Of a stretch of DNA of 64,000 nt, positions 1 to 64,000 are shown piece after piece. Position 1 is the first letter of the stretch, and each line of letters opens with the position of its first letter. The notes under the pieces were generated by a model. That model ran no database searches. It had not been told where the DNA came from and was given only the letters and a program-made list of their open reading frames with translations. Position numbers and translations under genes: made by a program. The stretch spans positions 1,065-65,064 of the forward strand of contig JBGPBZ010000001.1 in the NCBI GenBank assembly GCA_041481535.1. Reading direction: 5' to 3'. This DNA comes from Dehalococcoidia bacterium. GTDB taxonomy: Bacteria; Chloroflexota; Dehalococcoidia; SM23-28-2; RBG-16-64-32.

Positions 1-380
1 TCGACAACCGGACGGAGATCTACGGCTCGCAGGGGCTGACGGTCGCGGACATGGGGCGAGGCGCGGCGCTGCAGACGTTCAGCGCGCAGGGGTACGGTTA
101 CGCGGGCGAGAAGTCGCCGTGGACGCGCGGCTGGACGTGGACGGGGTTCGAGGAGGCGTGGAGCTACGGGTTCCCGCAGGAGATCGCGCACTTCGTGGAC
201 TGCATCGAGTCCGGCAAGCAGCCGATGCTGGGCGGCGAAGACGGCCGCGCGGTGCTCGAGATCATTTGCGCGGCGTACTTGTCGGCGCGGACGGGGCGGC
301 GGGAGTCCTTCGAGAGCCTCAGGACGAGCGGGAGATTGGAGCGGACGCGGACGCCGGTGGATTTCTGGCTTAGCGAGTAA
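1..380 (+). CDS. Gfo/Idh/MocA-family oxidoreductase, C-terminal fragment (gene starts upstream of the window)
   Basis: The frame is open from base 3. The C-terminal sequence (GYGYAGEKSPWTRGWTWT, EIAHFVDCIESGKQPM) is typical of the C-terminal alpha/beta domain of Gfo/Idh/MocA dehydrogenases. Confidence 0.55.
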   Translation, partial: DNRTEIYGSQGLTVADMGRGAALQTFSAQGYGYAGEKSPWTRGWTWTGFEEAWSYGFPQEIAHFVDCIESGKQPMLGGEDGRAVLEIICAAYLSARTGRRESFESLRTSGRLERTRTPVDFWLSE

Positions 381-1257
381 CGCTCCTTCGGGCGAGGAAC
401 AATCCTGCGCTAACGGCGGCCAGAAGCGCGAATGCAGCGAGTAGCGGCGCTTTCAGATCCCGGTTGCCGGACGAAGCGGGTACGACGACCGCGCCGCCAA
501 CCGCGTCTGAAGACCACACTACGGACTGAACGTTGCACTGATCGCACCCGGTCAGCTGTGCTTCAAGCAAGTTGCTTAGGCCAACGCACGCGGTTGACCA
601 GACGAACTGCAAGTCCAATGTCGAGATGGCAGTGACCTGCGGAGCGGGGCAGCCCGGTGGATTCTGAAGTATCGATACGATGGACGGCGCGAATGTTGTA
701 TGGGGACCACAGGTACTTCCGCTAGAAAAGTCGATGCAGTACGCAAGAAGCTCGACGCGAAGGGCTGAGACGTAGTGCCCGGTGTCGTTGTGCGGCCAGA
801 CAACCAGTTGGCCGGAAGGCGCCGGGCGTGGCAGCCATTCGTGGGCGGAGAACTGTGGCTGAGTGCAGCTGCAGCCCGTGTCGAACTCGAAAGTGATGGA
901 CGCTCCAGGTGCAAGACAGGCAGTTGGCCAGGTGGCGACGAACTTCGAGTAAAAGGTGCCACCGATTGGGGTGGGCACGGGCGTTGCGGTCGGGAAGCTG
1001 AAATCGATGATGTCAGCCGGTCCGTTCGGGAAGTAATCAATGGCCGGCGTGCCGCAGCCCGGAGCGGCTGTGTTGATCACCTTGGCCTGCGCCTGACCAG
1101 AGAGGTAGACGACGACGCCCGACGCTGTCTCGCCGCTGTCGTTCTGGGCGGAGAAGGACGTGTCGGCGGACGCCGTCTGTGTTGCGAATGCAACGAGGCC
1201 GAGCAGCGCCAGCGTTAGCGCCAGGGCAGCGGACCAGCAGATTCTCGCGTTTTGCAA
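370..1257 (-). CDS. Secreted Cys-rich cell-surface protein, paralog B
   Basis: Likely TTG start at 1257-1255, preceded by GAGGGGG 7 nt upstream. The signal peptide reads MQNARICWSAALALTLALLGLVAFATQTASA. A Cys-rich body carries NPPGCP, FDTGCSC and AHEW motifs shared with the upstream gene. The C-terminus is a hydrophobic helix plus an RR tail (LLAAFALLAAVSAGLFLARR). The ORF-track version (to 1701) overlaps the upstream gene and is probably an over-extension. Confidence 0.5.
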   Translation of the reverse strand: MQNARICWSAALALTLALLGLVAFATQTASADTSFSAQNDSGETASGVVVYLSGQAQAKVINTAAPGCGTPAIDYFPNGPADIIDFSFPTATPVPTPIGGTFYSKFVATWPTACLAPGASITFEFDTGCSCTQPQFSAHEWLPRPAPSGQLVVWPHNDTGHYVSALRVELLAYCIDFSSGSTCGPHTTFAPSIVSILQNPPGCPAPQVTAISTLDLQFVWSTACVGLSNLLEAQLTGCDQCNVQSVVWSSDAVGGAVVVPASSGNRDLKAPLLAAFALLAAVSAGLFLARRSVTR

Positions 1258-1301
1258 ATTACCCCCTCGAGTGGCGTCAGCATACGCCCGTTGGGGTTGT
1301 T

Positions 1302-2444
1302 TTAGTAGTTCGGCGCGCGGCGGGCGAGAGCGAATCCGGCGAAGGCCAGCGCCAGCCCCGCGAGCAGCCAGACGAACAGCCAGCCATGCTTCTCCGTCGC
1401 GGCCCCGCTGTGAGGAAGGGAAGCGGGAGTGATGACGGGCGTCGCCGATGGGTGCGACGTTGCGGTCGGGGAAGACGTCGGAGTTGGCGTGGGGGATGGC
1501 GTCGGCGACTTCGTCTGGCCTGAAGGGGTCGGCGTCGTGAAGGTCCATTCGTGGGCGTAGACCTCGGGCGGGGCGCAAGGCGAGCAGACGTTGGAGAGAT
1601 GGATGGAGAACGTCTCGCCGGGGTCGACGCAAGGGATCGGCCAGGTGATGTAGAGCGGGTCGAGGTTGTTGATGTCGAAGTCGATATTGGGATCCGGGCA
1701 ACCCGGCGGGTTTTCGACAACCATCAGGCCGTCCGTATGGTGCGAGTGGAGGATGAGGCCGCGGGCGATCTTGTTAGTCTCGTTCTGGATCGTGGCGATG
1801 AGGACGGGGTTTGGCGTGGGCGTGGGTGTGTAGTACGGCGAGGGCGGCGGCGTGTCAGTGCCGTTGCGCGGCGTGGGCGTCTGCGGCTCGGGGGTGGGCA
1901 CCGGCTGCGGGTTCTGGCAGCGGTTAGGGTTGAGGACCGCCGGGCTCACGGACGGGGCGGGCTGCCCACTGAGCGTCCAGTAGAAGCAGTTCACGCGGGG
2001 CACGCCGCAACCGGGCTGGGGCGTGACGCAGTGCGCGTCGAGGAAGACGTAGACCTGGTCGCCCGGGTCGATGCAGGGCGTTCCGTAGTTGATGTCGATC
2101 ACGGTGTAGTAGGGTGGGTCGGCGCCGGAGTGGGTGTAGGCGGGGTACGGACAGCCGGACACCGACGCAGCGGGATCGTAGTTGGCGGCTGGGTGATCGA
2201 GAAAGAGGTGCAGGTCGCTGGCGGCGGTGGCCGTGTCGTTGCAGATCAGGATCGAGTAGAAGGGTATCCAGGGAGGCGTGGGCTGGGGCGCAGACGTTAC
2301 GGTCGGCGTGCCGGTGAAGGCCCGGCAGTCTGAGCTGGAGGCCGGGAAGTCCGCCGAGGCATCTCCGGCGTGCTCGGCGATGATCGTGGTGACGAGCGCG
2401 GCACAGACGCCGAGAGCTGCAAGCAGTAGAACCGCGCGAAACAT
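1302..2444 (-). CDS. Secreted Cys-rich cell-surface protein, paralog A (two internal ~100-aa repeats, Pro/Thr linkers, LPHSG plus a C-terminal anchor)
   Basis: Signal peptide MFRAVLLLAALGVCAALV. Two internal repeats carry the P-C-[IV]-D-P-G-[DE] motif (PCIDPGDQVYVFL and PCVDPGETFSIHL). PTPTP linkers separate the domains. The C-terminus has LPHSG, then the hydrophobic WLFVWLLAGLALAFAGFALA, then RRAPNY, which resembles a sortase sorting signal. NPPGCP and AHEW motifs are shared with paralog B. Confidence 0.6.
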   Translation of the reverse strand: MFRAVLLLAALGVCAALVTTIIAEHAGDASADFPASSSDCRAFTGTPTVTSAPQPTPPWIPFYSILICNDTATAASDLHLFLDHPAANYDPAASVSGCPYPAYTHSGADPPYYTVIDINYGTPCIDPGDQVYVFLDAHCVTPQPGCGVPRVNCFYWTLSGQPAPSVSPAVLNPNRCQNPQPVPTPEPQTPTPRNGTDTPPPSPYYTPTPTPNPVLIATIQNETNKIARGLILHSHHTDGLMVVENPPGCPDPNIDFDINNLDPLYITWPIPCVDPGETFSIHLSNVCSPCAPPEVYAHEWTFTTPTPSGQTKSPTPSPTPTPTSSPTATSHPSATPVITPASLPHSGAATEKHGWLFVWLLAGLALAFAGFALARRAPNY

Positions 2445-2556
2445 CGTGACTTCGAACCAATCCTGGACCCGCCGTCAATGCGCGGGCGCGTACAATTTGA
2501 GTGTGACTACGTATACCACGCCCGAGCTTGAATTCCACCCCCCAACGTCGGTGGAC

Positions 2557-3918
2557 ATGCCGTTCATCAGGGAGTTGATCGAGAACGAGCATCTGGACAA
2601 CGAGCGGCTTGAGGCGGAGCAGTTCATCACGCTACAGGATGGCGGTCGCATTCTTGCTTGCGGACGCGTCAAGCCGTACGAGCACACGTACGAACTGGGC
2701 AGCGTCTGCGTCGTCCCGGAGGCCCGCAACCGCGGCCTCGGCGCGCGCATAACGAAGGAGTTGATCCGGCGCTTCCCGCAGGACGAGGTCTACATCACGA
2801 CGGACCAGCGCGTTGGCCTGCCTGCCTACTACGAGAGGCTTGGCTTCCTGCGCACTGAGCTGCTGCCGGAAGAGCTAAAGGCGAAGTGCGAGCGGATCAG
2901 AGCTGCCGGCCTGCGAGACCCCGTCGGGATGATCTACGACCGGAACTACGAGAAGCTCCCGACTCTCGCCGACGTGTATCGCGCGAAGCACTTGCTGGAG
3001 GGGCAGTTGCAGCCAACGCCGCTCGTCCACAACCCAACGATGAGCCGGGAGCTAGGCTTCGAGGCGTACCTGAAGCTGGAGAACCTGCAGCCGATCGGCG
3101 CGTTCAAGGTGCGCGGGGGAATCAACCTCTGCGCGAACCTGGCGGAGGACGAGCACGCGCGCGGGATCGTCGGTGCGTCGACGGGGAACCACGGGCAGTC
3201 ACTCGCTTACGGGGCGAAACTTTGTCACACGCGCTGCGTGATCGCGATGCCGGAGGAGGCGAACCCGCTGAAGGTGGAGTCGATGCGAGCGCTGGGTGCG
3301 GAGGTCGAGTTCCATGGCGCGAACTTCGAGGAGGCGCGTGTATGGGCAGAGGACTTCGCGCGGGAGAACGGGATGCGCTACGTGCACCACGTGAACTCGC
3401 CGGAGCTGGTCGCCGGCGTGGCCACGATGAGCCTTGAGATTGTGGAAGCGCTGCCGGACGTGGACGTGATCGTCACGCCGATCGGCGGTGGTAGCGGCGC
3501 GATCGGGCATCTCATCGTCGCGAAGGCGCTGCGACCGGACGTGCAGGTGATCGGCGTGCAGGCGGCAGGGGCGCCGGCGGTGTACAACTCGTGGCGCGAG
3601 CGCACTCTGCAGAAGGGCCCGATCAACACGGCGGCCGAGGGATTGGCGACGGGGCAGGCGTACTATACGCCGGTGCGGATGTGTATGGAGCGGATGGACG
3701 ACATGCTGCTGGTCTCGGAAGAGGAGATGCGCGCGGCGATGCTGCTGCTGGCGCGGACGGCGCACATCGTGGCGGAGGAGTCGGGCGCGGCGTCCACGGC
3801 GGCTGCGGTCCAGATCGGCGAGAGGCTGCGCGGGAAGAAGGTGGCGATTGTGGTGAGCGGCGGGAACGTGACCTTGGACCACCTGCGACGGGTGCTACTC
3901 ACAGCGGATTTGAGCTGA
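2557..3918 (+). CDS. Fusion protein: N-terminal GNAT acetyltransferase-like domain plus a PLP-dependent threonine/serine dehydratase (threonine ammonia-lyase-like)
   Basis: The GNAT-like motif is GSVCVVPEARNRGLGARITKELI. The fold-type II PLP signature follows (LKLENLQPIGAFKVRGG with the PLP lysine, GASTGNHGQSLAYGA, glycine loop GGGSGAIG). There is no C-terminal ACT domain. The start is uncertain (ATG 2557 or GTG 2551). Confidence 0.7.
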   Translation: MPFIRELIENEHLDNERLEAEQFITLQDGGRILACGRVKPYEHTYELGSVCVVPEARNRGLGARITKELIRRFPQDEVYITTDQRVGLPAYYERLGFLRTELLPEELKAKCERIRAAGLRDPVGMIYDRNYEKLPTLADVYRAKHLLEGQLQPTPLVHNPTMSRELGFEAYLKLENLQPIGAFKVRGGINLCANLAEDEHARGIVGASTGNHGQSLAYGAKLCHTRCVIAMPEEANPLKVESMRALGAEVEFHGANFEEARVWAEDFARENGMRYVHHVNSPELVAGVATMSLEIVEALPDVDVIVTPIGGGSGAIGHLIVAKALRPDVQVIGVQAAGAPAVYNSWRERTLQKGPINTAAEGLATGQAYYTPVRMCMERMDDMLLVSEEEMRAAMLLLARTAHIVAEESGAASTAAAVQIGERLRGKKVAIVVSGGNVTLDHLRRVLLTADLS

Positions 3919-4063
3919 TAAGCGGATTCGCGTGATGGTTGGTTGGGGGAGCGTGGGCGGTGGGAACGCTGCGACTTCGATTCCTCAGTCTTCGCTGGCG
4001 ATTGAGGCGGTCCTTCGATTCCTCCAGACGAACGGGGTGTGACGTCGTAACATACGGCTCGTC

Positions 4064-5407
4064 ATGACTACGCTTCGCGCCGGGGTTGCCAGCGCTGATA
4101 TTACGCCGGCTGTTGGCGGGATGATGGACGGGTATGGCGGGCGGCTGACGCCGTCGCAGGGGGTGCACGATCCGCTTTCGGCGCGCGTGCTGGTGCTCGA
4201 CTACGGCGACGCGGCGTGCGCGATTGTCGGGTGCGACTTGCTCGGTATACACCCGGAGATGACGGCGGAGGTGCGGCGTCGCGCGAAGGCGGCGATTGGT
4301 ATCACGGAGGACGGCGTCGTGCTGGCGGCGATGCACAACCACGCGGGCCCGGTCGGTCTGCGCGCGGGGATGTTCTCGCGGCTGGACGACGCGCTGACGC
4401 AGGCCACGGTGGAGAAGATCATCGCGGCGCTGGAGCAGGCGTGGGCGTCTCGCAAGCCGGTCGCGATCAAGACCGGTGAGACGATCGTCGACACGGTTGG
4501 GATGAACCGCCGCGATCCGGAGTGGCCGAGCGATGCCGTGCTGCGCGTCGTGCTGTTCGACGGTGAGGGCGGGCCGGTTGCGAGCCTGCTGAACTTCGCT
4601 TGCCACGCGACGGTGCTTTCCGGCGCGAACCTGATGCTTTCTGGCGAGTTTCCGGCGGCGGCCTGCCGCATCGTCGAAGCGGCGACGGGAGCAGGCGCGG
4701 TGTACTTGAACGGCGCGTGCGGTGACGTCAACCCGATGTGGATGCGCCAGGACTTCGCCAGCGTGGAGCGCGCGGGGCAGGCCATCGGCGGCGCGGCGGT
4801 GCGGCTCATCGCCGACTTGCGCGCCGCAGGCGAAGGGTTGCGCGCGCACAACATTCGCTGGGACGAGTTTCCGGAGCGGCCGGTCGCCGGTCGCGTCGTG
4901 GAGCCAAAGCTGCGTATTGTGCGGCGGGAGATCGACCTGCCGCTGCGCGAGTTTGAGCCGGACGAGGCGTACGTAGCTCGGATCGAGCAGGCGCGGACGG
5001 AGGCGGACAAGCATCCCGCGTCGTCGCCGCCGCGGCGTGAGGCGATTGCGAAGCTGCAGCGGTTCGGAGGCGAGCGCTGGGCTGCCGCGTGGGCCCGCCG
5101 TAGCGGGGAGTCCGGCACGAGACGGGCCGAGGTGCAGGCGATGTCGCTGGGAGATGGGCTTGGGCTGCTGGCGCTGCCGGGGGAGTTCTTCGCGGAGACG
5201 GGCGCGGTGATCCGGGAGGCGGCCGGGATCGAACAACTGCTGATAGCCTGCTACGCCAACGACTACGTCGGCTACGTCGTCCCGGAGCACGCCTTCGACG
5301 AAGGCGGCTATGAGAGCGGCGTCACATTCTTCGCGGGAGAGGCGGAAGCTATAATCAGAAAAAGCTCGTTGGAGCTTCTATCGGAGGTTAGTCGCGATGG
5401 CGACTGA
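4064..5407 (+). CDS. Neutral/alkaline non-lysosomal ceramidase family protein
   Basis: The N-terminus (ADITPAVGGMMDGYGGR, then HNHAGP) is characteristic of the neutral ceramidase N-terminal domain. The protein is 447 aa. Confidence 0.7.
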   Translation: MTTLRAGVASADITPAVGGMMDGYGGRLTPSQGVHDPLSARVLVLDYGDAACAIVGCDLLGIHPEMTAEVRRRAKAAIGITEDGVVLAAMHNHAGPVGLRAGMFSRLDDALTQATVEKIIAALEQAWASRKPVAIKTGETIVDTVGMNRRDPEWPSDAVLRVVLFDGEGGPVASLLNFACHATVLSGANLMLSGEFPAAACRIVEAATGAGAVYLNGACGDVNPMWMRQDFASVERAGQAIGGAAVRLIADLRAAGEGLRAHNIRWDEFPERPVAGRVVEPKLRIVRREIDLPLREFEPDEAYVARIEQARTEADKHPASSPPRREAIAKLQRFGGERWAAAWARRSGESGTRRAEVQAMSLGDGLGLLALPGEFFAETGAVIREAAGIEQLLIACYANDYVGYVVPEHAFDEGGYESGVTFFAGEAEAIIRKSSLELLSEVSRDGD

Positions 5408-6491
5408 AGGCACATTTGTGTTGGCGGACATCGGCGGGTACACGAAATTCCTGACCGGCGTCGGGATACAGCACGCGAAGGAGGTGACAGAGCACCTCCT
5501 GAACCGCTTGATCAAGTCGACCGACCGCAACTGGAAGGTTGCGAACGTGATGGGCGACTGCGTCTTCTTCTACTCCGAAACGCCCGAGCCGCCGGCGAAT
5601 ACTTTTCGGTTGCTCCGCGGACTGCACGAGGAGTTCCAGGATGCACAGCTCGACATCGCGTCTGGGTCAACGTGTCGGTGCGGCGCCTGCGATCGAACTG
5701 AGGACCTCTCACTGAAGTTCGTAGTGCACGCGGGTGAGTTTGAGGTGCAGAACATCGGCGGGCGCAAGGAGCTGATTGGCCAGGACATCATCGTCGCCAC
5801 TCGGCTCCTCAAGAACTCGGTCCCGGCGCGCGAGTATGTGATCGCCACCCCTGCGGCTCCCGGCGTGGCGGAAGCGTCGGGCGAAGCCGCTCAGCAGGGG
5901 CGCGACGAGCTGGAATCGATCGGGCCGATGGAGTATTCGTACGTGGACCTCGGGCCGGTACGTGACGCCTACCAGAAATCGAAGGCGTTCCACGTGTCGC
6001 CGGAACAGTCCGACCTGACCATCGTCGGAGATATCGACGCGCCGGCGAGCGTCGTCTGGGAGGCGCTGACGACGCTTGAGAAGCGCAAGCTGTGGCAGGT
6101 GACGATCAGCAAGATGGAGCACATCCAGGGTGAGGCCGACTCGGTGGGCGAGGTGCACAGTTGCGTGCACGGCGCAAAGAAGATCGTGCACGCTACCATC
6201 GCGATCGATCCGGAGACGATGCAGCAAACGGAGCGTGCCTGGTTCAGCCCGCCGATCGTGAAGGACATCTACATCACCCTCCAGGCGATCCCGCTCTCCG
6301 AGAACCGGAGCCGCTGCGAACTGCGCGGCATTTTCAAGCCCGCTATCCCCGTCGTCTCGACGCTCCTGCGTCCGGTGTTCATACACATGATGAGGAGCGA
6401 CATCCGGAAAGACTTGGCTGGTCTGAAGGAACTTTGCGAGACGGGCAGGGTCGCCGCGCGGGAAGCGGAAGCCGCGAAATCGGCGGCATGA
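5397..6491 (+). CDS. DUF2652 (nucleotidyl-cyclase-like) domain fused to an SRPBCC/START-like domain
   Basis: FVLADIGGYTKF at the N-terminus is typical of DUF2652. The C-terminal roughly 150 aa resemble a polyketide-cyclase/SRPBCC lipid-binding fold. The start overlaps the ceramidase stop. Confidence 0.65.
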   Translation: MATEGTFVLADIGGYTKFLTGVGIQHAKEVTEHLLNRLIKSTDRNWKVANVMGDCVFFYSETPEPPANTFRLLRGLHEEFQDAQLDIASGSTCRCGACDRTEDLSLKFVVHAGEFEVQNIGGRKELIGQDIIVATRLLKNSVPAREYVIATPAAPGVAEASGEAAQQGRDELESIGPMEYSYVDLGPVRDAYQKSKAFHVSPEQSDLTIVGDIDAPASVVWEALTTLEKRKLWQVTISKMEHIQGEADSVGEVHSCVHGAKKIVHATIAIDPETMQQTERAWFSPPIVKDIYITLQAIPLSENRSRCELRGIFKPAIPVVSTLLRPVFIHMMRSDIRKDLAGLKELCETGRVAAREAEAAKSAA

Positions 6492-6970
6492 GCGGCGACG
6501 GCTGCCTGGCCTGTGAGCTCGCCTCCGGGAAGCAGCCGCTCGTTGGTGGGACGATTCACCGAACGCCACACTGGACGGTGGAGCACTGCGTTGGGCCGCT
6601 CGGTGTCGGCACGCTGATCGTCAAGCCGCTGCGGCACGTGGTGCGCTTCGCTGAGCTGACAACGCCGGAAGCCGCTGAGTTCGGGCAGCTGCTGCACATG
6701 GTCACGCGCGCTCTCGGCGAAGAGCTGGAGCCGGACCAGACGTACATCACAGAGTGGTCGCACGCCGGGTTCGTCGCAGGGCACATCCATTTCGTCGTCC
6801 AGCCGGCTTGGGACGCGAACCGTGAGCGCTTCGAGCGTCCGGGGCCGTTCACTCAGGTCGCGATGTTCGAGTCAAACGTGCCGCTGAACGAGGCGGCGGT
6901 CGTCGCCTTCTGCGATCGCCTGCGGGCGCGAATGGCCAGCGTTCGAGGAAAGAGCGGCGGACAACAGTGA
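6488..6970 (+). CDS. HIT (histidine triad) family hydrolase
   Basis: The histidine triad motif is AGHIHFVVQP. The N-terminus is Cys-rich (CLACE). The ATG at 6488 overlaps the upstream stop (ATGA). Confidence 0.7.
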   Translation: MSGDGCLACELASGKQPLVGGTIHRTPHWTVEHCVGPLGVGTLIVKPLRHVVRFAELTTPEAAEFGQLLHMVTRALGEELEPDQTYITEWSHAGFVAGHIHFVVQPAWDANRERFERPGPFTQVAMFESNVPLNEAAVVAFCDRLRARMASVRGKSGGQQ

Positions 6971-7788
6971 GCAAGCGTGTACTGGTCATCGTCGCGCACG
7001 CGGACGACATGGAGTTCTTCGCAGGCGGCACGATCGCGAAGATGGCGGGCCTCGGCTACGAGATCCGCGAGGTGATCGCAACGAACAACGAACGCGGGAC
7101 GTTCGATCCGGAGTGGAGCGCGCGCTTTACGGCGGACACGCGGCGCGAGGAGGCGCGACGAGGCGCGGCTGTGCTTGGTGTGAACGCTGACGTTGAGTTC
7201 CTCGGGTACGAGGACGGGCGGCTGAGCGAGACGCCGCTCAACGAGCTGCGGGAACGCTGCATGCGCGCGATCCGCCGACACAAGCCGGACGTGTTGTTCA
7301 CGTGGGACGCCTTCGCGCCGTACGAAGAGCATCAGGACCACCGTTCGGTCGGGCTGGCGGCGACGGAAGCGGCGAGCTTCTCGCCCTTCCCGCTGTACCA
7401 CCCGGAGCACCGCGACGAGGGGCTGGAGCCGCACTACGTGGGTGAGCGTTACTACTTCGCGAAGTCACCGCGCGACGCGAACAAGATCGTCGACATCAGC
7501 AAGACGATCGGCACGAAGATTGATGCGCTGTGTGAGCACGTGTGCCAGATGGAGATGACGGTGGCGGAGCTGCAGACGACGCTCGCCGCCTCGGGACTCG
7601 ACATCCCGGCGCTGGCGGACGCTGACCCAAAGAACTACCGCCCGATCATCGAGAGGATGATCAGGGGCTGGGCTGGAGCCGTCGGGCAGCGAGCGGGGTT
7701 CGCGTACGGCGAAGAGTTTCGCCGCGTGAGGTTCAGTGGCGTGGAGCGCTGGGGCCGCGGCACGGTGGAGTTACCGGACGAACTGTGA
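6967..7788 (+). CDS. PIG-L / LmbE family N-acetylglucosaminyl deacetylase
   Basis: VIVAHADDMEFFAGG matches the AHPDDE-type motif, and the downstream HQDH region fits the family. The GTG start overlaps the HIT stop. Confidence 0.75.
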   Translation: MSKRVLVIVAHADDMEFFAGGTIAKMAGLGYEIREVIATNNERGTFDPEWSARFTADTRREEARRGAAVLGVNADVEFLGYEDGRLSETPLNELRERCMRAIRRHKPDVLFTWDAFAPYEEHQDHRSVGLAATEAASFSPFPLYHPEHRDEGLEPHYVGERYYFAKSPRDANKIVDISKTIGTKIDALCEHVCQMEMTVAELQTTLAASGLDIPALADADPKNYRPIIERMIRGWAGAVGQRAGFAYGEEFRRVRFSGVERWGRGTVELPDEL

Positions 7789-8682
7789 TCAGGCCGCGGA
7801 GGCCGCAGTCGCGGGCACGTGCGCTGGCGTCTCGCGGAGCAGGTCAGCGCGCGGTGTCGTCTCCGCCTCGCCGGCCGTCCCGGTGATCTCGCCGCGCTCC
7901 TCGCAGCGCTGGAAGGCCCGGACAACCTCCGGGTCGAACTGCGTCAGCGAGTTGCGGAGGATTTCCTTGATCGCCATCTCGTGCGGCATCTTCTTGCGGT
8001 GCGGCCGGTCGCTCGTCATCGCTGTGTAAGCGTCGACGACCGAGAAGATTCGCGCGCCCAGCGGGATTGCCTCGCCCTTGAGGCCGCGCGGGTAACCCTG
8101 GCCATCGAACCGCTCATGGTGCGAGCGGACGATGTCCCCGCAGTCACGCAGGTGACGGATGCTGTTCAAGAACTCGAAGCCGAATTCCGGGTGGCGCTTC
8201 ATCTGGGCCCACTCCTGCTCGGTCAGCGCGCCGGCCTTGGTGAGGATGCCCTGCGCGATCTCCACCTTGCCGCAGTCTGCGAGGAGGGCGGCCTTCTGTA
8301 GCAAGCACACATCGTCCTTGCGCATGCCCATCTCGGCGGCGAGGATGCCCGCCAGCTGCCGGACGCGCGCGATGTGATCGCCGCGCATGTCGTCGTCCAG
8401 CTCCAGCGCCGTCGTCAGAGAGCCGATCACGGCGTCGTACTTGTCGCGCGAGTTCTGAATGACCCGCTCGGCACTCTTGTTCGCGGTCTGCAGGCGCCGC
8501 AGCGCGATGTACAGGGCCGCCCACAGCCCGAGGGCCACGGCGACAACCGCTGCGGTCGCGCTGATAAGCAGCGTCACTGCTGCCAAAACGCCGCACACGG
8601 CGGCGACTCTCAGAACCAGCAGAACGGCCCCTACGTAGGGCCGCCTGCGCCCAGGCTTCTTGTTCTTAGACTTGGCTGTCAT
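7789..8682 (-). CDS. Membrane-anchored HD-GYP domain c-di-GMP phosphodiesterase
   Basis: The N-terminus has 2 TM helices. The HD-GYP signature reads HHERFDGQGYPRGL. GGGAGG lies 4 nt upstream of the ATG at 8682. Confidence 0.8.
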   Translation of the reverse strand: MTAKSKNKKPGRRRPYVGAVLLVLRVAAVCGVLAAVTLLISATAAVVAVALGLWAALYIALRRLQTANKSAERVIQNSRDKYDAVIGSLTTALELDDDMRGDHIARVRQLAGILAAEMGMRKDDVCLLQKAALLADCGKVEIAQGILTKAGALTEQEWAQMKRHPEFGFEFLNSIRHLRDCGDIVRSHHERFDGQGYPRGLKGEAIPLGARIFSVVDAYTAMTSDRPHRKKMPHEMAIKEILRNSLTQFDPEVVRAFQRCEERGEITGTAGEAETTPRADLLRETPAHVPATAASAA

Positions 8683-8691
8683 CGGTCCTCC

Positions 8692-9552
8692 CTAAACGCC
8701 CCCGAGTACATCGTCGGCTATCGCATCAATATCAGTGGGTACGTCATCGATCGGCACGGCGTTGGAAATGTGACGCGATGCCTTGTTGGCGTACATGTCC
8801 GCGTCCGCCCACTGGATCATTTCTTCAACTGTTTCGCCGCCCCACGGGTAGCCCGCCAGGCCAATCGAGACGGTGACGGTCAGCGCAACTCCGTTCGACT
8901 CGTACATTGGGATCTGCTCCAGGTCCAGCCACAAGCGGCGCGCCAGTGCGAAGGCGCCGCGCTTGTCAGTGCCCGGCATCACGATCCCGAACTCGTCGCC
9001 GCCGAGCCGCGCCGGCACGTCGTCGGAGCGAGTGTGCGCAGAGATCACACGGCCGAGGTTTGCGATTACGACGTCGCCGACGTTGTGGCCGTACTCGTCG
9101 TTGATCAGCTTGAGCTTGTCCAGGTCCATGATGACGATCGCGAGCGGCCGCTTCGATATCTTCGACTTCTCGATTTCGACACGCGCTACTTCGTAGAAGT
9201 GGCGGCGGTTGTAGAGTCCGGTCAGCTCGTCTCGATAGACCATCTCGGAGAGGTCTTCGATCTGGCTCAGCAGCTGGTTTCGGTAGCGGGCGAAGACGGC
9301 TGTTTCCATGCGGCGCATGATCACGTTGGAGAAGATGGCGTAGCTGAACGGGACGCCGGCGAGGATGCAGTAGAGAGCGAGGTGCCACCAGATACCGCCG
9401 CCCGCAGTCGCGACGGCCACGCCGAGCACCACCGACGTCACCACGGTTACGGCGATGCCGCCCGTCCAGGCGATGCGCGAGATGTTAGTCTCTTCGGCTT
9501 CCAGATCGCCTTCGGGGCGAACCATTCTCTTGGAATTGATAGTCGTGCTCAT
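8692..9552 (-). CDS. Membrane-anchored GGDEF diguanylate cyclase
   Basis: RLGGDEFG is the active site, RYNRRHF/DLDKLKLIND is the I-site-like region, and there are 2 N-terminal TM helices. The ATG at 9552 has GGAAGG 5 nt upstream. The ORF-track extension to 9765 has no RBS. Confidence 0.75.
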   Translation of the reverse strand: MSTTINSKRMVRPEGDLEAEETNISRIAWTGGIAVTVVTSVVLGVAVATAGGGIWWHLALYCILAGVPFSYAIFSNVIMRRMETAVFARYRNQLLSQIEDLSEMVYRDELTGLYNRRHFYEVARVEIEKSKISKRPLAIVIMDLDKLKLINDEYGHNVGDVVIANLGRVISAHTRSDDVPARLGGDEFGIVMPGTDKRGAFALARRLWLDLEQIPMYESNGVALTVTVSIGLAGYPWGGETVEEMIQWADADMYANKASRHISNAVPIDDVPTDIDAIADDVLGGV

Positions 9553-9624
9553 AACGCCTTCCGTCGATCGCGTAGCGATATTTAGTTGCACCGCCAAAGC
9601 GTTCAACGGTAGGCCCTCCAGCCC

Positions 9625-9725
9625 CATCGATTTTCCACGCGTCCGGCGGCCTGGCGGCCGTATCCGTTTTGGCGGACTTAGGCCCATGGCTTTGCGCCCC
9701 ACCCTTTCGGGCGGTTTGCTCTTTT
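9625..9725 (-). ncRNA. Candidate c-di-GMP-I (GEMM) riboswitch in the 5' leader of the GGDEF/HD-GYP operon
   Basis: The minus strand reads AGCAAACCGCCCGAAAGGGUGGGGCGCAAAGCCAUGGGCCUAAGUCC. This matches the GEMM core (GCAAACC, a GAAA tetraloop, GGGRCGCAAAGCC, GGGCCUAA). Downstream, CGCUUUGGCGG can pair with aptamer CCGCCAAAACG, which would form an expression platform. Confidence 0.55.
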
Positions 9726-9849
9726 CCAGCCTGGAATTGGATACGCGGAGTAGCCACGCATCCACTCAGTAAGACGCTACCTGACCAGACCAGTTACATA
9801 AGCAGAAAGTAAGGAAATGGTTGCGATCCTATAGCAGTTGCCGGACGGG

Positions 9850-10797
9850 TTATTCAGCATTTGCCAGTACGTGCGGTTCGTCCGGCTCTATGTGGACGAC
9901 GACGACGGTCCCCGGCAGCCGCTGGTGTATCTCGTCCGCGATGGCGTCCGCCACCTCGTGAGCCTGGTGGACGCTGCTCGAAGCGTCGAACAACAGGTGC
10001 ATATCGACGTGGCGTGAGGCGCCCGCCTTTCGGGTGCGCAGGCGGTGGAACCCGCGGATCTCGGGGCCGTGCGCATCGATCACGTCCATTATCTCTCGCA
10101 ACTCGTGCTCCGGGAGAGCGGTATCGATCACATCGCTAATGGCCGTCCGTACCAGGCCCCAGGCCACCCACGCCATGTACGCGGAGAGAGCCAGCGCCGT
10201 CAGCGGGTCGAAGAACGTCCTGTCCGTCAGCTGGACCAGCAGCAGGCCGGCGATGATCGCGCTCGCCTGGACGATGTTGGTGTGGAGGTGCGTGGCCTCG
10301 GCACTTAGCGCCATCGAGTGCGAGCGCTTCGCCTCGCGCCGCATAAAGAGCGAGGTGAGGAGGTTCGCGACGGCGGCGATGCCCATCGCGATCAATCCAA
10401 CGCCGACGTTGATCTCGGGCGAGCCGGAGATCAGGCGGATGACTGCTTGCGTCGCGACGAGCCCGCCGCCGAGCGCGATGACCGTGGCCGCAACGGAGGC
10501 GGAGACTGCTTCGACTTTGCCGTGGCCATAGGGGTGCGCTTCGTCAGCCGGCGTCGAGGCGATGCGGACGCTGATGAGCGCCGCTGCGCCGCCGACGAGG
10601 TCCGTCGCGCTGTCGACGGCGTCGCCGAGGACGGCGATGCTGCCGCTGATGAGGCCGAGGGTAAGCTTGAGGACGAGAAGGCCGCAGGTGACGGCGAGCG
10701 AGATCGCGGCGATGCGGGCCGGGGCTGCGAACAGTGCCGAGTGCTCCTCGGCGTGAGAGAGCTCGTGCGGCTCAGCGGGACTTACGTGCGATGACAT
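9850..10797 (-). CDS. Cation diffusion facilitator (CzcD/ZitB-like) transporter
   Basis: Six TM helices, an HxxxD-type metal site (DAVDSATD) and a C-terminal cytoplasmic domain. The His-rich N-terminus reads HELSHAEEH. Confidence 0.8.
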   Translation of the reverse strand: MSSHVSPAEPHELSHAEEHSALFAAPARIAAISLAVTCGLLVLKLTLGLISGSIAVLGDAVDSATDLVGGAAALISVRIASTPADEAHPYGHGKVEAVSASVAATVIALGGGLVATQAVIRLISGSPEINVGVGLIAMGIAAVANLLTSLFMRREAKRSHSMALSAEATHLHTNIVQASAIIAGLLLVQLTDRTFFDPLTALALSAYMAWVAWGLVRTAISDVIDTALPEHELREIMDVIDAHGPEIRGFHRLRTRKAGASRHVDMHLLFDASSSVHQAHEVADAIADEIHQRLPGTVVVVHIEPDEPHVLANAE

Positions 10798-11728
10798 TCC
10801 TGGCCGCCTGGGCGATCGCTTCGGGCGTCAGGTTGAAGTGCTCCAGTAGTTCTTTCCAGGTGCCGCTGGTGCCGTAGCGGTCGCGCATCCCCACGAACTC
10901 CATTGGCGCCGGGCGTTGCTCCGACAGGGCCTGCGAAACGATGGTGCCCAGACCGCCGAAGACGAAGTGGTCCTCCGCCGTCACGATGGCGCCGGTTTCC
11001 TCGGCTGATTCTAGTACCGCGTCGGTGTCCATCGGCCGCAGGCTGGAGGCGTTGAAGACGCGCGCTTCGATGCTCTCGGCGGCGAGGATTTCGGCGGCGT
11101 CCAGTGCTGACTTCACGAGCTCACCGCAGGCGATGATGGTGACGTCTTTGCCGTCCCGCAGGCGAGGCCACTTTCCGAGCTCAAATCGATATTTGTCGTC
11201 GAAGATGATTGGCGTCTTGGGGCGAAGCGCGCGGATGTAGAAGGGGCCATCAGTGCGGGCGGCGCATTCGATCGCCTGCTCACATTCGACAGAGTCGGCC
11301 GGGAAGAGGACGGCGAACGGCGGCATCGAGAGCATCAGCGCGAGGTCTTCCAGCCCCTCAGCAGAGGCGCCGTCTTCGCCGGTCACGATGCCGGCGTGGC
11401 TGGCGAAGAGCTTGACGTTGGTGCGCGGCTGGGCGACGGCCATGCGCAGTTGGTCGAAGCAGTGGCCCGGCGCGAACACCGCGAAGCTGCTGACGAAGGC
11501 GACTTTACCGGCTGCAGCGAGGCCGGCGGCGACACCGATCATGTTCTGCTCGGCGACGCCGACCGGGAAGAATCGCTCCGGGAACTTTGCGCCGAACTTG
11601 ACGGCGGAGGTGGAGACGCCGAGGTCAGCGTCGACGCAGACGACGTCGAGGCCGGCCTCGCAGAGACGGGCGAGGGTTGGGCCGAAGACTTCGCGCGTGG
11701 CCTTTTCGCCGTAAGTTTGGACGGGCAT
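10772..11728 (-). CDS. Transketolase, C-terminal (pyrimidine-binding plus C-terminal domain) subunit
   Basis: Sequence typical of the split-transketolase B subunit (GEDGASAEGLEDLALM..P). Its ATG directly follows the TAG of the upstream N-terminal subunit gene. Confidence 0.8.
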   Translation of the reverse strand: MPVQTYGEKATREVFGPTLARLCEAGLDVVCVDADLGVSTSAVKFGAKFPERFFPVGVAEQNMIGVAAGLAAAGKVAFVSSFAVFAPGHCFDQLRMAVAQPRTNVKLFASHAGIVTGEDGASAEGLEDLALMLSMPPFAVLFPADSVECEQAIECAARTDGPFYIRALRPKTPIIFDDKYRFELGKWPRLRDGKDVTIIACGELVKSALDAAEILAAESIEARVFNASSLRPMDTDAVLESAEETGAIVTAEDHFVFGGLGTIVSQALSEQRPAPMEFVGMRDRYGTSGTWKELLEHFNLTPEAIAQAARNVIARKSR

Positions 11729-12647
11729 CTATGCGTCGAATCCAAGCTCGCGGAGGCCTTGCTTCAGTTCTTCAGGGTTCGGCGCCTTGCCGTGGAAGTC
11801 CGGGTTGTTTTCCATGTAAGAGATGCCTTTGCCCTTGATGGTTTCGCAGATAACGATGGCGGGGCCTTCGTTGTAGTCGCGCGCTTCTTCGAGCGCGGGG
11901 ATGACCTGCGAGAAGTCGTTGCCGTCGTTGACGCGAATCACTTTCCAGCCGAACGCCTTCCACTTATCGTCGACGGGCTCGAGGTTCATGATGTTCGCGG
12001 TGTGGCCGTCCGAGAGGACGAATCCACCGCTGAGGTGCGACGGCTCGCGGACATCGCGGGGAGTGCGCTGGAAGTCGGAATAGCCGTCGTTCTGGATGTG
12101 ATTGCGGTCCATGATCGCGACGAGGTTACCGACTTTGTGGTGCGCGGAGGACATGGCGGCTTCCCACGTCTGACCCTCCTGACTGTCGCCGTCGGAGATC
12201 AGGCAGTAGACGTTGTAGTCGCGCTTGTCCAGCCGGCCGGCCAGCGCCTGCCCGAGCGAGAACGAGAGCCCCATGCCAAGCGCGCCGGCCGACATTTCGA
12301 CGCCGGGGGGCTTACCCATGATGACGTGTCCCTGGAGCTTGCTGCCGAGCTTGCGGAAGGTGAGCAGCTCATCGACAGAGAAGTAGCCGGCTTCGGCCAG
12401 CACCGAATAGATGACGGGCGTGGCATGGCCTTTGCTGAGGATGAAGCGATCCCGCTCCGGCATCGCGGGGTTCTTGGGGTCGTGGCGCATGATCGCGAAA
12501 TAGAGCGCGGTCACGATCTCCACCGCCGAGAGCGAGCCGCCGGGGTGGCCGGAGTTGGCGGCCGCAGTCATCTCGAGGATGTGCTTGCGGACGCTGCGGG
12601 CGATCTCTTTGAGCTGGTCGATGGAAACGGTGGAGGCCTGGGCCAAT
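11729..12647 (-). CDS. Transketolase, N-terminal (TPP-binding) subunit
   Basis: GHPGGSLSAVEIVTALYF and GHATPVIYSVLAEAGYF are the TPP-binding signatures. The likely start is the TTG at 12647, with AAGGAG 7 nt upstream. Confidence 0.75.
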
Positions 12648-12752
12648 GAGGTGCTCCTTGCGGGGGATGTACCTCGAATTATAGTGCCGGGAATGCGTGC
12701 CGCAATGTGGATAAGGTGAGGGTGGCGGCTAAGAGGGTATAGCGCGGCTGCG

Positions 12753-12840
12753 GCTGTCAACGGATGGGGGAACGGATTACGGAGCGGGAGCACGTGGCTG
12801 TCAACGAATGGGAGACCGAATTAACGAATCGAGACGGGTG
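12753..12840. repeat. Two tandem ~44-nt units (GCTGTCAACGRATGGG..GAACGRATTA..CGRATCG..GTG) containing AACGRAT direct repeats; a third copy is at 22422-22464
   Basis: Unit 1 spans 12753-12796 and unit 2 spans 12797-12840. Both sit in the divergent promoter region between the transketolase and amidohydrolase genes. Confidence 0.5.
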
Positions 12841-12872
12841 CCGCGACCGGGTTGACCGCCGGGGGCCCATCC

Positions 12873-13721
12873 TTGACGCTTGGGGGCGTGATCATCGACG
12901 TCCATACGCACATCTTCCCGCCCGAAGTCTCCGAGCGGCGGGCCGAGTACGTCAAACGTGACGCGACGTTCGCCGAGATGTACGCGAACCCCCGGGCGGA
13001 TATCGCTACCGTGGACGATCTCCTCGCAAGCATGGACGAAGCGGCGGTCAACACGAGCGTGGCGCTCGGTTTCGCATGGGGAGATGCCGAGACGGTGTCC
13101 GCGCACAACGACTATCTGCTCGAGGCTGCGGCGCACAGCGGAGGCCGAATCGTGCCGTTCTGTAACGTGAACATGGCCGATCCCGGAGCCGCGGAGGAAG
13201 TGGGGCGCTGCGCAGCGAGGCACGCGCGCGGGCTGGGAGAGCTGCGGCCGGACAGCCAGGGTTGGGATTTGAACGGCGCCGCAGGGGACCAGCTGGCGGA
13301 GATGGCGCGGCGGCTCAACCTGGTGCTACTGTTTCACGTCACGGAGCCGGGGTTCCGCTCGTATCCCGGGCGCGCGGGCTGCAAGCTCGAGTCGTTCCAG
13401 GCGTTCGCCAACAAACATCCCGACCTCTGGATCATCGGCGCGCACTTCGGCGGCGGGTTCTACACGGGAGACCCCGGCTCGCCTGCCTCACCTTTCGTCG
13501 ACACCGCCGCACAACCGTTTCTCCATCCCGGCGAGCACGCACGCCGAGAGCTGGCCTGCGTGCCACTGGACCGCATCCTCTTCGGTAGCGACTTCCCGCT
13601 AATCTCGCAGGCCCGGCAGATCGCCGAGCTGCGCACCGCCATCGCCGAGGAGGGGCATCTTAGCGCCGCGCTGGGCCGAAACGCGGAGGCTTTGCTCCAC
13701 GCGGCGAAGATCCGCCCCTGA
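12873..13721 (+). CDS. Amidohydrolase-2 family metal-dependent hydrolase (TIM barrel)
   Basis: VIIDVHTHIFP at the N-terminus is typical. HFGGG follows, and the C-terminal LFGSDFPL carries the catalytic Asp. The start is uncertain (TTG 12852, TTG 12873, or GTG 12888). Confidence 0.65.
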   Translation: MTLGGVIIDVHTHIFPPEVSERRAEYVKRDATFAEMYANPRADIATVDDLLASMDEAAVNTSVALGFAWGDAETVSAHNDYLLEAAAHSGGRIVPFCNVNMADPGAAEEVGRCAARHARGLGELRPDSQGWDLNGAAGDQLAEMARRLNLVLLFHVTEPGFRSYPGRAGCKLESFQAFANKHPDLWIIGAHFGGGFYTGDPGSPASPFVDTAAQPFLHPGEHARRELACVPLDRILFGSDFPLISQARQIAELRTAIAEEGHLSAALGRNAEALLHAAKIRP

Positions 13722-13723
13722 CC

Positions 13724-14302
13724 GTGAACCTCCGACTCTTCGTCGCCATCGAACTGCCTGCGGACGTTCTATCCACCCTCAACGACCTGCAGCACGAACT
13801 GCAGAGGGACGCGGCGCTCGCCCGCTTGCGGTGGGTACGGGCGGAGGGCATCCACCTCACGCTGAAGTTTCTGGGAGCAGTGCCCGCAGAGAAGCGCGGG
13901 GGGATCGAGGCGGCCGTTCAGCGCGCCGTGGCTGGCATCACGCCGTTTGAGTTGAGGTTCGGAAAGCTCGGGACGTTTGGCAGCAGGCGTTCGCCGAGAG
14001 TGTTGTGGGTGGATGTGGCGGGCGATACGCAGACGCTCGCTCGATTGCAAGAGCAGGTGGAGCGAGAGCTGGCGCCGCTCGGCTTTCCTTCGGAGGGACG
14101 AACGTTCTCGGCGCACTTGACGCTGGCACGCGTGCCGCCAGAGCGCGCGGCGGATGCGTCGGAGGCGCTGGCGGAGACCGTCGCGAAGAACGAAGCGCCG
14201 CGCGGGGCGATTGCGGCGAAGGAGCTGGCGCTGATGAAGAGCGACCTGCGTCCGGGCGGCGCGGTCTACACACAGCTGTTTGCAGCGCGGCTAGAGGATT
14301 AG
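13724..14302 (+). CDS. thpR: RNA 2',3'-cyclic phosphodiesterase (2H family, LigT/ThpR)
   Basis: Two H-x-T-x motifs (HLTLKF and HLTLAR) in a protein of roughly 190 aa. The start is a GTG. Confidence 0.75.
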   Translation: MNLRLFVAIELPADVLSTLNDLQHELQRDAALARLRWVRAEGIHLTLKFLGAVPAEKRGGIEAAVQRAVAGITPFELRFGKLGTFGSRRSPRVLWVDVAGDTQTLARLQEQVERELAPLGFPSEGRTFSAHLTLARVPPERAADASEALAETVAKNEAPRGAIAAKELALMKSDLRPGGAVYTQLFAARLED

Positions 14303-14710
14303 GCGGTAGTAGTCGGCGGAGTCTTCGTAGCCGATGGCGGCGTAGAAGTCGCCAGCACGGCGGGTGGCGAGCGAGACGAGGACGCAGCCCCGCTCGCGGG
14401 CCCAGTCTTCGAAAGCGCGCATAAGAAGGCGGCCGAGGCCGGAGCGCCGGTGGGCTTCGGCGACAGCAAGCTCGTCGACCCAGGCGGTACGGCCGTTGGC
14501 GTAGAGCGTTGGGTGATCGAAACCGAGCAGGTAGCCGGCGATGTGGCCATCGGACTCGGCGACGAGAAGGACCGCGTCAGGCTGAGCGACAATTTCGGCG
14601 AATGAGGCGCGCCAGGCGGTCTCCTTGGTGGGGAAAGTGGTCGCGAAGTCTGTAGTGAGGGCGAGGATGGCGTCGGCGTCGGCGAACGTGGCGCGGCGGA
14701 TCGTGTTCAT
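14291..14710 (-). CDS. GNAT family N-acetyltransferase
   Basis: Acetyl-CoA-binding motif RRSGLGRLLM. A TATAAT sits 8 nt upstream of the ATG, suggesting a leaderless mRNA. Confidence 0.7.
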   Translation of the reverse strand: MNTIRRATFADADAILALTTDFATTFPTKETAWRASFAEIVAQPDAVLLVAESDGHIAGYLLGFDHPTLYANGRTAWVDELAVAEAHRRSGLGRLLMRAFEDWARERGCVLVSLATRRAGDFYAAIGYEDSADYYRLIL

Positions 14711-14735
14711 GCGCACGGATTATACTGACCGAGGT

Positions 14736-15338
14736 ATGACCGAACACGCCGCCAATCCACCCGCCGACGTCCGTGGCGACGGGTTTTTCGCCACTCTGCG
14801 CGCAGGCGGCGAGTTCTTCAAGCGAAACCTCACGCCGCGGACGGGCGTCGCCCTCACTGCGTGGCGCATCGAGACGCTGCTGATCACGCCGCTCTCCATC
14901 TTCTTCATCGAGACGCTTGGACGCTGGCGCGGCGCGTTTGCGATGAGCTTGGTGATGGCGGGATTCGCGGTTCTCTTTCTGCTGCTGCTGGCGGGCGAGC
15001 CGATCATGGCGGACTTCCGGCGCTGGCTGGGTGAGCGACGGTTCGGCCACTGGTCGATGCGCATCGCTGAGAGGCGGGACGCGACGGGCGTCGCCCAGCG
15101 TGCGATTTCCGTTCCCTTCATCGTGATGCTTCTCGGGCCGTTCTGGCGGGCGGTTACGGTGGAGACGTTTCTCGTGAGGAAGCCGATCGCGGCGCTGATT
15201 GCGGTGGGCGGGACGTTCCCCCACACGATGTTCTGGACGGGACTTGTGACGGCGAGTGCGTGGGAGCTGATCACGAAGCCGGCGCTGTGGTGGCTGTGGG
15301 ACAACGGCGTGTCGCCGCTGTTCGGCCTGGTGTTCTGA
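14736..15338 (+). CDS. Hypothetical integral membrane protein (4-5 TM)
   Basis: Hydrophobic helices. A TATACT box sits 9 nt upstream of the ATG, divergent from the GNAT gene. Confidence 0.45.
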   Translation: MTEHAANPPADVRGDGFFATLRAGGEFFKRNLTPRTGVALTAWRIETLLITPLSIFFIETLGRWRGAFAMSLVMAGFAVLFLLLLAGEPIMADFRRWLGERRFGHWSMRIAERRDATGVAQRAISVPFIVMLLGPFWRAVTVETFLVRKPIAALIAVGGTFPHTMFWTGLVTASAWELITKPALWWLWDNGVSPLFGLVF

Positions 15339-15426
15339 GCGCGAGGTGTTTGGCGGATAAAGTCGGGATGCCGCGCTATGCCCAACCCCACCCCTCTAAC
15401 AGGCGAAACCTCACGGCGCAGCCGCT

Positions 15427-16404
15427 CTATTCCCGGTAGCCCTCTGGGTGAGACTGGCGCCAGCGCCAGGCGGTTTCGATGATCGATCCGAGGTCTGTGT
15501 ACTGGATCTTCCAGCCGAGCTCGGAGACGGCCTTCTCGTGTGAGGCGACGAGAATGGCGGGGTCGCCGGAGCGGCGGGGCTCTTCGCTGATCGCGATCTC
15601 GTCGCCGGTGACGCGGCGGGCGGCCATGATGACGTCTCGGTTGGAGAAGCCCTGGCCGTTGCCGAGGTTGTAGACGCCGCTCGCCGATTCGGTGCGATCG
15701 AGGGCGAGGAGGTGCGCGGCGGCGAGGTCGGAGACGTGGACGTAATCGCGGACGCAGGTGCCGTCGGGCGTCTCGTAGTCGGTGCCGAAGAGGGGGACGA
15801 CATCTCGGCGACCGTCGGCGGCCTCGAGGAGGATCGGGATGAGATGCGTCTCCGGGCGGTGATCTTCGCCGCGGGTATCTGTCGCGCCCGCGGCGTTGAA
15901 GTAGCGCAGGGCGACGTACCGCATCTCAAACGCCTGCTCGTACCAGGGAAGCAGACGCTCAACGATGGCTTTCGACTCGCCGTAAGGGTTTACTGGTTTG
16001 ATTGGCGCATCTTCGCGGATGGGCACTTCGTCGGGCTCACCGTAGACGGCGGCGCTGGAGCTGAAGACGAAGCGCTGGACGCCGTAGGTCACCATAGCGT
16101 TCAGCAGCGTGATCGTGCCGCCGATGTTGTTGGCAAAGTAGCGGCCGGGCTGCTTGACGGACTCGCCGGCCTGGATATAGCCGCCGTAGTTCACGACGGC
16201 GTGGAAGTTGTGCGAAGCGAAGAGGCGGTTGAGGGCGGTCTCGTCGCGGATGTCGGCGTGTACGAACTCGGCGTCGGGGTTGAGCGCCTGGAGGTGCCCC
16301 GAGACGAGCGAGTCGATGACGGTGACGTCGTGTCCGGCCTCAACGATCTGATCGACCGTGACGCTGCCGATGTACCCGGCGCCGCCGACTACGAGAATGC
16401 GCAA
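15427..16404 (-). CDS. galE: UDP-glucose 4-epimerase
   Basis: Rossmann motif GGAGYIGS and the YxxxK motif (YGESK). The protein is 325 aa and aligns with GalE over its full length. Confidence 0.85.
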   Translation of the reverse strand: MRILVVGGAGYIGSVTVDQIVEAGHDVTVIDSLVSGHLQALNPDAEFVHADIRDETALNRLFASHNFHAVVNYGGYIQAGESVKQPGRYFANNIGGTITLLNAMVTYGVQRFVFSSSAAVYGEPDEVPIREDAPIKPVNPYGESKAIVERLLPWYEQAFEMRYVALRYFNAAGATDTRGEDHRPETHLIPILLEAADGRRDVVPLFGTDYETPDGTCVRDYVHVSDLAAAHLLALDRTESASGVYNLGNGQGFSNRDVIMAARRVTGDEIAISEEPRRSGDPAILVASHEKAVSELGWKIQYTDLGSIIETAWRWRQSHPEGYRE

Positions 16405-16407
16405 GAG

Positions 16408-17016
16408 CTAGCGCCGCCGCCGACGGTAGATGAAACGGGCGGGTGATCGCCAGACCGAAATTAGTTTGCGCAATGACAGGAGGAAAGGGACGACGACTAC
16501 AGCGATGACGGCCCACAGGATAAAGCTGGCGATAAGCGAGAACTCAGAGGAAGTGTGGGGTCCGAAGGAATCCCACGTTGTGTCTTGAAATTCGACCCAG
16601 GGCCGTCGGACTTGGGACAGCAGAAGAGCTACGAAAAGACCTGTGACAGCCGTCCACACGACGGGATAATAGAAAGGCGAGCTCCAACGGCGGGCGTAAC
16701 TTCGGATTTGCGCAACGTTCAGCCAGATGCCGCCACCGATGACTAGCAAGAATACTCCCAACAGAACCACCGGGGTCCAGTTCGATGATGAGTCGGAGCA
16801 GGTCTCCGGCGTGGCGTTTCCCTCATCGACGATGTTGCCGGAAGCATCAGTCACAGGCCCCTGGAAGCCGCTCGTACAGATTTGTGATGGGCCTAAAGCA
16901 GGCACGAGGAAGATAGTCCCTACGAACATCAAGATAAGAATTACCAACGTCGCCAAGGCAAACGCCGTGCCGAAGTACGGCTTGTCCGGCCTGCGGAAGT
17001 GAGTCGATGCTCGCAT
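16408..17016 (-). CDS. Hypothetical membrane protein (4 TM, Arg-rich C-terminus)
   Basis: Hydrophobic segments. Its stop overlaps the galE start. GC content is slightly lower than the surroundings. Confidence 0.45.
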   Translation of the reverse strand: MRASTHFRRPDKPYFGTAFALATLVILILMFVGTIFLVPALGPSQICTSGFQGPVTDASGNIVDEGNATPETCSDSSSNWTPVVLLGVFLLVIGGGIWLNVAQIRSYARRWSSPFYYPVVWTAVTGLFVALLLSQVRRPWVEFQDTTWDSFGPHTSSEFSLIASFILWAVIAVVVVPFLLSLRKLISVWRSPARFIYRRRRR

Positions 17017-17056
17017 GCTCAGATTAGTCTAATCCCCCTGAGCGATTTGCGGCGCG

Positions 17057-18322
17057 CTAGTCTTCGTAGCGCTTGTAGACGAGGCAGGCGTTCTGGCCGC
17101 CGAAGCCAAAGCTGTTCTTCAGCACGACTTTGACGTCCGTCTGGCGCTTTTCGTTCGGCACGTAGTCGAGGTCACAGTCGGGGTCCGGGTGCTCGAGGTT
17201 GATCGTTGGGTGGATCCAGCCTGTGCGGATTGTCTGGATGACGGCGATCGACTCGATGGCGCCGGCGGCTCCGAAAGAGTGGCCGATCATCGACTTGGTG
17301 GAGCTGATTGGGACCTTGTAGGCGTCCTCGCCGAAGAGCTTCTTGATCGCCGTGGTCTCCGACTTGTCGTTGAGTTCCGTTGAGGTGCCGTGGGCGTTGA
17401 TGTAGTCGATGTCCGTCGTCTCGACGCCGGCGTCACGGAGCGCCTCGGCCATCGCGCGGCGGGCCCCGTCGCCGTCTTCGCGCGGGGCGACGACGTGGTA
17501 GGCGTCGTTGCAGGCGCCGTAGCCGGAGATCTCGGCCAGGATCGGGGCGTTGCGTGCCTTCGCGTGCACAAGGTTCTCGAGCACGAGGATGCCAGCCGCC
17601 TCACCGGCGACGAAGCCATCGCGCTTGGCGTCGAAGGGGCGGCTCACCTTCTCGGGCGGGACGTCGTTGTTGGTGGAAAGCGCGCGGATCACGGCGAACC
17701 CGCAGAGGCCGACTTCGGTGAGCGCAGCCTCCGTGCCGCCGGTGATGACGGCGTCGACGCGACCGGAGCGGACGAGGTCGAGTGCGTCGCCGATCGCCTG
17801 GGTGCCGGCAGCGCAGGCGGTGATGACGGTGTTGTTGTAGCCGCGCGCGCCGAACTGCAGCGCGATGTGCGCAGCCGCCATGTTCGGAAGCATCTTGGGG
17901 AAGTAGAAGGGGTCGATCTTCATGCCGCCGCGGGTGTCGAGGGTGCGAACGGCTGCCTGTGACTCCTGCAGCCCACCGATTCCGTTGCCGATGAGCACGC
18001 CGACGCGATCACGATTGACCGTGTCCATATCGAGCTCTGCGTGCGTGAGCGCCTGCTTCGTCGCCGCGATGGCGAACTGGCTGAAGCGGCCCATACGGCG
18101 GGCGTCACGGCGGTCCATGTACTGCTCCGGGTCGAAGTCCTTGATTTCGCCGGCGACGTGCACGGGATACGACGAGTGGTCGAACGATTCGAGGATGCTG
18201 ATGCCCGACTTGCCTTCGAGGGCGCTCTCCCAGAACTTCTCGACGGTCAGGCCGATCGGTGAGATCGCGCCCATGCCGGTTACTACGACCCGCGTGCCGT
18301 TCCTGCCGTTACCAGCGGCCAT
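17057..18322 (-). CDS. fabF: 3-oxoacyl-ACP synthase II
   Basis: The active-site Cys is in TACAAGT, with HxxxT/HGTST and the GHSFGAAG family signatures. The protein is 421 aa. Confidence 0.9.
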   Translation of the reverse strand: MAAGNGRNGTRVVVTGMGAISPIGLTVEKFWESALEGKSGISILESFDHSSYPVHVAGEIKDFDPEQYMDRRDARRMGRFSQFAIAATKQALTHAELDMDTVNRDRVGVLIGNGIGGLQESQAAVRTLDTRGGMKIDPFYFPKMLPNMAAAHIALQFGARGYNNTVITACAAGTQAIGDALDLVRSGRVDAVITGGTEAALTEVGLCGFAVIRALSTNNDVPPEKVSRPFDAKRDGFVAGEAAGILVLENLVHAKARNAPILAEISGYGACNDAYHVVAPREDGDGARRAMAEALRDAGVETTDIDYINAHGTSTELNDKSETTAIKKLFGEDAYKVPISSTKSMIGHSFGAAGAIESIAVIQTIRTGWIHPTINLEHPDPDCDLDYVPNEKRQTDVKVVLKNSFGFGGQNACLVYKRYED

Positions 18323-19714
18323 TCAATCCTCCAGTGAAAACGAGGCCCTCGCAAAGTACTCGCGCGCTTCTGCAGCCACGAAGAGAGACCCTGCAAGACA
18401 TATTAACCCGCCTTCAATGTTAGCCGCCAACGCGAGGTCTATCGCCTCAGATACGGATTTGGCTTCTTCCACATTCACGCCCGCAGTCCGGAAAGCCTTG
18501 GCCACGCGCGCCGGTTCCATCGCCCGCGGGTGCTTCGAACGCGTCGCGATGACGCGCCCGGCTATGGGTGCAAGCTCTTCGACGAGGCCGACGACATCTT
18601 TGTCCCCGCCGGCGCCGATGATGAACGTCACGCTCGTTGCGGCGAAGTATTCGACCAGCGCCTCCCGCAAGCGGCGGGCGGAGTCGGCGTTGTGCGCACC
18701 GTCTGCGATGACAAGCGGCTCCTCGCACAGCACTTCGACGCGACCGGGCCAGCGCACGGACTCGAGGCCGCGGACGATCGCGTCGTCCGGGACGCCGAGG
18801 GATCGAGTGGCTGCGACGGCGGTGGCGGCGTTTTCCGCCTGGTGGCGGCCGAGGAGCGGGAGGCGTGCTTCGAGGCGAGCACCACCGCGCCCCCCGGTCA
18901 GGCTAAGAGCCTGACCCCCAGGGATGATGGGACCGTCGATCTGGACTGTCTGGCCTCGCGCGTCGTGCTCAACGACAGACCAGCGGTAGTCCGCCGCGAC
19001 GTCGACAAGGCAAGCGTTCGCGCTGGCTGCGAAGGAGCGCACGACGGCGGCGGCTTCGCCGTACGGCTGCGGGGCGAGCACGGCGACGCAGCCCGGCGTG
19101 ATGATCGCCGCCTTTTCCGCGGCGATCTGCTCGATCCGCTCGCCGAGGACGGCGGTGTGTTCGAACGACAGGGGTGTGATCACGGCGACTTCCTTCGATT
19201 CGAAGACGTTGGTCTGGTCGACGCGGCCTCCGAGGCCGACTTCGATCACCTGCGTTTGGACGCCAGCCTCTCGGAAGGCGAGGAAGCCAAGGGCGGTCAG
19301 GAGATCGAATGTGACGAGCGCGGTGTTGCCGTCGGCCCGCTCGGCTTCGATGGCGGCGCGCATTTCATCGACGAGCCGCGCGAAGGTGTCGCGGGAGATG
19401 GGTTCGCCGTTGAGGGCGATGCGTTCGGTGAAGTCGTGGAGGTGGGGGCTCGTGTAGAGGCCGGTGGTCTGGCCGGACGCGCGGAGGATCGACTCGACCA
19501 TCGCCGAGACGCTGCCCTTGCCCTTGGAGCCAGCGACGTGCACGGTCCTGCGGCCGAGGTGTGGGTCACCCAGGCGGTGCAGGAGCGAGAGCATCGGGGC
19601 GACGTCCGGCCGCTCCTGGAAATGGCCGGTACGCTCGAAATCGGCGAAAGAGAGGAGGTATTCGATGGCGGCGTCGTAGTCCACGGGGCAATTGTACGGG
19701 GGGCTGACGTTCAC
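18323..19714 (-). CDS. folC: Bifunctional folylpolyglutamate synthase / dihydrofolate synthase
   Basis: Mur-ligase P-loop GSKGKGS. The protein is 463 aa. Its stop is adjacent to the fabF start. Confidence 0.85.
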   Translation of the reverse strand: MNVSPPYNCPVDYDAAIEYLLSFADFERTGHFQERPDVAPMLSLLHRLGDPHLGRRTVHVAGSKGKGSVSAMVESILRASGQTTGLYTSPHLHDFTERIALNGEPISRDTFARLVDEMRAAIEAERADGNTALVTFDLLTALGFLAFREAGVQTQVIEVGLGGRVDQTNVFESKEVAVITPLSFEHTAVLGERIEQIAAEKAAIITPGCVAVLAPQPYGEAAAVVRSFAASANACLVDVAADYRWSVVEHDARGQTVQIDGPIIPGGQALSLTGGRGGARLEARLPLLGRHQAENAATAVAATRSLGVPDDAIVRGLESVRWPGRVEVLCEEPLVIADGAHNADSARRLREALVEYFAATSVTFIIGAGGDKDVVGLVEELAPIAGRVIATRSKHPRAMEPARVAKAFRTAGVNVEEAKSVSEAIDLALAANIEGGLICLAGSLFVAAEAREYFARASFSLED

Positions 19715-19870
19715 GGGGCACAGCTCAGCCCGTTCGCCGCCTTAACGGAAGTTTTCCACATACTAGGCCCGTTTTCAGCGGCGCACATCCGGCGGGCACT
19801 GTAAGTTTGTTGACAGCAAACGCCGCGCGGTTCGACGCCAGAACCGCCCAAGACACACCGGGAGGCTACT

Positions 19871-20332
19871 ATGGCCACTTCCAGCCGCGAAACGGCCCGC
19901 GAATCGGCCACTGACAGAGTGTTCGACTACTTTCTCGAGCGGCAGACGGCTCTCTTCGAGGCCATCCGCGCCTCGACGGACCGAACCAACCGCTTCAACA
20001 ACAGCCTGATCGATGGGGCACGGCAGTCGTCGCAGGACTGGGTTGAGGTGGGCCGGCGCTGGCTCGACAAGCCGTCGGACCTGATCAGCCTCTGGGAAGG
20101 CGCGTCCGAGGCGTGGGGCAACGCCCAGCAGCGGAACCTGTCTCTTGTCCGCGAGTTCATCGAGAACAGCGTCGAAATGCAGCGCGAGAACTCGGAGGCG
20201 ATCCGCCGCGGCATCGGCGACGTCCGCGAGGTGGTCGAGCGCGCGCAGGCGAACGCCCCGCAGTTCCTCCGCCGCGGCTGGCGCCGTGCCGAAAACGGCG
20301 CAGAAGAACGGACGGCGGCAACAGAGGCGTAG
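19871..20332 (+). CDS. Hypothetical protein (helical; phasin-like composition)
   Basis: A strong RBS (GGGAGG, 6-nt spacer) precedes the ATG. The gene is followed by an intrinsic-terminator-like hairpin. Confidence 0.5.
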   Translation: MATSSRETARESATDRVFDYFLERQTALFEAIRASTDRTNRFNNSLIDGARQSSQDWVEVGRRWLDKPSDLISLWEGASEAWGNAQQRNLSLVREFIENSVEMQRENSEAIRRGIGDVREVVERAQANAPQFLRRGWRRAENGAEERTAATEA

Positions 20333-20382
20333 GCACGCACCCGGGCACATTCGTTTTCCCCGCAAAGCGAATCGCGTAAACG

Positions 20383-20414
20383 AAGCCGAGGCCATAAAGC
20401 CTCGGCTTCTTGTT
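20383..20414. terminator. Bidirectional intrinsic-terminator-like hairpin between convergent genes
   Basis: The stem is AAGCCGAGGC / GCCTCGGCTT (10 bp) with a 6-nt loop, followed by CTTGTT on the plus strand. Confidence 0.5.
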
Positions 20415-20420
20415 GCCAGC

Positions 20421-20440
20421 GGGTCGTTTGCGAACGACCC
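20421..20440. repeat. Palindromic element GGGTCGTT-TGCG-AACGACCC (copy 1; copy 2 at 37447-37467)
   Basis: An 8-bp stem and 4-nt loop that overlaps the agmatinase stop codon. A near-identical sequence follows the radical-SAM stop at 37447. Confidence 0.5.
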
Positions 20441-21321
20441 TACTCCCGCAGCGCCAACCCAATCAGGCGGTACGCCAGCTTCGCGGCCAGCTGGGCGTTG
20501 GCCTTGGGGCCCAGCGCGGGCGTTAGTTCCGTGACGTCGAAGCCGACGATGCGGCGGCTATGGGCAACGGTGGCGAGCAGCTCCGAGACTTCGTCCCAGT
20601 GCAGACCACCGGGCTCGGGCGTGCCGACGGCGGACATCACGGAAGAGTCGAAGGCGTCGAGGTCGAAGGTGATGTAGACGTTCTCGGATAGCTGGTCGGC
20701 GATGCCCTGCGGGCCGAGGGCGCGGTATTCGGCGGGCTGGTAGAACGGGAGGCCGGCCTCCTTGAGCTCGTTGTGCTCTTCTTTTTCGGCGCTGCGCAGG
20801 CCGACCTGGACGATCCGCCCCGGGCGGACCACCTCGGAGATCCGGCGCAGGGTGCAGGCGTGGTTGTACGGCGAATCGAGGTAGGAGTCTTGGAAGTCGG
20901 CGTTCGCGTCGAAGGCGAGCACGGAGAGGCCGGGGATGCGCTTGGCGTGGGCGCGAGCTGAACCAATGGCGACGGTGTGCTCGCCGCCGAGGGTGACGAC
21001 GAACTTGCCGGCGTCGATCTGCTCGCCGGCGACCTCTTCGATGCGGTTGACCATCGCCTCGGGGCCGCCGGTGTGCACGGCGAGCTCCGGCAGCGTGTGT
21101 ATCCCGAAGCGGTACGGCTCCAGGCCGATGCCGATGTCGTACAGCTCCATGTTCCCGGACGCCTCAATAATCGCCCACGGCCCTTCACGAGAGCCGACCC
21201 AGCCGGACGCGGTGCTGTCGTACGGCACGGGCAGCACTACGACGCGGGCCCGGTCGTAGTTCGAGTAATCGTCCTCGATCCAGGCGAAGTTGCGTCGGGG
21301 AGTGAAGCGATCGTCGGCCAT
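20440..21321 (-). CDS. speB: Agmatinase (arginase/ureohydrolase family)
   Basis: Mn-binding motifs GGEHTV, DANADF and SFDLDAFD. Confidence 0.85.
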   Translation of the reverse strand: MADDRFTPRRNFAWIEDDYSNYDRARVVVLPVPYDSTASGWVGSREGPWAIIEASGNMELYDIGIGLEPYRFGIHTLPELAVHTGGPEAMVNRIEEVAGEQIDAGKFVVTLGGEHTVAIGSARAHAKRIPGLSVLAFDANADFQDSYLDSPYNHACTLRRISEVVRPGRIVQVGLRSAEKEEHNELKEAGLPFYQPAEYRALGPQGIADQLSENVYITFDLDAFDSSVMSAVGTPEPGGLHWDEVSELLATVAHSRRIVGFDVTELTPALGPKANAQLAAKLAYRLIGLALRE

Positions 21322-21426
21322 AGTTAAAGGGTCAGGGGTTAGCGGTCAGGGGTCAAGGGCAAGATTCGGGCGGGCGCCATGAGGCCCACGGCCCGCCGGA
21401 GCGAGCCGTGGGCCCTGGGTTTGAAG

Positions 21427-21834
21427 CTAGACCGCGGCGGCCGCGGCCTTCTTGAGCGTGGCCGGATCGGGCGCCGGCCCGGTGAAAGGCTCCAGGTTGC
21501 GCGGCAGGCTCTGGACGTCCATCTGTCGTAGCGAGAACCTCTTCTTGATCGCGTCCAAAACGGGCGTCGCGTCGAAATCCTTGCATGAAAAGACGTCGGC
21601 CCAGATCAGGCGCCGCTCCGGGAACGTGTGCATCGAGATGTGACTCTCGGCGATCATCACGAACCCCGAAACGCCCCAGTCTTCTGGTTTGCTGCCGACG
21701 TATCGAAGAACCTTGGGCTGCGTGATCTTGGACATCCCCATGAGTTCGGGGACCTCGTCCAGGATCACGCGAACCACATTTTCATCGGAAAGCTGGTCCG
21801 GATCACCTCCGTAGCCGTCGATGATGACATGCAT
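21427..21834 (-). CDS. speH: S-adenosylmethionine decarboxylase proenzyme (small bacterial/archaeal SpeH type)
   Basis: N-terminal MHVIIDGYG and the AESHISMHTFPE cleavage/pyruvoyl site. AAGGAGGG lies 6 nt upstream of the ATG at 21834. The ORF-track extension to 21939 is unlikely. Confidence 0.8.
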   Translation of the reverse strand: MHVIIDGYGGDPDQLSDENVVRVILDEVPELMGMSKITQPKVLRYVGSKPEDWGVSGFVMIAESHISMHTFPERRLIWADVFSCKDFDATPVLDAIKKRFSLRQMDVQSLPRNLEPFTGPAPDPATLKKAAAAAV

Positions 21835-22174
21835 CGCAATCCCTCCTTGCGGAAACTGGTGGCCACCTTCGCGATTGCGCGCCGATGACCGCAAGAGAGA
21901 CCCCGCCCCCGCCTCCCGGCGAGAACGGTATATGGTCAATTTACAAGGACGAATGTTAACAGTCGGGGGTCAGCCCAGCAAAGGTTATCTCGAACAAATC
22001 TGGGCCAAATCGGGCTAATGCAGAATGAGAGCGTTTATTCTCTGGCCCGTAGCGTGAATTCTCTTCCGTTCTCTGGTTAAATCGGGTTTTCTCGGGTCAT
22101 GCGAGACCCGTTATGGCGCACGTAAACTTTGCACACCGCGCACGATCGCCGACGCCGGCGAATCGATATTTGAG

Positions 22175-22282
22175 CTAGGCGCTGGCAGTGGCCAGGAAGC
22201 CCAAACAGCCGGCGAAGCATGAGACGACGATCAGAATGCCTGTCGCCCCTTCGCGCCCCTTCATCGCTATCGCCTTCAACAT
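22175..22282 (-). CDS. Candidate small hydrophobic peptide (35 aa, MLKAIAMKGREGATGILIVVSCFAGCLGFLATASA)
   Basis: The ATG is preceded by GGAGAGGAGCGGGGGG. One predicted TM helix. It lies in a roughly 600-bp ORF-poor, AT-richer region. Confidence 0.25.
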   Translation of the reverse strand: MLKAIAMKGREGATGILIVVSCFAGCLGFLATASA

Positions 22283-22421
22283 GTCCCCCCGCTCCTCTCC
22301 GCTGGTCCTCAGGTCTTTCGTTGCACCCCTGCGCCATGATTGTCCCGCGCGCAGGTGAACAGCGAGGTTAACCGGATGGGAACGGGGGTAAAGATGCGGT
22401 AAACAGTAGGTAGCGGGCGGG

Positions 22422-22464
22422 ACTGTCAACGAATGGCCTTCCGCGGAACGAATTAACGAATGCG
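22422..22464. repeat. Third copy of the CTGTCAACGAATGG..GAACGAATTAACGAATG element
   Basis: Reads ACTGTCAACGAATGGCCTTCCGCGGAACGAATTAACGAATGCG and abuts the holB stop codon. Compare 12753-12840. Confidence 0.5.
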
Positions 22465-23481
22465 TTAGCGCAAGAGAGAGGCTTGTGCTGCTGGAGCGGC
22501 GAGCATGAGGGCGTCGAGGGCGATGCGGGACTGCACGTTCTCAACGAGGTAGGTGCGCGTCTCGATGATCGTCTGCAGGAACGAGGCGACCTCAGCGCGA
22601 GAGTGCTCGGCTGCGTCTTCGCGTAGCTCCTCGTCGCGGTCCAGGTTAGCGATGCGGTCGGCGGCGCCGGACTGTGCGAGGAGGACATCGCGCCACCAGG
22701 CCGCCCATTCGTCAAGCTGGCGGAGGACGGCGTCGCGGTCTCGCTTGAAGGCGTCGGAGAGCTTCTCGGCGAGGTCCATGCGATCGGCGACGGGGAGCCT
22801 GGCCAGGGACCGCGCCGTGTCCAGCACATCGCGCCGGCGTTCGAGGACTTTCGGGTCGTTGAGGGCGTCGATCGCCCAGCCAGGGCGGCCACCCGAGAGA
22901 CGAGCGAGGAGGCGCGCATTGTCTGCGGTTGCGCCGCGGTCACGGAGGGCCGCCTCGATGTCGTCGGCAGCGACGAGGCCGAAGTCGATGCGGGCGCAGC
23001 GGGAACGGATCGTCTCGAGAAGCTTCTCGGAGTCGCTGGCGATGAGGACGAACGCGACGTGCGGCGGCGGCTCTTCCAGCGTCTTCAGGAAGGCGTTCTG
23101 CGCGCCGTCGGACATCTCCTCGCTCGGGTCGATGACAACGACTCTGGTACGGCCCTCGTAGGGGTTGAGAGAGGTGGCTTGCTGTACGTCGCGCATCTGC
23201 TCGACGCTTATCGCCTTGCGGGCTGGGCCATCGTCAGCCTCGACGCTGACGGTGAAGACATCGGAGTGGATGCCGTTTTCGATACGGCGGCACTGGTTGC
23301 ACTCGCCGCAGGGCGGATCGCCTCCGGTGCAGTTGAGGGCCTGGGCGAGGCGCATGGCGGTAGTGGCGCGACCGGTGTGCTCGGGGCCGAAGAAGAGATA
23401 GGCGTGGGCCGGGGAGCCGCTCGCGACGGCTGCCTGGAGAGCGCTGATGGCCCGTTCGTTACCGGCGATGCGCCAGGGCAT
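22465..23481 (-). CDS. holB: DNA polymerase III delta-prime subunit
   Basis: AAA+ P-loop region GPEHTGRATTA, a zinc module CGECNQC, and the SRC sensor motif (IRSRCARI). Confidence 0.8.
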   Translation of the reverse strand: MPWRIAGNERAISALQAAVASGSPAHAYLFFGPEHTGRATTAMRLAQALNCTGGDPPCGECNQCRRIENGIHSDVFTVSVEADDGPARKAISVEQMRDVQQATSLNPYEGRTRVVVIDPSEEMSDGAQNAFLKTLEEPPPHVAFVLIASDSEKLLETIRSRCARIDFGLVAADDIEAALRDRGATADNARLLARLSGGRPGWAIDALNDPKVLERRRDVLDTARSLARLPVADRMDLAEKLSDAFKRDRDAVLRQLDEWAAWWRDVLLAQSGAADRIANLDRDEELREDAAEHSRAEVASFLQTIIETRTYLVENVQSRIALDALMLAAPAAQASLLR

Positions 23482-23786
23482 CAGATCGCGCTTCCTTCGA
23501 TGAGGAGGACGCGTTCGACGGATTCGTCTTTCAGCGGGAGGTGCTTCTGACGTTCTTCATCCGCGGCATAGGCCTCGAAGTCCTGGCGCGATTCGAACGT
23601 GATCAGGTGGACTTCGTACGGCTGGCCGAGGGTCGTCGTGATAACGGCATCGCGGCCGGCTCGGGCCCGGTACAGGAGTTCGCCGTTGTATTTCGCGAGC
23701 AGCGGGAGCACATGGTCTTCGAAGCTGTGGAACGCATCTTCTTTGCCCTCGCGGAGGAAGATTAGCTGGGTGTAGTAGACGGTCAC
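23481..23786 (-). CDS. DUF1330-like small protein
   Basis: A 101-aa ORF whose start overlaps the upstream gene's stop and whose stop overlaps the holB start. The domain call is tentative. Confidence 0.45.
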   Translation of the reverse strand: MTVYYTQLIFLREGKEDAFHSFEDHVLPLLAKYNGELLYRARAGRDAVITTTLGQPYEVHLITFESRQDFEAYAADEERQKHLPLKDESVERVLLIEGSAI

Positions 23787-24229
23787 CGGAGGCTCTTGGG
23801 GTAGCGCTTGACGAAGTCGAAGATGCGATAGCCGGTTGGGCGCACGCGGATGCGCACCTGGCGCTTCACTCGCGGCAGGAGTTGGCCGAGGTAGGCGTCA
23901 GCGGCAGCGCCGAGGTAACGCTGAACGATGGGACGGTACTCAGCGGCCATGCCTTCAACGGGCTCGAGCGCGGCGTCGCCGTCGACGAGCAGGACGTTGT
24001 ACGGCGGCGTCGCGGAGTCGATCGTCAGCGCGACAGCGGGGTTCTTCGCGAGGGCGCGCGCCTTCTCGGCTTTGGGGCCGGTGACCATGATGATGTCTCC
24101 GTCGATGTGGGCGAACCAGATCGGCACGACGCGCGGGCGGCCGTCGAGGCCGATATAGGCGAGACGGGCGAGGTTGGGTTCTTCGAGGAGCTTACGGACG
24201 ACGGGGTCGTCGAGGGGGAGCGCACTCAC
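23783..24229 (-). CDS. Pyridoxamine 5'-phosphate oxidase family / F420-dependent PPOX-class protein
   Basis: LARLAYIGLDGRPRVVPIWF is the split-barrel PNPOx-like N-terminal signature. The protein is 148 aa. Confidence 0.7.
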   Translation of the reverse strand: MSALPLDDPVVRKLLEEPNLARLAYIGLDGRPRVVPIWFAHIDGDIIMVTGPKAEKARALAKNPAVALTIDSATPPYNVLLVDGDAALEPVEGMAAEYRPIVQRYLGAAADAYLGQLLPRVKRQVRIRVRPTGYRIFDFVKRYPKSLR

Positions 24230-24605
24230 GCGCCGAGGATAGCACGTGGCCTTGCCTTCAGCACTCAGCTGTCAGCAGTCAGCGCTTCGCTTGCGTATCG
24301 ACGGCCTGATCGCTGTTGATGGCCGGTGGCTGAGAGCTGACTGCTGAAGGCTGGTCGCTACTCGCGCCGTCTTTGCGCCACTGCTGCTGTAGTTGCAGCG
24401 TCATTGGCTGCTTACGGGTCGTTCCGGTCCCTCGGTTGTGGTTTTGCATGAGCTTGGCCTCGGTGGTTCTGGATTTGGTAACTGGACTCACGATCGTTTT
24501 TACAGGTAGACAAGTGCGGTCGGCGAAACGTTGCGCACCGGTGGACAATAACGGTGTGACATTCGTCACCTTTCGCCGGGAAACCAGCCGCATATACTGA
24601 GGCGC

Positions 24606-25592
24606 GTGACCGCGATCTTTGCCGAGGCGCTCGTCCGCCACTTCCCGCCCGACATCCGCGCCGTCGATGGCATCGATCTCGACATACAGGGCGGCCAGAT
24701 CTTCGCCTTCCTCGGCGCGAACGGGTCGGGGAAGACGACCACTGTCCGCATGCTGACAACGCTCATTCAACCGACGAGCGGGCGCGCAAGCGTGCAAGGC
24801 CTCGACGTCGTGAAGGACGGGCAGCGGGTGCGCGAGCAGATAGGCGTGGCGCTGCAAGAGGCCTCGCTCGATGACCTGCAAACGGGCCGCGAGTTGCTGA
24901 CGCTGCAAGCACGCCTCTACCACGTTCCCTCCCGCGAGGTGACGACGCAGGTCGAGCGGCTGCTGGGGATCGTCGACCTGGAGGACGCGGCCGACCGGCG
25001 TGTGAAGACGTACTCCGGCGGCATGAAGCGGCGGCTGGACCTGGCGGCAGCGCTCGTGCACAGGCCCAAGGTGATCTTCCTCGATGAGCCGACGACCGGG
25101 CTCGATCCGATCAGCCGCGAGGCGATCTGGCGCTACGTCGTCGAGTTGAACAGCGGTGACGGCGTCACGTTTTTCCTGACGACGCAGTACCTGGAGGAGG
25201 CGGACCGCCTGGCGCACGACGTCGCGATCATGGACCGCGGGAAGATCGTCGCGCGGGGATCACCGGAAGAGCTGAAGGCCTCGATCGGCGCGGACAGGAT
25301 CACGGTGCGGGTGCCGGACGACGAGGACGCGCTGCTGAAGAGAGCCGTCGAGGCGCTTAAGTCCGTGAACGGGTTCGAGGACGCGCGGATCTCCGAGGGG
25401 ACGGTCGTGATCTACGTGCGCGATGGGAAGTCGGCCGTCGCGCCGATTGTGCGGGCATTGGACGAGCTGGGGGTGCCGATGGAGGAGATCAGCGTGTCGC
25501 GGCCGACGCTGGACGACGTATTCCTGCGCACGACGGGGCACAAAATGGAGCAGGACGACCTGCTGGGCGCGCCGGCGAGGAGCCAGCTGTGA
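24606..25592 (+). CDS. ABC transporter ATP-binding protein (DrrA-like)
   Basis: Walker A GANGSGKTT, signature SGGMKRRL and Walker B IFLDEPTTGLD. GTG start. Confidence 0.85.
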   Translation: MTAIFAEALVRHFPPDIRAVDGIDLDIQGGQIFAFLGANGSGKTTTVRMLTTLIQPTSGRASVQGLDVVKDGQRVREQIGVALQEASLDDLQTGRELLTLQARLYHVPSREVTTQVERLLGIVDLEDAADRRVKTYSGGMKRRLDLAAALVHRPKVIFLDEPTTGLDPISREAIWRYVVELNSGDGVTFFLTTQYLEEADRLAHDVAIMDRGKIVARGSPEELKASIGADRITVRVPDDEDALLKRAVEALKSVNGFEDARISEGTVVIYVRDGKSAVAPIVRALDELGVPMEEISVSRPTLDDVFLRTTGHKMEQDDLLGAPARSQL

Positions 25593-26353
25593 TCCGGCTG
25601 GCGTATTACACGTTCGTGCTGATGAAGCGGGCGCTGCGCGAGACGATCCGGCAGCCCGGCTTCGAGGCGCAAAACATCTTCATCCCGATCTTCTTCTTCG
25701 CAGTGATTACGGCGGCCATCGGAAACACAGCGGGCCGCGCGTTCGGAGTGGACAACTACACCGGGTTCCAGATGCCGGTGGCGATCCTGCAAGGCATCGC
25801 GGGCGCCGCCAGCGTCTCGTCGTTCGGGATGGTGACAGACATCGAGCGCGGGTACTTCGACAAGCTGCTGCTGACGCCGACGCCTCGGCTGGCGCTCGTG
25901 CTGGGGCGGCTGGCTTCGGACGGGGTGCGCGTGACGCTGCTGACAGCGCTGATCATGACGATCGGTATCATCGCGGGGGCGGGGATGGAGGCGGGCGTGG
26001 GCGGGTTCATCGTCATCTTGCTGCTGGGTGGGATGTTTGGCGTCGCGTACGCGGGTATCGGGCTTTCGATTGCGCTGCGGACGGGGAGCGCGCAGGCGTC
26101 GCAGGCCGGCTTCCTGGTGTTCTTCCCGCTACTGTTCCTTTCGCCCGCCTTCGCGCCCAAGGACAACTTCGAGGGTTGGCTCAAGTTCCTGGCGACGATC
26201 AACCCGGTGACGTACATCCTTGAGGGGATGCGATCGCTGGTGCTGGACGGCTGGGAGTGGGAGAAGCTGGCCTACGCCTCGCTGGCGATCGCCGGGCTGG
26301 GGGCGTTCACGCTGACGCTGACGATGCTGTCGCTGCGCTACCGGATCCGGTAG
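25589..26353 (+). CDS. ABC-2 type transporter permease
   Basis: Six TM helices. Its start overlaps the ATPase gene's stop. Confidence 0.8.
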   Translation: MIRLAYYTFVLMKRALRETIRQPGFEAQNIFIPIFFFAVITAAIGNTAGRAFGVDNYTGFQMPVAILQGIAGAASVSSFGMVTDIERGYFDKLLLTPTPRLALVLGRLASDGVRVTLLTALIMTIGIIAGAGMEAGVGGFIVILLLGGMFGVAYAGIGLSIALRTGSAQASQAGFLVFFPLLFLSPAFAPKDNFEGWLKFLATINPVTYILEGMRSLVLDGWEWEKLAYASLAIAGLGAFTLTLTMLSLRYRIR

Positions 26354-26452
26354 ATCGCCCGTCAATTAGGCTGACAGTTCCGCTATCAACTTTGCTGCGT
26401 GTAATCGTGGACATTTGTTCGGCGTCCTCGTACAATAACCGTGGATACGCGC

Positions 26453-27505
26453 ATGGCAAAGGACTATTACAGCACGCTCGGCGTCAAGAAGGGCGCCACC
26501 CCGAAGGAGATCAAGTCTGCCTTCCGGAAGCTGGCCCGCAAGCACCACCCGGACGTGAACCCGGGCGATAAGTCGGCGGAGGAGCGCTTCAAGGAGATCA
26601 ACGAGGCGCACGACGTCCTCTCCGACACCGACAAGCGAGCGAAGTACGACCGCTACGGCGAGAACTGGGAGCAGGCGGAGGCTTACGAGAAGGCGCGGGC
26701 GCAGTACGGCGCCGGCGGCCCCGGGGGTCACTCCGAGACGTTCACGTTCGACATCAACGATCTGCTCAGGCGCCAGGGCCAGGGTGGCGGGCGCACGCGG
26801 ACGGGCGGCGGCGGGTTCGACTTTAACGACGTGCTGGGCGGGATCTTCGGAGGCGGCGGTGGTGGCCGTCGTCAGGGGCCGATGCGCGGCCAGAACGTCG
26901 AGTACGAGACGGAGATCACGCTGGAAGAGGCGTACAACGGGACGACTCGCACGTTGCAGTTGCAGGGCGAGGAGCCCTGCCCGACCTGCGGAGGCGCCGG
27001 CCATATCGGCGATGCCGTTTGCCACACGTGCAGCGGCGTCGGCTCCGTGGCCCGCCCCAGGCGGATCGAGGTGAAGATACCGGCCGGCGCGCAGACGGGC
27101 ACTCGCGTGCGGATTGCGGGCGAGGGCAGCCCCGGCATGGGCGGCGGACCGCGCGGCGATCTTTATGTCGTGACGAACGTTCGGCCACACTCGAAGTTTG
27201 AGCGCAAGGGCGACGACTTGATCGAAGAGATCGCGGTGCCGGTGGAGGACGCGGTGCTCGGCGGCGAAGTCGAGGTGCCGACGATCGCGGGCAAGCGCGT
27301 GGCGATGAAGGTGCCGGCGATGACGCAGAGCGGGCGCCAGATCAAGCTGAAGGGCCTCGGGATGCCGAACCTGAACGGCCGCGACAAGGGCGACCTCGTT
27401 GCGCGCGTAAGGGTAGTGATCCCGGACGAGGTGTCGGAGGACGAGCGCGCGCTGTTCGAGGAGCTGCGGGAGATGCGGCGCAATGGGCATGAGGTGAAGT
27501 CATGA
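26453..27505 (+). CDS. dnaJ: Chaperone DnaJ (J domain, G-rich linker, reduced zinc finger, C-terminal domains)
   Basis: DYYSTLGV..KYHPD is the HPD J domain. Gly-rich region. Only two CxxCxGxG motifs are present (CPTCGGAG, CHTCSGVG). Confidence 0.85.
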   Translation: MAKDYYSTLGVKKGATPKEIKSAFRKLARKHHPDVNPGDKSAEERFKEINEAHDVLSDTDKRAKYDRYGENWEQAEAYEKARAQYGAGGPGGHSETFTFDINDLLRRQGQGGGRTRTGGGGFDFNDVLGGIFGGGGGGRRQGPMRGQNVEYETEITLEEAYNGTTRTLQLQGEEPCPTCGGAGHIGDAVCHTCSGVGSVARPRRIEVKIPAGAQTGTRVRIAGEGSPGMGGGPRGDLYVVTNVRPHSKFERKGDDLIEEIAVPVEDAVLGGEVEVPTIAGKRVAMKVPAMTQSGRQIKLKGLGMPNLNGRDKGDLVARVRVVIPDEVSEDERALFEELREMRRNGHEVKS

Positions 27506-28296
27506 AATACGACTACCTGACCAATGAGCTAACCGATTGGTACAAAATGGCACAAGAGCGCGACCGACTTGCCATCCAGCATTCCGAGTCGATCCTCGGG
27601 GCAGAAATGGCCGTGTTCGTTCAGGGGATGGGTCTCTCTCGGACGCTACTTGATTTCGTGTTGCATGGAGAAGGCCAAGTGCATGACGAAGCACTCAAGG
27701 CCAAGATGGGCGTCGCGGACAGAATGTTCCTACTGCTTTGGGCGTCTTGGCACGATACGTTGACGGGACGATACACCGCAGCCGCTGAGCATTGGCGCAG
27801 TTTACTTGAAGCGCCCAATTTCCTGCTCGCCTTTACCTGGGATCCATCATTAGCTGAGAGATGGATCAAAGGAGACGATGTCAAGTTCGAGAAGGTGCGG
27901 AAGGCAATTCGGAATGCGCTGAAGGACGAAGGCTCGAGCGACTTCGCCAGAGAATGGGACCAACGACACCTTCGAGACGACAGGGCTGTTCAAGCGTTTT
28001 CGCATACGAGCACAAAGGCCATCTACTCTATGCTCGCGACGGCGACAGACGAACGTGGGAATCTCGGGTATCAACTAAGGAGTGAACTCTCAGTTGATCG
28101 GACGAGAGAACTCTGCATCTTTCTAGCGAAGGATGCTTGGGAGCTAGCGCGCGCATGTGGGGCGGCCTTCTCAGACAACACCAAGGTAGCTGAACTCTGG
28201 GGAGGGCCCGGCAAGATATTGCTCGAAGAGAATATTGGAAGGCTCACGGACGCTCTATCGGAGTTGGAAGCGCCTAGTGCGGCGGTGAAGTCATGA
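27502..28296 (+). CDS. Hypothetical protein X1 (264 aa, all-alpha, low GC) inserted between dnaJ and hspR
   Basis: ATGA overlap with dnaJ at its start and with hspR at its stop. GC is about 52%, against about 67% for the flanks. No recognisable domain. Confidence 0.55.
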   Translation: MKYDYLTNELTDWYKMAQERDRLAIQHSESILGAEMAVFVQGMGLSRTLLDFVLHGEGQVHDEALKAKMGVADRMFLLLWASWHDTLTGRYTAAAEHWRSLLEAPNFLLAFTWDPSLAERWIKGDDVKFEKVRKAIRNALKDEGSSDFAREWDQRHLRDDRAVQAFSHTSTKAIYSMLATATDERGNLGYQLRSELSVDRTRELCIFLAKDAWELARACGAAFSDNTKVAELWGGPGKILLEENIGRLTDALSELEAPSAAVKS

Positions 28297-28646
28297 ACGA
28301 AAGACAAACGTACGACGAAGAAGTGCCGTGTTTCGTGATCAGCGTGGCGGCGCGGATGGTGGGGATGCACGCGCAGAGCCTGCGCAACTACGAGCGGATG
28401 GGGCTGATCCAGCCCGGGCGCTCGCAGGGGCGGGTGAGGCTGTACTCGCAGGCCGATATCGAGCGTCTACGGAACATCCAGCGCATGGTTCAGGACCTGG
28501 GTGTGAACCTTGCCGGGGTGGAAGTGATCATGAACATGCGCGAAAGCATGCGGCGAATGGAGCACGAGATGGACCGCCTGCGCGAGAAGCTGCAGGAGTA
28601 TCGGAACAGGACGCTGCCGGCGGTGAAGGGGCGGGCGACGGGATGA
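28293..28646 (+). CDS. hspR: MerR-family heat-shock repressor HspR
   Basis: N-terminal MerR HTH (CFVISVAARMVGMHAQSLRNYERMGL) followed by a coiled-coil. This is the typical position after dnaJ. Confidence 0.75.
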   Translation: MNERQTYDEEVPCFVISVAARMVGMHAQSLRNYERMGLIQPGRSQGRVRLYSQADIERLRNIQRMVQDLGVNLAGVEVIMNMRESMRRMEHEMDRLREKLQEYRNRTLPAVKGRATG

Positions 28647-29443
28647 AGAAGAACCCAGGACGTGAGATAACCAAGCGGATCGACGAACTAATCGGTCGGA
28701 TGAAGAGGTTCAACGTTTACGGGTCGCACCTTGCCTACTCGGATGCGGACGTCGAGATACTAAAGAACGACATTCGCGAATTCGCTCGAACGCTTCCAGA
28801 ATCGGAGACTGGCAAGATTCTCGAGATTCTGAGATACACCCACCTTCGGGGATCTCTCGCTCGAAGCTCTGACCACTTTTGGACTGACTACGGTCATTCT
28901 CTGACAACCCAATTCGAGCTCATCAAACATCGCATCGCAAGAGGCCAAGTGGCTCTTGAGGAGCCGAACCTCGACATCCTGATCGACCCCAAGACACCAC
29001 ACTCGGCGTATGTGGCGCTACGTCAAATAATCGAGACGGTTCAGAGCGACATCATGATGGTTGATGCCTGGATGGATCGGATTTTGTTCGACCTCCTAAC
29101 TAACCTAAAGAGTCCCTCACAGGTTCGATTTCTGACCCGGGCAGACTTCTTGCCGGGAGACTTCGCGATTGAAGCTAAGAAGTTTGGACAACAATACAAC
29201 CACAAAGTGGAAGTTCGCATTCACCCAGACGTGCATGATCGATACCTGCTCGTCGATGGGGCTGCGTTTGCGACCGGGGCATCATTCAAAGACTTCGGAC
29301 GAAAGATGTCATACGTCATGAAGGTTAAGGACATGGCCGCACCGACAATTTCCATGCTGGAGAAGAGATGGCAAGAGGCCTCACCCTCTAAGCGAGCCGC
29401 GCCGAATGCCGAACAGGCTAAGCAGAAAGTAGAACGGAAATGA
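28643..29443 (+). CDS. Hypothetical protein X2 with a C-terminal PLD-like (HKD-like) domain carrying H-D-R in place of H-x-K
   Basis: [21 protein letters not shown] aligns with the Nuc-type VHAKFMVIDDEWALIGSANF. GC is about 50%. There are 4-bp overlaps with hspR and clpB. Confidence 0.5.
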
Positions 29444-31917
29444 TGAGACAGGATAGGTTTACAGAGGGCGCGCAGGAAGTGCTGGCGGCGAGCCAGGAGC
29501 TCGTGCGCAAGGAACGCCACTCGCAGTGGGACGTGGAGCACGTGTTGCTGGCGCTGCTGCAGTACGACAAGGGCATCACGCCGGAGATCTTCGCCAAGCT
29601 GGGCGTCGATACGGAACGGCTGCGCGCGGCGGTGCGAGAGGCGCTCGACAGGTCGGGGAAGCTGCAGTACGAGGTGGTGCAGATTTTCACGACGCCGCGC
29701 ATTGTGAAGATGCTGGAAGCGGCGAACGCGGAGGCGGAGCGCCTGAAGGACGAGTACGTCGGCGTGGAGCACATGCTGGTCGCGATCACAGATGAGCGCG
29801 ACGGCGAGTCGGCGCGGATTCTGCGCGACTTCGGCATCGACAAAGAGAAGGTGTACCGCGCGCTGCAAGAGGTGCGCGGCGGCGCCAAGCTCGACAGCCC
29901 GACGGCGGAGTCGAAGTACAAGGCGCTCGACAAGTTCTCGATCGACCTGACGGAGGCGGCGCGGCAGGGCAAGCTCGACCCGGTGATTGGCCGCGACGAC
30001 GAGATCCGGCGCGTGATGCAGATCCTGAACCGGCGCACGAAGAACAACCCGGTGATCATCGGCGAAGCCGGCGTCGGCAAGACGGCGATCGCGGAAGGCC
30101 TGGCGCAGAAGATCGTGGCCGGAGACGTGCCGGAGAACCTGAAATCGAAGCGCGTGCTCGCGCTCGACATGGGCGCGATGGTCGCAGGCTCGAAGTTCCG
30201 CGGCGAGTTCGAGGAGCGCCTGAAGGCCGTGATGGACGAGATCAAGCGGGCGCGCGGCGAGATGATCATCTTCATCGACGAGATCCACCAGGTGATGGGC
30301 GCGGGCAGCGCTGAGGGATCGATCGACGCGTCGACGATGATGAAGCCGGCGCTGGCCCGCGGCGAGCTGCAGTGCATCGGCGCGACGACGCTGGACGAAT
30401 ACCGCAAATACATCGAAAGGGACGCCGCGCTCGAGCGGCGGTTCGCACCGGTGTACGTGGACGAGCCTTCGGAGGAAGAGGCGATCGCGATCCTGAAGGG
30501 GCTACGCCCGCGCTACGAGGCGCACCACAAGGTGAAGATCACCGACGAGGCGATCGAGGCGGCAGTGCAGCTTTCGTCGCGCTACCTGACCGAGCGCTAC
30601 CTGCCGGACAAGGCGATCGACCTGATCGACGAGGCCAGCTCCAAGCACGTGATCGACGCGCAGAGCATGCCTGCGAACGTCCGCGAGCTGCAGAAGCGGG
30701 TCGAGGAGCTGGAACGCGAGCAAGAGGCGGCGGCCGGGCGCGAAGACTGGGAGCAGTCGGCGAGCATCAAGCAATCGCTCGAAGGCGCGCGCTCGGAATT
30801 CGAGTCGGCGCGTGATGGGTGGCTAGCTGAGACGGGGCACGACGACATGACGGTGGACGAGCACGACATCGCGGAGCTGGTACACAAGATCACGGGCATC
30901 CCGGTGAGCCGGATGCTGGAAGGCGAGCCGGAGAAGCTGCTGCAGATGGAGGAGCGACTGCACGACCGCGTGATCGGGCAAGACCGGGCGATCGAGGCGG
31001 TGTCGGACGCGATTCGTCGCGCGCGGGCCGGACTGAAAGACCCGAACAGGCCGATCGGATCGTTCATCTTCCTCGGGCAGACGGGCGTCGGGAAGACCGA
31101 GCTGGCGAAGGCGCTGGCCGAGTTCATGTTCGACGACGAGGAAGCTATGATCCGTCTAGACATGAGCGAGTACCAGGAACGGCACACGGTGTCGCGGATG
31201 ATCGGCTCGCCACCCGGCTACGTCGGCTACGACGAAGGCGGCCAGCTGACCGAAGCGGTGCGCAGGCGGCCGTACCGGGTGATCCTGCTCGACGAGATCG
31301 AGAAGGCGAACCCGGAGGTGTTCAACGTCCTGTTGCAGATGCTCGACGACGGGCGCCTTACAGACGGGCACGGGCGCACGGTGGACTTCCGCAACACGGT
31401 TGTGATCATGACCTCGAACCTGGGGACGGAGGCGTTCCACAAGCCGCAACTCGGGTTCGGGCTGCCGACGAGCAAGCCGTCCGAGACGGAGCGCGACAAG
31501 CAGAAGGCCGAGATCGAGAAGGCGCTCCGCCAGACGTTCCGGCCGGAGTTGCTGAACCGCATCGACGACATCATCATCTTCGACCCGCTGACTGAGGACG
31601 ACCTGAAGCGCATCGTGGAGTTGCTGCTGAACGACGTGGCGGAACGCCTCGGCGACAAGCACGTCGAGTTGCAGCTGACCGACGCGGCGAAGGCGGCGCT
31701 GGTGCGCGAGGGCTACGACCCGGTGTACGGCGCGCGCCCGTTGCGCCGCGTGATCGAGCGCCGCATCGCGAACCCGCTTTCGAAGCGGATCCTCTCGGGC
31801 GAGTTCGCAGACGGCGACTCCGTGGAAGTGACGTACGCGGACGGAGAGTACGCGTTCGCGAAGAAGACGGCCGCCACGAACGGACGCAAGAAGGAGCGGG
31901 TGACGGTCGAGGCGTAA
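29440..31917 (+). CDS. clpB: Clp/Hsp100 ATPase, ClpB-like with an unusually short middle domain (825 aa)
   Basis: Two Clp_N repeats and two AAA+ modules (GEAGVGKTA and GQTGVGKTE). About 90 aa separate NBD1 from GIPVSRM, compared with about 150 aa in E. coli ClpB. Confidence 0.8.
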
Positions 31918-31966
31918 CGGAAACAGTAGAGAACGAGAGGCGCTCGCTTTCGCGAGCGTCTCTCGT

Positions 31967-32413
31967 CTAATCCTGTGTTAGTAGCAGATGAATCAGCGGA
32001 CGCTCTGACAATGGTTTGCCTCCGGGGAGCAATAGCACCAATTGATTGAGCTGTTCCTCTGGTGCGTTGCCTATTACGTCCAAGGCTATGGATCTTGCTG
32101 ATAGCCAAAGCGCAATCTTGTCGACGTTCTTCTCGTGGCCAGCCGCGATGCTGACTGTAAATTCGTAGAGTTCTTCGTCGTACGCGCACAACACTTGGCT
32201 GTTGGTCAGCAAGAAGACTATCGCTGCCGCCAGTCCCATTCGCTTGTTCCCATCCATGAACGGGTGATCGAGGATGATCGAACGCATGAGAACCGCGGCC
32301 TTGGCAAAGTCGCCGACATAGGCCTCCTCGCCAAATGCTGATTGTCGGGGGAGAGCGAGGACACCTTCGAGGACATCGCGACCGCGTTCGCCAAGCAACG
32401 ACAGGACGGGCAT
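31967..32413 (-). CDS. doc: Fic/Doc family toxin (death-on-curing)
   Basis: HPFMDGNKRMG is the Doc/Fic motif. GC is about 50%. Confidence 0.75.
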   Translation of the reverse strand: MPVLSLLGERGRDVLEGVLALPRQSAFGEEAYVGDFAKAAVLMRSIILDHPFMDGNKRMGLAAAIVFLLTNSQVLCAYDEELYEFTVSIAAGHEKNVDKIALWLSARSIALDVIGNAPEEQLNQLVLLLPGGKPLSERPLIHLLLTQD

Positions 32414-32499
32414 TGGGTCGTCTGGCTGAGAGAATACTTCGACTGCGAGTTCGTACGCGACTGTGTTCAGATCGTCGAAGGACAGGTAGTTAGTCGAGG

Positions 32500-32646
32500 C
32501 TAGTCCTTCTGGAGGCGCTCAAAGACTTTCTTGTGCGCCCGAGCAATCGCCTTCGAGGCGCCGCGAACAGTAGTAACTTCCCGGATCTTTTCCTGAGATA
32601 GCCGGTTCTTGGGTGCTTGCTTACGCGTCGATTTACTCGTGACCAT
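32500..32646 (-). CDS. Putative antitoxin (48 aa, basic; Phd/RHH-like) upstream of doc
   Basis: ATG at 32646. The product is MVTSKSTRKQAPKNRLSQEKIREVTTVRGASKAIARAHKKVFERLQKD. It sits 86 bp upstream of doc. Confidence 0.4.
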   Translation of the reverse strand: MVTSKSTRKQAPKNRLSQEKIREVTTVRGASKAIARAHKKVFERLQKD

Positions 32647-32667
32647 ATCTGTCAAATATTACCACGC

Positions 32668-33192
32668 CTACGGGCCCAACCCGCCGATCTTGTACTTGAC
32701 AGCGACGGAAATCGTGCCCGAGCCGGTGTTGACGAGGTCGATCGTATCGCACCCGATGGACTGTTCGCCGGACGGACCTTCGGCGACCTTCACATCCGAG
32801 CCGCTGCGTTCGATCTGCCACTGGAGGGTGACGTTAGCGGGCGGGTAGGGGTCCTGGACCTGCCAGGTGAAGTCGAACTGGAAGTTGTCGCAGGATGGCG
32901 TGCTCCCCGCCGCCTCGGCGATGGCCTGCGGGTCGAACGGATAGATTTCGCCGGGGCCGAGTTCGGCGGTGGCGTCGCCGCTTGTGATCAGCGTCACCGC
33001 TTCGTCCAGCGTAGGCTCGGCGGGCGCAGGGATGGGGCCCCCATTGGCGGTTGTCGGCTCAGCCGAGGCAGTTGGCGCGCCGGACTTCGTACCGATCGGG
33101 GAGATCGTACCGGACGGGGTGTCGTCGCCGCCGCAAGCGATCGCGAGCACGAGGGTGGAGAGCGCGAGGACGGCGAGGGCGGCGCGAATCAC
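32668..33192 (-). CDS. Hypothetical lipoprotein
   Basis: The signal peptide plus lipobox reads LVLAIAC-GGDD. The mature region is Pro/Thr/Ala-rich. Its start overlaps the stop of the translin-like gene. Confidence 0.55.
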   Translation of the reverse strand: MIRAALAVLALSTLVLAIACGGDDTPSGTISPIGTKSGAPTASAEPTTANGGPIPAPAEPTLDEAVTLITSGDATAELGPGEIYPFDPQAIAEAAGSTPSCDNFQFDFTWQVQDPYPPANVTLQWQIERSGSDVKVAEGPSGEQSIGCDTIDLVNTGSGTISVAVKYKIGGLGP

Positions 33193-33836
33193 TTCGGGAG
33201 GCGCTCTTCGAACTGCTGGAGGCGTTGCTCGAGCCGTCGCTGCATGTAGGAGGCGGTGAAGTCGCCGCGAGTGCGCTCGAGGATGCCACGCATGGCGTCA
33301 GCGGTGCGGCGGAGGCCGGCGGTGACGGCTTCGGGGTAGTCCATCGTGACGAGCGCGTCGTAGATGTCGCCCATCACCTGCAGCGATTCTTCGCAGTGCT
33401 CGATATCGCCCGCGCGCATTGAGTCGAGGAGGTGGCGGCGCAACTCGCCGACTGTCTCGCCGAGGCCGTTGAGGTAGGACGCCGCCATTACGCCGATGTC
33501 CTGCGGCGTCGGCAGGGAGCGCCCCGCGATCAGGGCGAGCGTGCAGTTCGCCTCGGCGTATTCCTTCTGGGAGTCGTGAACGAAGCCCGCGTAGTAGATG
33601 TCGCGGTGCTCGGCCAGCAGCTTTTCGACTTCGTCGAGGTTGGCTCGGCCTTTGCGGAGGAGCACCTCGGCTTCCTCGAAGTTGCGGCGGTGGACGTTGC
33701 GGATGGCGTTGGCGGAGAGGCGGATGACCTCGCGGGTGAGAGCGAGCGCGCCTTCGCGAGCCTTGTGCTTGGCGTCGAGGTAGGCGCGGACTTCGTCGGC
33801 TATTGCGTTGAGGCCGTCAGCGTTCATTGGGCGCAA
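33189..33836 (-). CDS. Translin-family (translin/TRAX-like) all-alpha protein
   Basis: The pattern IYYAGFVHD...EYAEANCTLALI...YLNGLGETVGELRRHLLDSMRAGD parallels the eukaryotic translin core (YYRFHEHW..YL.G..ELSRL..NSVTAGD). Confidence 0.45.
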   Translation of the reverse strand: MRPMNADGLNAIADEVRAYLDAKHKAREGALALTREVIRLSANAIRNVHRRNFEEAEVLLRKGRANLDEVEKLLAEHRDIYYAGFVHDSQKEYAEANCTLALIAGRSLPTPQDIGVMAASYLNGLGETVGELRRHLLDSMRAGDIEHCEESLQVMGDIYDALVTMDYPEAVTAGLRRTADAMRGILERTRGDFTASYMQRRLEQRLQQFEERLPK

Positions 33837-33864
33837 TCATAGCACCGCGCGTAGAGTGTTTCGC

Positions 33865-34203
33865 TTACAGGTCTTTCACCGGGTCGGGGAACTCCCCTTC
33901 GCGGGCGGCGTCGATCATCTTGCGCGCCTCTTGCGGCATGTCCATACCGAACTCGTCGAACTTGCGCTCGGCCCAGCGGCCGATCTGGCGCGGGTCTTTG
34001 TAGTCTTCGAGGCGGCTTGGCTCGGAGGAGTACCGCTCTGCGATGTCGCTCTTTGATTGATGGTGCGCGAACTTGGAGAAGACGCGCTCCAGTTTCTTCG
34101 AGCCGCAGTGCTTGCACTCGGCGGTCGTGGGCGCGTCGGCGCTGCGCGTGAAGACACTCGTGAGGCGGCTGCACTTGGCGCACTTGTATTCGTAGATGGG
34201 CAT
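33865..34203 (-). CDS. FmdB-family zinc-ribbon protein (paralog 1)
   Basis: MPIYEYKCAKC...CKHCGS is the CxxC...CxxC zinc ribbon with the family's N-terminal signature. Confidence 0.7.
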   Translation of the reverse strand: MPIYEYKCAKCSRLTSVFTRSADAPTTAECKHCGSKKLERVFSKFAHHQSKSDIAERYSSEPSRLEDYKDPRQIGRWAERKFDEFGMDMPQEARKMIDAAREGEFPDPVKDL

Positions 34204-34245
34204 GCGTCTAGATTAACAAACCTACAAACCGACGAACCCACAAAC

Positions 34246-34602
34246 CTACAGGTCGTCTCCGAACGAATCGGCGTCGCCGTCGTCATCGTCCGACATCTCG
34301 CCGGATTCCATGCGTTCGAGCTCGCCCTGCATGTCGGCGTCGAGTGGCTCACCCATCTCGCGGCTCATTTTGCGGACCCATTTGGCGACGGAACGCGGGT
34401 CGTTCTCGTCGACATCGCCGAGGCTGGATTCGGCGCCCTCGAGGCCGTCGCCACCGCGGAGGACGGCGATCCGGGAGAAGATGCGCTCGGTCTTCTTCGA
34501 GCCGCAGTGCTGGCAGGCGGGTTTGGCGACAGAGGTGACGCTGCGTACGAAGACGGACGTGCGCTTGCGGCAGCCGGCGCAGCGGAACTCGTAGATCGGC
34601 AC
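34246..34602 (-). CDS. FmdB-family zinc-ribbon protein (paralog 2, acidic C-terminal tail)
   Basis: MPIYEFRCAGC...CQHCGS followed by a DDDDGDADSFGDDL tail. Confidence 0.7.
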   Translation of the reverse strand: MPIYEFRCAGCRKRTSVFVRSVTSVAKPACQHCGSKKTERIFSRIAVLRGGDGLEGAESSLGDVDENDPRSVAKWVRKMSREMGEPLDADMQGELERMESGEMSDDDDGDADSFGDDL

Positions 34603-35360
34603 TACCAGCCCTCCCCGGCGCGCGTCTCTGCGATCTCCTCGCGGACCTCGCAGACCTTGAGATAGGGGCAGAAGCCGCAGTGCGGGGCGATCGTCGGTAG
34701 AAAGTCGTGCACGTCTTCCATCGCCTGGACGGTGGCGAGAAGCTCTTCGCGGGCGCGGCGCTTGTCATCGTCGGAGAAGTCCATCGTCCAGACGGAGCCG
34801 TCGTCGAGGTACCAGAATGACGCCTTCGAGACGCTGCGGCCGAGCTTGGCCTCCACGAGGAGAGCGTAGAAGATGAGTTGCTTCGGGTCGATCTCCTCGG
34901 GCTGGGTGCCGGTCTTGTAGTCGATGATATGCAGCGTGCCGTCCGGCTCTTCGTCCAGGCGGTCGAGGCGGCCGAAGAGCGTGACGCCGGGCTCGACCTC
35001 TTCCTGGAAATACGGCTCGACCATGAATGGGCGGGCGTCGATGTCGAACTTCAGCGTGAAGTTGTTGAGCTGGCGGAGCGAGGCTTCGTAGTGCTCCTCG
35101 ACGCCGGCGATGCGGTGGTAGTTCGGCGTGAGCGCCTGCCAGCCATCTTTGAACATGTCGAGGAGGCGGTCGTGGCTGCGCTCGTTCTCGGGAACCTTGG
35201 TGAAGAAGTCGCAGAGCACGCGGTGGACGAGGCTACCGGCCGTGTCTGCGGGCCGCAGGCGTGGCTTCACGCGGCCCTCGTCCTTGTTGACGTACTGGTA
35301 TCGGAAGCGGAGGCGGCAGGCTTCGAAGACGCGGACTTTGAGGGGCGAGACACGGGCCAT
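34602..35360 (-). CDS. PD-(D/E)XK nuclease, Cas4/RecB-like with a predicted Fe-S cluster
   Basis: GRLDRLD and IIDYKTG are the D and E-x-K catalytic motifs, and KQLIFYALL is the QxxxY motif. An N-terminal Cys plus the C-terminal CGFCPYLKVC form the cluster site. A TACAAT sits 7 nt upstream of the ATG at 35360, suggesting a leaderless mRNA. An alternative GTG start exists at 35387. Confidence 0.6.
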   Translation of the reverse strand: MARVSPLKVRVFEACRLRFRYQYVNKDEGRVKPRLRPADTAGSLVHRVLCDFFTKVPENERSHDRLLDMFKDGWQALTPNYHRIAGVEEHYEASLRQLNNFTLKFDIDARPFMVEPYFQEEVEPGVTLFGRLDRLDEEPDGTLHIIDYKTGTQPEEIDPKQLIFYALLVEAKLGRSVSKASFWYLDDGSVWTMDFSDDDKRRAREELLATVQAMEDVHDFLPTIAPHCGFCPYLKVCEVREEIAETRAGEGW

Positions 35361-35479
35361 CGGAGTAATTGTAGGTGCGGAACGCACGATTTTGTGAAAA
35401 CGTGACGCGGATAACTTCAGAGGCTGGCTACCTATGGTATTGTTTAGGCAATCGATCCCAGCATACCGGCGAGGGGTAT

Positions 35480-36406
35480 ATGAGTAGCGAGGCGTCAGCT
35501 CGAACGCAGGCGGGCCTGAGGGCGTTGCTAAACAGGAGGGCTCGCGAAATCAAGGCGAACATTGACGTTGTCCTGAGGTGGCGCCCGGGGTGGAAAGACG
35601 GCGCCGAGATATTCCTCCTGGCCTCGACCCTGCCGCTCTACTACCTGGTGCGCGGCGTTACGAACAGCGAAAACCACATCAACCAGGCTGTGTCGCGCGG
35701 CGTCGACATCATCAACATCGAGAACAGCCTCGGCATCTTCTACGAAGTGCAGTTACAGCACTGGGCGCTGCACTACGACTGGTTGATAACGTTCCTCAAC
35801 GCGTTCTACCTGTACGGGCATCTGCCGGTGATTGGCGCGCTCGCGGTCTGGATGTACTTCTGGCACCGGCCGCAGTACCTGGTGATGCGAAACGCGTTTC
35901 TGGTGTCGGGCGCGATCGCCCTGATCTTTTACGTCAACTTCCCCACTGCACCACCGCGGCTGCTCGATGCTTCCGGATACCACTTCGGGTTTGTGGACAC
36001 GATCCTGGACCAGTACAAGACGAGCCGGCCGGACACGCCGTCCTGGTTCGTGAACGAGTACGCGGCGTTCCCCAGCATGCACATCGGCTGGAACTTGCTG
36101 GTCGGTATCTCAATCTGGCTTTCGACCAGGAATGTGCTTATGCGTGCGTTTGCCGTGGTCATGCCGTTCACGATGTTCTGCGTGATCATACTCACCGGCA
36201 ACCACTACCTGCTGGACGCGGCGGCCGGGATCATAGTGATGCTGATCGGCCTCGGGATTGCGTTTGGGGGGAAAGCTCTGATACAGCGGGTGATCTCGCC
36301 TGACAGCAGGACCGCGAGGGAGAAGGGCTGGGTGCGGTGGGTGTACTGGCTCTTCGGCGTGCCCGACAAGAAGGACGCTGGACTGACTGCTTCGCAACCC
36401 GCATAA
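35480..36406 (+). CDS. PAP2-superfamily integral membrane protein (AUR1 / sphingolipid-synthase-like)
   Basis: PAP2 motifs PSMH and NHYLLD (SRx5Hx3D-type), with 6 or more TM helices. Confidence 0.65.
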   Translation: MSSEASARTQAGLRALLNRRAREIKANIDVVLRWRPGWKDGAEIFLLASTLPLYYLVRGVTNSENHINQAVSRGVDIINIENSLGIFYEVQLQHWALHYDWLITFLNAFYLYGHLPVIGALAVWMYFWHRPQYLVMRNAFLVSGAIALIFYVNFPTAPPRLLDASGYHFGFVDTILDQYKTSRPDTPSWFVNEYAAFPSMHIGWNLLVGISIWLSTRNVLMRAFAVVMPFTMFCVIILTGNHYLLDAAAGIIVMLIGLGIAFGGKALIQRVISPDSRTAREKGWVRWVYWLFGVPDKKDAGLTASQPA

Positions 36407-36415
36407 TTTTTCGCA

Positions 36416-37447
36416 GTGCAAGTTAAAGGCCTGCTCGCCGCCGTTCCCCGCGTACTCTTCACCAACGCGCCGATTGACGCCCAACTTATCATCACCCGCC
36501 GCTGCAACTTGAGCTGCGGCTACTGCGCCGAGTACGACAACTTCTCTGAGCCGGTGCCGCTCGACGTGCTAAAGGAGCGCATCGACGCGCTGCACAAGCT
36601 GCACTCCGCGAACATCACTCTGCTCGGCGGCGAGCCGCTGATGCATCCCGACATCGCCGAGATCGTGCGCTACGCGGGGCGCAAGGCGAACGTCAGCATC
36701 GTCACCAACGGATTCCTGCTCCGCAACGGCGTGATCGAGGCGCTAAACCAGGCCGGACTGAACAACCTCACGGTGAGCGTCGACACGTTGAAGGCAGACC
36801 GCACGCGCTACATCCAGAAGTCGTTCCAGTCGCTGAAGACACGGCTGCTGCGCCTGCAGAACCTGGCGCGGTTCGACGTGCACGTGACGGCGGTCCTCTG
36901 CGACTCGTCGAAGGACGACTTCCGGGAGCTGGTGCGCGAGGTGCAGGGGATGGGCTTCCGGATGTCGATCAACCTGCTGCACAACGCGAAGGGCTACATC
37001 ACGATCGAGGGGCAGCCGTACCTTGACCTGTTCGAGGAGTTCTACCGCGAGGGCAAGCCGTTCACGTTCCTCGACTACGAATACGGGAAGGCGCTTCTCT
37101 CGGGCGAGCGGCCGGACTGGGCGTGCAAAACGGGCTCGCGCTACCTCTACGTGGACGAGCACGGCGACGTCCAGCTCTGCGCGTCACAGCTTGGGCGCAA
37201 GAACTTCGTGAAGCCGATCGTGGACTACACGTCGGAGGACTTGAACCGCAACGCGAAGACGGCGAAAGGCTGCGAAGAAGGATGCTCGGTGGGCTGCGCG
37301 TTCCGCTGTTCCGTGATCGACAACGACAAGCCGGCGTTTGTCAGCGCAATCGTCAAAGGCGGCCTACGCGGGACAATTTTTGACAACGGGCGCGCGAAGA
37401 AGCGCGCACCGAAGTTGCATCCGGAAGTCGCGCTCAGCGACGAGTAG
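36416..37447 (+). CDS. Radical SAM enzyme with a C-terminal SPASM/twitch-like Cys cluster
   Basis: CNLSCGYC is the CxxxCxxC motif. The C-terminus carries CKTGSRYLYVDEHGDVQLC...CEEGCSVGCAFRC. GTG start. Confidence 0.75.
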   Translation: MQVKGLLAAVPRVLFTNAPIDAQLIITRRCNLSCGYCAEYDNFSEPVPLDVLKERIDALHKLHSANITLLGGEPLMHPDIAEIVRYAGRKANVSIVTNGFLLRNGVIEALNQAGLNNLTVSVDTLKADRTRYIQKSFQSLKTRLLRLQNLARFDVHVTAVLCDSSKDDFRELVREVQGMGFRMSINLLHNAKGYITIEGQPYLDLFEEFYREGKPFTFLDYEYGKALLSGERPDWACKTGSRYLYVDEHGDVQLCASQLGRKNFVKPIVDYTSEDLNRNAKTAKGCEEGCSVGCAFRCSVIDNDKPAFVSAIVKGGLRGTIFDNGRAKKRAPKLHPEVALSDE

Positions 37448-37467
37448 GGGTCGTTCGCGAACGACCC
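37447..37467. repeat. Palindromic element GGGGTCGTT-CGCG-AACGACCC (copy 2)
   Basis: It lies immediately 3' of the radical-SAM stop and 5 nt before the stop of the convergent yraN gene. It is near-identical to the element at 20421-20440. Confidence 0.5.
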
Positions 37468-37471
37468 GCCC

Positions 37472-37867
37472 TCACGCCCCTATCACCGCGTTCTCGTAGT
37501 GGTTCAGCGACAACAGTCGGCCGGCCGGCGCGAAGTCGATGGCGATGACGTCGATGCGGAGACCGGCGTCCGGGGCGTGTTCGGCGGCGTAGGCTTCGGC
37601 GAGGGCGATAAGGCGGCGCTGCTTGGCGGGCGTGACGGCGTCGGTGGCGGTTCCCATGCGGGATCCGCGACGAGCCTTCACTTCGACGAAGACGATGGTG
37701 CCGCCGTGCTCGGCGATGATGTCGATCTCGCCTTCAGCGCAGCGGTAGTTTGTTTCGCGAATGCGGTAGCCGTTGGCCTGGAGGTGGTGGAGGGCGAGGC
37801 GTTCGCCGAGTTGGCCGAAGGCGCGGCGCGGGTTGGCGAGGACCATGGGGTTAGTGTGGGCCGGCAT
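37472..37867 (-). CDS. YraN/UPF0102 family endonuclease
   Basis: GEIDIIAEHGGTIVFVEVKAR is the PD-(D/E)XK-type YraN core. ATG at 37867; the longer ORF-track start overlaps the upstream gene. Confidence 0.65.
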   Translation of the reverse strand: MPAHTNPMVLANPRRAFGQLGERLALHHLQANGYRIRETNYRCAEGEIDIIAEHGGTIVFVEVKARRGSRMGTATDAVTPAKQRRLIALAEAYAAEHAPDAGLRIDVIAIDFAPAGRLLSLNHYENAVIGA

Positions 37868-38013
37868 TTCGATCGCGTGAAGAGATGAATGGCACTGAGC
37901 CAACTCACGATCTGTTTTGGGTGGCGTTTTGCGCAGGTATAGCGTTCGGGCGGCCCGAGGGCACGCCCCTACGAGATGGCCCCTAGTACTTGTTCGGCGT
38001 GCCAAGGCGCTGC

Positions 38014-38601
38014 TCAGACTAGACCGCTGTGTTCACGTATGAATTCCATGATCCTCTGGCGGCCAGATACGACGAATCGATACTTCTTGCCGTCCTTGGT
38101 CAACACTAGAAGCCCGTTTGGAACTACACCTAGCGTGTTCTTGAGGGTAACCTCTCGCACGTCGGACATCGGGATTTCGGTCTCACCGGTTTGCAGGTTG
38201 AAGCGGTGCGACTTGAAGAGCAATGTATCCGGAGTTAGAAACAGCCTTCCCCCCACGGACTCAATCCCGCGAAAGAGGTTCGCCGCGACGTCAAATCCCT
38301 CCGACCCCTCGTGTGTCGTTTGCGGCTGTAAGGGCGCGCCCGCATTCTCGGTGTGCGCCGAGCTGGAAGCATGCGCGTCTCCGGCATGGCCCCGGCGACG
38401 ATCGTATTCGGACCGTGCCGCGGAATTTCCCAACACTTCGAATGCAGCATTGATCTGCTTCATCCGTTCCGACGCGTCGACTCGAGTGTTGACATCAGGA
38501 TGGTACTTTCGGGCCAGTCTCCTGTATGCCGCGTCAATCACTTCCGCTTCGGCGGAAGGGTGGACTTGCAGGATCTCGTAGTAATCGGGCTCTTGAGCCA
38601 T
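38014..38601 (-). CDS. J-domain protein with a C-terminal bacterial PH/GRAM-like domain
   Basis: YYEILQV...KYHPD is the J domain. The C-terminal [14 protein letters not shown]...KKYRFVV segment looks bPH-like. GC is about 55%. Confidence 0.6.
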
Positions 38602-38610
38602 GGCGCTCCG

Positions 38611-39561
38611 CTAGTATTTGCCCTGGCGTTCGAAGATTTTACGGGGGTTGTCGACGGTCATCTGGGTGACCATGGCGTCGGTGACGCCGCTTTTCTTGAG
38701 GGCGGGGAGGATGTCGTCTGGGATGTGGTTGAAGTGCCAGTTGGGGACGAGCTTGGCCATCAGGCCGGGGTCGGCCCAGGCGAAGTGGCAAGCGGCGTCG
38801 TGGGAGAGGACCATCTGGCCGGCGTAACCCATCTCGCACATCTTGACGATCGTATCGACGCGCTTGGCCATCTCGAGGAAGATGTCGATGCCGAAGCGGT
38901 CCATGCCGATGAACGAGCCACGGTCGCAGATCTTCTTCAGGTAGTTGGTGTCTGTGGTGTCGCCGCTGTGACCGATGACGACGCGGCTGAGATCGACGCC
39001 CTCGCTTTCGAAGACGTCCTGCTGCTTGAGGCCGACTTCGCTGGCGGCGTGGGTGTGCGTGGAGATCGGGACACCGGTGCGGCGGTGGGCCTGGGCAGAG
39101 GCGCGGAGGATGCGCTCAACGTCCGGGGTGACGCCGGGCTCGTCGGTGGCGCACTTGATGATGCCGGCCTTGACGCCAGTGTCCATGATGCCGTTCTCGA
39201 TGTCGCGGGCGAAGAGGTCGGCGATGAACTCGATGGGGCGGCCGCTCTGCGCGGAGAAGTAGTGCGGGACTTCCCAGTAGATGCCCGTGGCGACGATGAC
39301 TTGCATCCCGCTGCCCTTCACCACATCTTTGACGAACGGGATGTCCCGCCAGTCGGCGACGGTGAGGTCGACCAGCGTCTTCACTCCGCGCGACTGCACA
39401 TCCTTCAGCTTCTGGATGGCGATTGCGGTCTCGGCCTTGCGGTCGAAGATCGGGAAGTTCTCCTTCATGCCGGGCGAGTGCACGATGATGTGCTCGTGCA
39501 TGAGCGTGAAGCCGAGGTCCTTGGTGTCGAGCGGGCCGGACACGGAGTTAACGGTAGGCAT
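38611..39561 (-). CDS. Phosphotriesterase-family (PTE/Php) metal-dependent hydrolase
   Basis: GFTLMHEHI is the N-terminal His pair. The fold is TIM-barrel amidohydrolase. The protein is 316 aa. Confidence 0.8.
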   Translation of the reverse strand: MPTVNSVSGPLDTKDLGFTLMHEHIIVHSPGMKENFPIFDRKAETAIAIQKLKDVQSRGVKTLVDLTVADWRDIPFVKDVVKGSGMQVIVATGIYWEVPHYFSAQSGRPIEFIADLFARDIENGIMDTGVKAGIIKCATDEPGVTPDVERILRASAQAHRRTGVPISTHTHAASEVGLKQQDVFESEGVDLSRVVIGHSGDTTDTNYLKKICDRGSFIGMDRFGIDIFLEMAKRVDTIVKMCEMGYAGQMVLSHDAACHFAWADPGLMAKLVPNWHFNHIPDDILPALKKSGVTDAMVTQMTVDNPRKIFERQGKY

Positions 39562-39605
39562 GGCGTCTCCTTCTAAAGTAGGCGCGCCCGATTATACGTC
39601 AGCGC

Positions 39606-40319
39606 TCAGACGATGGCAGCAGCAAGATCGCCGGCCGCGGCGATCGGCGGCTCCGGGAAGTCGGGCGTGAGGTCGAGCTGGTAGCCGAGGAGAATCTCCT
39701 TGACGGGCGAGAAGGAGCGGCGGTGGAGGTCGCACGGGCCGAGGTCTTTGATGGCGCGGACGTGCTCCGACATGTAGTAGCCCTTGTTGTGGAGGAATCC
39801 GTAGCCGGGGAAGTTGCAGTCGTGCGTGTCCATGAGCCTGTCACGCGCGACCTTGGCGATGATCAAGGCAACCACGATAGAGAAAAAGATGCCATCACCG
39901 CCGATGATGTTGGTCTGCGAAAGGTTGCAGGCGCGCAACGGGAATGCGTCCGTCAGGAGATGCTGGGGCCGCACCGGCAGGTCCCCGAGCGCGGCCAGCC
40001 AGGCCTGGCGCGAGGCCTCCGCGATCCCGATGCGATCGATCGTCTCGACCGAGACAAACGCCACGCTTGCGGCGACAGCGCGCTCCCAGATCAGCGGCGC
40101 GAGCTCTTCGCGGGCTTCGGGCGAGAGCTTCTTGCTGTCGTTGAGGTGGCGGATGAACTTGTACCGTCCGGCGGCCCGCGCGCCCATCGGAAGAATTACC
40201 GCGCCCGCAGCGACCGGCCCGGCGAGCGGCCCTCGCCCAACCTCGTCCACTCCGGCGATGAGGTGCCTGCCCTCGCCCCAGACGGTGCGTTCGAATCGGA
40301 ACGAGGGGCGCTTCGGCAT
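39606..40319 (-). CDS. rnhB: Ribonuclease HII
   Basis: GVDEVGRGPLAGPV is the catalytic DE motif region. The protein is 237 aa. Confidence 0.85.
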   Translation of the reverse strand: MPKRPSFRFERTVWGEGRHLIAGVDEVGRGPLAGPVAAGAVILPMGARAAGRYKFIRHLNDSKKLSPEAREELAPLIWERAVAASVAFVSVETIDRIGIAEASRQAWLAALGDLPVRPQHLLTDAFPLRACNLSQTNIIGGDGIFFSIVVALIIAKVARDRLMDTHDCNFPGYGFLHNKGYYMSEHVRAIKDLGPCDLHRRSFSPVKEILLGYQLDLTPDFPEPPIAAAGDLAAAIV

Positions 40320-40448
40320 CCTGGCTCGATGCTAGCGCCGCGGCGAGAAGCGAGTCAACGAAACGAGCAGGCTTGTTAACAATATGCTACCGCTAAGAAT
40401 CAATCATCAGCCGGACAAACGTGACAACTGCTTGATTGTTTGAGCGAT

Positions 40449-40494
40449 TGCTGATTGACTGTTTGCTGATTGACTGTTTGCTTTTGATACGGGA
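40449..40494. repeat. Tandem direct repeats (CTGATTGACTGTTTG x2 plus a partial copy) in the rnhB/tautomerase divergent promoter region
   Basis: Reads gattgCTGATTGACTGTTTGCTGATTGACTGTTTGCttttga, immediately upstream of the GGGAGG RBS of the tautomerase gene. Confidence 0.6.
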
Positions 40495-40501
40495 GGACAG
40501 G

Positions 40502-40687
40502 ATGCCAATCGTGCACATAGAGATGTTCAGCGGCCGCACAGACGCGCAGAAGAGCGAGCTGGCCCGCGTAATCACGGACGCCCTCGTCAATATCGCTCAC
40601 ACAACCCCCGACGCAACCATCGTTATCTTCCAAGATATCGACAAGGAGAACTGGGCCCAGGAGGGCAAGCTATTAAGCGAAGACTAG
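40502..40687 (+). CDS. 4-oxalocrotonate tautomerase family protein
   Basis: MPIVHIEMF gives a catalytic Pro1 after Met removal. GGGAGG lies 5 nt upstream of the ATG. The protein is 61 aa. Confidence 0.7.
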   Translation: MPIVHIEMFSGRTDAQKSELARVITDALVNIAHTTPDATIVIFQDIDKENWAQEGKLLSED

Positions 40688-40864
40688 CCGCCAGGAGCGC
40701 ATAATCGCGAATTGTAACGCCGATCATGGCTTTATCTGTAACCGATGCCAAGCGCGATTCGTCACATCTTTCAGAGACCGAGCCAGACAGGGCTCCGTGC
40801 TATACTCGAAATGAAGTATCGATAGATGTAAGTCTATCCAGGGTAGATACGTAGAAAGAGTCGT

Positions 40865-42832
40865 ATGAACGGTCGTTGGTTACGCAATAGCTTCATTTAC
40901 TTGCTCATATTGGTGGCGATCGTCGCCATCATCTTCACTGTCTTCTACGGCGGTAACTCCGGCGCGCAAAAAGAGACCGTCGGTGACTTTGTGGCGCACG
41001 TGCAGGCTGGCGAGATCAAGAAGATAGACGTCTCCGGCAGCAAGCTCACCTATACGCTCAACGGCGACGAGAACGAGTCCTACACGCAGATGGAAGAGGG
41101 CGACACCGTCAACAGTCTGCTCTCCCAGGCCAACCCCGCGATTCGGCTCGGCGACGACAAGTACCCCGAAGTAAACATCAAGGGGACTAGCGGCTGGAAG
41201 ACAGCGCTCAGTATTCTTCTACAGTTCATTCCGATCATCATCATCGTCGGTATCTTGTTCTTCTTCCTGCGCCAGGCACAGGGGTCGAATAACCAGGCGC
41301 TCAACTTCGGTAAGAGCCGCGCCCGCATGTTCAGCGGCACGAGGCCCAGCGTCACGTTCTTAGACGTGGCCGGAGTGGAGGAGGCAAGGGACGAGCTGAA
41401 AGAGGTCGTCGAGTTCCTCAAGTACCCGGAGAAGTTCGCCGCCCTCGGCGCACGCATTCCGAAGGGCGTGCTGCTCATCGGACCGCCAGGCACGGGCAAG
41501 ACGCTGCTGGCCAAGGCCGTCGCCGGCGAGGCTGGCGTGCCGTTCTTCTCGATCTCAGGCTCGGAGTTCGTCGAGATGTTCGTCGGTGTCGGCGCGTCTC
41601 GTGTGCGCGATCTGTTCGATCAGGCCAAGCGCAACTCCCCGTGCATCGTCTTCGTGGACGAGATCGACGCCGTCGGCCGCCACCGTGGCGCAGGCCTGGG
41701 CGGCAGCCACGACGAGCGCGAGCAAACTCTGAACCAGATCCTCGTCGAGATGGACGGGTTCGACACGAACACCAACGTAATCGTCATCGCGGCCACGAAC
41801 CGGCCGGACATTCTCGACCCGGCACTGCTTCGCCCGGGCCGCTTCGACCGGCAGGTCGTCCTCGACCAGCCGGACATCAAGGGCCGCAAGGCGATCCTCG
41901 AAGTGCACGCGAAGGGAAAGCCACTGGACCCGGTTGTGAACCTGGAGACGGTGGCAAAACAGACGCCTGGCTTCTCCGGCGCTGACCTCGCGAACCTCGT
42001 AAACGAGGCCGCGATCCTGGCCGCGCGCCGGGGCAAGAAGAAGATCACGATGCCAGAGCTCGACGAAGCGGTCGACCGCGTAATCGCGGGGCCGGAGCGC
42101 CGCAGCCGCGTAATCAGCAAGAAAGAACGCGAAATTATCGCTTACCACGAGGCCGGCCACGCGCTGGTCGGCTACATGCTCCCGAACGCAGACCCACCGT
42201 ACAAGATCAGCATCGTCGCGCGCGGAATGGCGGGCGGCTTCACCCGCTTCCTGCCGGAAGAGGACCGCCACCTTCACTCCCGCAGCGAGTTGCTGGACCG
42301 ACTCGCGGCGTTCCTCGGCGGCCTCGTCGCGGAGGAGCTGGTCTTCGGCGAAGCGACTACTGGGCCTTCGGACGACATCGGACGAGCGACGTCTATCGCG
42401 CGCCAGATGGTGACGCAGTGGGGCATGAGCGAGCGTCTCGGGCCCCGGACGTTCGGGCGCAAGGAAGAGTTGGTGTTCCTGGGTCGCGAGATCTCGGAGT
42501 CACGCAACTACTCGGACAAGGTGGCGGAAGAGATTGACGAAGAGGTCCGGCAGATCATCGAGCACGCGTACCAGACGGCGAAGCGCCTTCTGACGGAGCA
42601 CCGCACGAAACTTGACGCTCTCGTCACGGCGGTGATGGAACAAGAGACGATTGAGGGCGAAGCGCTACAGCAGCTGCTGTCCGGCACCGGTGCGCCCGGC
42701 CAGACGATGCCGGAAGGCGAGACGCCGCAGACGGAAGAGCGCAGCCCGGAGCCGCAGAAGCCGAACGTGGCACCGCCGAAGCCGGGCCTGGCCTGGGACA
42801 CGCCGTCGGTCGTCGATCCGCCTGTGGACTAG
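40865..42832 (+). CDS. ftsH: ATP-dependent zinc metalloprotease FtsH
   Basis: Two TM helices, the AAA module GPPGTGKT, the SRH region, and the HEAGHA zinc site. There is a Pro-rich C-terminal tail. Confidence 0.9.
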
Positions 42833-42943
42833 CGTCTAACTGGACACGAACGGCCCTCGTCGATACAATCGCTTGGTGCGCTCGAATCTAAGCGCGCAAT
42901 AACGGCCGCCATAGGCCGCGAATCACCCCACGGAGGCAATCCC

Positions 42944-43579
42944 ATTTACGCAATAGTCCGCGCCGGTGGCAGGCAATACCGGGTCGAACCGAGCCAGATT
43001 CTCGACGTTGACCGGCTGCCCGCCAACGTCGGCGATACAGTTGACCTTGGCGTGCTGATGCTCGGCGGAGACGGCGAGACGCACATCGGCACACCGCTCG
43101 TGGACGGCGCGCGCGTCGTCGCGGAGGTGATCGAGCACTTGCGCGGGGAGAAGATCCTCGTCTTCAAATACAAGAACAAGGTGCGGTACCGCCGCCGCCA
43201 CGGACACCGCCAGGACTACACCCGCCTTTCCATCAAAGAGATCGTAACCGCGGCTGGAAGCGTATCTTCCGTTGAGAGGCCCCGCCGCCGTCGCGTCGAG
43301 GTGAAGGTCGACGCGGACGAAGAACAGCCGGTCACCGAGGCGATGACCGAAGCGCCGGAGGCCGAACCGACACCCCGACGCCGTCGCGCGCCACGCGCCG
43401 AAGAGGCCGAGCCGGTCGCCGAAGCGGAAGCCCCCGAGGCCGAAGCATCGACGGAGCAACCGGCACGGCGGACTCGCGTGCGGAAGGCTGAGCCGGAAGG
43501 CGAAGCGCCGCCGGAGTCCGACAAGCCGGGCCGCCGGAGCCGCGCTGCGAAGCCGGACGCCGAGGGCGAAGGAGAATAA
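42944..43579 (+). CDS. rplU: 50S ribosomal protein L21 with a probable ATT start codon and an Ala/Glu/Pro/Arg-rich C-terminal extension
   Basis: The conserved N-terminus (M)YAIVRAGGRQYRV is encoded directly after GGAGG plus a 7-nt spacer by ATT TAC GCA. No ATG, GTG or TTG lies in frame between the upstream stop (42887) and Tyr2. Confidence 0.6.
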   Translation: MYAIVRAGGRQYRVEPSQILDVDRLPANVGDTVDLGVLMLGGDGETHIGTPLVDGARVVAEVIEHLRGEKILVFKYKNKVRYRRRHGHRQDYTRLSIKEIVTAAGSVSSVERPRRRRVEVKVDADEEQPVTEAMTEAPEAEPTPRRRRAPRAEEAEPVAEAEAPEAEASTEQPARRTRVRKAEPEGEAPPESDKPGRRSRAAKPDAEGEGE

Positions 43580-43582
43580 ACG

Positions 43583-43849
43583 ATGGCACATAAGAAGAGC
43601 GGTGGAAGCGCCAAGAACGGCCGCGACTCTCACGGGCAGCGGCTGGGCGTGAAGCGCTACGACGGCCAGATAGTGCTTCCGGGCACGATCATCGTGCGGC
43701 AGCGCGGGACGAAGATTCACCCCGGCGTAAACGTCGGGATGGGGCGCGACTTCACGATCTTCTCGCTGATCGAGGGAAAGGTTAAGTTCGCGGCGTACGC
43801 GAAGGACGGCCGACGCAAGGTCAGCGTACAAACGGTATCGGCAGAATAG
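43583..43849 (+). CDS. rpmA: 50S ribosomal protein L27
   Basis: [16 protein letters not shown] is canonical. The protein is 88 aa. Confidence 0.9.
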
Positions 43850-43867
43850 GCAGAACGAAGGAACGGC

Positions 43868-44068
43868 ATGAAAGAGAAGATTCACCCCGAATACGTCGTG
43901 GCGACTGTGCACTGCGCGTGCGGCAACCGCTGGGAAACGCACGCCACAGTACCCGACCTGAAGATTGAGGTGTGCAGCAACTGCCACCCGTTCTTCACGG
44001 GCGAGCAACGCATCGTTGACACGGCAGGCCGCGTCGAGCGGTTCAAGCGCCGCTACAACATGAAGTAG
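43868..44068 (+). CDS. rpmE: 50S ribosomal protein L31
   Basis: MKEKIHPEY plus the CxxC..CxxC zinc motif. The protein is 66 aa. Confidence 0.9.
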
Positions 44069-44071
44069 CAC

Positions 44072-44145
44072 CCGAGGCTAGAAAGCCTCGGCCACAAAGA
44101 ATATCGAATCGGGTCCCGGCCAGCGCCGGGGCCCGATTCTGCTTT
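44072..44145 (+). terminator. Tandem terminator hairpins after rpmE
   Basis: The first hairpin is CCGAGGCT-agaa-AGCCTCGG. The second is AATCGGGTCCCGGC-cagc-GCCGGGGCCCGATT, followed by CUGCUUU. Confidence 0.5.
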
Positions 44146-44158
44146 ATGCTGGAACTCG

Positions 44159-45097
44159 ATGCCAGAGAAGCGCGTGTACTACGGGGGACAGGCCGTGATG
44201 GAGGGCGTGATGATCCGCGGCCCCCGCAGCCTGGCCATAGCCTGCCGCCGTCCGGACGGCGAGATCGCGACGAAGCGCGAGCAGCTGGGCAGCCTGTACG
44301 CCGGCGCCCCACGACGCCTGCCGTTCGTGCGAGGCGTGATCGTCCTCTGGGAGACGATCGCGCTGGGCATACGGGCGCTCACCTGGTCGACTAACGTCGC
44401 GCTGGGGGCCGAAAACGAGGAGGAGGAGTCGAAGGGGATGCCAGTCGCGGCGCTGCTTATGCTGGTGATCGTCGCGGGGATCTTCTTCGCCGGGCCGCTG
44501 CTGCTCGCCAGCTTTCTCCACGACCTGCTCGGGAACGACCTGCTCGTCGTCATCGTCGAAGGATTGATCCGCCTTGGCGTGGTGGTGGGATACGTGACCG
44601 CGATAGGCCTTGTGCCGGATGTCCGGCGCGTCTATGAGTACCACGGCGCCGAGCACAAGACGATCCACGCGATGGAGGCGGGCGATCCCCTCGATCCGGC
44701 GCACGTGCAGCGGCACCCGACGGCGCATGTCCGCTGCGGCACGAGCTTTCTGCTGACGGTGGTCGTCGTCAGTATCATCGTCTTCGCGCCGATCGGTAGC
44801 CCGGACCTCTGGCTGCGGGTGGTCTCGCGGATCGTGCTAATCCCGGTGATTGCTTCGATCTCATACGAGCTGATCCGCATCGGCGGCGCGTTCGAGAGCA
44901 ACCCGATCACGAAGGTGCTGATGTGGCCAAACCTGGCGCTGCAGGCGATCACGACAAAGCCGCCGGACGACGCCCAGGTGGAAGTTGCGATCACGGCGCT
45001 GAACGAGGTGCTCGCCGCGGAGCAAGAGATTGAGTCTGCGGCGCCGATAGGGCGCGAGGCGGAAGCAGCAATCGAAGCCGCGCCACCTCTGGACTAA
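44159..45097 (+). CDS. DUF1385 family protein
   Basis: YYGGQAVMEGVMIRG is the DUF1385 N-terminal signature, with HGAEH and internal TM segments. Confidence 0.7.
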   Translation: MPEKRVYYGGQAVMEGVMIRGPRSLAIACRRPDGEIATKREQLGSLYAGAPRRLPFVRGVIVLWETIALGIRALTWSTNVALGAENEEEESKGMPVAALLMLVIVAGIFFAGPLLLASFLHDLLGNDLLVVIVEGLIRLGVVVGYVTAIGLVPDVRRVYEYHGAEHKTIHAMEAGDPLDPAHVQRHPTAHVRCGTSFLLTVVVVSIIVFAPIGSPDLWLRVVSRIVLIPVIASISYELIRIGGAFESNPITKVLMWPNLALQAITTKPPDDAQVEVAITALNEVLAAEQEIESAAPIGREAEAAIEAAPPLD

Positions 45098-45185
45098 GCC
45101 GCGACCAGTTAAAGTTTCCTAACCTATAGATATTTGCGTTGTCAAGACGTTGACGTCTGCGTTCGCGCATTAGAAAATACGCGTC

Positions 45186-45256
45186 GCGGGCAGGACCGCC
45201 AAAGGCGCTGTGGACTACCCCCTCGGGCTAATGAGGACCCTGCCCGCTTTTTCTTT
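45186..45256 (+). terminator. Long-stem terminator (GCGGGCAGG ... CCTGCCCGC followed by TTTTTCTTT)
   Basis: A 9-bp outer stem encloses internal structure and is followed by a T-run. It lies between the DUF1385 gene and the convergent small ORF downstream of hisI. Confidence 0.4.
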
Positions 45257-45264
45257 GCCTGCTT

Positions 45265-45537
45265 TTAGTCGCGATGCATTCGGCCGAGCGCGGCGATTCG
45301 CTCTTCCTCTGTGAGGTCGGCTTCGGGCAGGCCGTGCCAGGGCTTCTCGGGTTCGGGCGCTTTCTCACGCGCTTCCATCTCGCGCATCCGGAAGAAGATG
45401 AGCATCCCGAACGGCGCGCGCAGCAAGTTGGTGAGGGAGAGAAACGCCGACCAGCCCCACAAACGCTCGAACAAGCTCTTGCGCTTACCGGGGAAGTCGC
45501 CGTCCGCCGTAGCGCCGGTTCGTGTGAAGAGCGGCAT
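45265..45537 (-). CDS. Hypothetical small protein downstream of hisI
   Basis: A 90-aa ORF that starts 4 nt after the hisI stop. One hydrophobic segment. Confidence 0.35.
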   Translation of the reverse strand: MPLFTRTGATADGDFPGKRKSLFERLWGWSAFLSLTNLLRAPFGMLIFFRMREMEAREKAPEPEKPWHGLPEADLTEEERIAALGRMHRD

Positions 45538-45540
45538 CGC

Positions 45541-45873
45541 TCAGACCGGCGTCGCCTTCTCCGGCGATTCCAACTCGCGGAAGAAGCACGTCTTCTCGCC
45601 GGTGTGGCAGGCGGCGCCAGTTGGCTCGACCCGGACGACCAGCGCGTCGGCGTCGCAGTCGTAGAGAACCTTGCGCACGTTCAGGTAATCACCGGAAGTC
45701 GCACCCTTGAGCATGAGCTTCGCGTGCTGGCGGCTGTACCGCCAGACCTGCCCGGAGTCGAGCGTCTTCTGCACAGCCTCGCCGTCCATCCAGAAGAGCG
45801 TGAGGACGTCGCCGGACTTGTCGTCCTGGATGATTGCCGGGATCAGGCCTTTGTCGTCGTACTTGAGTGACAT
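45541..45873 (-). CDS. hisI: Phosphoribosyl-AMP cyclohydrolase
   Basis: GLIPAIIQD and the C..C..H zinc motif (DCDADALVV...ACHTG). The protein is 110 aa. Confidence 0.85.
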   Translation of the reverse strand: MSLKYDDKGLIPAIIQDDKSGDVLTLFWMDGEAVQKTLDSGQVWRYSRQHAKLMLKGATSGDYLNVRKVLYDCDADALVVRVEPTGAACHTGEKTCFFRELESPEKATPV

Positions 45874-45932
45874 GTGGTTACACCTTTCGTCTACTAAGAG
45901 ATAGGATAGCGCGCCCGCCCGGAACGTGGTGG

Positions 45933-46700
45933 CTAAAGCCGGACGGGGATGCTATGCGAGGCCAGGTACTCCTTAACCTCACGGATACGGAACGTGCCGA
46001 AGTGGAAGATGCTGGCGGCGAGCACGGCGTCGGCCTTGCCTTCGACTATCGCCTCCAGCAGGTGCTCGAGCTTGCCGGCGCCACCCGAGGCGATCACGGG
46101 CACACGCACGGACTCCGAGATGGCGCGCGTGAGGCCGATATCGTAGCCGTTCTGCGTGCCGTCTGCGTCCATGCCGGTGACGAGCAGCTCGCCCGCGCCC
46201 AGCTCGACGCAGCGCTGCGCCCACTCGACGACGTCGAGCTCGACGGGGGTGCCGCCGCCGGAGCCGCCATAGGTGTGCACCTGCCAGCGGCCCTGCCCGA
46301 TGCGCTTGGCGTCGATGGCGACGACGATGCACTGCGAGCCGAACTTGTGCGCCGCTTCTTCGATGAAATGCGGGTTCTCGACGCCGGCGGTATTGATCGA
46401 GACCTTGTCTGCGCCGGACTCCAGCATCGCGCGGACGTCTTCGAGCGTGCGGATGCCGCCGCCGACGGTGAACGGGATGAACACCTGGTCGGCAACGTGG
46501 CGCACCATCTGCACGGCGGTGTCGCGCCGGTCCGGCGATGCCTTTATGTCGAGGAAGACGAGCTCGTCCGCACCCTCTTCGTAGTAGACCTTGGCGAGCT
46601 CGACGGGATCGCCCGCGTCGCGCAGGTCTACGAAGCGAATGCCCTTGACGACGCGCCCGTCCGCGACGTCGAAACAGGGGATGATGCGCTTGGTGAGCAT
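45933..46700 (-). CDS. hisF: Imidazole glycerol phosphate synthase, cyclase subunit
   Basis: [16 protein letters not shown] is typical of HisF. ATG at 46700. Confidence 0.9.
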
Positions 46701-46728
46701 GGTGTGATTTATGGTAAGGGATATAGCG

Positions 46729-47500
46729 CTAGGGCGTCGAATCAAACGGCTTCGATGAGCGCAAAGCCGATGACCAGAACCTCATGACTACGAGGAGGCC
46801 GACGACGAGGCGCCGGAACAGATCCGCCTCGATGTGATTGCGAAGCCAGGCACCGACGAGGACGCCGCCGGCGATGGCCGGTGAAGCGACGGCGCCTGCG
46901 ATGAGCACGTCTTCGTCGATGCGGCCGACGACGACGAAAAGTGCGAGAGTGAAGCAACTGATCGGCAGAAAGTAGGCCTGTAGAGTCGCGCGAAAGCGAT
47001 GGATATCCAGCTCACGACCGAGCACGTAGAGGACGACCGGAGGGCCACCTATACCGGTCGCAGAAGCGGAGGCGCCGCTCGCTGCGCCGGCGACGACGCG
47101 CGCAAATCATACTGTCATGGCCGGGATCGATTGCCGGGCGGAGGTACAGCACGGGCGCGGCGACGATGACGACGACGCCGAGAGTAATCTGCAGCACTTC
47201 GCCGCTGACGAGCTCAAGGAAGAGCAGCCCCGGACCAACGCCGAGCAGGTAGCCGCCGTACATGCCGGGCAACCGGCCGTAGTTGATGTGCCCGCGCACC
47301 TGCAGCAGCACCAGCACGTTCACGACGACGCTGAGGACGACGGTGGCGGCTACGGCGGGTTTCGGCTCCCAGGCGAGGGCGAAGAGCGGCGCGAAGACGA
47401 GGGCGAAGGCAAAACCAGTGATCGACTGGGTAACGGCGGCGACAAAGGCGATGAGAGCGCCGAGGAGTGCTGTTTCGGTGTCCAGCGACCTAAGCCGCGT
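46729..47500 (-). pseudogene. TauE/SafE (DUF81) family membrane transporter gene disrupted by a frameshift near 47105-47125
   Basis: The N-terminal part (..MYGGYLLGVGPGLLFLELVSG..PAIDPGHDSMI) and the C-terminal part (ASGASASATGIGGPPVVLYVLGRELDIHRF..) lie in frames that differ by 1 nt. A TGA falls at the junction. Confidence 0.45.
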
Positions 47501-47717
47501 CCAACGTGATCGTCGCGATTTCGGCGGGCTGCGTCTCGCGCGGCACCGGGTCGCCCGCTTTCACGAGACCCTCGATGAAGCCTTCGATCGCTTCTTTGGC
47601 GTTGGCGATCGCTTCGTCGCGTGTAGCACCTTCGGTGATGCAGCCCGGCAGCGCCGGAACGCGCACCGTGAAGCCGTTTCCGTCTGCGTCAGGTTCGAGG
47701 ATGATGGAGTACTTCAT
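47490..47717 (-). CDS. Orphan HicB-like (UPF0150) antitoxin-domain protein
   Basis: MKYSIILEPDADGNGFTVRVPALPGCITEGATRDEAIANAKEAIEGFIE is the HicB N-terminal domain. No hicA is adjacent. Confidence 0.6.
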   Translation of the reverse strand: MKYSIILEPDADGNGFTVRVPALPGCITEGATRDEAIANAKEAIEGFIEGLVKAGDPVPRETQPAEIATITLDAA

Positions 47718-47729
47718 TTCCAGCGCTGG

Positions 47730-49019
47730 CTAGAACACCGTGTCGCCGCGAAGCATCTGGCGGGCGATGGTGCGGCGCTGGATCTCGCCGGTGCCGTCGG
47801 GGATGCGCAGCGTGCGGGCGATGCGGAAGCCCTCGTTCAGCGGGAGCTCGTTCGTCAGGCCCATACCGCCGTGCACCTGGATCGCGCGGTCGTAGCACTC
47901 CTGCGTCTTTTCGACGGCGTAGGCCTTGGCGATCGAGATCTCCTTCACGGGAAGGCGGCCGGTCTTGGCCGCGTTCTCGATGAGAGCAGCGGTCTGGAGG
48001 ACCATGTACTTCATCGTGAAGATGTCGATCGCCATGTCGGCGAGCATAAACTGGATCGCCTGATATTCCGAGATCGGCGAACCGAAGCTCTTGCGCTGCT
48101 GCGAGTACTCAAGCGAACGGTCGAGGGCGTACTCGCACATGCCGATGCAGTTGGCGGCGATGGAGGTGCGGCCTTCGGAGATTCCGAACATCGCGATGTT
48201 GAAGCCCATGTTCTCGGCGCCGACGAGGCGGTCAGCGGGGACGCGGAGATCGTCGAACGACATCGAGCCACAGTCGCCGCCGGTGTGGCCCATCACGGGG
48301 AGCACGCCGTCGAACGTGTAGCCCTGCGCGTCGGTCTCGACGAAGAAGGCGCTGATGCCGCCCTTGCGCTCCTTCACCATGTTCTCGTCGGTGACGGCGA
48401 AGACGATGGCGTAGTCGGCGTAGGGGGAGTTGGTGATCCACTGCTTGCTGCCGTTGATGATCCAGTCGTCGCCGTCCTTCTTGGCCTTCGTCTGGAGGCC
48501 CCAGACATCGGAGCCGGCGTTCGCCTCGCTCAGCGCGAAGCAGACGGTCTTCTCGCCGCTGGAGACGCGCGGGAGGAACTCCTTACGGACGCTCTCGCTG
48601 ACCGAGACGAGCATGTGCGACGGGCCGTCGACAAACGAGGCGATGGTCGGCTGGCTGAGGAAGCCCTTGGCCCAGGTGATGAGCGGGCGGCCGGGCCCGT
48701 ACTTGCGGTACATCGCCTCTTCGACGAAGACCATGGTCCGCGCGCCGATGCCGCCGCCGCCGACGCTCTCCGGCGCGAACATGCCGTAGTAGCCCGCCTC
48801 AGCCGACTTCATGCGGACGTGCTTGCGCGCTTCCATCACTTCGTCGACGGCTTTGCCGCCGGCGTCGAAGAACTTGCGTTCGTTGGTGAGCAGGTCGCCC
48901 ATCTGCTGCTCCATCGGCAGGACTTCGCTGTCGATCAGCTGATTGAGGCCGGTGCTGGCCTGCTTGACGAGGTCTCGAATGTCGTCGGGAATGCCGACTT
49001 CGGATGAACCGGTAACCAT
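47730..49019 (-). CDS. Acyl-CoA dehydrogenase
   Basis: Three-domain ACAD architecture with the C-terminal YAVEKTQECYDRAIQVHGGMG motif containing the catalytic Glu. Confidence 0.85.
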   Translation of the reverse strand: MVTGSSEVGIPDDIRDLVKQASTGLNQLIDSEVLPMEQQMGDLLTNERKFFDAGGKAVDEVMEARKHVRMKSAEAGYYGMFAPESVGGGGIGARTMVFVEEAMYRKYGPGRPLITWAKGFLSQPTIASFVDGPSHMLVSVSESVRKEFLPRVSSGEKTVCFALSEANAGSDVWGLQTKAKKDGDDWIINGSKQWITNSPYADYAIVFAVTDENMVKERKGGISAFFVETDAQGYTFDGVLPVMGHTGGDCGSMSFDDLRVPADRLVGAENMGFNIAMFGISEGRTSIAANCIGMCEYALDRSLEYSQQRKSFGSPISEYQAIQFMLADMAIDIFTMKYMVLQTAALIENAAKTGRLPVKEISIAKAYAVEKTQECYDRAIQVHGGMGLTNELPLNEGFRIARTLRIPDGTGEIQRRTIARQMLRGDTVF

Positions 49020-49115
49020 GGGGAAGTCTCCTTCTGAGGGGCGTTAGTCGCTACGGGGAAGTATAGCCACGTTGGTTGCTAGACACACGCCAGGAGGCGC
49101 CCGCCGGGGACGTTT

Positions 49116-49848
49116 CTACGCAGTCGCATCCAACGCCTCACGCAGGTCCAGATCGCCCGTGTACAGCGCCTTGCCAATGATGACGCCTTCGACGCCGATG
49201 AGCTTGAGGCGGTGGATGTGCTCGACGGAGGAGACGCCGCCGGAGGCGATCACGGCCATCGGGATCGCGAAGCCAGAGGCGTGCTCGACGACTTCGTTGA
49301 TGACCGGGAAGTTGGGTCCACGGAGCATGCCGTCGCTGGTGATGTCGGTGTAGAAGATGCGGCGGACGCCAAAGCCGGACAGTTGCTCGATGAGGTCGAG
49401 GGCGCGCACTTCGGACGTCTCACGCCAGCCTTCGGTGGCGACGAGGCCGTCGCGCGCGTCGACGCCGACGAAGATGCGCTCGCCGGGAAAGATGCCGAGA
49501 GCGTGGATGAGGACGGTCGGGTCTTTGATCGCCGCCGTGCCGATCGCGACGCGGTCTGCGCCGGCTTCGACGTAGCGGCCGATGACGGCGACGTCGCGCA
49601 TGCCACCACCCACTTCGACGGAGATGTCGACGGACTTGATCAGGCGGCGGATGACGTCTTCGTTGCGGGGGCTGCCCTCCCGCGCGCCGTCCAGGTCTAC
49701 GACGTGAAGGCGGGTCGCGCCGGCGGCCTGCCAGCGACGGGCCACCTCCACCGGGTCGTCGGCGAAGACGGTCTCGCGGTCGTAGTCTCCCTGGTCGAGG
49801 CGGACGCAGCGGCCGCCGCGAATGTCGATGGCTGGGATGATCTCCACG
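49116..49848 (-). CDS. hisA: ProFAR isomerase (HisA)
   Basis: VEIIPAIDIRGGRCVRL is the conserved start. The 5' end is uncertain: a GTG near 49848, or the ORF-track start at 49901. Confidence 0.8.
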
Positions 49849-49956
49849 CGAGCATTGTACCGAGTTAACGAACGGGGAAATTCTTCAGAGCAGGCCGACA
49901 AGCCATAACGAAACGGCGCTTACGCCGTCTTAACTAACGTGAAGCGATTCGATTTT

Positions 49957-50340
49957 CTACCCGCGGCTCTCGCGTTTTCGCAGTTCGCGCTCAATCATCC
50001 GGCGTTCAGCCTCGCGGCCGATGAGGGAGTCGAAGACGAATACGCTGAAGAAGCGCAGGCCGATCAGCAGGCCCCAGATCGCCGCCACGGCGATCAGCAG
50101 CCGGCTGTGCCAGCCGAAAACTAGCTCAAGCACCGCCAGTACGCCGATCACGAAGACGTAGGTAAAGAGCATACGCAGGAAGCCCATGCGCCTTCGCACC
50201 CTACGGCGGATCGAGCGGAACTCTCGGTCGTCGCCTTCGGACGAGCGGTAGCCACCGCCGCGGCCGGCGCGGAACGTGCCGACAGGCGTATCGAACTCCA
50301 CGCCTTCGAAGCCTTCGTCGTCCTGGATCGTCATCGCCAT
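49957..50340 (-). CDS. Hypothetical 2TM-domain membrane protein inserted between hisH and hisA
   Basis: An Arg-rich N-terminus and two TM helices. The gene is immediately flanked by hisH and hisA. Confidence 0.45.
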   Translation of the reverse strand: MAMTIQDDEGFEGVEFDTPVGTFRAGRGGGYRSSEGDDREFRSIRRRVRRRMGFLRMLFTYVFVIGVLAVLELVFGWHSRLLIAVAAIWGLLIGLRFFSVFVFDSLIGREAERRMIERELRKRESRG

Positions 50341-50341
50341 C

Positions 50342-50971
50342 TCAGTTGACCGCCGTCATCGCCGCGATTCGCAGGAAGTTGGCGTACATTCGCAGGCCGG
50401 TCTCGCCGCTCTTCTCCGGGTGGAACTGCGTAGCGACAACGTTGTCCCGCGCGACGACGGAGGCGAACTTCACACCGTATTCGGTCTCGCCGATGATGAT
50501 CGATGGGTCGTCCGGCAGCGGGACGTAGGAGTGCACGAAGTAGAAGTAGCTGTTGTCTGCGATGCCTTCGAAGATCGGGTGATCGTGGACGATGCGGACC
50601 TGGTTCCAGCCCATGTGCGGCACCTTCTGGTCCGGGCCGCTCGCAAGTTTGACGATGCGGCCCGGGAGCACGCCGAGGCACTCCTGGAAGCCGTTCTCCT
50701 CGCTTGATTCGAAGAGCGCCTGCTGGCCCATGCAGACGCCGAGGAACGGGCGCCCGGAGTCGATGTATTCCTTGATCGGCTCGACGAGTCCGCAGCGGCG
50801 CAGGTTGGACATCGTGTCTTCGGCGGCGCCGACGCCCGGAACGATGATTGCGTCGGCTTCATCGAGGTAGCGCGCGCTGGTCGTGATCATCGGCTTCACC
50901 CCCTGCGCCTGCACCGCCTTGGCGACGCTGTGCAGGTTTCCGGCCCCGTAGTCAACGATGACGAGCTTCAC
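50342..50971 (-). CDS. hisH: Imidazole glycerol phosphate synthase, glutamine amidotransferase subunit
   Basis: MKLVIVDYGAGN is the N-terminal signature. The catalytic Cys is in GVCMGQQ, and HPEKS carries the His/Glu of the triad. Confidence 0.9.
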   Translation of the reverse strand: MKLVIVDYGAGNLHSVAKAVQAQGVKPMITTSARYLDEADAIIVPGVGAAEDTMSNLRRCGLVEPIKEYIDSGRPFLGVCMGQQALFESSEENGFQECLGVLPGRIVKLASGPDQKVPHMGWNQVRIVHDHPIFEGIADNSYFYFVHSYVPLPDDPSIIIGETEYGVKFASVVARDNVVATQFHPEKSGETGLRMYANFLRIAAMTAVN

Positions 50972-51058
50972 GTCTCGATTTTAGCACTGGGGGGTGGGCA
51001 AGATGTGATTGTCGTCACAGAGGCCGTTTAGTTTGCTTATGGAGCTTATAATGAAGCC

Positions 51059-51355
51059 ATGGTACGAGAAGCGAAACGCGTTCGCGTGAGCAATGATAGC
51101 GACATCGCCCGCGCGTTAGCCGACGTGCGTGCAGACGGAGAACCGCGAATCGTCGAAAAGAACGGCGAGGAATTGGCTGCGATAGTGCCCGTCGACTACT
51201 TGCTCGGTTCGGCGATGAGACGCCCGTCTGAGGAAGACGTCGAGCGTGCTCTGGCTGCGATCGGGGCGTGGAAGGATCTTGTACCCGAAGACTTCGCCGA
51301 GAGGATAATGGAGCGCCGTCACGCCTCTCCGCCAAGTAAGCCGATCCGCTTGTGA
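51059..51355 (+). CDS. vapB: Phd/YefM-type antitoxin
   Basis: RIVEKNGEELAAIVPVDYL is Phd/YefM-like. Its stop overlaps the vapC GTG. Confidence 0.6.
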   Translation: MVREAKRVRVSNDSDIARALADVRADGEPRIVEKNGEELAAIVPVDYLLGSAMRRPSEEDVERALAAIGAWKDLVPEDFAERIMERRHASPPSKPIRL

Positions 51356-51747
51356 ACCTAGCTGACAGTGACGTTCTCGTAGATGTCCTAAGAGACCACC
51401 GAAGCAGCGCCGAGTTCCTTCGTCCTTACATTCGCAACGCCGAAGTCTGCACGTCCATCATCGTTTTCGGTGAGCTGCAGGAGGGGTTGTTTTACGACAA
51501 GGTCGATAAAGACGCAGCTGCACGGGCGCTCTCGGAGGTGCTCGCCGGAATTCCAGTCATCAGCATCGACGAGGACACTGCACGCGAATTTGGCCGTCTG
51601 CGCTTCGACCTAAGGAGCCGTGGCTTGTTGCTTCCAGACAACGATCTGTGGATCGCAGCGACCGCCCTGCGCCACGATGCGACGCTAGTCAGTCGCGATT
51701 CACACTTCGACCGCATACCGGGACTCAAGCTTCTTCGCCCCGCCTGA
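51352..51747 (+). CDS. vapC: PIN-domain toxin VapC
   Basis: The acidic residues fit the PIN pattern (D5, E in FGEL, D in DNDLWIAATAL, D in VSRDSHF). Confidence 0.75.
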   Translation: MNLADSDVLVDVLRDHRSSAEFLRPYIRNAEVCTSIIVFGELQEGLFYDKVDKDAAARALSEVLAGIPVISIDEDTAREFGRLRFDLRSRGLLLPDNDLWIAATALRHDATLVSRDSHFDRIPGLKLLRPA

Positions 51748-51748
51748 G

Positions 51749-52243
51749 TCACAGCATCATCTGCATGTCGATGGTGTCGAGCCAGCGCTCGAACTTATAG
51801 CCGACCTGGCGGATGCGGCCGGCGTGCTCGAAGCCGAAGCGGGCGTGAAGCGCCTCGCTGTCCGGGTGACCTTCGGCGATGACGGCGATGATGCTGCGGA
51901 GGCCGCCCTCTCGCGCCAGCTCGACGAGCCGCCCGAGGATGGCTGTGCCGATGCCCTTGCCACGCCAGTCCTGGTGCACGTAGACGGAGTCCTCCGTGGT
52001 GAAGCGGTAGCCCGGGCGCGGCCGGAACCCTCGGAGGCTGCCCCAACCAACGACCACGCCAGACAGCTCGGCGGTTAGTACGACGTACGGCGGGCGCTGC
52101 GTCTCGCGGAACCAGGCGAGGCGGTCTTCCAGCGTACGCGGCTCAGTGTCGAAGGTGGCGGTACCGTTCAGCACTTCGTAGTTGTATATCTCCCGGATCG
52201 CGGGGACGTCGGACTCGATCGCCAGGCGCACCTCGATGTCCAT
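51749..52243 (-). CDS. GNAT acetyltransferase (phosphinothricin-acetyltransferase-like)
   Basis: MDIEVRLAIESDVPAIREIYN...WRGKGIGTAIL. ATG at 52243. Confidence 0.7.
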   Translation of the reverse strand: MDIEVRLAIESDVPAIREIYNYEVLNGTATFDTEPRTLEDRLAWFRETQRPPYVVLTAELSGVVVGWGSLRGFRPRPGYRFTTEDSVYVHQDWRGKGIGTAILGRLVELAREGGLRSIIAVIAEGHPDSEALHARFGFEHAGRIRQVGYKFERWLDTIDMQMML

Positions 52244-52381
52244 AGCGGACACAGGGTACGACATTTCAGTCGCAGATGGGACTGTTGTGGGCGTTTCAGT
52301 TCGCACCGAGGCCGGCCCTCCAAGGTCCTTCGCTCGCCGCCTGATTGTTGCGAGCGGGTGTCACCACGGCTCAGGATGAAG

Positions 52382-53068
52382 TTACGGAGTGATCGTCGGA
52401 ATCGCTTGCTGCGCAAGCACCTGGCCGACGCGGTCGTAGATGGTCTGTGCGATGGTCGCGGCCGACTGGTCGTTCGCCGGCGCGCCGGGCAGGGCGAGCG
52501 TGATGTCGACGTCCACGAAGTTCTCCACGAAGTGGACGCTGTAGTACTCGAACACCTGGACGCGGCCGGGATACTGCGCGCGGAACTTGAGCGCGTGGCT
52601 GTACGGTCCAATGCTCGGCAATTCGATAAACTGAGCGCTGCCCTCAAGCGGGGTCAGCTGGCCTGCGATGGCCTCCGCCATCGACTGGGCCCGGCCGGCG
52701 GGATCCGCGTGCAGCTGCACCTCGCGCGCAACGTTGGCGACGGAGCCCTCAGCTGGAAGCGCGACGGTGGACATGACGAACGCGCCGGCGGCCGAGCACC
52801 AGGCGCTGTCGGCGCGCTTGCCCTGCGCCGGGTCGACGAGCGGCGGCGCAGCAGGCGATTGGCCCACGCAATCGCGCACCTCGCCCGCAATAGAGAAAGC
52901 GTCGGCCTGTGAGACGACGAGCTCGGGGAGGCGGGGCTCGAGCGTCTGCAGGGTGGCGAGCTGCTCGGCGCTGAGCTGCGCGGACGAGGGGAAGATGACG
53001 AAGCGGAAGAGCGCGTAGCCGGCGACGACGAGAACAACCGCTCCGACGAGGCGTATCGGAGCCTTCAT
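52382..53068 (-). CDS. Hypothetical membrane-anchored/secreted protein
   Basis: An N-terminal TM or signal anchor (LVGAVVLVVAGYALFRFVIFP). No recognisable domain. Confidence 0.45.
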   Translation of the reverse strand: MKAPIRLVGAVVLVVAGYALFRFVIFPSSAQLSAEQLATLQTLEPRLPELVVSQADAFSIAGEVRDCVGQSPAAPPLVDPAQGKRADSAWCSAAGAFVMSTVALPAEGSVANVAREVQLHADPAGRAQSMAEAIAGQLTPLEGSAQFIELPSIGPYSHALKFRAQYPGRVQVFEYYSVHFVENFVDVDITLALPGAPANDQSAATIAQTIYDRVGQVLAQQAIPTITP

Positions 53069-53152
53069 GAAAGTGAGGACGCCGTCGCCCGTTCACCGTT
53101 TCGGACGTTAGGTCGAGGGATGGTTCACGGTCGGTTGCTATACTTAACGTGA

Positions 53153-55183
<2,031 letters not shown>

Positions 55184-55417
55184 ATGGCCGAAGCGTACCG
55201 GCGCGTTTCTGGTAGAGATCTCATTCGGGTGCTTGAGTCGTTCGGGTGGTACGTACATCGAATTCGCGGCAGCCACCACGTGATGCGACATGGCAAAAGA
55301 CCCCGTGTTACTCTATCTGTGCCCGTTCACGGCAGCCGTACGCTCCCGGTGGGCACACAAGTATCGATACTCAAAGACGCAGGAATCGAACCTGATGAGT
55401 TCAACGAACGTGCGTGA
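55184..55417 (+). CDS. hicA: HicA toxin (YcfA-like mRNA interferase)
   Basis: GRDLIRVLESFGWYVHRIRGSHHVMRH is typical of the family. Its ATG abuts the ligA stop. Confidence 0.7.
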   Translation: MAEAYRRVSGRDLIRVLESFGWYVHRIRGSHHVMRHGKRPRVTLSVPVHGSRTLPVGTQVSILKDAGIEPDEFNERA

Positions 55418-55649
55418 ATTGGAATACCGAGTCGTGCTTTCCCGTGATGAAGAAGGCAACTGGCTGGTATCAGTACCGGTCATTCCGGGCTGTCACACGT
55501 TTGGTTCGACGCGAGAGGAAGCGCTATCGAATGCGCGCGAGGCGATCGAATTGTGCCTCGAGAGCCTGGCCGACACGGGCGACGAACCTCCTGACTCCGA
55601 CGCGCCCGTCGAACTCGAAACCATTCGCGTGATTCTTCCGGCTGCTTAA
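55395..55649 (+). CDS. hicB: HicB antitoxin (UPF0150)
   Basis: YRVVLSRDEEGNWLVSVPVIPGCHTFGSTREEALSNAREAIE. The gene overlaps the end of hicA by 23 bp. Confidence 0.65.
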   Translation: MSSTNVRELEYRVVLSRDEEGNWLVSVPVIPGCHTFGSTREEALSNAREAIELCLESLADTGDEPPDSDAPVELETIRVILPAA

Positions 55650-55766
55650 GCTCTCTCTTCCGGCCGCGTGAAGAACGTGGAGCTTGCGTGAAGCCTGCTC
55701 TCAAGCGCCTCTGCACTCCTTGAACGCTCCTCACCCGGCCCGGAGACTACCCGCAAAGGGGGTCTC

Positions 55767-56110
55767 ATGTCTGCCAGCCGCCTCGTCGCGATTCTGCTTA
55801 CCCTGGCCCTTGCCAGCATCTTCGCAGCGTGCGAGAAGACGGAGGACGCGTCGGCACGCCCTCGGCGACGGGTGCAAGGGGCAGCGCGTCAACGCCTGCG
55901 CCAACGCCACGGCCGACCGCCGCACCCACTACGCCGCCTCAACCCGCCTGCCACCCGTCTTACGTTGGGGCGTGCCTCGATCCGAACGCGAGCGATTACG
56001 ACTGCCTGGGTGGGTCAGGCAACGGGCCGTACTACACGGGCCCGGTGCGCGTCGTGGGGCCAGACGTGTTCGGACTGGACCGCGACGGCGACGGTTACGG
56101 CTGCGAATAG
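55767..56110 (+). pseudogene. Excalibur (extracellular Ca-binding) domain lipoprotein with a +1/-1 frameshift just after the lipobox
   Basis: Frame 0 encodes MSASRLVAILLTLALASIFAAC (signal plus lipobox), then Arg-rich nonsense. The +2 frame, from 55829, encodes a Pro/Thr linker and the Excalibur motif DYDCLGGSGNGPYYTGPVRVVGPDVFGLDRDGDGYGCE. AAGGGGG lies 5 nt before the ATG at 55767. Confidence 0.45.
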
Positions 56111-56143
56111 CCCGATCTCGCGTCGCAAGGTATCGTTTCGCGT

Positions 56144-56983
56144 ATGAGGGGTGTTTCGGCGCTTATGACCGCCGTCTGCCTGGCGCTGGTAGTCGCCTGT
56201 GCGGACACTGTCCATGCGCCGGAAGGGTCTCCCGGACCGTCGGCGACGACGACAGCTGGCCGGATCACCCCGCAACCCACGGGCTCACCATCGGCCACCC
56301 CCCTCGTCGAGATCGACATCCCTTACCCGACCGACCTGGAGACGGCGACAGTCACGCGCGTGGTCGACGGTGACACGATCGAAGTCGACATCGCCGGAGA
56401 AACACACAAGGTTCGGTACATCGGCGTCGACACGCCTGAGACGGTCGATCCGAACCGGCCGGTCGGGTGCTACGGGCACGAGGCGTCTGATCGGAACAAG
56501 GAACTGGTCTTGGGCAAGATTGTCGGGCTTGAGAAAGACGTCTCAAACACGGACGACTTTGGACGGCTCTTGCGTTATGTCTGGGTGGACGGCCAGATGG
56601 TGAACGCCTTGCTCGTCCGAGACGGGTACGCAGAAGCAGAGACCGGCTTCGCGGAAGTGAAGCACCAGGACGTCTTCCTGGAGCTGCAGGCAGAAGCGCA
56701 AGCGGCGGGGCGCGGGATCTGGGGGCCGGAGTGCTCGAACGCGACGCCGTTCGATTCGCCAACCCAGACGCCGCCAGCAGGCTCCGGCACCGAGATCTGC
56801 CAATTTTCGGGGACGACGCAGGCTGTCATCAAGGGCAACATCTCCAGCTCGGACGAGAAGATCTACCACGTGCCCGGACAGAGCTCGTACGACGAGACCG
56901 GGATCACGGAGTCGCGCGGAGAGCGCTGGTTCTGCACAGAGCAGGAGGCCGTCAACGCGGGCTGGCGCAAATCGAAGTCGTAG
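56144..56983 (+). CDS. Thermonuclease (SNase-like) lipoprotein with a C-terminal Cys-containing extension
   Basis: Lipobox LALVVAC. The SNase core reads TVTRVVDGDTIEV..VRYIGVDTPE..GRLLRYVWVDG. The C-terminal module is KGNIS..KIYHVPGQ..WFC. Confidence 0.8.
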   Translation: MRGVSALMTAVCLALVVACADTVHAPEGSPGPSATTTAGRITPQPTGSPSATPLVEIDIPYPTDLETATVTRVVDGDTIEVDIAGETHKVRYIGVDTPETVDPNRPVGCYGHEASDRNKELVLGKIVGLEKDVSNTDDFGRLLRYVWVDGQMVNALLVRDGYAEAETGFAEVKHQDVFLELQAEAQAAGRGIWGPECSNATPFDSPTQTPPAGSGTEICQFSGTTQAVIKGNISSSDEKIYHVPGQSSYDETGITESRGERWFCTEQEAVNAGWRKSKS

Positions 56984-57104
56984 AGTCGGCGACTCGCGCT
57001 CTTTTCTGCGCGCTAAGGTTATACACAAGTCGACGGCGCGCCACCCGTGACGATCCACTGATCGCCGCGTTGTGGCATGTGAGCGAGGCCTAACTTCAGC
57101 AGCT

Positions 57105-57134
57105 TTTGCAGCTTCGGTATGCCTCGGTTACAAT
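57105..57134 (+). promoter_or_regulatory. Sigma-70-like promoter upstream of mreB (-35 TTTGCA, 17-bp spacer, -10 TACAAT)
   Basis: Reads TTTGCAgcttcggtatgcctcggtTACAAT, about 55 nt upstream of the mreB TTG start. Confidence 0.4.
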
Positions 57135-57191
57135 GCCAACAACGTATGCCCCATCCACCTTCACGGTGGAACTTACGTTTGGGAGGCCCCG

Positions 57192-58256
57192 TTGCCCGCA
57201 AACCCGCTTAATGCCCTGCTTGGGCTATTTTCGCATGACGTCGCAATAGACCTCGGAACCGCAAACACCCTCGTCATGGTGCGTGGCCGCGGCATCGTTA
57301 TCGACGAGCCGTCAGTCGTCGCCATCGACCGGATCAACAAGAAAATCCTGGCGATCGGCTCAGAGGCCAAGCGCATGGTCGGCCGCACCCCCGCGGACAT
57401 CGTCGCTGTGAGGCCCCTGCGGGACGGCGTCATCTCCGATTTCTCGGTTACCGAGAAGATGCTGCAGTACTTCATTCGCTCCGTGCACGATCACTTCGGG
57501 CTGGGACTGCCACGCCCGAGGGTGTCGATCGGCATCCCCTCTGGGGTGACGGAAGTCGAGAAGCGCGCTGTACACGACGCCGCCCTCAACGCCGGAGCGC
57601 GGGCGGCCTACCTCGTCGAAGAGCCGATGGCGGCTGCGATCGGCGCCGGCCTGCCGGTCATGGAGCCGGGCGGTTGCATGATCGTCGACATCGGCGGCGG
57701 GACGACGGAGGTCGCCGTCATTTCGATGGGTGGCATCGTCGTCGCCACGTCGATCCGCACGGCCGGTGACGAGATGGACCAGGACATCATCTCCTACGCG
57801 CGCCAGGTGCATAACATGCTGATCGGCGAGCGCACAGCGGAAGACATCAAGATCGAAGCAGGCTCGGCTTTCGCGCTCGACCGCGAGCTGACGATCGAGA
57901 TCAGAGGCCGCGACCTGGCGACGGGTCTGCCGAAGTCGGTCGAGGTGAGCAGCATCGAGATTCGCGACGCGCTGGCCGGATCGATCAACGCCATCGTCGA
58001 CTCTGTCCGGCAGACGATTGAGATAACGCCCCCCGAGCTCGTGGCCGACATCATGAGCACCGGGATCATCCTCGCCGGCGGCGGCGCCCTCGTGCGCGGC
58101 CTGGACCGGCGACTGGCACAAGACACGCGATTCCCTGTTTACGTTGCGGAAGACGCGCTGACGTGCGTTGTCCGCGGGGCGGCGGAAGTCCTGGAGGAAG
58201 CGGCGATCCTGCAGAAGCTGCAGGCGCGCCTGAACACACGAAAGGCGCCCAGGTAG
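57192..58256 (+). CDS. mreB: Rod shape-determining protein MreB
   Basis: Actin-like ATPase motifs (IDLGTANT, DIGGGTTE). The TTG start is preceded by GGAGG with a 5-nt spacer. Confidence 0.85.
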   Translation: MPANPLNALLGLFSHDVAIDLGTANTLVMVRGRGIVIDEPSVVAIDRINKKILAIGSEAKRMVGRTPADIVAVRPLRDGVISDFSVTEKMLQYFIRSVHDHFGLGLPRPRVSIGIPSGVTEVEKRAVHDAALNAGARAAYLVEEPMAAAIGAGLPVMEPGGCMIVDIGGGTTEVAVISMGGIVVATSIRTAGDEMDQDIISYARQVHNMLIGERTAEDIKIEAGSAFALDRELTIEIRGRDLATGLPKSVEVSSIEIRDALAGSINAIVDSVRQTIEITPPELVADIMSTGIILAGGGALVRGLDRRLAQDTRFPVYVAEDALTCVVRGAAEVLEEAAILQKLQARLNTRKAPR

Positions 58257-58307
58257 CGGACTGCAGGGCCCCCGTCAGCCGGCGGGCTGACGCAAGAAGC
58301 CTATTGA

Positions 58308-59234
58308 ATGCGACTGATCTGGTGGCTGGCAACGGTTGTGGCGGTGAGCCTTGTCAGCATTTTCTTATCTCAGCATCACGCGACTGACCCAGCACACAAC
58401 TTAACGCTCACCATTAGCGCCCCATTCGAAGACTTGCTGTACGACGCCGTCCACCCGATCGACAACATCTACGAGGGCATCGCCGACCGCGGCAACCTCG
58501 TCCGGCAGAACGAGGACCTGCGCGCACAAGTCGAGAAGCTGCAGGCGGAATTGGCGTCGCGCGAGGACAACGCGCAGCGCATCGCGGCGCTGGAAGATGC
58601 GCTCGGCGTCAAGACCAATCGCCCGGACGACAAGCTCCTCGCGGCGAACGTTGTCGCGCAGGACCCGTCCGGACAGAAGCGCCTGATCGCAATCGACCGT
58701 GGCACCGGCGACGGCGTCGAAGAGGGAATGGTAATTCTCTCTCGCAGCGGCAGCCTCGTCGGCACCGTCGCGACCGTCTACAAAGACTACGCGTGGGTGC
58801 GCTTGATCACGGATCCCGACAGCGCCGTGAACGCCCAAGTCGACGTGAGCCCGGCGGAGTCCGGCACCAACACCGGCGTGCTTACCGGCCCGTCCGCAAC
58901 TCCCGGCGCAGCGGCGACGCCATCACCCACACCCGGGCCCGGCTTCCACGAATCGACTTCTGTGCGAGGTGTGGCGGACGGCGACCTGCGACAGGGCATC
59001 ATCCTCGACCTGCTCCCGCCGGACGCGAACATACCGAAAGACACGCTGGTACTGACGTCCGGGCTCGGTGGCAACTACCCGCCGGGCATCTTGATCGGCA
59101 GCATCAAGGATATCGAGCAACGCCCGCAGGCAGCGTTCAAGAAAGCCACCCTGGAGCCGGCCACGCAGCTCTCCTCGCTGGAGACGGTGCTCGTGCTGGT
59201 CAGCTTCAAGCCGGCGCGGTTGGAGACGCCGTGA
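58308..59234 (+). CDS. mreC: Rod shape-determining protein MreC
   Basis: An N-terminal TM helix and a coiled-coil (LRAQVEKLQAELASRED) precede the beta-domain. The Pro/Ala/Thr-rich linker is typical of high-GC MreC. Confidence 0.8.
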   Translation: MRLIWWLATVVAVSLVSIFLSQHHATDPAHNLTLTISAPFEDLLYDAVHPIDNIYEGIADRGNLVRQNEDLRAQVEKLQAELASREDNAQRIAALEDALGVKTNRPDDKLLAANVVAQDPSGQKRLIAIDRGTGDGVEEGMVILSRSGSLVGTVATVYKDYAWVRLITDPDSAVNAQVDVSPAESGTNTGVLTGPSATPGAAATPSPTPGPGFHESTSVRGVADGDLRQGIILDLLPPDANIPKDTLVLTSGLGGNYPPGILIGSIKDIEQRPQAAFKKATLEPATQLSSLETVLVLVSFKPARLETP

Positions 59235-59752
59235 GGTACGCTGCTGCTTTCCTGGTCGCCTGGCTGCTGGCTGTCGCCAACGTCTCGGCGTTCAGCTACA
59301 TCAAGGTGCTGGGCGTGACGCCGGACTTCGTGCTAATCTTCGCCGCTTGCTGGGCCGTCATCCGCGGCGAACCGGAGGCGCTGATCGTCGTGCCATTTGC
59401 GGGCATGATGCGCGACCTGCTTTCGAGCGATCCGCTGGGCACATCGATTCTCGCCTTCGCGCCGATCGTAGTGTTCGCATCGGTCGCGCGGATCCAGGTG
59501 ATCGACTCGGACTTCCCACCGACCGTCGCAGTCGTGGCGGCCGGGTCGCTGGCGTTCGGGATCATCCAGACGCTTGTGCTCGGTGCAACAGGCCAGCATA
59601 TCGAAATCTGGCAAGTGTTCTTGCGCGTGATCGTGCCGGGCGTCATCGTCAACGCACTGTTCACACCGATCGTTTATCTTCCGGTCCGCTGGTTAAACCC
59701 CCGCTTCACGGGCCTCCGAGGCTCGCGCGGGTTGGCGTCGCCGTATAGCTGA
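59231..59752 (+). CDS. mreD: Rod shape-determining protein MreD
   Basis: A 173-aa polytopic membrane protein. The GTG start overlaps the mreC stop. Confidence 0.65.
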   Translation: MRYAAAFLVAWLLAVANVSAFSYIKVLGVTPDFVLIFAACWAVIRGEPEALIVVPFAGMMRDLLSSDPLGTSILAFAPIVVFASVARIQVIDSDFPPTVAVVAAGSLAFGIIQTLVLGATGQHIEIWQVFLRVIVPGVIVNALFTPIVYLPVRWLNPRFTGLRGSRGLASPYS

Positions 59753-61941
59753 TGTCGGGTCGCATGAAGGGCCCGTTCGAGGGCCGCCGCCGCTGGAAGT
59801 CCAAGGAGCCGAAGAGAGAACGGCCGGCCGGCGCGCGCGTCGTCACAATGGCGGCGGTGCTGCGCTCACTGATCCTGCTGATGTTCGGCATCCTTGTGAT
59901 CCAGCTGATCAACCTGCAGGTGATCCACGGCGCCAGCTACAAAGAACAGTCTGCGATCAACGCCGTGCGCGAGGTGCCGATCCCGGCGGCGCGCGGGCTC
60001 ATCTACGATCGCAACGGCAAGCCCGTCGTCGAGAATGCGGCGCGCTTTTCGGTGACGATCACGCCGAGCGACCTGCCGGACGCCGGCGGGGCGGCTGTCT
60101 ACGCTCAGCTCTCGGGCGTCATCGGCATGCCTGTGAGCGACATCCAGGCGACGGTCCAGCAGAACATCAAGGACCAGGGCGACTTCAGCCCTGCTCTGAT
60201 CAAGACTGACCTCGACCGCGACACTGCGCTCGTCCTGATGGAGCTGGAGCCGCACGCGCCGGGGATGAAGGTCCAGGTCGATCCGGCGCGCCGCTACCTC
60301 ACCGGTGACCAGCTGTCGCACGTCCTCGGCTACGTCGGGCCGATCTCCGCCGAGCAGTACGCGGAGCTCAGCGACCAGGGCTACGGCTACAACGATTTCG
60401 TCGGCCAGACGGGCGTGGAGTCAACGTACGAAGCGAAGCTGCGCGGCAAGTCCGGCGCCAAGCTCGTCGAGGTGGACGCGGCGGGACGAGAGCTCCGCAC
60501 GATCTCCGAACGGCCGCCGATCGACGGGGCGAACGTCGTGCTCAGCCTCGATCTGGACCTGCAACAGCAGGTGACGAATATCCTCAAGCAATACTCGCAG
60601 AACTCCGAGAACGCGGCGGCAGCCGTGATGGACGTCCACACCGGAGAGATCCTCTCGCTCGTTTCCCTGCCGAGCTACGACGCGAACGTCTTCTCCGGCA
60701 AGCTCTCGCAGGCGCAGCTCGACGACCTGATCAACGCGCCGGGCAAGCCGCTCGTCGACCACGCGATCGGCGAGCAGTACCCGCCCGGCTCAACGTTCAA
60801 GACGATCGTAGGCTCAGCGGCGCTGCAAGAAGGCATCGCCGGGCCGACGACGACGATTACGAGCCGCGGCTACATCACGATCGAGAACGAGTTCGACCCG
60901 AACGTCGTTTACGTCTACCCGGACTGGGCGCCCCTCGGCACGCTGGACTTCTACGGTGGCGTCGCAATGTCCTCCGACGTCTATTTCTACTACCTGGCCG
61001 GCGGCTTCGCGGACGACGGCTTCCGTGGGCTCGGTCAGGAGAAGATCGCGGAGTATGCGCGGGACTTTGGCCTCGGCTCGCCGACGGGCATCGACATTCC
61101 TGGTGAGGCGTCCGGCCTCGTCCCCGACTCGAAGTGGAAACAGGACAACATCGGCGAGCCCTGGGTACTGGGCGACACGTACAACTACGGCATCGGTCAG
61201 GGGTACGTCTCCGCAACGCCGATGCAGATGCTCGACGCGGTGACGGCGATCGCGAACGGCGGCCAGCTGGTCACGCCGCACGTCGTCAAGGAGTACCGCG
61301 ACTCAATGGGCAACATATACGACCCGCTGGCGACGCAGGTCCGCAGCCGGCTCCCGGTTGAGCCGGGCTACTTGCAGATCATGCGCGACGCGATGCGCCA
61401 GTCGGTGACGGCGGGCGTCGCGCGCAACGCCGCGAGCAGCGCTGTCGCCGTCACGGGCAAGACAGGCACTGCGGAGTTCGGAGATCAGCACGCCGACGGG
61501 ACGTATGACACGCACGGATGGTTCGTCGGTTTCGCGCCGTCGGACGACCCGCAGATCGCGGTGATGGTGTTCGTGCAGCACGGCTCCGGCGGCAACGATG
61601 CGTCACCGGCTGCGGCGCAGATCTTCAACTACTACTTCGGCCACGAGACGCCGTCTGCGCCCGGCGAGGCAACCGCCGCTCCCGCACCAACGGAGGAGCC
61701 GAGCACGGGCGAGCCCGCACAGACGCCGTTCGTGATCCCGACGCCGCTGGGCGGTGACTTCGTGCCGAACCCGGCGCCGATCATCACGGACGCGCCGCCG
61801 GCCGCAACGCCTGCGCCCACGGACACACCGGAGCCGGTCCCAACGGCCACGGCCGAACCTCCGCCCGACACGCCAACACCAGGAGCGATCCCCAGCCCCG
61901 TCGCGGAACGGCTGTACAGACGGCTGGAGGGCCCGCTGTGA
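59752..61941 (+). CDS. mrdA: Penicillin-binding protein 2 (peptidoglycan D,D-transpeptidase) with a Pro/Thr-rich C-terminal tail
   Basis: The PBP dimerisation domain is followed by the transpeptidase motifs STFK (PPGSTFK), SSD and KTGT (GKTGTAEF). Confidence 0.85.
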   Translation: MSGRMKGPFEGRRRWKSKEPKRERPAGARVVTMAAVLRSLILLMFGILVIQLINLQVIHGASYKEQSAINAVREVPIPAARGLIYDRNGKPVVENAARFSVTITPSDLPDAGGAAVYAQLSGVIGMPVSDIQATVQQNIKDQGDFSPALIKTDLDRDTALVLMELEPHAPGMKVQVDPARRYLTGDQLSHVLGYVGPISAEQYAELSDQGYGYNDFVGQTGVESTYEAKLRGKSGAKLVEVDAAGRELRTISERPPIDGANVVLSLDLDLQQQVTNILKQYSQNSENAAAAVMDVHTGEILSLVSLPSYDANVFSGKLSQAQLDDLINAPGKPLVDHAIGEQYPPGSTFKTIVGSAALQEGIAGPTTTITSRGYITIENEFDPNVVYVYPDWAPLGTLDFYGGVAMSSDVYFYYLAGGFADDGFRGLGQEKIAEYARDFGLGSPTGIDIPGEASGLVPDSKWKQDNIGEPWVLGDTYNYGIGQGYVSATPMQMLDAVTAIANGGQLVTPHVVKEYRDSMGNIYDPLATQVRSRLPVEPGYLQIMRDAMRQSVTAGVARNAASSAVAVTGKTGTAEFGDQHADGTYDTHGWFVGFAPSDDPQIAVMVFVQHGSGGNDASPAAAQIFNYYFGHETPSAPGEATAAPAPTEEPSTGEPAQTPFVIPTPLGGDFVPNPAPIITDAPPAATPAPTDTPEPVPTATAEPPPDTPTPGAIPSPVAERLYRRLEGPL

Positions 61942-63056
61942 TCGGCATCGACAGCAGGGCCGTCCGCCACTTCGACCCCGTGATGGTGCTGCTTGCCTGC
62001 GCGCTCGTGGCGTTTGGCGGGCTGCTCATCTACAGCGCGTCGCTGAGCAGCTCCGCAGGCGTTACCGTCGGTCATCCGCTCGTCAAGCAGCTGGCGTTCG
62101 CGCTGCTGGGACTCTGCGCGATGGCGGCCGTCGCCTGGACGGACTACCGGGTGTACGGCCATATGGCGACGGGCTTGTACGTGTTTGCGGTGATGATGCT
62201 CGTGGGCGTTCTCTTTGTCGGCAACTCAGCGTATGGCTCGACGCGCTGGTTCAACGTCGCGGGACAACAGGTGCAAGCATCTGAGATCGCGAAGATCCTG
62301 GTGATCATCGCGCTCGCCCGTTATCTCGCCGATCGGCACAACAAGATGGCCGACCCGCGCGTCTTCCTCATCTCGCTCGCGATGACGGCGGTGCCGGCGG
62401 CGCTCGTCCTGGTCGAGCCGGACATGGGGACGGCGCTCGTCTTCTTCGCGGTCTGGTTGGGCATGGTGGCGATGGCCGGCTCGCCGACAAAGCACATCAT
62501 GGTGCTCCTCGGGTCGATCCTCGCGATCGCGCCGTTCGCAGCGTTGCTCGTGCTCAACGACTATCAGCTCGAGCGGTTCAAGCTGTGGATCAACCCGAAC
62601 CAGGACCCGCTGGGCGGCGGCTTCAACATCATCCAGGCGAAGATCGGCATCGGCTCGGGCGGGCTGTTTGGCAAAGGGTTGACTCACGGCAGCCAGACGC
62701 AGCTCGACTTCCTGCAGACTTCGACGACGGACTACATCTTTACGGTGCTCGGCGAAGAGCTGGGATTGCTCGGCGCGATCGTGCTGTTCGCGCTGTTCAC
62801 GGCGCTGCTCTTCCGCGGCATCCGCGCCGCGACCCTATCGCGCGACCAGTTCGGGCGCCTGATCGCGACGGGGATCGTGATCATGATCCTCTTCCAGGTG
62901 TTCATCAACGTCGCCGTCAACATCCAGTTGGTGCCGGTGACAGGCATCCCGCTACCGTTTATCAGCCAGGGCGGCAGCTCGCTGATCATGATGTTCATCG
63001 CGCTCGGCCTGCTGGAGGGCATCGTCCTCCGGCACAAAAGGCTCGAGTTCCAGTAG
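61938..63056 (+). CDS. rodA: Peptidoglycan glycosyltransferase RodA (SEDS family)
   Basis: Ten TM helices and SEDS motifs (GDLGTALV-like PDMGTALVFF, SQGGSSL). Confidence 0.85.
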   Translation: MIGIDSRAVRHFDPVMVLLACALVAFGGLLIYSASLSSSAGVTVGHPLVKQLAFALLGLCAMAAVAWTDYRVYGHMATGLYVFAVMMLVGVLFVGNSAYGSTRWFNVAGQQVQASEIAKILVIIALARYLADRHNKMADPRVFLISLAMTAVPAALVLVEPDMGTALVFFAVWLGMVAMAGSPTKHIMVLLGSILAIAPFAALLVLNDYQLERFKLWINPNQDPLGGGFNIIQAKIGIGSGGLFGKGLTHGSQTQLDFLQTSTTDYIFTVLGEELGLLGAIVLFALFTALLFRGIRAATLSRDQFGRLIATGIVIMILFQVFINVAVNIQLVPVTGIPLPFISQGGSSLIMMFIALGLLEGIVLRHKRLEFQ

Positions 63057-63061
63057 CTGCG

Positions 63062-64000
63062 CTAGTTCGAGGCGCCGGCGTCCGGGGGCGTCACGTAACC
63101 CTTCAGTCGATAAACGTCGGCGAACTGGACGCGGCCGACGTAGTCGTATTCGCCGGCGAGGAACTGCTGCCATTCGGCCGGGTGTGCGGTGGCCCAGTCC
63201 TCAAACAGCGGAGCCTGCAGCGAATCGACTATGTAAACGGGCCGAGTCGTCTCGAGATCCGCGATGATCTCGCCCATCGGCGCTGCGTCGTACTTCAGCA
63301 CCCAGTCGTAGAAGAACGGGATCGCGGGCTGGCGGTCGGCGTAGAAGTAGACCTGCGGCTCAAGCCCGTAGTTGAAGATGACGTCGTTCGGGCCCGTCCG
63401 AGCTTTCACGTAATCGCCGACGTCTTCGCTGTACTGCTCCCACTGCTTTTGCGTGAACCAATTGGAGGCGACCTGCTCCTCCGCCTTGCCCGGAAGCACG
63501 ACGAGAACGCTGCTCATCCCAACAGAGACAGCGATGAGCGAGAGTGAGGCGATCCAGGCCGGCTTGCTTATCGTGTGGTCGCGACCGTTGAGAAAGCGGT
63601 CGTAGATGACGATGGCGGTGAGGACGGCCAGCGCCGGCAGCAGCTGCAGGAAGTAGTGTGGGAAGAAGCGCCCGCCCGAGGCCACGCCAATCGCAGACGC
63701 GAAGGCCCAGACGATGAGCACATAGTCCGCCACCGCGGCGTCAGCCCGCTTGCGCCAGACCACCCAGAGGCCGCCGAGCGCTCCCGCCACGAGCGGCGCC
63801 GCGATCGCGCAGAAGAAGAGCAGACCGTAGCCCATGTTGGTGAGACGCTCGGCCATCGAGAGGAAAGAGACGTAGACCAGGTTGTAGGAGAGGTTCGCGT
63901 AAAAGAACTCGCCGAGCGCGCCCGAAAGTGCAAAGGGCAGCGCGACGACGGCCGAGCTGACCGCGGCGCCTCCGAGCATCCAAACGGCGGGCGCAATCGC
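63062..64000 (-). CDS. GT-C / ArnT-PMT (glycosyltransferase family 39-like) membrane protein, C-terminal part (the gene continues past the window end)
   Basis: Multiple TM helices, then a periplasmic C-terminal domain. The ORF is open to the window edge. Confidence 0.55.
   Translation of the reverse strand, partial: AIAPAVWMLGGAAVSSAVVALPFALSGALGEFFYANLSYNLVYVSFLSMAERLTNMGYGLLFFCAIAAPLVAGALGGLWVVWRKRADAAVADYVLIVWAFASAIGVASGGRFFPHYFLQLLPALAVLTAIVIYDRFLNGRDHTISKPAWIASLSLIAVSVGMSSVLVVLPGKAEEQVASNWFTQKQWEQYSEDVGDYVKARTGPNDVIFNYGLEPQVYFYADRQPAIPFFYDWVLKYDAAPMGEIIADLETTRPVYIVDSLQAPLFEDWATAHPAEWQQFLAGEYDYVGRVQFADVYRLKGYVTPPDAGASN

What the first reader, a model, noticed from the sequence alone, without database searches (positions are those of the whole stretch)
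32668..35360. Operon: Cas4-like Fe-S PD-(D/E)XK nuclease, two FmdB zinc-ribbon paralogs, translin-like protein, lipoprotein
Five co-oriented genes with overlapping or short junctions begin with a RecB/Cas4-type nuclease. It has intact D, ExK and QxxxY motifs and a 4-Cys cluster site (N-terminal Cys plus C-terminal CGFCPYLKVC). Two tandem FmdB CxxC-CxxC zinc ribbons follow, one with a poly-Asp tail. Next is a protein whose helical core matches translin/TRAX, a ssDNA/RNA-binding scaffold that forms an RNase with TRAX in eukaryotes. A lipoprotein closes the set. Translin homologs are rare in bacteria. Combined with a Cas4-like nuclease and nucleic-acid-binding zinc ribbons, they point to an undescribed nucleic-acid processing or defence module. 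The phd/doc cassette and the low-GC island sit immediately downstream.
Basis: partly seen in the sequence, partly recalled or inferred. Interest (0 to 1): 0.7.

Follow-up and report, generated by a model that had tools for sequence, protein, structure and literature searches.

The report
Clade-specific nuclease, zinc-ribbon, TRAX operon
The five genes are real and correctly identified (an iron-sulfur nuclease, two small zinc-ribbon proteins, a bacterial TRAX/C3PO-type nuclease and a lipoprotein), but they sit in a core chromosomal stretch kept in order only in one group of soil Chloroflexota, and nothing points to a defence system or a widely conserved new module.

Summary
Observation confirmed; interpretation only partly. 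Five co-oriented minus-strand genes at 32668-35360 have junctions of -4 to +42 nt. They are: (1) a stand-alone Cas4-family/AdnA-like PD-(D/E)XK nuclease with an invariant 4-Cys site and D...DxK...QxxxY motifs; (2,3) two paralogous FmdB zinc-ribbon proteins; (4) a TRAX/C3PO homologue (PDB AfTRAX E=3e-24; AF2 model TM 0.81/0.91 to AfC3PO; acidic tetrad kept in all 76 sequences); (5) a lipoprotein with no known family. Bacterial TRAX homologues were already reported in Chloroflexi and are abundant in metagenomes. The order Nuc-Zn1-Zn2-Trax is near-invariant in one Chloroflexota clade (59/61, 45/45, 23/23 contigs). However, the unrelated upstream genes (RNase HII, PTE, YraN, radical-SAM, PAP2) are almost as syntenic there. 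Outside the clade TRAX has other neighbours: ThiD2/ThiE, MoaC, or an SDH-type protease and DegV. The nuclease was seen in 0 of 70 such loci. There are no PADLOC system hits, no phage or plasmid copies, no CRISPR array, and no cas or Argonaute gene among the ORFs checked. Most likely this is a lineage-specific, co-transcribed set of housekeeping genes. A cooperative nuclease pathway remains possible but unproven.

The parts
34602..35360 (-). Nuc: stand-alone Cas4-family / AdnA-like PD-(D/E)XK nuclease with a 4-Cys (Fe-S 'iron staple') site. 252 aa from ATG 35360; an alternative GTG start at 35387 gives 261 aa.
   Evidence: PDDEXK_1 E=1e-35, 124 bits. TIGR00372 cas4 scores 45.8 bits, below its 65-bit cut-off. 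Invariant C24, C237, C240, C246, D142, D156-Y-K158, Q170, Y174. AF2 pLDDT 92. Top Foldseek hits are the AdnA nuclease domain and ACE1, TMq about 0.7.
34246..34602 (-). Zn1: FmdB-family zinc-ribbon protein, 118 aa. It has an N-terminal CxxC...CxxC, a conserved DPRS-x-AKW-x-RK...E-x-GEP motif and an acidic tail. Its start overlaps the Nuc stop by 1 nt.
   Evidence: Zn_ribbon_8 E=6e-12 and TIGR02605 48 bits, cut-off 31. Within about 8 nt of the Nuc match in most of the 59/61 contigs scored adjacent.
33865..34203 (-). Zn2: paralogous FmdB-family zinc-ribbon protein, 112 aa, with a conserved C-terminal region (DPRQIGRWAERKFDEFG...EARKMIDAAREG).
   Evidence: Zn_ribbon_8 E=4.5e-14 and TIGR02605 52.7 bits. 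36% identical to Zn1 over 107 aa, E=2e-23. Homologues are almost all exactly 112 aa. Present in 45/45 contigs.
33189..33836 (-). Trax: bacterial TRAX/C3PO-like protein. 215 aa from TTG 33836, or more likely 212 aa from ATG 33827. The metal-binding tetrad E92, E95, E127, E131 is intact.
   Evidence: phmmer to AfTRAX 3zc1 E=3.4e-24 and to NeTrax 7e-8. AF2 pLDDT 91.8. Foldseek AfC3PO TM 0.81/0.91, rmsd 1.7 A, followed by NeC3PO, human TRAX and translin. The tetrad is acidic in 76/76 sequences. NCBIfam PRK14562 models E=1.7e-80.
32668..33192 (-). Lipo: predicted lipoprotein, 174 aa, with signal peptide and lipobox ...LVLAIA|C and no known family. Its start overlaps the Trax stop by 4 nt. It is a variable member of the block.
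   Evidence: Read directly from the sequence. No Pfam, NCBIfam, PADLOC or PDB match. Detected downstream of Trax in only 11/19 contigs. Absent in L004. An unrelated extra lipoprotein lies between Zn2 and Trax in L003.
31967..32655 (-). Possible 3' extension of the transcript in this genome: a 51-aa ORF (32500-32655) and a Doc/Fic toxin gene (31967-32413).
   Evidence: Same strand, 12 nt after Lipo. The only minus-strand terminator-like sites found are at 31945-31931 and 31883-31871, after Doc. Doc matches Fic E=7e-11 and TIGR01550. This flank is shared only with the closest relatives L001, L002, L082 and L085.
35361..35479 (.). Divergent intergenic region between Nuc and the PAP2_3 gene; presumed promoter region of the operon.
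   Evidence: Gene layout. No sigma-70 consensus match was found, so the promoter is inferred, not shown.

Best explanation
This is a lineage-specific, probably co-transcribed string of housekeeping genes in the core chromosome of an uncultured Chloroflexota bacterium.

It encodes two independent, probably active nucleases.
- The first is a stand-alone [4Fe-4S] Cas4-family/AdnA-like enzyme. By analogy with AdnA, AddB and ACE1 it would cut single-stranded DNA ends.
- The second is a prokaryotic C3PO. By analogy with the A. fulgidus and N. equitans enzymes, this TRAX-like protein would form a closed homo-octameric barrel and cleave short RNA or DNA with two divalent cations held by E92/E95/E127/E131.

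Between the two nucleases lie two paralogous FmdB zinc-ribbon proteins. Their conserved C-terminal motifs and acidic tails suggest small adaptor or regulatory proteins, or Ruc-like stress chaperones. A membrane-anchored lipoprotein rides along as a dispensable passenger.

Shown here: gene identities, intact active-site and cluster residues, tight junctions, and conservation of order within one clade.

Inferred: co-transcription, enzymatic activities and oligomeric state. The genes appear to share expression rather than form an obligate machine. The likeliest role is general turnover or repair of nucleic-acid fragments, next to RNase HII and YraN, and not immunity.
For: - Identities.
- Tight junctions (1-nt and 4-nt overlaps; no terminator-like site inside the block on the coding strand).
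- Within-clade conservation: Zn1 next to Nuc in 59/61 contigs, Zn2 in 45/45, Trax downstream in 23/23.
- Background synteny is equally strong. RNase HII-PTE-YraN and the divergent radical-SAM/PAP2 pair are kept upstream (PAP2 in 41/49).
- Outside the clade TRAX sits in other contexts: RNase HII-YraN-(Zn1-Zn2)-ThiD2/ThiE-Trax in Dehalococcoidia, GalU-MoeA-MoaC-membrane protein-Trax in about 38 Actinomycetota, and DedA-SDH-type protease-Trax-small TM protein-DegV in other Chloroflexota.
- Core, non-mobile setting.
- C3PO biochemistry (homo-octamer, four acidic residues, Mg/Mn dependence, cleavage of ss/ds RNA and DNA): PMC5100593.
- Cas4-family D-DxK motif and iron staple; ACE1, AdnA and AddB cleave ssDNA: PMC12094033.
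Against: - The Nuc stop and Zn1 start lie within a few nucleotides in nearly every contig of the clade. The four-gene order survives insertions of up to about 1 kb and a changing downstream flank. That is more than simple inertia might give and could reflect functional coupling.
- The Zn1-Zn2 pair stays near Trax in L006/L007 even without Nuc.
- No expression data or biochemistry exists for any bacterial member, so 'housekeeping turnover' is an inference from context.
Confidence: 0.55

Rival explanations
1. Dedicated nucleic-acid processing module. The Fe-S nuclease, the two zinc-ribbon proteins and the TRAX barrel act together. For example, Nuc would generate or trim single-stranded fragments, and the Zn-ribbon adaptors would deliver them to the C3PO-like barrel for destruction.
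For: - Near-invariant order and very tight Nuc/Zn1 and Trax/Lipo junctions across a clade in which Nuc identity falls to 54%.
- Both nucleases keep all catalytic residues.
- The Zn pair stays near Trax in L006/L007.
- The closest stand-alone structural relative of Nuc, ACE1, works as an accessory nuclease with another nucleic-acid enzyme (PMC12094033).
Against: - Nuc is absent within about 5-6 kb of Trax in 70 of 75 species-level loci.
- Zn ribbons are absent near Trax in most non-clade Chloroflexota loci.
- Unrelated upstream genes are nearly as syntenic.
- Zn1 is missing in L090 and L101, and other genes are inserted between Zn2 and Trax in many contigs.
- No interaction evidence exists.
Confidence: 0.2
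2. Stress or proteostasis reading. Zn1 and Zn2 would be Ruc-like redox-activated holdase chaperones. The block would belong to a stress neighbourhood (ClpC, FtsH, a DnaJ-domain protein) in which the nucleases are co-expressed stress-repair enzymes.
For: - The Ruc family is defined by an N-terminal 4-Cys zinc ribbon of about 50 aa plus a hydrophilic C-terminus. It is reported in 100% of Chloroflexi genomes examined and is linked there to FtsH, GroEL and RidA (PMC7448276).
- ClpC, FtsH and a DnaJ-domain gene lie within about 7 kb.
- Ruc-position FmdB genes match the Zn1/Zn2 profile at 1e-12 to 1e-16.
Against: - The Zn1/Zn2 C-termini are not variable low-complexity tails. They carry conserved motifs, and Zn2 has a fixed 112-aa length.
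- They lack the FKGSGFY segment seen in the actinobacterial Ruc-position proteins.
- ClpC adjacency is limited to the closest relatives.
Confidence: 0.15
3. Anti-phage or anti-plasmid defence system built on a solo Cas4-family nuclease and a TRAX nuclease.
For: - Nuc gives weak hits to PADLOC Cas4, DruK and Argonaute-associated Cas4-like nuclease models.
- Solo-Cas4 enzymes have been proposed to act as independent immune systems (PMC12094033).
- A Doc toxin gene lies next door.
Against: - No PADLOC hit for Zn1, Zn2, Trax or Lipo.
- The block is fixed at one chromosomal position in every clade member rather than patchy.
- Housekeeping genes flank it.
- No TRAX in 50,697 phage records, 72,556 plasmids or IMG/VR contigs.
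- No CRISPR array or tRNA in the window, and no cas or Argonaute gene among the ORFs checked.
Confidence: 0.04

Closest known systems
Archaeal C3PO / AfTRAX (A. fulgidus, PDB 3zc0/3zc1) and NeTrax (N. equitans, 5jr9)
   Same: Single translin-superfamily gene in a prokaryote. 34% identity to AfTRAX over about 188 residues, the same all-helical fold (TM 0.81/0.91), and the same four metal-binding acidic positions plus the following Arg (E131...R134) (PMC5100593).
   Different: The host is bacterial. The third acidic residue is Glu here; in the family it is Glu in 55 and Asp in 21 of 76 sequences. Oligomeric state and activity are untested. The archaeal genes are often linked to SepRS (PMC5424206), which is not seen here.
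Eukaryotic translin/TRAX (C3PO) complex
   Same: Same superfamily and fold. Human TRAX chains score better than translin chains.
   Different: There is no second paralogue in the locus, so no hetero-octamer. There is no RNAi machinery, and no Argonaute among the ORFs checked in the window. Identity is only about 20%.
Bacterial translin-superfamily proteins of Chloroflexi (Gupta, Kale & Kumar 2012, as cited in PMC5100593 and PMC5424206)
   Same: This gene belongs to that already reported bacterial group; the nearest genomes are Chloroflexota MAGs.
   Different: The present data also place the family in about 40 Actinomycetota MAG species. The neighbourhood with a Cas4-family nuclease was not mentioned in the papers I could read.
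Cas4-family nucleases: AdnA/AddB nuclease domains, pAgo-associated ACE1 (9iab/9iac), CRISPR Cas4
   Same: D...DxK...QxxxY catalytic motifs. One N-terminal and three C-terminal Cys forming the iron staple. Best structural matches are AdnA and ACE1 (PMC12094033).
   Different: It is stand-alone, with no fused helicase, and with no adjacent Argonaute, cas1/cas2 or CRISPR array. It scores below the TIGR00372 Cas4 cut-off.
Ruc (M. tuberculosis Rv0991c) / FmdB zinc-ribbon family
   Same: N-terminal CxxC-x17-19-CxxC ribbon of about 45 aa followed by a hydrophilic C-terminus. The family is ubiquitous in Chloroflexi (PMC7448276).
   Different: Zn1 and Zn2 are a tandem paralogous pair with conserved C-terminal motifs. 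They lack the FKGSGFY segment of the actinobacterial Ruc-position proteins.

Membership tests
Translin/TRAX superfamily (prokaryotic C3PO type) | Significant sequence homology to a solved TRAX protein | tested here: met
   AfTRAX E=3.4e-24 over residues 14-201; NeTrax E=7e-8.
Translin/TRAX superfamily (prokaryotic C3PO type) | All-alpha translin fold | tested here: met
   AF2 model pLDDT 91.8 with helices only. Foldseek top 50 hits are all C3PO, TRAX or translin; the best is TM 0.81/0.91, rmsd 1.7 A.
Translin/TRAX superfamily (prokaryotic C3PO type) | Four acidic metal-binding residues of TRAX (Ne E82/E85/D117/E121) | tested here: met
   E92, E95 and E131 are present wherever aligned, and position 127 is E or D in 76/76 sequences.
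Translin/TRAX superfamily (prokaryotic C3PO type) | Curated profile thresholds (Pfam Translin; NCBIfam PRK14562) | tested here: inconclusive
   Pfam PF01997 scores 24.3 bits against a 25.9 cut-off. NF011160 scores 269 bits against a 291 equivalog cut-off. Both are just below threshold although E=1.7e-80 for the latter.
Translin/TRAX superfamily (prokaryotic C3PO type) | Closed homo-octamer and Mg/Mn-dependent RNA/DNA cleavage | not testable with these tools
   Needs a multimer model or biochemistry.
Cas4 family / Fe-S PD-(D/E)XK nucleases (PDDEXK_1) | Profile match above threshold | tested here: met
   PF12705 scores 124 bits against a 22 cut-off, covering the full length.
Cas4 family / Fe-S PD-(D/E)XK nucleases (PDDEXK_1) | D...D/ExK...QxxxY catalytic motifs | tested here: met
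   D142, D156-Y-K158, Q170 and Y174 are invariant. Motif III is DxK.
Cas4 family / Fe-S PD-(D/E)XK nucleases (PDDEXK_1) | One N-terminal plus CX2CX5C C-terminal cysteines (iron staple) | tested here: met
   C24, C237, C240 and C246 are present in 119 of 121 aligned sequences; the other two have gaps. Fe-S occupancy itself is not testable here.
CRISPR-associated Cas4 (sensu stricto) | TIGR00372 equivalog score and cas/CRISPR neighbourhood | tested here: not met
   45.8 bits against a 65 cut-off. No CRISPR-like array in the window. None of the neighbouring ORFs or the ten large ORFs checked by Pfam is a cas gene.
AddB/AdnA-type repair nuclease | Nuclease domain fused to a UvrD-like helicase | tested here: not met
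   The protein is 252 aa and stand-alone. It resembles the AdnA nuclease domain only.
pAgo-associated ACE1 | Operon with a long-A Argonaute | tested here: not met
   None of the neighbouring or large ORFs scanned by Pfam is an Argonaute; all identified ones are housekeeping genes.
FmdB / Zn_ribbon_8 family | N-terminal CxxC...CxxC ribbon with a profile score above the cut-off | tested here: met
   TIGR02605 scores 48.3 and 52.7 bits against a 31.3 cut-off. PF09723 scores 45.9 and 52.6 bits against 34.4.
Ruc-type redox chaperone | Variable, disordered hydrophilic C-terminus; chaperone activity on oxidation | tested here: inconclusive
   The C-termini are hydrophilic but carry conserved motifs. 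Activity is not testable.
Known anti-phage defence systems (PADLOC-DB 2.0) | Component proteins match a system's models | tested here: not met
   Only generic Cas4, DruK and Aga-nuclease hits for Nuc; none for Zn1, Zn2, Trax or Lipo.
Known anti-phage defence systems (PADLOC-DB 2.0) | Variable or mobile genomic context | tested here: not met
   Fixed position in all clade members. No phage, plasmid or viral copies of Trax.
Bacterial lipoprotein | Signal peptide with lipobox Cys | tested here: met
   MIRAALAVLALSTLVLAIA-C-GGDD, read directly from the sequence. No dedicated predictor was available.

The most novel reading that the evidence does not exclude
In this Chloroflexota clade a solo Cas4-family Fe-S nuclease, two dedicated zinc-ribbon adaptor proteins and a bacterial C3PO barrel form one pathway that produces and then destroys short single-stranded nucleic-acid fragments. 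This would be a bacterial counterpart of nuclease-plus-C3PO teamwork in eukaryotic small-RNA metabolism. It would also give the first physiological role to a bacterial TRAX.
Probability: 0.15. Interest if true: 0.6.

Novelty: new member of a known kind. Interest (0 to 1): 0.3.

Why it matters
No study assigning a function to a bacterial TRAX/C3PO homologue turned up in my literature searches; the structural and biochemical work I found is archaeal or eukaryotic. A clade in which the gene is tightly coupled to a stand-alone Fe-S nuclease and two small zinc-ribbon proteins gives a concrete, testable set of candidate partners. As it stands, the finding mostly refines annotation. The family is mislabelled 'haloacid dehalogenase' in NCBIfam. 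It extends to Actinomycetota. And it removes a candidate from the list of possible new defence systems.

Tried and rejected
- GT-rich repeat (GGTTTGT x3) in the Zn1/Zn2 spacer as a possible translin-binding element. Rejected: relatives have 4-6 nt spacers and no such motif.
- CRISPR or Argonaute association of the Cas4-like nuclease. No arrays, and no cas or pAgo gene among the ORFs checked.
- Mobile-element or defence-island context. No tRNA genes and only one Rfam hit, far away; the flanks are housekeeping genes.
- TRAX in phages, plasmids and IMG/VR. No match.
- Lipoprotein identity. No Pfam, NCBIfam, PADLOC or PDB sequence match. No structure was predicted, because homologues from loci cannot be submitted and the two jobs went to Trax and Nuc.
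- Promoter scan. No sigma-70-like site, which is uninformative for this phylum.
- Reaching distant Nuc or Zn2 relatives. The protein searches and the metagenome scan returned only in-clade sequences. The Nuc-centred neighbourhood outside the clade therefore could not be examined.
- A common partner of TRAX across bacteria. None was found. An FmdB gene lies 3.5-4 kb upstream on the opposite strand in Actinomycetota. From my own knowledge, that matches the usual actinobacterial Rv0991c/galU synteny, so I do not treat it as a specific link.


Full report
**Observation**

The minus strand of window 32668-35387 carries five consecutive ORFs.
- Nuc: 261 aa from GTG 35387, or 252 aa from ATG 35360, which matches the 248-255 aa of homologues.
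- Zn1: 118 aa, 34602->34246.
- Zn2: 112 aa, 34203->33865.
- Trax: 215 aa from TTG 33836, or 212 aa from ATG 33827, like most homologues.
- Lipo: 174 aa, 33192->32668.

The junctions are a 1-nt overlap, 42 nt, 28 nt and a 4-nt overlap. All five have protein-level matches in related contigs, so they are genes and not chance ORFs. No terminator-like site lies inside the block on the coding strand. The first ones follow the downstream Doc gene, at 31945-31931 and 31883-31871. In this genome the transcript may therefore also include a 51-aa ORF and Doc.

**Nuc**

- It matches Pfam PDDEXK_1 over its full length (E=1e-35) and Cas_Cas4 weakly.
- Against NCBIfam it scores below the cut-offs for Cas4 (45.8 against 65 bits) and AddB.
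- In an alignment of 121 sequences, C24, C237, C240, C246, D142, D156-Y157-K158, Q170 and Y174 are invariant.
- This is the Cas4-family D...DxK...QxxxY active site with the one-plus-three cysteine iron staple described in PMC12094033.
- An AlphaFold2 model (pLDDT 92) is closest to the nuclease domain of mycobacterial AdnA and to the Argonaute-associated ACE1 (TMq about 0.7). CRISPR Cas4, AddB, Dna2 and Exo5 follow further down.
- The protein is stand-alone. The window has no CRISPR array, and none of the ORFs scanned by Pfam (the neighbours plus ten of the 33 ORFs of at least 330 aa) is a cas, helicase-nuclease or Argonaute gene.

**Zn1 and Zn2**

- Both pass the FmdB/Zn_ribbon_8 thresholds.
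- They are paralogues: 36% identity over 107 residues, E=2e-23.
- Beyond the ribbon they share a DPR-x-[IV]-x-x-W-x-x-[KR]...E-x-G motif.
- Zn1 ends in an acidic tail. Zn2 has a fixed length of 112 aa in nearly all 120 listed homologues.
- The only characterised relative of this family that I could find is M. tuberculosis Ruc (Rv0991c). It is a zinc-ribbon protein with a disordered C-terminus that becomes a holdase chaperone on oxidation. It is reported in all Chloroflexi genomes examined and is linked there to FtsH, GroEL and RidA (PMC7448276).
- Nothing here shows nucleic-acid binding.
- The conserved C-terminal motifs also distinguish Zn1/Zn2 from the actinobacterial Ruc-position proteins, which carry FKGSGFY plus low-complexity tails.

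**Trax**

- phmmer against PDB sequences gives AfTRAX at E=3.4e-24 and N. equitans Trax at 7e-8. Human and fly TRAX are marginal.
- An AlphaFold2 model (pLDDT 91.8, all-helical) superposes on AfC3PO at TM 0.81/0.91, rmsd 1.7 A and 34% identity. NeC3PO, human TRAX chains and translins follow.
- The four cation-binding residues defined for NeTrax (E82, E85, D117, E121; PMC5100593) correspond to E92, E95, E127 and E131. E92 and E95 are present in all 75 sequences aligned at those columns, and E131 in all 76. Position 127 is E in 55 and D in 21 sequences. The following Arg (R134) is also invariant.
- The translin assignment is therefore confirmed, and more precisely this is a TRAX-type, probably catalytically competent, prokaryotic C3PO.
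- NCBIfam's PRK14562 models match at E=1.7e-80 but name the family 'haloacid dehalogenase superfamily protein'. Given the fold, that name is a misnomer.
- Single translin-superfamily genes in the bacterial phylum Chloroflexi are already in the literature (Gupta et al. 2012, as cited in PMC5100593 and PMC5424206).
- The family is not rare in sequence space. 7,405 of the 8,000 scored 90%-identity clusters match at E<=1e-5. A pattern-limited scan of one genome per species found 75 loci: Chloroflexota, about 40 Actinomycetota MAGs and one weak Kiritimatiellota hit.

**Lipo**

- It has a typical signal peptide and lipobox (…LVLAIA-C-GGDD) but no match in Pfam, NCBIfam, PADLOC or PDB.
- It is the least stable member of the block. 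It was detected after Trax in 11 of 19 contigs with enough flank and is absent in L004.
- In L003 an unrelated extra lipoprotein sits between Zn2 and Trax.

**Is it a module?**

From the TRAX side (75 species-level loci):
- The complete order occurs only in the closest relatives among those loci, L001-L005, where Trax is at least 75% identical. L001 and L005 are cut short by their contig ends.
- L006/L007 have RNase HII-YraN-Zn1-Zn2-ThiD2/ThiE-Trax without the nuclease.
- About ten other Dehalococcoidia have RNase HII-YraN-ThiD2/ThiE-Trax.
- About ten 'Chloroflexia' MAGs have DedA-SDH-type protease-Trax-small TM protein-DegV.
- About 38 Actinomycetota have GalU-MoeA-MoaC-membrane protein-Trax. 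An FmdB gene lies 3.5-4 kb upstream on the other strand. From my own knowledge this matches the ordinary actinobacterial Rv0991c/galU arrangement.
- The nuclease profile finds nothing near Trax in the other 70 loci.

From the nuclease side:
- All retrievable homologues belong to one clade with 54-91% identity.
- Within that clade the order is nearly invariant. Zn1 follows Nuc in 59/61 contigs, usually within about 8 nt. Zn2 is present in 45/45 and Trax downstream in 23/23. Insertions of up to about 1 kb are tolerated between Zn1/Zn2 and Zn2/Trax.
- The same contigs keep the unrelated upstream genes. These are FtsH, tautomerase, RNase HII, PTE and YraN, plus the divergent radical-SAM/PAP2 pair. 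PAP2 is present in 41/49. The window has the same layout.
- Only the downstream flank varies: Doc/ClpC here and in the closest relatives, GGDEF-HD and UvrA elsewhere.
- The conservation is therefore real. It cannot be separated from general synteny of a core chromosomal segment in one lineage.

**Defence?**

- PADLOC gives only generic Cas4, DruK and Aga-nuclease hits for Nuc, and nothing for the Zn-ribbon proteins, Trax or Lipo.
- TRAX has no homologue in the phage, plasmid or IMG/VR collections.
- The window has no tRNA genes and no CRISPR array, and it is filled with core genes: ClpC, FtsH, LigA, MreB, PBP2, RodA, FabF and a Mur ligase.
- The block is fixed in position rather than patchy.
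- Defence is unlikely.

**Verdict**

- The component assignments are supported.
- The 'undescribed processing or defence module' reading is only weakly supported.
- The best explanation (confidence 0.55) is a lineage-specific, probably co-transcribed set of housekeeping genes. It includes two independent, probably active nucleases and two small zinc-ribbon proteins of uncertain role.
- A cooperative Nuc-Zn-Trax pathway remains the most interesting reading not excluded (about 0.15-0.2). Its support is the conserved tight coupling of Nuc and Zn1, and the persistence of the Zn pair near Trax in L006/L007.
- Every gene belongs to a known family, and bacterial TRAX is already described. I rate the finding as a new member of a known kind, interest 0.3.

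Noticed in passing
window 9642-9730 (-): c-di-GMP-I riboswitch aptamer, 75 bits against a gathering score of 35. It is the only Rfam hit in the window.
   Followed up: no
window 31967-32655 (-): Doc-like residues (NYLSFDDLNTVAYEL...) continue about 27 codons upstream of the first canonical start of the Doc ORF, back to an in-frame stop, with no ATG/GTG/TTG in that stretch. This suggests either a non-canonical start or an N-terminally truncated toxin. The upstream 51-aa ORF is conserved in L001 (67%) but matches no Pfam family even at E<=1, so 'phd' is not supported by sequence.
   Followed up: partly
window 34204-34245: GT-rich spacer between Zn1 and Zn2 with three GGTTTGT copies. It is specific to this genome; relatives have 4-6 nt spacers.
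   Followed up: yes
loci L024-L074 (genome contigs): TRAX-like genes occur in about 40 Actinomycetota/Acidimicrobiia MAG species in a conserved GalU-MoeA-MoaC-membrane protein-Trax context. One weak hit (27% identity) is in a Kiritimatiellota MAG. The literature I read lists only Chloroflexi among bacteria (PMC5100593).
   Followed up: partly
window 33189-33836 (-): The NCBIfam PRK14562 equivalog models call this family 'haloacid dehalogenase superfamily protein', and some MAG records are named that way. The fold is clearly TRAX, so this is an annotation error that is being propagated.
   Followed up: yes
L020 about 6700-6970 and equivalent positions in L023, L025-L028, L033, L037, L040: In 'Chloroflexia' MAGs Trax is followed by an ~89-aa membrane protein. 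Its N-terminus (ASELGEYSYCSRAWWYRH) resembles the first-cysteine motif of Cas4-family nucleases. It has no Pfam match and gave no significant hit to the Nuc profile.
   Followed up: partly
window 35375-37447 (+): A PAP2_3 membrane phosphatase-like gene and a radical-SAM gene form a pair divergent from the operon and conserved throughout the clade. The radical-SAM protein gives viperin-like PADLOC hits (1e-19) but scores far below the NCBIfam viperin cut-off (58 against 180 bits). It is probably a generic radical-SAM enzyme.
   Followed up: no
window 38014-38601 (-): A DnaJ-domain plus GRAM-domain protein is inserted between PTE and YraN, compared with L076 and L078 where those two genes are adjacent.
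   Followed up: no
window 40448-40482: A perfect 15-nt tandem repeat (TTGCTGATTGACTGT x2.3) lies at the 5' end of the listed tautomerase ORF (40436-40687), in the stretch between RNase HII and the tautomerase/FtsH genes.
   Followed up: no
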